Source of the DNA: a virus
Taxonomy: Duplodnaviria; Caudoviricetes
Reading direction: 5' to 3' (one strand)
IMG/VR virus record: IMGVR_UViG_3300044228_003731
Span: 1 to 27,877 of that record
Length of the DNA stretch: 27,877 bases
A program made the translations under genes and the position numbers. The notes under the pieces were generated by a model. The model ran no database searches, was not told where the DNA came from, and saw only the letters and a program-made list of their open reading frames with translations. How positions within the stretch are numbered: position 1 is the first letter of the stretch; the number at the start of each line of letters is the position of its first letter. This document shows, one piece after another, positions 1 through 27,877 of this stretch.

Positions 1-144
1 TACTTCCATACAATATTTAGTCTGCGTTTTCTGCCGCCTTGCTTTCTGATCCCAGTAGTCATACTCTACACGAACTACGGGCTCACGCTCTTCACGCTTG
101 TTGTTACGCTGTATGATATTTTTATTTATGTGAATAATTTTCAT
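1..144 (-). CDS. Conserved phage hypothetical protein, truncated by window edge (MKIIHINKNIIQRNNKREEREPVVRVEY...)
   Basis: Translated by hand. ATG at 144 overlaps the TGA of the upstream gene (ATGA) and the frame is open to position 1. The IH(I/V)N...N.K....EPV pattern is recalled from marine phage proteins. Confidence 0.8.
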   Translation of the reverse strand, partial: MKIIHINKNIIQRNNKREEREPVVRVEYDYWDQKARRQKTQTKYCMEV

Positions 145-491
145 TGTTTGATCCCCTGTTCTCTAGCGGCGTCTTGCATGATCTGGGTTAGAACTGGCTC
201 CAGCTTTTCATCTAATCTTCGAAACTGGGTATCACCAATCCCACCCCTACAGTAAACGGATACTTTAAAGAATTGATGAAAATGAGAACGTCTATTCATC
301 AAGCCATTATTAAACAGATCATATAATAAATTGCTGGCAACACGAAAGCGCTCCAAATATTTATTTTTAGATCTGCCCTGTGGGATTTTACCATCAAAGG
401 GCACCAGCGCGATAAGCTCGTCGTAAAGACAACTAAACCCCTCATTAACCGCCCAAGAGCTCTTGAATAAATTTAATTGATCCCCGTACAT
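141..491 (-). CDS. Phage hypothetical protein (YDLFNNG motif)
   Basis: 116-aa ORF; TAATG coupling with the upstream gene; GGGGGTGAG upstream. Confidence 0.8.
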   Translation of the reverse strand: MYGDQLNLFKSSWAVNEGFSCLYDELIALVPFDGKIPQGRSKNKYLERFRVASNLLYDLFNNGLMNRRSHFHQFFKVSVYCRGGIGDTQFRRLDEKLEPVLTQIMQDAAREQGIKQ

Positions 492-742
492 TACTCACCC
501 CCCAAGAACGTACCCGAACCATCATAAGATATTTTAGAAACCCTAACATTTTTTAGAATTTCATGAATATCAGCAAGCTTAATTCTAACGTACTTATACT
601 TTTTAAAAAGTTCAGGGTTAGATAAGGTTTTCATATCAATCTCAGCATCAGAACAAACAGATACAATTTGCAAAAGATTTTTTAAGTCTCTTTGGTTAAG
701 ACACACACCCTCAAAGTCGACCATGTAAAATTGCTCAGTCAT
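491..742 (-). CDS. Hypothetical protein
   Basis: Start moved to ATG 742 (MTEQFY): SD GAGGAG upstream and ATGA overlap with the previous stop. Confidence 0.7.
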   Translation of the reverse strand: MTEQFYMVDFEGVCLNQRDLKNLLQIVSVCSDAEIDMKTLSNPELFKKYKYVRIKLADIHEILKNVRVSKISYDGSGTFLGGE

Positions 743-1059
743 TTTGGCTCCTCCCACAAATAATCTAATTGGTAAGCGCTGGCGTCCTTAAAGCCACCAG
801 CATTAAATTGATCTAACAATTTGTCATGGACAATAGCTAGTCTGCGCTGGATACGTTCCATTTCACTTTGGTTATACTTGCCCATAAACTCAACTCCATC
901 TAATTGAAGTTCAGTTCTACCGCCAAACTCTTGGATCTCTCCAGCTATTTGCTTAAAGGCCGCACGAAGCGTAGCAATCTGCAAGTAAGTAACCATTTTA
1001 AGTGGGGACAGCTTCAGGCTATCCCAGTCAGGTTGTATTGGATCTTCATATTTTGTCAT
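739..1059 (-). CDS. Hypothetical protein
   Basis: Start moved to ATG 1059 (MTKYED), preceded by AGGAGAAAACT. Confidence 0.75.
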   Translation of the reverse strand: MTKYEDPIQPDWDSLKLSPLKMVTYLQIATLRAAFKQIAGEIQEFGGRTELQLDGVEFMGKYNQSEMERIQRRLAIVHDKLLDQFNAGGFKDASAYQLDYLWEEPK

Positions 1060-1086
1060 AGTTTTCTCCTGTCTAGTTAGTGACAA

Positions 1087-1140
1087 TATCGCATAGATAA
1101 ACTATTAGACTGGACAAATCAAGTAAAAAATTTTATCCCA
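1087..1140 (-). promoter_or_regulatory. Putative sigma70-like promoter with TG(G/C)GATA motifs
   Basis: TTGATT (1122-1117), 17 nt, TATCTA (1099-1094), then TGCGATA; a second TGGGATA at 1140-1134. Confidence 0.5.
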
Positions 1141-1563
1141 TTGAAAAGGTTGTTTACCTTTGAACTCTGGCTTGACCTTATCCAAACCGTCCATCTTCAG
1201 ATCTACAGCGTCAGAACCCTTAAACAAATAGATCTCTGCTACATCAGACGGCGTAGGTTGTTTCTTCACCAGTACCCAGCACGAACCCTTCCCGTGTCTG
1301 GTTAACCACGCTACTTGTGACGGACGTAAATCTACTTTATTGCTTGTGGTATATTTAAGCTCTACAAAATGAAAAGCACCCAGCTGGTCACACATCAACA
1401 GATCTGGTATTCCAGATCCCACCCAGTTTTCAATTCTGGTTAGTATCAGTTTGTAATTCGAGCGACTCGCTGCTTCCTTTACTTGCTTGTAAAATCCGCT
1501 CTCTCGCTTTATTGCGGTTACTGGTATTTTCTTCAGGTGTGATGTCGATTGTGACTGGGGCAT
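1105..1563 (-). CDS. VRR-NUC / PD-(D/E)XK nuclease (Holliday-junction-resolvase-like)
   Basis: Motifs RES.FY, GIPDL, FVELK and LRPSQVAW. The start is uncertain because it overlaps terS by 134 nt. Confidence 0.85.
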   Translation of the reverse strand: MPQSQSTSHLKKIPVTAIKRESGFYKQVKEAASRSNYKLILTRIENWVGSGIPDLLMCDQLGAFHFVELKYTTSNKVDLRPSQVAWLTRHGKGSCWVLVKKQPTPSDVAEIYLFKGSDAVDLKMDGLDKVKPEFKGKQPFQWDKIFYLICPV

Positions 1564-2053
1564 AACTATTTTTAATCTCCTCTAATGCTTTCATTACTTC
1601 TTCCTTAGACATACTGTCTATGCTCCCGTGCCGTATTTCTGATTTATTCACGTAAATATCCCCTTGCGCCATGCCTCGGGCTTTCTCCGCCATAACAGCC
1701 GCAGAGTAAGCACCATTCTGAAGCGCCAGATCACGGATAGTTTGCAGATCACGGATATGCCTGTGAAAAGTAATCCCGTACTTCTCGTCCAGCTCGCGCC
1801 TATATTCTTTAATAGCATGACATACGTGTGGTGATATTCTGGGGTTAGTAAGCTCATAGGCTCTAGTATGTGCAGAGCCAACAGAGTAGCCAGCGTTGAT
1901 TGCTGCCTCTCTAAAGGTTATCTGCCCGTCCTTGCTTACCAGCTCTTTTACAAACAGTTCTTGCTTTCGTGTTAGTGGGCTATGTATATCAGCTGGTCTT
2001 CTACCGCGTGTTTCGTATTGTATTCCTGATTTAGTAGGTCTTCGTCTTGCCAT
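1430..2053 (-). CDS. terS: Terminase small subunit
   Basis: N-terminal HTH pattern LTRKQELFV...AAINAGYS..SA...AYEL...P.V, followed by a helical oligomerisation region (YSAAVMAEKARG). Confidence 0.85.
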   Translation of the reverse strand: MARRRPTKSGIQYETRGRRPADIHSPLTRKQELFVKELVSKDGQITFREAAINAGYSVGSAHTRAYELTNPRISPHVCHAIKEYRRELDEKYGITFHRHIRDLQTIRDLALQNGAYSAAVMAEKARGMAQGDIYVNKSEIRHGSIDSMSKEEVMKALEEIKNSYAPVTIDITPEENTSNRNKARERILQASKGSSESLELQTDTNQN

Positions 2054-2082
2054 GTGTTAATCCAGTTAAAAAGGTCTAGTTC

Positions 2083-2332
2083 GTTATTTCTCTATATACT
2101 ATAGACACAAAATAAAAAAAATAAAAAACCATTTACCCCCCCATTAAGGAACATTTGTTAAATAAGTCTGTAGTAACATAAGTGAAAACAGTAGTGTTAC
2201 CTATTATGTTACCCTAAAAGTCTATATAAATAAGGGGTTTTAGGGCAAAGTAACACGGGTAACACGGGTAACGGCATTTTTTTTCAAAAAAATATTTTTT
2301 TATTTCTAGCTCTATATATATAGGGAAATAAC
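2083..2332. repeat. AT-rich non-coding element with nested inverted repeats and GTTAC/GTAAC iterons (candidate replication origin or packaging site)
   Basis: Outer imperfect IR GTTATTTCTCTATATACTATAGA (2083-2105) / TCTATATATATAGGGAAATAAC (2311-2332). Inner IR CCCTAAAA (2212-2219) / TTTTAGGG (2238-2245). GTTAC at 2196 and 2208; GTAAC at 2173, 2250, 2259 and 2268. Confidence 0.75.
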
Positions 2333-2511
2333 TACAACAAGTGCCAAGAGTTCCGAAAACGACCATCATTATACTCTTTTTGTTTCGTGAGCATCTGTTC
2401 AGCGTCTTTGCGATTTGTCACGTTATTCGTGATCCGATGTCCAGCGGCCTCGATATAATACAAGCGTTTATTGTCGAAGCCTTTTATTTCTTTAATAACA
2501 AACTTATCCAA
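2332..2511 (-). CDS. Small hypothetical protein, 59 aa (MDKFVIKEIKGFDNKRLYYIEAAGHRIT...)
   Basis: Translated by hand. The TTG start overlaps the end of the upstream gene and the ORF fills the gap to the non-coding element. No clear SD. Confidence 0.5.
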   Translation of the reverse strand: MDKFVIKEIKGFDNKRLYYIEAAGHRITNNVTNRKDAEQMLTKQKEYNDGRFRNSWHLL

Positions 2512-2821
2512 CGGACATTTGGTGCAGCAGTTCTTTTACTTGCGTGGCGTCGCTACACTCTTTTAATTTTTTCTTATAAAATGTCGATGTAAACTTTGGC
2601 AGCTCCCTATCAAAACGTTGCTGCGCCATGATCTCATCTTTCTTTCTGCACTCCAGCTCGTAAAAGAGCTCATCATTCTCCAGCTTAAATGTTTTTGCCT
2701 CTGAGTGTTCGTCACGTATCTTACAGATCTGCTGCACCAGCATATTAACATTGATACGTATCTTTACTTGCTTTTCTGAGAACTGTCGTATTTCTTTTGT
2801 AGTTAGTGGTGTTATCTTCAT
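2504..2821 (-). CDS. Hypothetical protein
   Basis: 105-aa ORF; ATGA overlap; AAGGAA upstream. Confidence 0.65.
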   Translation of the reverse strand: MKITPLTTKEIRQFSEKQVKIRINVNMLVQQICKIRDEHSEAKTFKLENDELFYELECRKKDEIMAQQRFDRELPKFTSTFYKKKLKECSDATQVKELLHQMSVG

Positions 2822-3054
2822 GGTTGTTTCCTTAGCATTTCTAATACGGTGATGAGCGCATCAACAGCTCCTACATTGTAAGACGCCTCTTCAGGCGAGA
2901 TCTGTGGACTATTAATATTGATCTGTTTATAACTTAGTATCTGCTGCTCCACGTATTCGGTTATTATTTCTATTTTAAGACTAAGTTTTCCCATATGTTT
3001 CATGGCCTGTGTGTGGTTGCCCACGACTTTTGGGTTAATGTTTTTTATGCCCAT
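2818..3054 (-). CDS. Hypothetical protein
   Basis: Likely start ATG 3054 after GAGGATAAAG (the track starts at 3066). Confidence 0.6.
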   Translation of the reverse strand: MGIKNINPKVVGNHTQAMKHMGKLSLKIEIITEYVEQQILSYKQININSPQISPEEASYNVGAVDALITVLEMLRKQP

Positions 3055-3226
3055 CTTTATCCTCATTCATTATCATGTCGGCTAAGTTTTCAAAATCTTG
3101 CGCGATATACACTATGTTTGTGTATTGTATATACTTAGCTATTTTTATTATTTTCTTTGTTTCATCGTCGTCGGGGAGCAAGCCGCGCTCCCCATATTCT
3201 ATAATATAGCGGAGGACCTGTTCCAC
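3035..3226 (-). CDS. Hypothetical protein
   Basis: GTG start coupled to the upstream TAG (TAGTG); AGGA upstream. Confidence 0.6.
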   Translation of the reverse strand: MEQVLRYIIEYGERGLLPDDDETKKIIKIAKYIQYTNIVYIAQDFENLADMIMNEDKDGHKKH

Positions 3227-3384
3227 TAGAGTCCTAGTACTTCCCGTAAAATACCGCTCGGTACGGGGCTATCCTCATCTATTTTACCTATGCGCAATGT
3301 AACGTACCCATCATCGTTTATTTCTATATACGATACATCGTCTGTTAGATTATTCAAAGCATTGGTTAGCTCATTCCATGTCAT
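3226..3384 (-). CDS. Small acidic hypothetical protein, 52 aa (MTWNELTNALNNLTDDVSYIEINDDGYVTLRIGK...)
   Basis: Not in the ORF track. Strong SD GGAGG 6 nt before ATG; fills the gap between neighbours exactly. Confidence 0.7.
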   Translation of the reverse strand: MTWNELTNALNNLTDDVSYIEINDDGYVTLRIGKIDEDSPVPSGILREVLGL

Positions 3385-3715
3385 CGTCTTCCTCCATACT
3401 TATATGTCTATCTATTTCGTCAATCGCGCCTTTTAGTTCTTTTACTGTGGCGTGTATGTTTGACGGATCTTGTCGAGCTTCGGGACAATTACGGAGCGTG
3501 TCGTAAGAGTCATCTATCAAGCGCAGTAAAACTTTCTTAGCTATACTGAGCTCGCTTGGCGGTTCTTCTAAACTCTCGGTAATTATATTGTCCTTCTTCT
3601 TGGCCCATGTTTCGAGAGCTGGTATGCAGACCTCGTAATATTCCTCGCACGTAAACGTTCCGATTTCCTCGGACCAAGAGCCCGTTTCACTTTGTAGATG
3701 TACCCGTACTGTCAT
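3371..3715 (-). CDS. Phage hypothetical protein
   Basis: 114-aa ORF with SD GGAGAG; first gene after the promoter at 3774. Confidence 0.75.
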   Translation of the reverse strand: MTVRVHLQSETGSWSEEIGTFTCEEYYEVCIPALETWAKKKDNIITESLEEPPSELSIAKKVLLRLIDDSYDTLRNCPEARQDPSNIHATVKELKGAIDEIDRHISMEEDDDME

Positions 3716-3739
3716 TTATCTCTCCATAGTTGTTGTGTT

Positions 3740-3774
3740 TATCCCATACAATCACAGATAAAAGGTCCTGTCAA
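3740..3774 (-). promoter_or_regulatory. Putative promoter with TATGGGATA motif
   Basis: Perfect TTGACA (3774-3769) directly after a terminator; degenerate -10 overlapped by TATGGGATA (3748-3740). Confidence 0.55.
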
Positions 3775-3778
3775 CACG

Positions 3779-3808
3779 AAAAAAGCCCCCCAGAAAACTG
3801 AGGGGCTT
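3779..3808 (-). terminator. Rho-independent terminator
   Basis: AAGCCCCUCAG-UUUU-CUGGGGGGCUU hairpin running into a U tract. Confidence 0.85.
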
Positions 3809-3848
3809 CCAACATAACTACGGGAGAGGGCCTATGACTTCCCTCAGT
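3779..3848 (-). ncRNA. Candidate ~70-nt small RNA with anti-SD segment
   Basis: Has its own promoter (3882-3854), no credible ORF, and ends at an intrinsic terminator. Contains CUCUCCCGUAGUUAUGUUG. Confidence 0.55.
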
Positions 3849-3853
3849 ATCCA

Positions 3854-3882
3854 GTTATACGCGAGTATATAAGACTTTACAA
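3854..3882 (-). promoter_or_regulatory. Sigma70-like promoter
   Basis: TTGTAA (3882-3877), 17 nt, TATAAC (3859-3854). The -35 contains the TAA stop of the upstream gene. Confidence 0.6.
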
Positions 3883-4128
3883 GCTTTTTTTTGATTTTTT
3901 ATTATTAAAGCCGTCAGGCGTGATAAAACTTTTTTTCATATCGGTTCGAATACGTTTGATAGTTTCTTCATCGTCAAAAATTTTAGAGTAGTCTACCTCT
4001 TTTTTCTTTTTTCGGCGTGTCATATGTTTAATTGTTTCTAAAACTTCCTTACTGAAGTGGCGTATTTGGTGGTCAGTGTTTGTTTTTTTGAGAAAATTAT
4101 TAATGTTTGCTAAATATTCTAATTTCAT
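3877..4128 (-). CDS. Lys-rich hypothetical protein
   Basis: 83-aa ORF with ATGA overlap. Confidence 0.6.
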   Translation of the reverse strand: MKLEYLANINNFLKKTNTDHQIRHFSKEVLETIKHMTRRKKKKEVDYSKIFDDEETIKRIRTDMKKSFITPDGFNNKKSKKSL

Positions 4129-4358
4129 TTCATAAACTCGGGTTTGCGTAAAGGTATACGTATCTCGGGGAGATAGGTATCTACTTTAACACAATTTTTT
4201 TGGCCGACAATAGGATCGTTTTGCTGGCCTAACATTTCTGCGTAGTGTTCGCATTGATCAAAATTTTCAAAGTAAATACGGTGGATAGCACGCTGGTCAC
4301 TCTCGATATCGGGCACGGTTATCAGGTACAATATAAAGTAAACAATATCAGGCGTCAT
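4125..4358 (-). CDS. Small protein with hydrophobic N-terminus and two Cys (possibly exported or membrane-anchored)
   Basis: IVYFILYLITV segment, then F.....C...C; SD AGAGGA. Confidence 0.65.
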   Translation of the reverse strand: MTPDIVYFILYLITVPDIESDQRAIHRIYFENFDQCEHYAEMLGQQNDPIVGQKNCVKVDTYLPEIRIPLRKPEFMK

Positions 4359-4545
4359 AGTCTAATCCTCTGTAGTCCACAGTATAACTATTTTCAACCG
4401 CTTCACCCTCATGCGGTATACGAAACCGTATATTAACTTGTGTATGATCCCGATACTCTGTTTCGCGTAGCGACCACTTCGATACGGGGCACTTTTCTAG
4501 CCACAAATCAAACTCTGTACGAGCGGTATATTCTTTCTTCGTCAT
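4348..4545 (-). CDS. Hypothetical protein
   Basis: 65 aa; SD AGGAGAAAGAT before ATG. Confidence 0.7.
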   Translation of the reverse strand: MTKKEYTARTEFDLWLEKCPVSKWSLRETEYRDHTQVNIRFRIPHEGEAVENSYTVDYRGLDYDA

Positions 4546-4573
4546 ATCTTTCTCCTATAGTAATATATATAAC

Positions 4574-4608
4574 TTATCCCATATTATAGCCAAATTTTTT
4601 TACGTCAA
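4574..4608 (-). promoter_or_regulatory. Putative promoter with TATGGGATAA motif
   Basis: TTGACG (4608-4603); TAATAT at 16-nt spacing or TATAAT at 14-nt spacing; overlapped by TATGGGATAA (4583-4574). Confidence 0.55.
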
Positions 4609-4763
4609 GGCTTAGGGTCAAGCTTTTCTTTTAATTTATTATAAATTTGCCAGATAATTTTTAGCTGGCCGCTGATTGTTCGTCCGCGATCCGAGCTCGT
4701 CCGCTTAATTTCCTCGTAAACTTCTTTGGGAACGAGAACCGATTTCCATTTTTCTGTGTCCAT
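4605..4763 (-). CDS. Ribbon-helix-helix (Arc/CopG-like) DNA-binding protein, 52 aa
   Basis: Translated by hand: MDTEKWKSVLVPKEVYEEIKRTSSDRGRTISGQLKIIWQIYNKLKEKLDPKP. Pattern is beta strand (KSVLVP), helix, GRTIS turn, helix. SD AAGGA and a dedicated promoter. Confidence 0.75.
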   Translation of the reverse strand: MDTEKWKSVLVPKEVYEEIKRTSSDRGRTISGQLKIIWQIYNKLKEKLDPKP

Positions 4764-4780
4764 AAGGGGTCCTTATATAG

Positions 4781-4820
4781 TATCTTACAGGACTATATAA
4801 GATAATATGTAAAGATGCAA
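4781..4820 (-). promoter_or_regulatory. Sigma70-like promoter of the RHH gene with palindromic operator
   Basis: TTGCAT (4820-4815), 17 nt, TATAGT (4797-4792). IR TATCTTA (4781-4787)-N10-TAAGATA (4798-4804) flanks the -10. Confidence 0.65.
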
Positions 4821-4821
4821 G

Positions 4822-4846
4822 AAAAAAAGCCCCGCCAAGCGGGGCT
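4822..4846 (-). terminator. Rho-independent terminator downstream of polA
   Basis: AGCCCCGC-UUG-GCGGGGCU followed by a U tract. Confidence 0.88.
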
Positions 4847-4873
4847 AGGGTGGGAGGAAAGAACCGAAAAAGT
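4822..4873 (-). ncRNA. Candidate ~52-nt CU-rich small RNA (or polA 3' UTR)
   Basis: Extended -10 TG-A-TATACT (4888-4880) built on the polA stop codon; body UUCUUUCCUCCCACCC; ends at the terminator. Confidence 0.35.
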
Positions 4874-4885
4874 GTTAGCAGTATA

Positions 4886-6778
4886 TCATTTGGCTGTTCC
4901 CCAGTCGGGGCCAACCTCAATGTCACACTTGCTCGGTATTTCTAATTCTACCGCAGTTTCCATAATCTGCGAAACAGTTTCTGCCTCTTTCCTATCTTTG
5001 ACCGACATAGCTATTTCATCATGGATCTGTATGAGCGGTATACGGCCTGTATTGTAGATATTAACCATGGCTTGTTTGGTCATATCGGCGGCTGACGCCT
5101 GAATTAATCTATTCAGGGCCTTGTAGGTGTACGCACGCTTCAGGCGTGTGGTATCGCCATGCTCTTGCACCGCTTCGCGGTACGGGAGGGCTTTGTTCAT
5201 CTCGAATGTATCGGGCTCCCACAGATCAAAACGACACTTACGGCCCAGCAACGAGCGTATCGAGCCGCTGCTGCTCTTGTCGTTGAGTCTATTTTGCACG
5301 CCAGTCATTAGCATCTTAACAAAGGGCACCCGTGTATGATACTGACGCACCAGCTCTCGGGCTTCGTCAAGCGTGATATCCAGCTGGTCAGACATTTTGC
5401 CCACTCCCATACCGTACATCAGGCCCAAGTTTATTGTCTTTGCTTGCTTTCGTGGTATTTGTGCCATTTCGGCAACCATTGTATGAAAGTCCATATCGGG
5501 ATTGTTCCGATAGCCGTGGACAAACTCCTCTACACCGTCCAGCGTGAGCCCTTTGCTTTTACCATACACATACGCATAGTGAACCAATATGCGTGGTTCC
5601 TGTTGCGAGAAGTCAATCGCGGCCCATTTTTCGCCCTCTTCGGGGAGGAACAGAGAGCGAATCATAGGACCAAGCTCAGGATCCCGTGCTGGGATCTGCT
5701 GTAGGTTCGGGTTATTCATGGATATACGCCCTGACACAGTACCGCCGTCGTCGGAGCGTATTTGATTTATGTGGCTGTGTATGCGCCCGTCGGAGTGACA
5801 ATGCTTCATAATTGTATTGATAAACGTCCCCGAGGTCTTGTTTAAGTTACGGGCTTGGACAATCAGCTGCGGTAGTTCGTGGCTGTGATCACTCAGAAAT
5901 TGTTTCGTGAACGAGGGTGCCCCTTTGTCGGTCCGTGGGTAATCTATGCTCAGAGCCTCAAAGGCCTTCGCTATGGAGGCGGCAGCCCATATTTCGATGT
6001 CGTGGCCCACAAGTTTCTTAATGCGCCCCAGTATCTCTTTTTCGCGTTTTAGGAGCGAATTGCGTGTATGCTCAACCTTATCTTGATCTACACGGACACC
6101 GCGCCATGTCATATCAATCAGGCACGGGAGTAGATCGAGCTCAAGATTAGCGATTGGCCACAGATCTTCTTTACCCAGTTGTCCTGATAAATAGTTCCAG
6201 AGTTCGAGTGTGAGCTCGGCGTCACCTTCGGCATACGGTCCGACATACATGGCTGGCATCTTCCAGAGCTCGGCTTTTGGGTCCAGACCAAACCCACGTG
6301 CGGCTTCTATCAGGTTCTTTTCGGACTTGACCTTACCCAGATGATCGTAAGCCAGCGCATTTAGACTATAGCTAAACCGGTTCTCGTCCAAGAGCGACGC
6401 TATCAGCATGGTATCTATAATGCGTCCATTAAGCGTGAAGCCCATGCGGCGTATCCAGCCAGCATCATACTGGGCATTGTGCATGATTTTGTCTGCTGGG
6501 CTTTCAAAGACTTTCTTTAGCCATTTGTTTACCACACGCTCGTCAAGATTACCGCCATACTTATGACGAATGGGTATATAGCCGGACCAATCACTCACGG
6601 CTATGGCGTAACCAACAACTTCTCCATCGCCAGTTGCCCAACCAGCTCCCATTGTCTTGATGTTGGGATCGCGTGTTTCGACATCTATTGCTATTTGCTT
6701 GGCCTCAAATATGTTTGGCAGCTCACTAGGCGGCAACCATTCTGACTTTGGCGTATCAAACGCTAACTGCAAGGCCAT
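4886..6778 (-). CDS. polA: Phage family A DNA polymerase with 3'-5' exonuclease domain
   Basis: ExoI IDVET, ExoII HNAQYD, ExoIII YAEGD; motif A DFSQQEPR, motif B RKQAKTINLGLMYG, motif C IHDE. Start moved to ATG 6778 (TAATG coupling, SD AGGAG). Confidence 0.97.
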   Translation of the reverse strand: MALQLAFDTPKSEWLPPSELPNIFEAKQIAIDVETRDPNIKTMGAGWATGDGEVVGYAIAVSDWSGYIPIRHKYGGNLDERVVNKWLKKVFESPADKIMHNAQYDAGWIRRMGFTLNGRIIDTMLIASLLDENRFSYSLNALAYDHLGKVKSEKNLIEAARGFGLDPKAELWKMPAMYVGPYAEGDAELTLELWNYLSGQLGKEDLWPIANLELDLLPCLIDMTWRGVRVDQDKVEHTRNSLLKREKEILGRIKKLVGHDIEIWAAASIAKAFEALSIDYPRTDKGAPSFTKQFLSDHSHELPQLIVQARNLNKTSGTFINTIMKHCHSDGRIHSHINQIRSDDGGTVSGRISMNNPNLQQIPARDPELGPMIRSLFLPEEGEKWAAIDFSQQEPRILVHYAYVYGKSKGLTLDGVEEFVHGYRNNPDMDFHTMVAEMAQIPRKQAKTINLGLMYGMGVGKMSDQLDITLDEARELVRQYHTRVPFVKMLMTGVQNRLNDKSSSGSIRSLLGRKCRFDLWEPDTFEMNKALPYREAVQEHGDTTRLKRAYTYKALNRLIQASAADMTKQAMVNIYNTGRIPLIQIHDEIAMSVKDRKEAETVSQIMETAVELEIPSKCDIEVGPDWGTAK

Positions 6779-7032
6779 TATTTTTCTCCTGCAAGGGCGC
6801 TGTAGCCACAGATATCGAGCCAACTGTCCTCATGGTCTGGTGTTTCTATCAGGCGGGACAGCTTGACCGCTATCATACATTGATAGACTTGCGATACGGT
6901 TACCTCTTTCTCCAGTATAACCGACCATAGCTTTGCTATGCGTTTGTGGTTTTCGTGGGCATCGCCGTAGACCTTGGCCCGTGGGCCGTTAATCATCTTC
7001 TCGGCTTTGTCTAGTATTTGTTTCCTGTTCAT
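6778..7032 (-). CDS. DUF6378-like protein (all-alpha NTP-pyrophosphatase-like fold)
   Basis: Signature R...YG....N..RIA.LWS...M..VK.SR......H.DSW.DI.GY.AL. Confidence 0.8.
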   Translation of the reverse strand: MNRKQILDKAEKMINGPRAKVYGDAHENHKRIAKLWSVILEKEVTVSQVYQCMIAVKLSRLIETPDHEDSWLDICGYSALAGEK

Positions 7033-8552
7033 ATGCTGTAACTCCTCAATGCGTCTTCTGGCTCGATTAAATATAGATTTTTTTTAGTTCGTGTTACACC
7101 GACGTAGAATACACGGTGTAGCTCGTCGGGGTCACTTTCTGCTGCTTTCGAGGCGGCAGGAGATATATCGGTGAAGAGCACTACATTTTCGGCCTCTCCA
7201 CCTTTTGATCCGTGAATCGTGGATAATGTTATACGGGGCGTGCTGTTAAACTTTTCGCCGCGTCGCAACAGCGCTGTGATGTATGCACGCTCGTTGTCCG
7301 GTATCTTATCCATAGCTTCATGCCATATCATATCATTCGTTGCAAACAAGCCATGATGCTGCTGGAGCTCTTCAAGACCTACTGTTTCATCGTCCGCCAG
7401 ATGCGGTAGTTTTTTAAAGCCACGCTTTACACGGTTTCCCACAGACATATAGGCATATACGACACGCGCTATAGGCGTAGGTATGGCACGCCCTTTACGC
7501 ATTTGCTCCCAGCCGTTGACCGCCTCACTTATTTTTTGCGATATGGACCGATGGCCGTGGTACGCAAACAGATGGCCACGACTACGTAATGTTTCTACCA
7601 TATCAGACAGGAAGTACCCCGCTTGCGCCAGCACCAGCCATGTGCCCTCGGAAAAGTCTAAGTCATTTATGTCATACACACGCTTGAACGTTCCCTCATC
7701 AGGACGCGGTAGATATGTTTTAGGTACGCGCTTGTGTATTCGATTTGATATGCGTGACGCTATGGGGTGTATGTTTTGTGGCACGCGATAAGATTGCTCA
7801 AGCACCTCGTACCCACCATCAAGACTGATAAAGTGTTCGACATCAGCTCCAGCCCATTTGTATATGGCTTGATCATCGTCGCCAGCACAGTATATCTTTT
7901 CGGAATACTTTTCTATGACATGGGCTACGTCCCATTGTAGCGGCGATAGATCTTGTGCCTCGTCAATAAAGCTGACGCTTAGGCTAGGACAGAAACGTGA
8001 GCTTTCGTTTACAAACAGCTCCAGCATATCGGTAAAATCATACAGACGCAGACGGTTTTTGTAGCTTTGCAAGGACCGCGCTACATACGATAGTGTCACC
8101 CAATCTACGGTGCTATCGGATTTATTATACTGTTCTTTTAGTGATACCTTACGTAGCCGCGCTAAGTTTATGATGTTGAGATAGGGGTCACTATTGTTTG
8201 ATTTATCCAATATACTGTCATCTTCATTGACCTTTTCCACATTAATAGTAATACCTATGGCGCTGGACAGATCACGATAGTGCTCAGGTTGCATGATTTG
8301 TTCGGCACGTATACCTGACAGTCGTAGCGCAAAGCTATGTAAAGTACGAAACCAAGGCAGCTGGCTTTCGTTAAAACCAAACCGCTGGCACGCACGGTCT
8401 ACTGCTTCATAAGCCGCTTGGCGTGTAAAGGCAAAGTATCCTATCTTTGATGGGGATATACCTTGCGCTAACGCTTCATCGACTTTATTCAGTAGTGCTG
8501 TTGTCTTCCCTGTACCCGGTGGCCCGTATATTCTGAATATCTTTGTTTGCAT
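7029..8552 (-). CDS. UvrD/Rep-like superfamily 1 helicase
   Basis: GPPGTGKTT, DEAQD, GDDDQAIY, LEQSYR, STIHGSKGGE, YVGVTR. Confidence 0.95.
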   Translation of the reverse strand: MQTKIFRIYGPPGTGKTTALLNKVDEALAQGISPSKIGYFAFTRQAAYEAVDRACQRFGFNESQLPWFRTLHSFALRLSGIRAEQIMQPEHYRDLSSAIGITINVEKVNEDDSILDKSNNSDPYLNIINLARLRKVSLKEQYNKSDSTVDWVTLSYVARSLQSYKNRLRLYDFTDMLELFVNESSRFCPSLSVSFIDEAQDLSPLQWDVAHVIEKYSEKIYCAGDDDQAIYKWAGADVEHFISLDGGYEVLEQSYRVPQNIHPIASRISNRIHKRVPKTYLPRPDEGTFKRVYDINDLDFSEGTWLVLAQAGYFLSDMVETLRSRGHLFAYHGHRSISQKISEAVNGWEQMRKGRAIPTPIARVVYAYMSVGNRVKRGFKKLPHLADDETVGLEELQQHHGLFATNDMIWHEAMDKIPDNERAYITALLRRGEKFNSTPRITLSTIHGSKGGEAENVVLFTDISPAASKAAESDPDELHRVFYVGVTRTKKNLYLIEPEDALRSYSI

Positions 8553-8694
8553 TTAACTCGTCTATTTTATTTACTATGACACGGACACGCTCGCGTGACA
8601 GCCCGTACTTTTTTCCTATGGCGGTAAGCGTCATACCTCGGTGCTTTCTAAGATTGTGCATCTCTTTGTTACGTTCTAAAAACTTTAAATCCAT
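8485..8694 (-). CDS. Small sigma70 region-4-like HTH protein
   Basis: GMTLTAIGKKYGLSRERVRVI. Start probably ATG 8694 (the track gives 8733). Confidence 0.8.
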   Translation of the reverse strand: MDLKFLERNKEMHNLRKHRGMTLTAIGKKYGLSRERVRVIVNKIDELNANKDIQNIRATGYREDNSTTE

Positions 8695-8698
8695 GTGT

Positions 8699-8959
8699 TT
8701 ACCCTGATATGTCGTGTATAAAATAGTCTTCAAACTCTTTCAGGTTGCCATATCTCTTAATAAATATAGGCGTTTTTTCTCCTACCCATGATCCGATAAC
8801 ATTGTAATTAAAAAATTCCAACGCTTCTTCATAACTCATGCCATCACGCCTACACAGTATAGCAATACACTCATCTTTATCATACGCTATAATATCTTCC
8901 TGACCAAATCGTTGCGCTACGCCAAGGAACGCTTCATCAAATCCATCTGCTTTTAACAT
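8699..8959 (-). CDS. Conserved phage hypothetical protein
   Basis: DGFDEA..G...Y...C...L...DGM..EEA.EFF.YN..G..VGE.TP pattern, recalled as common in aquatic phages; SD GAGG. Confidence 0.8.
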   Translation of the reverse strand: MLKADGFDEAFLGVAQRFGQEDIIAYDKDECIAILCRRDGMSYEEALEFFNYNVIGSWVGEKTPIFIKRYGNLKEFEDYFIHDISG

Positions 8960-10503
8960 TAAAATACCTCTTTATTTTCTTGAGCACCAAAATCAGGAGC
9001 GTTAAGCTCCACGTTTACAGCATCAAAGGACGGTATCTGCCACACGCGGATAGGCCGTCCTTTAATCTTTAAAAGCACACTTTCACCACCCATATCGCGC
9101 AGACGCTGCGCTATCTTGTGGCTCTTATACTCAAAAAACTTGTTGCGTTTTAGAAACGCATCAAAGTCTTTTAGTCGAAAGTATGTTTTTTGTTCCTCTT
9201 CATCGGTCCATGGCCGCTTGAGTAATATCTCTTCTTTGTCCTGTGCCTGTTGCATATGGCGGCAGAACTCCTCAAGGTAGTCATAAAACTGGCCTGTAAT
9301 ACTAGCGTCCTGTGCTACTTCTATGATAGCGCTTTCATTGTCCTTCATTTCTTGCATCAGGCCACCTATACGGTTTTCCCATAGGATCTTTGATACAGAA
9401 CGTGGCATAAAGTTTAGTTGCTCCATGCAAGAGCGCTGAAAGGTAGATTGATTAAGTAGCGCATCGGTGTCCATCTCCAACGGCTCACCGTTCACATCGA
9501 CAAACCACACAGGCGGCGTAGAGTTATACTTACGTAAGTTTGCAATCACCGCGCCCTGTACGGCTGCTCCTACACCGTGTTTACGTGTAAGGCATAGTGT
9601 TTTATTGCAATGCGCGTTGATGGGCGCGTCGCTACATTTGTATACGTAATCTTTCTTTTCAAGCTGCTTTGCTACAATGTTCACCTCATTTAGCGGTAGA
9701 GGCGGCTCTAAATACTCCATATTGTATTTCAATATCTCGGACTCCCAGCTGTCTGGGTAGGCCTTGCGTAGATAGACGCCCAAGTTAAATAAGCCATTGT
9801 TACGACCACCCTCTGATATTTTATTCTTAGCCAGTATCTGTAGGCAAGGGGGACCATCTGTGAGCTGGTGCTGTTCCGTGTCGCCACCTATCTGTAGCTT
9901 GGTTACTTGCTCAGGCGTTTGCTTATATTTTTCATAGAGTTCTATAAACTCGTCTAGGGTAGCGCTGGTGCCGTCGTCCTTGATGGCATACCGCAGGCCC
10001 TCTTCTGCATCAAAGTACGGCAAGTTGAGAAAGTTGCCCACATCATCGCGGTCTAAATGTAATTTTATCTGCTTTGGAAAGATCTCACTGCCACCATAAC
10101 CTAGTGCAGCTGATATCTGCTGTAACGTAAACTGCATATCTTTGGCGTCAATCCACTCTGTTGTAAATAAGAAACAGTGTGCGCCGCCTGACTTAGAGCG
10201 ACATATAACCAAGGGCAGTTTAAGTTTTCTAATCTTATCTATTAGTGCTTTGTGGTCTAGGGGGTACTGATCAACATCAATACACCCCCAAACACATCTA
10301 TTGTCTTCATTGATAGGTATGATACCAACGGCCCTACCTTTACCTGACAAGTGCCCTTCCCACAGATCCTTGGTCCGTGGTTCGCGTACTATTGCAGCGC
10401 GGCCCGTGCTCTTACCGTTCAGTTGCTTTTTATCTATCTTAAACGTGCCATACGCGAGTTGCAGACCGTTAAAGATAGCGGCAAATTTATCAGCAGAAGA
10501 CAT
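8959..10503 (-). CDS. Archaeo-eukaryotic primase (AEP) superfamily primase with C-terminal accessory domains
   Basis: Motif I WGCIDVD, motif II SKSGGAH, EIFPKQ, GNFLNLPY; PriCT-like GGRNNGLF...PPLPLNEV. No Walker A motif. Confidence 0.85.
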   Translation of the reverse strand: MSSADKFAAIFNGLQLAYGTFKIDKKQLNGKSTGRAAIVREPRTKDLWEGHLSGKGRAVGIIPINEDNRCVWGCIDVDQYPLDHKALIDKIRKLKLPLVICRSKSGGAHCFLFTTEWIDAKDMQFTLQQISAALGYGGSEIFPKQIKLHLDRDDVGNFLNLPYFDAEEGLRYAIKDDGTSATLDEFIELYEKYKQTPEQVTKLQIGGDTEQHQLTDGPPCLQILAKNKISEGGRNNGLFNLGVYLRKAYPDSWESEILKYNMEYLEPPLPLNEVNIVAKQLEKKDYVYKCSDAPINAHCNKTLCLTRKHGVGAAVQGAVIANLRKYNSTPPVWFVDVNGEPLEMDTDALLNQSTFQRSCMEQLNFMPRSVSKILWENRIGGLMQEMKDNESAIIEVAQDASITGQFYDYLEEFCRHMQQAQDKEEILLKRPWTDEEEQKTYFRLKDFDAFLKRNKFFEYKSHKIAQRLRDMGGESVLLKIKGRPIRVWQIPSFDAVNVELNAPDFGAQENKEVF

Positions 10504-10513
10504 GATACGTTAC

Positions 10514-11314
10514 TTAGAACGGTATCTGGTCTTTAGAGGCGTCCTCACTCTCACGTTTCACTTCAACGTTGCCGGCCTGCACGCTTTCCGAGAATGATTT
10601 TGCCTGCTCATACACCGCTAGGTTTTTAGCAAACTGGGCAGGGTCCTTTTTTTGCGTCTCCTCATCAAGAAGCGGACCCTCAAGCTGCATTTCCCAGCCG
10701 TGCCATGAGCCCTTGTCGTTAGACTCACCTAATGTTTTAAGACGGAACTTATACGCAAATCGCGCAAACCCATCTTTGTTACACTGCGCCATAATCATGC
10801 TATTAAACTTGCGTGATTTTTTAAGCTGTGTGGACTTCATGGGTATCAACGCTGTTTCCCCTTTTCCGTCCGCACCGATGACCAACACAAAGTGCTGGTG
10901 CGTTTCCTCAATATAATCGCCACTGCCGTCCGTGCAGTAGTCTTTATTGTCATCATCCGACCGCTTTGTCTCAGGACACTCTGCCTGTGTCTTGTGAACC
11001 GTAGGAGCGCCGCTACCTTGCCCTCTAGGCGCCCATCGGAGAAATTCACGCTGATAAGCTACCGGAACGACTACAATGCCGTCCTTGCCGCTGTATAGCG
11101 CTTCTGTGACACTATTATAGATGTCACCCTTTTTACCATCGAGCTTGTCCATCATTGGATCTACACCCGATAGTATTTTTATAAACGGTAAGGCAAGATC
11201 GTCTTTACCGACGTTCTCGTTTCCCTTTCCCGCATCTTTTTGAAGTTGTGCAAAATCAAATGCGGCAACTTCTGTGGCCTTCTTTTCAGCCACGGCTTTG
11301 CTTGCTTCAGCCAT
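10514..11314 (-). CDS. Putative single-stranded DNA-binding protein
   Basis: Start moved to ATG 11314 (MAEASK, SD AAGGAG). Beta-rich core, acidic tail ending DQIPF, located next to the primase. Confidence 0.7.
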   Translation of the reverse strand: MAEASKAVAEKKATEVAAFDFAQLQKDAGKGNENVGKDDLALPFIKILSGVDPMMDKLDGKKGDIYNSVTEALYSGKDGIVVVPVAYQREFLRWAPRGQGSGAPTVHKTQAECPETKRSDDDNKDYCTDGSGDYIEETHQHFVLVIGADGKGETALIPMKSTQLKKSRKFNSMIMAQCNKDGFARFAYKFRLKTLGESNDKGSWHGWEMQLEGPLLDEETQKKDPAQFAKNLAVYEQAKSFSESVQAGNVEVKRESEDASKDQIPF

Positions 11315-11897
11315 TTTTCGCTCCTTTAGCTTTAGTGATAATTGCTCTTTGACCAACATACGCCCCAAAGAGATCCATGGGGAACTCATCCCCGTTTTCC
11401 ACACGTTCCTTAACAAAGGATCGTAAGGTACTCGGTTCAATCTTTTCTGTTTGATCCGCGACAAAGCCTTCTTTTTCGGCAAAGGCCTTGAACGAAGATG
11501 CTTGATCATCTTCTCCCCGTCCAAACTGACAAGATATGATGTTTTTAATAATGTCGTCATAGCCATGCTCCCTTAGCCATTCATAAGCAGCTGGTCGATT
11601 GTCTACCTTGATAGACGCGCCATACTGCGGTTTTATAGTTACTTTTGATCCGTCAAGAAGAGTAAACTCCATAGAGTTAGCTTCTGTCATCAATGCCGGC
11701 AGATCTTCATCCGTCATCTTTAACAGCTTCTTTTTTTCTTCTTTGAGCCGTTCTTCGAGCTCTTTCACAAAAGCATCCTGTTTTATGATAGCTTCGGCAA
11801 ATCCAGTAAGCGTGGATAAGTCTTCATTATCTAACGTATGCTTGGAAAATAAGGAGCCTTGATTGGCGTCCTCTTGCAGTTTCTTCATTATGTCCAT
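11307..11897 (-). CDS. Conserved phage replication-module protein (coiled coil + WLREHG...IIK domain)
   Basis: 196 aa; SD AAAGGA; first gene of the replication operon. Confidence 0.75.
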   Translation of the reverse strand: MDIMKKLQEDANQGSLFSKHTLDNEDLSTLTGFAEAIIKQDAFVKELEERLKEEKKKLLKMTDEDLPALMTEANSMEFTLLDGSKVTIKPQYGASIKVDNRPAAYEWLREHGYDDIIKNIISCQFGRGEDDQASSFKAFAEKEGFVADQTEKIEPSTLRSFVKERVENGDEFPMDLFGAYVGQRAIITKAKGAKNG

Positions 11898-11937
11898 ATA
11901 TCGTCCTTTCTCTTTCGCGATTAAAAACCTTTTCAGG

Positions 11938-11982
11938 TCTTGACAATTCCATATATAAGCGTATAAATTCTTATAGTCAAGA
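11938..11982. promoter_or_regulatory. Overlapping opposed promoters for the divergent SNF2 gene and replication operon
   Basis: Plus strand: TTGACA (11940-11945), 16 nt, TATAAA. Minus strand: TTGACT (11980-11975), 17 nt, TATATA. Bounded by IR TCTTGAC/GTCAAGA. Confidence 0.7.
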
Positions 11983-11989
11983 GGATAAA

Positions 11990-13438
11990 ATGAAAAAATA
12001 CATATTTAAAACAAAACCATTTAAGCACCAGAGTAAAGCGCTACGTGATTCGTGGAACAAGGAGTATTATGCCTTGTTTATGGAGATGGGTACAGGAAAA
12101 TCTAAAGTTGCTATAGATACCATGGGAGCCCTGTATACAGAGGGTAAACTAAACGCGGCACTCATTATATCGCCCAAAGGTGTATATGATAATTGGGTGC
12201 AAGGCGAAATACCGACACATCTATCGGATCAAATAGAAACAAACATAGTAAGATGGCAGCCGTCTAGCGCACAGTGGTTTCAAAAACAAATGAGGACACT
12301 TGTGTTCGAAAAGTTCAATGGACTAAAGATATTTGTAATGAACACAGAGGCGCTGTCCACGCCCCGTGGAGATCGGGCAGCGTTTAATTTTTTAGAGGCT
12401 AATCGTGAAAACATTGTGATTGTGGACGAGAGCACCTCTATAAAAAACAGATCCGCTAACCGTACAAAGAATATTATGCAGCTGCAAGGCCTGTCTAAGT
12501 ATCGACGTATATTAACAGGATCGCCAGTAACTCGCAGTCCTATGGATCTATACAGTCAGTGTATGTTTTTGTCTGTGCAGGCACTGAACTTTAAAAGTTT
12601 CTTTGCGTTTCAAAATCGTTATGCACTGGTGCAAAAGCGCACTATGGGTCCACGGTCTTTCAATGAGATCGTGGGATACCGCCGGTTAGACGAGCTCAAT
12701 AAGAAGCTAGAGCGCTTTAGTAATCGTGTGCTGAAAGAAGAGTGTCTGGATCTACCCGATAAGATGTATACGAAGCGCCTTGTACCGTTGTCCGAGGAGC
12801 AAAACAAATCATACAAAGAAATGAAACGGCTGGCTTTGACTAAGCTACACAATGGTGAGCTGGCCACAACACAAAGTGTACTTACCCAGATCATGCGGCT
12901 GCAACAGATATGCTGTGGTCACATACAGGATGACGAGGGTAATTTAGTGAGTTTCGCAAACGGGCGGCTGAAGGAGCTGCTCGATATATGTGAAGAAGTA
13001 CAGGGAAAAGCTATCATTTGGGCGACATTTACCTACGACATCCAACAGATAGCAAAGGCCCTGCGCGACCGCTTTGGGCCCGAAGCGGTTGCAACCTACT
13101 ATGGTGAAACCCCACAAGAGGAGCGCCAAGAGATTGTACGACGTTATCAAGATCTTGAAGATCCCCTGCGCTTCTTTGTGGGGCAACCTAGAACGGGTGG
13201 GTATGGTATCACACTAACAGCGGCCAACACCGTGATATACTACAGCAATAGTTATGATCTTGAGATACGCTTACAGTCAGAGGACAGGGCGCACCGTATT
13301 GGTCAGACCAATAAAGTTACGTATGTAGATATTATATCGCCGGATACGGTAGACGAGAAGATTGTTAAAGCACTAAAAGAAAAGATAAACCTTGCTCAAC
13401 AAGTATTGGGTGAAGACGCTAGGTCTTGGCTTTCTTAG
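11990..13438 (+). CDS. SNF2-family (SF2) helicase
   Basis: MEMGTGKS, DEST, TGSP, GYGITLTAA, QSEDRAHRIGQ; SD GAGGA. Confidence 0.95.
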   Translation: MKKYIFKTKPFKHQSKALRDSWNKEYYALFMEMGTGKSKVAIDTMGALYTEGKLNAALIISPKGVYDNWVQGEIPTHLSDQIETNIVRWQPSSAQWFQKQMRTLVFEKFNGLKIFVMNTEALSTPRGDRAAFNFLEANRENIVIVDESTSIKNRSANRTKNIMQLQGLSKYRRILTGSPVTRSPMDLYSQCMFLSVQALNFKSFFAFQNRYALVQKRTMGPRSFNEIVGYRRLDELNKKLERFSNRVLKEECLDLPDKMYTKRLVPLSEEQNKSYKEMKRLALTKLHNGELATTQSVLTQIMRLQQICCGHIQDDEGNLVSFANGRLKELLDICEEVQGKAIIWATFTYDIQQIAKALRDRFGPEAVATYYGETPQEERQEIVRRYQDLEDPLRFFVGQPRTGGYGITLTAANTVIYYSNSYDLEIRLQSEDRAHRIGQTNKVTYVDIISPDTVDEKIVKALKEKINLAQQVLGEDARSWLS

Positions 13439-13544
13439 TCTTCAGCACAGAACGTAGTGTCTTGGCCTGTCGTGCGTGAGTCTTAGAGGCTTTACTAAGA
13501 CCTTTTACTACTTTTTTTATTTTTTTTTGTATTTGCTTAGTCAT
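13419..13544 (-). CDS. Very basic 41-aa protein (MTKQIQKKIKKVVKGLSKASKTHARQAKTLRSVLKTKKAKT)
   Basis: Translated by hand. The KKV.KGL.KASKTHA.QAKTL pattern is recalled from marine phages. Overlaps the SNF2 3' end by 20 nt. Confidence 0.7.
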   Translation of the reverse strand: MTKQIQKKIKKVVKGLSKASKTHARQAKTLRSVLKTKKAKT

Positions 13545-13779
13545 TTTTTCTAGGCCGTCCCCGTTTTCTTTTTATTTTTTGCTCTGATGTCTTCTTTGGC
13601 CTTCCTCGCGATTTGGGCTTGTCTGTCTTTTCCTTGAACTTTGGCTCGTTGTTCGAGGACGGTGAGGATTTGGATCTTCCTAGCAAACGGCTTATTAACT
13701 CTTTTAACTTTGCGAACAGTTGCTTGGGCATCTGCCACAGTGGCAAACTTAATAGAGACGGTGTCTTTGGGGTTTTCAT
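13537..13779 (-). CDS. Possible overprinted basic protein with two AT-hook-like RGRP motifs
   Basis: KSRGRPKK and KRKRGRPRK in an alternative frame of 13550-13846; weak RBS. Confidence 0.4.
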   Translation of the reverse strand: MKTPKTPSLLSLPLWQMPKQLFAKLKELISRLLGRSKSSPSSNNEPKFKEKTDKPKSRGRPKKTSEQKIKRKRGRPRKND

Positions 13780-13846
13780 CGGTATATAATCTCCTTCCTG
13801 ACCCTTTTGGTTTCTTTCCAGTGCCTTTTAGGGGGTCTTTGCTCAT
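13550..13846 (-). CDS. Conserved basic phage protein (GTGKKPKGSGRRLYTDENPKDTV)
   Basis: 98 aa; ATGA overlap with the upstream gene; motif recalled from marine phages. Confidence 0.8.
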   Translation of the reverse strand: MSKDPLKGTGKKPKGSGRRLYTDENPKDTVSIKFATVADAQATVRKVKRVNKPFARKIQILTVLEQRAKVQGKDRQAQIARKAKEDIRAKNKKKTGTA

Positions 13847-16800
13847 CCACGCAGGCTTCCTATACCTTGAATGAGATCGGCATCTTCTGGAAATAATGCA
13901 GCAAACCTACGTCTGTCTACTTTTTGATTTTGCACAGGAGGCGCTATATTATTTAGTGAGGGGGACACAGCTGCTATATTGGTTGTTGGCGCAGCGTCTG
14001 GTGCTTGCCCTAATCTTATCGTTTCCGTTTCTATAAGAGAAGGTGTAACTGATTTTGTGTCACGGCCAATAACATTTGGTGGATCTACAGGGATAGGAAC
14101 ATTCTGTTGTCGTTTCTTCGCTTTTTCTTTATTTTCATTGTAGGATTTAGCTGAAATGTATCCCGCATTATACAAAAATTGATTCATGCGGCGGCTTCTC
14201 TCTAATTTTTTTACAGAAGTGTTTGCAAGATCCATCATTTCTTTGAATAAATTTGCATCAGCCGCTGCCGCAAACAAAAGATGTGACGCTGCCATATCAG
14301 GCACATCAACTAGAAATTCTACACCCTCTCGTGCAGCTAAGGCAGGTTCCGCCAATCCTTGTCCTTTTCCGGGTAAAATATCTGTTGTCATGGTACGACC
14401 TACCCGTAAAAAACTAAGTTGCACTAAAAGTCTAAAAAGACGACCACTCAAGGGTTCAGGTATTTTGACTGCTTCAAAATCTTTTATTCCTTTAAAGTTT
14501 CTTTGAACATCAATTCCTTCATTTATTAAGGTGTTCAATCGAACCGCAAACCCCTCATCAATTAAGCCGTTCTGCCGCATAATTTCTAAAGGCGAAAGGT
14601 CTTTCACATTCATGGGCTTTGTAAGAAATTCTTTCAACTTGAAAAAATTTAATTTGTTTTGGCCTAAATCATCTGTTTGGCCAGAGGCATAAGCGATAGC
14701 TTTTTCAAATATAGTATCCCGCAAGCCATTCTTTGCACCGGGAAATTTACCAGCGTCTGCCCTAACGACCCTTTTTATAAGATGTTCTAGTCCTTGCGAG
14801 CCATTTTTCGGTCTATTGTCTGGTGAGCCTAAAACAGTCCCTACTAATTTTCCTATATTTGCATCTTTTTTTGCAAAGTCTTGAAAACTAATCATGTTCT
14901 TTAAACGTGCTTGATAGGTTCCTGATTTTGCGACCTTGCCAAGAGGGCTCACACCTGTCTCTGTTCTTCGTGGATCACCTGTTCGTGTTAACATTAATGA
15001 CAAAGCATTTTCCGCTTTTTCAACAGTAGATAGGTCTGATATTAAATCTGGGAAGCGTGCGCTACCATCTTGATTAAAAAGAACAGTTCTATACTCTTTC
15101 TTAAAATCATTAAGTTTTTCGACAGTTATACGTCCCGAAGTAGGATCAATTAACTTATCTGCCGCTACTCTCAACAAATCTTCTTGTGCCGCGTGCAATG
15201 TGCCTAGTTTGCTTGTTAACGTCTTGTCAAACTCTAACCCCTCTTTATCTGCAAGAAATGTTATTGCATTATCAAGCTGATCATACCGAACAGAAAGCGC
15301 GTCCCCACCTCCACGAAACACAGAGGCGCTCAGTAACTCAGGCATAATCTGGCGTTCACCAGATCGTTTGGTCCCAAGTACAGCATTTGGAAAAGCTCTG
15401 TTAAAAACGTCATTAAGGGATTTTGAAAAGTTAAAAGCAGTTCTTAGCGCTAGTTGATTTTCTGTTAGAGCTGCTACTGATGAAGCCGTAAGCTCCTCCT
15501 CGCCCCCTGATTTTATGCCAAAATCTTTTTTCAATCCGTCTGCTAAGTCACTCAAAAAATGAGCTTCTTGAAATTCACTATCAGCAATATGTTTACGTGC
15601 AGCGTTTAATAATATGCTTCTGGCGTTCATTGCATCGCCCACAGTGATTATACCTTCTTCAGCAGTAAGATCCATGGGCCGCGCTGCGCGGAGCTTCTCT
15701 AACTCTAAGGTGTTGTTGATTATCTTAGCTTTTTCTTTCAGTATTGTTTTAATTCGAGCAACTTTTGGTGCCGAAAAATCAAATTCGGAAAAACCTATAT
15801 TCTCCTCTTTTCCCGGTCTTTCAAATTCAACAATGTGTTCTTGTATTTCTTTAAGTTGCTGTTCTAATTTTTCTGTAGGGTTTAACGCTTCAAACTCCTC
15901 TGGCGTTAAATCTCTGACACCACTTAAAGTTCCTCTAGTTGCTTTTTTTGGACTAAAATATTTTTTATTTGTTAGTCCATATTTTTTTATATCTTGAACA
16001 GCTTTCTTATGAGCTGTGAAAAGTCTTTTCATAAAATTAATTTGCTCTTGTATAAGACCTCTATCGCCCTCATCTGCTCGCATAGCCGCGTATAAATCCT
16101 TTAAATCGCGGCCAATTCTATCAAAACGTGCCTCCTCAAGCTGAAATTCTTTAGTGCTAATTTTTTTAAAATAACTTAAATCATCAAAACTTTTAGGTCG
16201 TAAAGCTAAACCAGCTTCATTTGTAGCTGTAAATGTAGTGGGTGCAGAATCTCCAAAAAAAGTCGCATCAAACAATTCTTGATATTGTCTTAAAGGGGAC
16301 TCAAATTCTCCAGCCTCTTTTCCATTTTCTACAATCTCCTCAAAATTAATTGCATTTTTGTTATTGTAGTTTTCATTAACTAAGCCTTCTCTTGCCATCT
16401 GAAGTTCAACATCATCTATGGGTTTACCATCTATCTTGAAACCTTCTATGTTTTCAAAAGCAAAGCTATCGTAATTACCTTCGTCAATGATTGTGTTAAC
16501 AAAATCAACAGCCTCGCTATCGATTGCACGCACATCATTTATAGTTGATTCAGATCTACTTATCTTATTGGTGACGTTTGCTATGCTAGTAGAAAGCTCA
16601 TCCGCAGCTTCTAGTGACTCCCCTTGTGCCTTTGCTAGTAATGCTTTTACGGGCAGCGGTATGTTTACTTGATAATCAAGCAACTCCTCTTGCATACTTT
16701 TAAATGCTGCTACAAATTCATCAACAGACATCTCATCTTTTTTGTCTATTAAATCATAAAGTTCTTTTTCTCTTCCACGCACATCCTTTAACGCTTGCTC

Positions 16801-18267
16801 AGTTACATTTGCTATGTTTAGAGAGGCCACTACTCCCGCTCTTGTATTAGGTGCCCCGTCTTCAGTCTTTGGCAAAAGATTTTTATTAGCACGTGTAGCA
16901 TTAAGATTTGCGTTATCTAACCTATTTGTAATTATTCCGCTCATCAGAGCTTTTTCAGAGTTCGCCGCTAGGGCAATCAAGGCTGGATCGCCAGTGTCTT
17001 TTAGTAACGTAACAAACTTAGCAACAGTCAAATAATCTTGCTCCATAGCCTTAGCAATTGTTGGACCTAAGTCTTTGTTTTGCGCTGCTAAATTCTTCGT
17101 TAAGTTAATTAAAGCAGGCTCTTTGGTAATTGTCGCAGGCATTGGTTTATACTTTTCCACATCTAAGCCATAGGCCTTTGCAAGCTGTTGTAGTCCTGTG
17201 AGCTGTTCGCCATCAACATCCGTAAATTGTTGAAGGGATTGTAAAATCCTCTTTGTGGTCCCCGGTCCGCCACCCGGTGTTTTTGGGTCTTCGAAAAACT
17301 GATACAATAAATTAGCTTGTTGTGTTTTTCGGCCCTGTGTGCTGAAAAATTTTTGAAACAGATTGATTCCTCTTACCGCAGCAGATTCTAGCGCATAATT
17401 TAGAAGCCCTGTAGGATTAGCCGCTCCAAATATTATCTCACCAGACGCTCGTACTAAAGGATTTCCCGGAAAGTAATTTTCAGCCAAAGCAGCGCCCTGT
17501 CCTGCGCTTAACAAAGCGTTGCCCTCTATCCAAGCACTACGTAAAGGAGCTTCTTTAAGAGTTTGTAATATTTTTTCACCGGGAGTTATACGTCCCATTA
17601 AGGCCGTCAAATTGTTTTGATAGCTTATCGCGCCGGGACCAAACCGTAAAGCGGCGGCAGAAGGACTAAGAACGGCCGGAATCCCTTGTCCAACAGTTAA
17701 TCCAAATTCAAATGGAACGTTCAAGCTTGGCTTGAGCGGGGTTTGATCAAAAAGATATTGATCTAATTGACCACCGGCAGGTATACCACTCGCGCCACCA
17801 ATAATCATGCCCGGAATAATACCCAAAGGACCAAACACACCAAATCCGGTCACAGCACCACTACCAGCCCCCGCTATGACAGGAAGACTTTGAATCGCAC
17901 CACGTTTAACGCCTTCAACAAAAGCCTCTGTCTTAGTAACATCGGCACGAACATTAAACATATCCTCAAGAATTTCATTATCCGAGTAACCTTTCGCTCG
18001 CGCACCTTGATAATCATATCCGCCGGGATAATTATCTATTCCATATTGAATTAAATCTGCATCGGAGTATCCTGATCTTCGTGCGCCTTTCACATCAAAT
18101 TGTTTAAAATCAATTATTTGTTGGTCTAAAATATTTGCTCTTTTTTGAGACACCTCAAAGGCAGGATCATCTGGCGTTAAATCTTGCGACAGGTCGAGTT
18201 GGGCGAGAGCCACGCCTCTATCTTCACCTGCTTGTAGTAATTGATCTTTAAGCGTTTCTTCCGCCAT
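13843..18267 (-). CDS. Large internal virion / DNA-ejection protein
   Basis: 1474 aa, helical. Gly-rich hydrophobic N-terminal segment, two D..GAR..GYSD repeats, C-terminal FAALFPED. Last large gene after the tail genes. Confidence 0.7.
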   Translation of the reverse strand: MAEETLKDQLLQAGEDRGVALAQLDLSQDLTPDDPAFEVSQKRANILDQQIIDFKQFDVKGARRSGYSDADLIQYGIDNYPGGYDYQGARAKGYSDNEILEDMFNVRADVTKTEAFVEGVKRGAIQSLPVIAGAGSGAVTGFGVFGPLGIIPGMIIGGASGIPAGGQLDQYLFDQTPLKPSLNVPFEFGLTVGQGIPAVLSPSAAALRFGPGAISYQNNLTALMGRITPGEKILQTLKEAPLRSAWIEGNALLSAGQGAALAENYFPGNPLVRASGEIIFGAANPTGLLNYALESAAVRGINLFQKFFSTQGRKTQQANLLYQFFEDPKTPGGGPGTTKRILQSLQQFTDVDGEQLTGLQQLAKAYGLDVEKYKPMPATITKEPALINLTKNLAAQNKDLGPTIAKAMEQDYLTVAKFVTLLKDTGDPALIALAANSEKALMSGIITNRLDNANLNATRANKNLLPKTEDGAPNTRAGVVASLNIANVTEQALKDVRGREKELYDLIDKKDEMSVDEFVAAFKSMQEELLDYQVNIPLPVKALLAKAQGESLEAADELSTSIANVTNKISRSESTINDVRAIDSEAVDFVNTIIDEGNYDSFAFENIEGFKIDGKPIDDVELQMAREGLVNENYNNKNAINFEEIVENGKEAGEFESPLRQYQELFDATFFGDSAPTTFTATNEAGLALRPKSFDDLSYFKKISTKEFQLEEARFDRIGRDLKDLYAAMRADEGDRGLIQEQINFMKRLFTAHKKAVQDIKKYGLTNKKYFSPKKATRGTLSGVRDLTPEEFEALNPTEKLEQQLKEIQEHIVEFERPGKEENIGFSEFDFSAPKVARIKTILKEKAKIINNTLELEKLRAARPMDLTAEEGIITVGDAMNARSILLNAARKHIADSEFQEAHFLSDLADGLKKDFGIKSGGEEELTASSVAALTENQLALRTAFNFSKSLNDVFNRAFPNAVLGTKRSGERQIMPELLSASVFRGGGDALSVRYDQLDNAITFLADKEGLEFDKTLTSKLGTLHAAQEDLLRVAADKLIDPTSGRITVEKLNDFKKEYRTVLFNQDGSARFPDLISDLSTVEKAENALSLMLTRTGDPRRTETGVSPLGKVAKSGTYQARLKNMISFQDFAKKDANIGKLVGTVLGSPDNRPKNGSQGLEHLIKRVVRADAGKFPGAKNGLRDTIFEKAIAYASGQTDDLGQNKLNFFKLKEFLTKPMNVKDLSPLEIMRQNGLIDEGFAVRLNTLINEGIDVQRNFKGIKDFEAVKIPEPLSGRLFRLLVQLSFLRVGRTMTTDILPGKGQGLAEPALAAREGVEFLVDVPDMAASHLLFAAAADANLFKEMMDLANTSVKKLERSRRMNQFLYNAGYISAKSYNENKEKAKKRQQNVPIPVDPPNVIGRDTKSVTPSLIETETIRLGQAPDAAPTTNIAAVSPSLNNIAPPVQNQKVDRRRFAALFPEDADLIQGIGSLRG

Positions 18268-21200
18268 TACGAATCACCAATACCTTTTCTAAAACTACTT
18301 AGCGGAGGTCTATTATCTTTTTTAGTGCCTAATGATCCGCCCCCTATTTCCGCTTGAAGCTTTTGACCGAGAATAGCGTAAGAATTTCTAACGTCCTTTA
18401 ATCGTTTTATTTTACCTTCAAGTGCTCCTTTTTGTGCAAGACTCATTGGCCCGTCTAACTCTGTTTCAAGCGGCAACAACGCATTATTTAAGGTGGCTAT
18501 TGTCGCCTCTATTTTATTATAAACACCCTGTGGACCTTTTCGTATGACTCCAAAATTAGGTAAAGTTCCTTCAATTTTCTTTCTTAATTCTTCACTCGTC
18601 TTGCCTTTGATAGAATCCATGTAAACAATGGTGGTTACTGTATTTAAGGAGTCGGCTAAATCAATAACTTTTTGTATTTGTGGAAAGGGTTTATCGGCAA
18701 TAAAGTTTATAAATTCAAAAGCCGTATTAATAGCTTGCGCACCAGCTCCTGTTATTCCGGTTGCTGGATTAATACTTTTTAAGTTTTTAATTATATCGTC
18801 AAAAGTTCTCTCATTAAGATCCCCCGCTACAAACGTATACCCGGGTTTAAAAATATTAGCTTGAGTCTTCTGATCCTTTGTTTTTTCAACAGGTGGCGGC
18901 TCTTGTCCCGCGATTGTGTATGTGGAAGGCAATGTTATTGTAGGATCATTTTTCTGCTTCTCTTGTCTCGCTTTAAGAGCATTTTGCCACTCCGGGGGAG
19001 GTGTAATCCCGGGAACTGTAACGCCACTAACAGCGTCCATCGTATCTTTCGTAGAGTTATCTAATACAAAATGAATTATGTTGTCTTCTTCTGGTGTGGT
19101 TTCACCGTCAGCATATAACTTAGCTAGAGCCAGTCCTTTTCGTTTTCCAACTTGTGTAAAAAATTTATTAAAGGATCGTTTTTCTCCTATGGAGTAATCA
19201 AGAAGCCCTGCCTGTAGCTTTTCATAATCAAACTTCTCTTGCTCTAATTCAGCCAACTCTCGTGAAATTTGGATTCTTTCTGCTTCATTCGCAGTTTGAA
19301 GATCTAACTTTTTCTGCTCCATCATAGTATCAATACGCTTGAGCTCTCTAGCATACGCTTGACCCCGAATAGCCATGTTTACCGCGTGCGTATGACCTTT
19401 TTCTTGTTTTTCAAGATCGTTAAGATGATTGAGGTTTAGGCGTTCAGCAATTAATTGACTTTCAAGCCTTAGATTGCCGCGCTTCATTAAATTATCAAGC
19501 TTCATGTTTTCTCGTTCAAGCTTTTGCGCCGCTATCTGTAATTCCTTATCGTTTTTAAAGTTTTCACTCAACTTTAACGTTTCAATACTTACCCTGTTTT
19601 CTTGTTTTAACTTTTCAAGTTCTTTACCAAAGCCTGCCTTCATTGTTTCTACAGATAATTTACCCGCAGTTTCTTGTGATATTTTTTTAGTTTGAAGAAT
19701 TAATTTTAATTTATTTTCAAAACCAAGTTGTGACATCTTAAGGGCAGATTTTTCGCGTTCTTTTGCAAGATCTATCTCACCCGATTTTATTAATTGAGCA
19801 ATTTTTGCATCAGAAGCTTTTTTAGCGGAAAGACCTGCCTCTCCTGCTGTGATTGCCGATAGCATTACAGCGCGATCTGCTGTTTTTTGTGCAGCTTCTT
19901 TATCTGTTAAGGTTTGAGCACGTGCACCAATTTTTGCTGGTAACTGTGTCTTTTGTGCCGCTAGGGCAAGACGTTCAGCAGCACTTAGGCCCGGGCGTTC
20001 TCCTTCCATAGGAGCAGCGAAAGCCAAACCAGTTTGGGCTAAATCAAAAAGAATTTGAGCTTTTGTAACATCTCTTTGCTTTTGTAAGTCCGCTGGGTCT
20101 GACAACAAAGCCTGTCGTGCTTTGAAAGCCTGTTGCACAAAGGGGTTTAATTCTGTTCCCGCAAGATTAACAAAGGGATCGGTCTTCGCGTCCCCACCAA
20201 GAGCGAAGTTTTGTACCGGGCGGACTTCACCGCCTTTGTTAAAATTTACGGGAGCAGTCCCGCCGGCCTCCATCATTGGTGGCTCAGGAACCGTGGACAT
20301 TATGCCCCCGGCCATCGGCCCCTCCATAGGTTGCGTCATCTCTTGCTGTGCAAGCTGACCAATACCTTGATCTACATTCGCTAACATCATAACGGGCTGT
20401 ACTAAGGTCAACACGGACTCTGGTGTCTGGTTCGCGTCACCCGGCCCGACAACTCCGGCTAGTTCCTGTCGTCTTTCTTCTACTGTTGCCTGATCGCCAC
20501 GCATGGTATTCATTACCTGTTCGTAGTTTTGTGCTTCATCTAAATCACCTATGCCACCGGCCGCCTGTGCTAAAGCGCTCTGCACTATGTTTGGATCAAG
20601 TTGATCTCCCATGGGCATAGGGGGCTGTTCTGGTGCAGGCATGGGCATAGGTGGCGCAGTCATCGGATCGCCGCCCATCTGCATACCCTTTACACCTTGC
20701 GCACCTATCTCTAAAATTTCTCTCGCCGCATCAACTCCCGGAGATAACATTCTAACAACATTTATTTGAAAATCTCTTGGGGCATTAACAAAATCATCTA
20801 GAGTCATGTTAGTGTTTTTTAGATATTGATTAAACTCCATTAGGCCTTCTTGTTTGCGTCTTTCTTTCATAACATTATTTAAGGTGGCATCTGGAGTAGG
20901 GTATCGACCTTCTTGGTAATTTACTGAGGGTAGTTCAGAAGCAGCTTCTTTTGATGGACGGACATAGCCCATATCTACCATCATCCCCTCTCCTAAAGGC
21001 GGCCCACCTGCTTCCATACCAACAGGGCCGCCATACTCTTTCTCTATTACTCCACGCCCTATAAGTATATCTTTTTGTGTTATCTTGCCGTCACCGCTCA
21101 GATCAGGAAACGCCGCGCCTCCCTCTTTATATGCTTGCACGGGCCTGCCCACATCAAACATCGGACGTTGGCCCACTGCGCCCAGATCCACCCCAAATCG

Positions 21201-21482
21201 TTGATTTGCCATATCGCCTACCTCTCCTATAAATTCATCTACCTCGCCTTGGTTTTCTTCAGCTAACTCTTGGTTTATAAATTGACCGAGTCTGTTTAAG
21301 GGACCAATGCGTCCTGCTTGTAACATACCTATGCCACCCATATCCAAGCCGGGGCGCATCGGAGGTCTTCTTTCTTCTTCAATCATTGGAACAGGCTCAG
21401 AAACAACTTCTGGCCGTAACCTCTCTTTTATTAACGGAGGCAAAGTTCCGCCCAAAAAAGGAAAAATAGGAGGCACACTCAT
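18267..21482 (-). CDS. Internal virion / ejection protein
   Basis: 1071 aa. Pro/Met-rich N-terminal part with repeated xxxGG motifs; long coiled-coil C-terminal part. Confidence 0.65.
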   Translation of the reverse strand: MSVPPIFPFLGGTLPPLIKERLRPEVVSEPVPMIEEERRPPMRPGLDMGGIGMLQAGRIGPLNRLGQFINQELAEENQGEVDEFIGEVGDMANQRFGVDLGAVGQRPMFDVGRPVQAYKEGGAAFPDLSGDGKITQKDILIGRGVIEKEYGGPVGMEAGGPPLGEGMMVDMGYVRPSKEAASELPSVNYQEGRYPTPDATLNNVMKERRKQEGLMEFNQYLKNTNMTLDDFVNAPRDFQINVVRMLSPGVDAAREILEIGAQGVKGMQMGGDPMTAPPMPMPAPEQPPMPMGDQLDPNIVQSALAQAAGGIGDLDEAQNYEQVMNTMRGDQATVEERRQELAGVVGPGDANQTPESVLTLVQPVMMLANVDQGIGQLAQQEMTQPMEGPMAGGIMSTVPEPPMMEAGGTAPVNFNKGGEVRPVQNFALGGDAKTDPFVNLAGTELNPFVQQAFKARQALLSDPADLQKQRDVTKAQILFDLAQTGLAFAAPMEGERPGLSAAERLALAAQKTQLPAKIGARAQTLTDKEAAQKTADRAVMLSAITAGEAGLSAKKASDAKIAQLIKSGEIDLAKEREKSALKMSQLGFENKLKLILQTKKISQETAGKLSVETMKAGFGKELEKLKQENRVSIETLKLSENFKNDKELQIAAQKLERENMKLDNLMKRGNLRLESQLIAERLNLNHLNDLEKQEKGHTHAVNMAIRGQAYARELKRIDTMMEQKKLDLQTANEAERIQISRELAELEQEKFDYEKLQAGLLDYSIGEKRSFNKFFTQVGKRKGLALAKLYADGETTPEEDNIIHFVLDNSTKDTMDAVSGVTVPGITPPPEWQNALKARQEKQKNDPTITLPSTYTIAGQEPPPVEKTKDQKTQANIFKPGYTFVAGDLNERTFDDIIKNLKSINPATGITGAGAQAINTAFEFINFIADKPFPQIQKVIDLADSLNTVTTIVYMDSIKGKTSEELRKKIEGTLPNFGVIRKGPQGVYNKIEATIATLNNALLPLETELDGPMSLAQKGALEGKIKRLKDVRNSYAILGQKLQAEIGGGSLGTKKDNRPPLSSFRKGIGDS

Positions 21483-22420
21483 TAAAATAACCCCGCCTGT
21501 TTAGCACCACCGTAAGCGGATAGACCGGCTACACCCAGACCAAATAACTGTTGCGCCGGAGACACATCAGGTCGCTGTACCTGTGATATTGTCATCTGTG
21601 AGGTTGGAGCTCCTCTGTATATATCAGACAAGAAACCAAGACGTTGATAAGGCTCATAAAGCTGCGCCATATCGCTCTTACGTTTTGCTTCCAATTCCGC
21701 CTGTTGCTGCAACTGCTGCTGTTTACCAAGCTGAAACTGTGTTTGTATGTCTCTTAACGCACTTTGTTGTGCCAACTCACCAATTCCGGCTCTTTGTACC
21801 CCAAGCTGTCCAAGAGTGCTTGCGCCCTGTAACCCTAATGCTCCAATACCCTGTGCGGCTTGTAGCTGTCTTGCTCTCTCACGCTCTGCGGCCTGCTGTG
21901 CCTGCAAAAAGTTTTGTGCTTGCGCTTGAGCTAAGGCCTGTGCTCTGTTTCTACCTATTTCTGTCTGCTGTATGCCTGCTCGACTGCCCCCAAACGCACC
22001 GGCTTGCGCGGCCCGTAGTCCCGCTTGCGCGGATTGTGTGTCAAAAGATCGGTTTATCTCATCAAAAACAGCCTGTTGGTAAGGGTTCATGTACTGAGAC
22101 ATTTGATCGCCCGTTACACCACTGGCCCCTGTTCTGAACATAGTACCGGCATCCCCTACAGCACTTGTCACCATTCCCGGTGCTTGGTCCATGGTTGTTT
22201 TTGCGCCTTGAATAAACTGTTGATAGCCGCCAATACCACCGCTTGCCGGTGAGGCAGCCGATAGAGCGGTGTCCTGTAGGCCTGACATACCCGCAACAAC
22301 CTGTTTAGGTACAGTTATTCTTTGATCTGCTAGTTTTTTAGCGCTTTCAAGTAGCCCCAGTTTATAGGCTTCTACCTCGGGTGCTTCACGTTGTATGACC
22401 TGTTGTGTTTCTACTGCCAT
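21482..22420 (-). CDS. Gln/Ala/Gly-rich internal virion (DNA pilot-like) protein
   Basis: YMNPY, GAFGGSR, Q-rich helices and a hydrophobic Gly-rich C-terminus. Confidence 0.7.
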   Translation of the reverse strand: MAVETQQVIQREAPEVEAYKLGLLESAKKLADQRITVPKQVVAGMSGLQDTALSAASPASGGIGGYQQFIQGAKTTMDQAPGMVTSAVGDAGTMFRTGASGVTGDQMSQYMNPYQQAVFDEINRSFDTQSAQAGLRAAQAGAFGGSRAGIQQTEIGRNRAQALAQAQAQNFLQAQQAAERERARQLQAAQGIGALGLQGASTLGQLGVQRAGIGELAQQSALRDIQTQFQLGKQQQLQQQAELEAKRKSDMAQLYEPYQRLGFLSDIYRGAPTSQMTISQVQRPDVSPAQQLFGLGVAGLSAYGGAKQAGLF

Positions 22421-23877
22421 TACGCCCTCGCCTTTGCTTCAAAGTTACGCATCATTGCGTACATATTTTGAATACCTTTTTCATTATCGCCACCACCGGC
22501 ACCGTTTACGGCATCTGTTGTCATAACAAACTCACCGGGCATCAACATAGCACGTACACTGTCTTTACCGGGTGTACCCTCATCCATACCTATACCACCA
22601 TTGCGTCGTGGAAATTCTTTTGCTTCCCCACCTGCTGCCGCATACTGCACGGGTGGGCTTGGGGCAAATTTAAATCGTGTCGGAACCATAAACGGGGGCT
22701 GTGATGGCATGATGTCTGTGCCTTGTACAATATACTTGCCCCTGTTCTCGTCTATAAGATCCTGACCTATTCTAATATCGTCCATATCTTCCATTTCCGG
22801 CGCATCAAAGAAACCACTTGCTGCGGCTAGTGTAGTCCCTGCCGCTATATTACCAACATTGCTGCTCAAAAACCCTCTTGTGTTAGCAGCATCTGCTAAT
22901 TTTGTAGCTTCAGTAACATCGGTAATACTTGGGTTTTGCCCCATCACATCTAGTGCCGTCACTGGTTTTTGTGGAAAAAAGGCTTCTTTAATATTTCCTT
23001 GCGCTAAGTTTTCACCAAAACCTAGCTGCGCTTTTGGTAAATTAACTCCTGTTCCTTCAGGGTTCATAAAGCGAGAATCTAGAACCTTTTCAGCAGTTCC
23101 GGGGGCAGTGCTCGCAGCGCTACTTGCTGCGTCCCCCGTAGCCCCACCAGTAGGAGCTGTCTCTGCCGAGCCTGCCATTGCTCTTTTATAAAAAGGTTGA
23201 GAAAAACCTTGAGTAATATTAGAGAGACTGCCTGCCTGTTTTAAAGCTTCTATACCACCCCCAAGAACATCTTTTCCTTGCATTAAAGCACTGCCGGCCC
23301 CAGTTGCAAAGCTAAGGGCCCCACCAGTAGCTCCTGCGCTTAAAGCACTACCAAAAGCCTGTTCTAAACTTTCACCTTGTATTAATCCCCCAATACCGGC
23401 ACCAAGAGCCGCACCATATATTGGACCAAAGAAAGCTGTACCCGCTATCGTCAATACAGGCTTGGCTACCTTACGGATAACATCGCCAACCTTATCAAAT
23501 ATATCTTTTAAAAAAAACTCAGGTAACCCCGTCTCAGGGTTTATAGAGTTTGCTTCTGTACCCACCACGTATCTTTCTGGGTCTTCGATACCCATATCTT
23601 TCAGATGATTAAATATAGAGTCTTTTAGTTTTGGGTTTTTATCTATTAATGCTTTCGGGACGACTAGCTCGCCTGTTTCAGCATGAACGAGCTTGTCGTC
23701 ACCATAACGGCCGTAGGAGGCCATGCGCACTGCAACATCTTGGATAGCGCCTAAGCCATCAGAGCCGAAGTTTTCTTGCGCCTTTTCTTTGTATAAAGCT
23801 TCTTTTTCGTGGTCTTCCAGATAGAAGTCGGCTATGCCACCGACTGGAAATGAAAAGGTTTTAAGTGCTTCGCCCAT
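22420..23877 (-). CDS. Internal virion protein with glycine-zipper-like segment
   Basis: GRYGD...GELVVP...INPETGLPEFF N-domain, Gly/Ala-rich middle, and C-terminal DSVRAMLMPGEFVM motif. Confidence 0.7.
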   Translation of the reverse strand: MGEALKTFSFPVGGIADFYLEDHEKEALYKEKAQENFGSDGLGAIQDVAVRMASYGRYGDDKLVHAETGELVVPKALIDKNPKLKDSIFNHLKDMGIEDPERYVVGTEANSINPETGLPEFFLKDIFDKVGDVIRKVAKPVLTIAGTAFFGPIYGAALGAGIGGLIQGESLEQAFGSALSAGATGGALSFATGAGSALMQGKDVLGGGIEALKQAGSLSNITQGFSQPFYKRAMAGSAETAPTGGATGDAASSAASTAPGTAEKVLDSRFMNPEGTGVNLPKAQLGFGENLAQGNIKEAFFPQKPVTALDVMGQNPSITDVTEATKLADAANTRGFLSSNVGNIAAGTTLAAASGFFDAPEMEDMDDIRIGQDLIDENRGKYIVQGTDIMPSQPPFMVPTRFKFAPSPPVQYAAAGGEAKEFPRRNGGIGMDEGTPGKDSVRAMLMPGEFVMTTDAVNGAGGGDNEKGIQNMYAMMRNFEAKARA

Positions 23878-23879
23878 AA

Positions 23880-24182
23880 CTATCCTATTGTTACTGTTAC
23901 CGATCCTAACCCACTTGTGGCAGAATTACTAGCGCAATGTGGTCGGTCCACCTTACTTATCTTAACAAATCCGTCAACTTCAAACAAGGCGCCGTTCTCT
24001 AAATCTTTATCATTACCCGATGGTAAATTAGTAAAAGTAAGTTTCGTGGCTCGTGATTCGCCGGGATTACGCTGTTGTTCTACAAACAAAGCAAACGATC
24101 TTACTATGTCAGAGAAGTAACTCGGATCATATTGCTGTGGCGGATAAGGAAAAAACGGGGCCGGTATATTACGTGTGCTCAT
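23880..24182 (-). CDS. Putative virion structural protein
   Basis: 100 aa; TAATG coupling; P.P..YD...F motif; located after the tail protein. Confidence 0.65.
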   Translation of the reverse strand: MSTRNIPAPFFPYPPQQYDPSYFSDIVRSFALFVEQQRNPGESRATKLTFTNLPSGNDKDLENGALFEVDGFVKISKVDRPHCASNSATSGLGSVTVTIG

Positions 24183-26518
24183 TATCTTCGTCCATCTGGT
24201 CTTACATCAAGTCTCGGTGTGCCTAGCCTCCACATAACACCAGTAACGTCACTTTCAACCCGAAAAGCAAAAGATCGACCGCGTAACCGTACATGAAGCT
24301 GCTCTGTAAACAACTCTACAGGTGTTGACACAGACTGCGCTACCTGATTACTTGACGTTTCGTTAAACGTGACCCCCGGAAAATTACGGGTTTTTACAAC
24401 CATATTGACTCGTGGTGTTTCATTTGTACTGTCTCTAAACGTAATGTCGGGCAGAACACGACGAACTAGTGTAAATTTTTCGCCATCGCCTATGTCTATT
24501 TGGCTTGACTCGACATTGGCAGAAATAGCTGAAGGAGGATTAGTGCTACCGTCATCCTGCCCAAACTCGTGGTAATATAATTTATTATCTGTGCTCGCGG
24601 CTATCGGATACTGGTTAATACCTCTGTCCACCCATGCTGTACGCTCTAATGTGCCAAAGTACCAGAGCTTCTCCTGATAATTATATATAACATATCTGTC
24701 ATTTGTTGTGCTGTTCTTTGATGGATAGAACCACCATACCTCACCATACGAACTATTATGCCCCGAATATACCTTACCTATCTGGTCCCGATTAAAATCA
24801 CTAAACACATAATCCAACACGGTGCAGGGTAGGCGTTGCACGGTACCACCGTATACATAGAACTCTTTTGAGCCCATCCAGAATACAAAGTCATTCACAG
24901 CAACAGCCGCGTTTGGCCCGGCTATTGTAATATTTCGTGATATCTCCGTTAGACCAAAAGTAAAAGGTGGCCCCAAGAACTGCATACCATGAAGCGATAC
25001 ATCGGTATATACGAGTATTTGTTGCTTGGTTTGTATAGCTACCACAATCTCCGAACCCGTAGATATCCGAAGCTCTCCCGCTGTGTTTGTAGGTAATGTC
25101 TGAAAATCAATTAAACTTTCTTGCGAGCCAAAACGTATGAGTAGTGGGTCCTGTGTGCCAATAGAGGACTCGCCGTCACAACCAAAGGCTATAACATGAC
25201 GGTCTTGGTCCGATACCATAATCTGTTTGGCAACTGTGGGAGCAAGATTAGACCCTGATAATGAAGAAAGGGCCACGGCCCGTGTTGAGGTACCCGCTGT
25301 TCTATCCCAATAAAATATACCACCATTTTTAATGTTTAATAATAAGTCTTCCCCAAAGTTATCATGCGTCCAGTTTGTTAAGACAGCACCCGATATTGTG
25401 CCCTCTGCCGGCATACCCCAACCAAAAGCCGCTTCTATTACAGCATCATTGTCCGCATGAGTTGCCGCTGTTGTACTAAGCGAGCCCCGTATCAAACCTG
25501 TAAAGGTGGTAGAGGTCTTGCCTGTGTATTCAATAATCTCGTCGTTTATCTTGATATAACCGGTGGATGTAAAGTTGGCCGCTGAGTCTACTGTCACAGT
25601 AGTAGCTGTTGCGGATAAGCCACTACCATCATTTATCAAAGTTACTGTGTCGTCGGCTGCTGTTGCGTTGCCCAAGACTAATCGCACAAGCGCACCATTA
25701 GAATGAACCGCTGCTGTTGTACCACCATGTCCTCGTGTCACAGTCAGTGTATTGCTTGATATACCACTAATCAGCATGAGCTCGCCACCAACATCTATTA
25801 CGTCAGAGGTAGACATACCCGTGGCACTTGTAACATCCACACCTGTTTCCGACGCATCAAGCTCTTCGTTTAGTGTTGTTGTAATTTCATTAGTATCCAC
25901 ACCGTTCCACACACCGGCACCCCAACCTGTACCAAAAAAGTTTGTATCGAGGCCCGTGTTTACCTGATAAGCGCCTATAGTAGAACTACCTCCATTTCCT
26001 GAGTCCGATCCACTAGCGGTAACAGTGACTGAGATAGTGTAGCTGTTATTGTTTACAATTCCAGTTATTTGATGTTCAGCATTTAATATTGCTGCCGTTA
26101 CATTACCCCCCAACGATGCAGCGGCAGAAAACGTGACAAAATCATTAAGATTAGCACCGTGATCCGTATCGGTTATGGTAATAACAGAACTACCGTTAGT
26201 AGCAGCAAAGGTAACATCCCCCGCACCGGTTGTAGAACGCACAGGCGTGACATCGTTGTACTGCCCACCGTCTGCTATATAGTATTTAAGATTTGTGCCT
26301 ATACCTAAAAACTTTGTAGCATCCAAAGCAACCCAACTGAACAAGGCACGACAAGTGCCCAAGAAGGTATTGTCACTGTACGTGGACCACCCGCCTATCT
26401 TTTCTACGTTACCAAAGCGAAAGCGTATTTTATCGCCATTAAACCACCCGCCTTCATTAGAATACGATGTTGATTCTCTGTTGATACCGGGTTTAAATTT
26501 AAGTGCCGTTAAGGGCAT
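24182..26518 (-). CDS. Tail stabilisation / nozzle protein (P22 gp10-like beta-propeller) with inserted beta domains
   Basis: KPGINRE...EGGW...RFR.G..EKIGGW N-terminus; FWMG, EVWWFYP, RYVIYNY, RTAW motifs; C-terminal WRLG..RLD..PDGRR. Confidence 0.75.
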   Translation of the reverse strand: MPLTALKFKPGINRESTSYSNEGGWFNGDKIRFRFGNVEKIGGWSTYSDNTFLGTCRALFSWVALDATKFLGIGTNLKYYIADGGQYNDVTPVRSTTGAGDVTFAATNGSSVITITDTDHGANLNDFVTFSAAASLGGNVTAAILNAEHQITGIVNNNSYTISVTVTASGSDSGNGGSSTIGAYQVNTGLDTNFFGTGWGAGVWNGVDTNEITTTLNEELDASETGVDVTSATGMSTSDVIDVGGELMLISGISSNTLTVTRGHGGTTAAVHSNGALVRLVLGNATAADDTVTLINDGSGLSATATTVTVDSAANFTSTGYIKINDEIIEYTGKTSTTFTGLIRGSLSTTAATHADNDAVIEAAFGWGMPAEGTISGAVLTNWTHDNFGEDLLLNIKNGGIFYWDRTAGTSTRAVALSSLSGSNLAPTVAKQIMVSDQDRHVIAFGCDGESSIGTQDPLLIRFGSQESLIDFQTLPTNTAGELRISTGSEIVVAIQTKQQILVYTDVSLHGMQFLGPPFTFGLTEISRNITIAGPNAAVAVNDFVFWMGSKEFYVYGGTVQRLPCTVLDYVFSDFNRDQIGKVYSGHNSSYGEVWWFYPSKNSTTNDRYVIYNYQEKLWYFGTLERTAWVDRGINQYPIAASTDNKLYYHEFGQDDGSTNPPSAISANVESSQIDIGDGEKFTLVRRVLPDITFRDSTNETPRVNMVVKTRNFPGVTFNETSSNQVAQSVSTPVELFTEQLHVRLRGRSFAFRVESDVTGVMWRLGTPRLDVRPDGRR

Positions 26519-26527
26519 ACTATTCTC

Positions 26528-27697
26528 TTATGTTTTAATAATGTAGTTTAAGATTATTGTAGGCTGTACGTTATTGTGTGCAGACCCACTACCTGCGCTA
26601 CCTGTGGTTCCGCTAATTGAGACTGATATAGAGTTGCTTGATGAGCTTGCACCACTACCTCCTCGATTAACACCTAAGCCATCATTCAAAAACGTCATAG
26701 CCGTAATACTGTCTGTATCACTAAAGCTGTGCGTGTGCGATGCTAACTGAGCTGTTGTCAAGGTATGTGTCTCAGAACCCCCTGTGCCTCCCAACGTATC
26801 ACCGTTAAGACCGCCAGTTTGATCGGTAAGTCTGTCTGCTGAGGAACCGCCCATGTCATCTTGACCGGCTATAACCCTACCTCGTAAATCCGGCAGGTTA
26901 AACGTTGATGACCCATCACCTGAACCGTAGGTTGTGCTTATTGCAGAAAAAAGAGTTGCATAGGTAGATCGTGAGACAGCCTGTCCGTGACACAATAAAA
27001 ATCCTGTAGGGGCAGAAGCGCCTGCAAAAGGCATCAATGCACCGGAGGGCACAATATTAGACTCATAACTAAAACTACCATCTCCATCAGACACAATGGC
27101 CTGACCAGAGGTGCCGTTTCCTGATATGTTTATCGCTGCTGCTCCAATAGAATTATCAGCCACAGCCGCAGCACCTATCGCATCGTCGGCTACCTTAGCG
27201 GCTGTCACCGCATCGTCGGCTATCTTAGCCGTAGTAATGGCGCTATCTGCAATAGTTGCAGTAAGAACACTAGCGTCGGCAGTGCCCGGTTTAATCTCTG
27301 TTACCGCTGCTCCAGAACCTGCACCATCTGCAAAAACTACAGCGTCACCTCCGTTAGCTATTGTTACAGTAGCTCCGGACCCTTGCTTTATAATAGCCGA
27401 TTGCCCCGAACTATTCTTTACAAAATATAGTTTATCAGCATTATTAGGCTCAATGGTAATCGTGTTTGTACCAGAGGGTGACCCTACTAGGACGAGCACT
27501 TTAAACATGCCGTCGGACAAGCTACCATCACTGGTAGTAAGCGTGTGTGTCGTGCCTGATAAGGTTATTGTACCGACACCATTTACAAGCCTGTCTATAA
27601 TATCAAAGTTATTATTTGTTGTGGTGCCCCAAGCACCGGCTTGTTCCCCAAGACCGATCTTTTCTATGCCACCATTATCTGTATATGTTGATCCCAT
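26528..27697 (-). CDS. Tail fibre protein with phage tail-collar domain
   Basis: Collar signature PSGALMPFAG..AP.GFLLC.GQAVSR.TY..LF.AI..TYG.GDG..TFNLPDLRGR; C-terminal HNNVQP...NYIIKT; N-terminal GE..G.WGTTTNNN. Confidence 0.9.
   Translation of the reverse strand: MGSTYTDNGGIEKIGLGEQAGAWGTTTNNNFDIIDRLVNGVGTITLSGTTHTLTTSDGSLSDGMFKVLVLVGSPSGTNTITIEPNNADKLYFVKNSSGQSAIIKQGSGATVTIANGGDAVVFADGAGSGAAVTEIKPGTADASVLTATIADSAITTAKIADDAVTAAKVADDAIGAAAVADNSIGAAAINISGNGTSGQAIVSDGDGSFSYESNIVPSGALMPFAGASAPTGFLLCHGQAVSRSTYATLFSAISTTYGSGDGSSTFNLPDLRGRVIAGQDDMGGSSADRLTDQTGGLNGDTLGGTGGSETHTLTTAQLASHTHSFSDTDSITAMTFLNDGLGVNRGGSGASSSSNSISVSISGTTGSAGSGSAHNNVQPTIILNYIIKT
27131..27253 (-). repeat. Decapeptide (30-bp) tandem repeats in the tail fibre shaft
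   Basis: IADSAITTAK-IADDAVTAAK-VADDAIGAAA-VADNSIGAAA; near-identical DNA at 27179-27199 and 27209-27229. Confidence 0.8.
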
Positions 27698-27707
27698 ATC
27701 TTACCTC

Positions 27708-27877
27708 TTATGCTACTTCTGTCCAAGTCTGCGAGACGCCCGTGGTTTTTTCTGTCCACGTTGGGCTGCTCGATGGCGTTATAGCCGTGTAAGACGTTCC
27801 CGGAGCAGGAATAATCTTACCCCATACTATAACAGATGTTAATGAAAGTGTAGCAGAAAATCCTGTTAAGGTCACGT
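27708..27877 (-). CDS. C-terminal end of a Thr/Ser-rich virion protein (truncated by window edge)
   Basis: Translated by hand: ...VTLTGFSATLSLTSVIVWGKIIPAPGTSYTAITPSSSPTWTEKTTGVSQTWTEVA*. Confidence 0.75.
   Translation of the reverse strand, partial: VTLTGFSATLSLTSVIVWGKIIPAPGTSYTAITPSSSPTWTEKTTGVSQTWTEVA

Follow-up and report, generated by a model that had tools for sequence, protein, structure and literature searches.

A candidate small antisense RNA gene with a lineage-specific seed in relatives of HTVC023P-type marine podoviruses

Layout of the locus

The DNA analyzed here, which we refer to as the window, is the whole stretch of 27,877 nucleotides in IMG/VR virus record IMGVR_UViG_3300044228_003731. 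Its family A DNA polymerase shares 49-56% identity with the counterparts in DSL-LC04, 023Pt_psg01, HTVC023P and HTVC027P, which makes the 27.9-kb record a relative of the HTVC023P-type marine podoviruses, a group that passages of one report describe as lytic, devoid of integrases and the most abundant marine phage group known (10.1101/2019.12.14.876532). The unit under study lies on the minus strand amid short hypothetical genes, with the genes for DNA polymerase and the small terminase subunit as its flanks, and the genes around it are likely early, judging from their place behind host-type promoters. The small terminase subunit gene (1430-2053, minus strand) sits in the middle of this early-type region and overlaps a VRR-NUC-like nuclease gene (1105-1563, minus strand). 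Comparing positions 3300-4900 with annotated phages, we found no DNA likeness save two pieces at chance level. The operon 3' of the RNA gene (2300-3715) is hypervariable, with genes inserted or swapped at several points behind a constant promoter and leader.

A preliminary description of this DNA had placed a promoter, TTGTAA-17-TATAAC, at 3882-3854, and direct reading of the minus strand finds it there, with the -35 hexamer TTGTAA (3882-3877) overlapping the stop codon of an 83-aa ORF (4128-3877), a 17-nt spacer and the -10 hexamer TATAAC (3859-3854). Because a consensus promoter scan, which requires a T at position 6 of the -10, does not list this site, the prediction of a sigma-70-type promoter rests on its sequence and on the conservation of both hexamers in close relatives. 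Transcription would start at about 3850-3847 and yield a predicted small RNA of about 70 nt (3848-3779, minus strand), called from its fold, its conservation as a unit and its lack of a credible ORF; the last had been claimed before and agrees with our finding of no ORF of at least 45 aa inside, the body before the terminator being about 40 nt long. The intrinsic terminator (3810-3779, minus strand) appears in our scan list and is as strong as had been described, with a 13-pair stem (3810-3781) that is the longest within 12 kb. Folded as a whole, the 74-nt RNA reaches -32.5 kcal/mol (z -3.95), and because its 5' 39 nt alone give only z -0.31, this folding signal is the terminator's. At gathering score, window positions 1-6000 matched no Rfam family, and nine other loci likewise matched none. 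A single contig, uncertain in kind, stops at 3779 where the U-run ends; we did not count it as evidence, and flanking sequence from the sequencing run with this contig was absent from all 348 loci.

The core of the RNA, which we term the seed, is an anti-Shine-Dalgarno and anti-leader stretch at 3828-3810 (minus strand) whose conserved part is UCCCGUAGUU at 3825-3816. In this clade only, a 5' hairpin spans 3845-3826 (minus strand) and presents the loop GUCAUAG at 3838-3832; should the RNA begin at 3848-3850, its own 5' stem is predicted to engage much of the seed. A plus-strand mini-ORF that would use the reverse complement of the core as its ribosome-binding site (ATG at 3834, 12 codons) was considered and rejected, as indels in relatives shift its frame (judged by eye). 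Beyond the terminator follows a predicted promoter of the variable early operon (3774-3742, minus strand). The next gene had been credited with a TTGACA promoter of its own, of which the perfect -35 (3774-3769), kept among relatives, stands, and the -10 proved poor.

To anchor the unit by position throughout the phage group we used a ribbon-helix-helix-like (RHH) protein of 52 aa (4763-4605, minus strand; Pfam RHH_5, E 2.3e-05, 24.5 bits with a cut-off of 26), a candidate transcriptional regulator whose N-terminal strand is conserved (15 sequences). Tandem repeats with a 10-bp period lie inside the RNA promoter (3874-3858, minus strand) and inside the RHH gene promoter (4802-4786, minus strand), and the spacers of these two promoters are the only sites in the window with the repeat pattern, which was defined after data inspection. 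Both are candidate RHH operators, to which the RHH protein would bind. Single half-sites at 3742 (the one at 3748-3742 in the variable operon promoter), 4577 and 1089 fall in the promoters of the three predicted targets discussed below.

Close relatives and predicted leader pairing

Searching for close relatives, we recovered nine viral stretches with an exact 25-nt match and 29 with a looser pattern. Among 41 loci fetched by the RHH protein alone (at least 90% identity), 38 contain the core and the remaining three are sequences that end 616-962 nt past the RHH start, so that conservation in relatives, which had been named as a test, is borne out. The conserved part UCCCGUAGUU is present in all 37 distinct clade sequences, with a nearly invariant core between flanks that vary, and promoter hexamers, loop, seed and terminator are all conserved across close relatives. 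The leader motif is retained in 35 of these 37 sequences, though genomes differ in which gene opens the downstream operon. Pairing within the RNA was evaluated in 19 aligned RNAs, in which 97% of cells are paired and three two-sided changes occur, one within the 5' hairpin. By element, the terminator has 100% of cells paired and two pairs changed on both sides, and the 5' hairpin has 90.5% of cells paired, one two-sided change (L251) and two one-sided ones. Both hairpins thus appear to allow compensatory change, which is supportive only, as the aligned RNAs are related sequences, with the L030 row short in the alignment. We regard the unit as a real, conserved element and, very probably, a small RNA gene.

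A pattern scan for a short seed behind TTGACA returned 43 stretches, of which only six also had the RHH gene and a terminator, all of them contigs already in our set. In the stretches retrieved for HTVC023P, HTVC027P, 023Pt_psg01 and DSL-LC04 we found no clear homologue of the promoter-short RNA-terminator arrangement; without one in HTVC027P, the published transcriptome of that phage, as presented in passages of PMC12753301, cannot test this RNA.

Core 3828-3810 can pair with leader 3735-3720 of the gene at 3715 through 6 bp, a 1-nt bulge, 5 bp (one G:U), a 2-nt bulge and 5 bp. This is the pairing set out in the preliminary description, and it holds as described except in its 3' part (AUGUUG), which is poorly conserved as against the 37/37 of UCCCGUAGUU. 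Scoring the 70-nt RNA against 31 window leaders with opening costs included (leaders were assigned manually, and for a few the codon chosen may be wrong), we found the three leaders named beforehand at ranks 1 to 3 of 31. These are the leader and start of the 114-aa gene 3715-3371 (3735-3711, minus strand; -15.4 kcal/mol), the leader of the 65-aa gene 4545-4348 (4561-4541, minus strand; -11.8 kcal/mol) and the leader of gene 1059-739 (1081-1055, minus strand; -11.1 kcal/mol), the latter two of which had been called partly similar to the first. Gene 4545-4348 lies upstream of the RNA gene and gene 1059-739 lies 2.7 kb downstream. Among 1,000 dinucleotide shuffles of the RNA body, 23 bound the 3715 leader at least as strongly, 13 the 4545 leader and 25 the 1059 leader, and four equalled or surpassed the binding summed over all three; the leader at 4358, bound as strongly by 173 of 1,000, was not significant. 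Binding to the window leaders is above chance, yet modest leader by leader.

A further predicted contact, absent from the preliminary description, involves the loop GUCAUAG, which can pair with the start-codon regions of 4545, 1059 and 4358 and, in a duplex model, also with that of 3715; the hairpin that carries it is conserved in the clade. With the loop pairing at the start codon, the entire core would read as a mirror image of a translation-initiation region. Seed-leader pairing in this clade carries a bulge or an A-C mismatch. A family search with 16 predicted target proteins gave no functional clue.

Seeds and leaders in distant lineages

Anchoring a distant search on the RHH gene 4763-4605, we used the best 80 of 158, the best 80 of 557 and the best 80 of 435 RHH relatives, plus five in genome bins. 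The resulting 286 RHH-bearing loci (same-contig repeats included) comprise 251 with a terminator within 2.2 kb and 35 with none, and a promoter-like site stands ahead of the unit in 246 of the 251 (same-contig repeats again included). Leaving out 20 of the 251 (15 without a promoter-led leader within 700 nt, five without a promoter) kept 231 loci, which reduced to 58 RNA bodies, chosen by position alone, and these to 22 clusters. The five bins (L330-L334) belong to unrelated phyla, and three of them also hold a phage polymerase, which suggests that the bins are probably misbinned phage contigs and uninformative on host.

Own leaders were bound more strongly than foreign ones across the 22 clusters (mean z -0.96), a value as low as which arose in 0 of 100,000 permutations (p ~1e-5), and the controls were flat, with p 0.39 for the reverse complement of the body and p 0.44 for an upstream stretch. 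The own leader ranked first in five of the 22 clusters and within the top five in 12. Merging the clusters, which are related to one another, into 10 seed types drawn by hand after data inspection left the own-leader preference at p = 0.0012. In the 22-cluster run the first leader of L001 was set at the wrong codon, and the 10-seed-type run used the window in its place; there the window's own leader took only rank 8 of 22 for its RNA. Covariation of seed and leader in relatives, which had been proposed as a check, is therefore found at both levels of grouping.

Evaluating individual lineages, we found the match carried by different sequences. Seed CCUCAUAA matches its own leader UUAUGAGG (L086, L311), with CCUCAUG and own leader CAUGAGG as a variant of this pair (L322); seed UUUAUUGUCCA matches own leader UGGACAAUAAA (L096), seed CUCCGUA own leader UACGGAG (L137) and seed UCCCGUAGU leader ACUACGGGA, and L126 has a two-part seed-leader match. 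In L212 and L113 only about 12-15 nt separate promoter and terminator, and those nucleotides are the seed. Own-leader preference was absent in four of the 22 clusters (L246, L308, L314, L332) and almost absent in L203. The promoter repeat is missing as well from four of the five, whose terminators may have been wrongly picked. Six lineages (L323, L325, L330, L310, L241, L221) place a different 5' hairpin with a C-rich loop ahead of a like seed, and this loop may be a second contact site. A polymerase tree had four of 20 inner branches well supported, with three clusters lacking the polymerase, and being mostly without resolution it gives no order of seed changes.

These matches bear on whether the unit does anything at all. 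In favor of a terminator after an inverted leader relic, retained by shared descent, are the single-leader p of only 0.013-0.025 and the missing folding signal of the 5' part alone. However, the core is near-invariant amid varying flanks and the matches recur with unrelated sequences in several lineages; this cross-lineage match largely refutes a functionless relic, which we consider exceedingly improbable.

They bear equally on whether the motifs act in DNA rather than RNA. Among promoters of the 22 clusters, 11 contain the tandem repeat and 17 at least one half-site, and TCCCGTA, which is one half-site form, occurs inside the seed in seven of the 22 cluster representatives, the window clade among them, so that a DNA-level role is possible for this clade. 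Seed and leader motifs would on such an account be oppositely oriented RHH operator half-sites and their complementarity a by-product, in keeping with a core TCCCGTA that equals the promoter-spacer repeat and a reverse complement that resembles a Shine-Dalgarno sequence. The comparison of G:U with A-C beside the seed likewise gave no RNA-specific signal (17 clusters, eight in favor of a G:U excess and five opposed, p 0.58; the window's clade has 19 G:U and 45 A-C). Yet clusters resemble one another in their promoter repeats and in the N-terminal strand of the RHH protein, the seeds of L094, L126 and L331 match their own leaders with no half-site in them, and in every case the core runs antisense to the leader, with a flat reverse-complement control as given above. 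We regard operator half-sites as a quite improbable explanation of the complementarity.

A third alternative takes the RNA as real and its match to own leaders as secondary, its main targets being host or competing-phage mRNAs, or its role being RNA stability or activation. An anti-Shine-Dalgarno stretch can pair with many leaders, and foreign leaders with a like seed score as well as the window's own. Repression usually involves pairing across the Shine-Dalgarno sequence and the start codon. The predicted pairing covers both, as is common for repressing RNAs, and fold prediction shows no structure in the 3715 leader, which leaves nothing for an activating RNA to open. The satellite RNA SviR provides a precedent for other targets, as it lowers translation of another phage's mRNAs according to passages of its description (10.1101/2022.04.08.487710); against this, the seeds here follow the leaders of their own phage, lineage by lineage, and foreign or activating roles as the main function seem to us very improbable.

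We then considered how many leaders one seed may reach. In three longer genomes a single seed matches about five to seven leaders, kilobases distant and past terminators. In G003 the best five of 79 leaders, up to 8 kb distant, carry UUAUG(A/G)GG; in G005 the best five of 38 leaders, plus two more, carry UACGGA; and in G001 and G002 AACUA(C/U) precedes the Shine-Dalgarno sequence in five or six leaders. The mean of the top five leaders beat 120 of 120 seed shuffles in G003 (z -3.9), G005 (z -4.0) and G001 (z -2.5). It was not significant for two records: 34 of 120 shuffles did as well in the window and 11 of 120 in G004, whose seed is similar to that of G005 and scores on the G005 leaders instead. 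A perfect 10-nt match to the seed of the window's clade precedes the gene after the portal gene in G001 (L336:17730-17755) and G002 (L347:18795-18820), 14 kb from the RNA gene; this gene is not early, and its leader in G001 was the strongest of 10 leaders tested (-14.3 kcal/mol). Homologues of this gene in G003, G004, G005 and L332 showed no match to their own seeds (by eye).

Two readings had been offered in the preliminary description, a trans-acting anti-RBS RNA and a cis fold-back that silences read-through transcripts. On the second reading, as we framed it, the core would act only in read-through or upstream-promoter transcripts, folding onto the next leader and keeping the early operon silent. 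In the predicted fold of a 139-nt read-through RNA the core indeed pairs with the leader and start codon of 3715 (-49.2 kcal/mol, z -2.95), and in most clusters the best target is adjacent to the unit. Furthermore, no terminator was found from 3809 to 1059 and the 4545 mRNA would end in the unit's terminator, so that each of the three sites in the window could lie on one transcript with the core. Folding in cis may serve the adjacent gene, but it fails for distant sites: matching leaders in G003, G005, G001 and G002 stand 1-14 kb off, most of them separated from the RNA gene by predicted terminators, and in the L086 cluster the first matching leader comes 374 nt on with a whole gene between. 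Nor would it need a promoter directly before a 12-nt seed, as seen in L212 and L113. We consider cis action alone unlikely, and the distant matching leaders beyond terminators favor action in trans, the reading that the co-changing seeds and multiple leaders also support.

Proposed mode of action and known systems

At the level of sequence, the unit has three features of a trans-encoded sRNA gene: a promoter and an intrinsic terminator of its own that enclose a short ORF-free stretch, a short seed complementary to initiation regions elsewhere, including ones past terminators, and a seed and target that change together, with four to five of the 22 clusters lacking a match. We propose that it probably encodes a trans-acting antisense RNA that shuts off the phage's own early genes. 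Host RNA polymerase would start near 3848 and stop at the terminator (3779), and in the resulting terminator-protected RNA the seed would cover the Shine-Dalgarno sequence and the bases just 5' of it on several putatively early mRNAs, keeping ribosomes off them in trans. In this clade the seed matches imperfectly, and the hairpin loop would make an additional contact, at the start codon. Most of the proposed targets are the first genes after host-type promoters of their own. The RNA, if stable and made from the start of infection, would accumulate and so end the burst of early protein synthesis, and the RHH protein would control the same promoter set at the DNA level.

To our knowledge, proteins are credited with shutting off early genes in such phages. 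A 50-70-nt RNA matching a leader motif of its own that five to seven genes share would, if real, be a different shut-off design, for which the natural seed variants are ready-made swap experiments. A more speculative extension, which we hold doubtful, is that of a lineage-specific RNA lock and key, with the RNA silencing its own early regulon and also later-arriving phages with the same seed. Such a lock and key would amount to superinfection exclusion by RNA alone in a lytic phage, would explain seed replacement between lineages despite constant layout and RHH regulator, and would supply the missing partner for start-associated repeats of other phages.

Seeing no description of this RNA in Rfam or in the openly readable literature (supplements aside; the motif lists of PMC5737381 could bear on it), we compared it with known systems. 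C4 of P1/P7, in passages of PMC8198154, is an antisense RNA that maintains lysogeny by controlling icd-ant, with which it shares an operon. Like C4, the RNA predicted here is phage-encoded and would lower genes of its own phage by transcript pairing; unlike C4, the unit is a seed plus terminator, down to about 50 nt, faces several separate leaders and occurs in a group described as lytic and integrase-free. Membership of the C4 family was rejected, with no model match in window positions 1-6000 (E up to 5) or, at gathering score, in nine other loci, as was a C4-type operon, with no icd or antirepressor families among 14 neighbor proteins and the 16 predicted targets, the window being a partial genome.

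A closer parallel in arrangement comes from the SAS motif of Cluster K mycobacteriophages, which according to passages of PMC3203893 overlaps, in one orientation, the ribosome-binding sites of some non-structural genes; four genomes have a single inverted copy away from gene starts, and operator-like repeats lie beside some of the motifs. Passages of that 2011 report leave open whether the binding partner is RNA or protein, and the present unit makes it testable whether start-associated repeats in phages are RNA-bound (PMC3203893). A repeated RBS motif with a lone inverted copy is likewise found here, clearly in G003, G005 and G002 and more loosely in G001, and the window has only three loose copies of this kind. 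Here a predicted promoter precedes the inverted copy, a predicted terminator follows it, and its sequence changes in step with the leaders, whereas passages of PMC3203893 do not call theirs an RNA gene. The two share no sequence likeness and at most work alike.

Sar of P22 and OOP of lambda each overlap their target on the opposite strand. Both are small phage RNAs, Sar blocking initiation of ant translation according to passages of PMC12197685. Like them, the RNA predicted here would turn phage genes down by base pairing; unlike them, with one target each tied to the decision whether to lyse or lysogenize, it has several predicted targets and imperfect pairing. A cis-encoded antisense RNA of the Sar/OOP type was rejected, as the RNA lies on the same strand as all its predicted targets, overlaps none of them and pairs imperfectly. 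An antitoxin RNA of type I toxin-antitoxin systems was rejected too, there being no fixed partner and the gene behind the adjacent leader being swapped in close relatives. SviR of the Vibrio cholerae satellite PLE is, in passages of 10.1101/2022.04.08.487710, a trans-acting, multi-target RNA that lowers translation of phage mRNAs, and the RNA predicted here would likewise be trans-acting and multi-target and is encoded in a viral element. Unlike SviR, which those passages present as conserved in sequence and also hitting another genome, the seed here is lineage-specific and matches a leader motif shared within its own genome.

Pyrimidine-rich seeds invite a last comparison, with sRNAs of alphaproteobacteria. 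Those of the MmgR/suhB type use an anti-Shine-Dalgarno mechanism with a C/U-rich seed, and like them the present RNA has an exposed pyrimidine-rich seed followed by an intrinsic terminator; unlike them it is phage-borne, and its specificity seems to come from bases flanking the Shine-Dalgarno sequence. Membership of the family (RF00519, threshold 41 bits) was rejected for lack of a match on this RNA. Elsewhere in the window, a C/U-rich stretch (4814-4880, minus strand) precedes the terminator that ends the DNA polymerase gene, and here 4880-4814 gave a weak suhB/MmgR match (RF00519; 21.3 bits of the 41 required). Relatives retain a pyrimidine-rich stretch at this site, with a promoter-like site before it in L124 and L126, and a second small RNA is possibly encoded there. 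In 023Pt_psg01, positions 10190-10560 of L058 form a long gene-free stretch that looks structured and has no Rfam match, and the other strand of this phage carries one candidate unit, in which a promoter-like site and a U/C-rich stretch are joined by a strong terminator, located near 10492.
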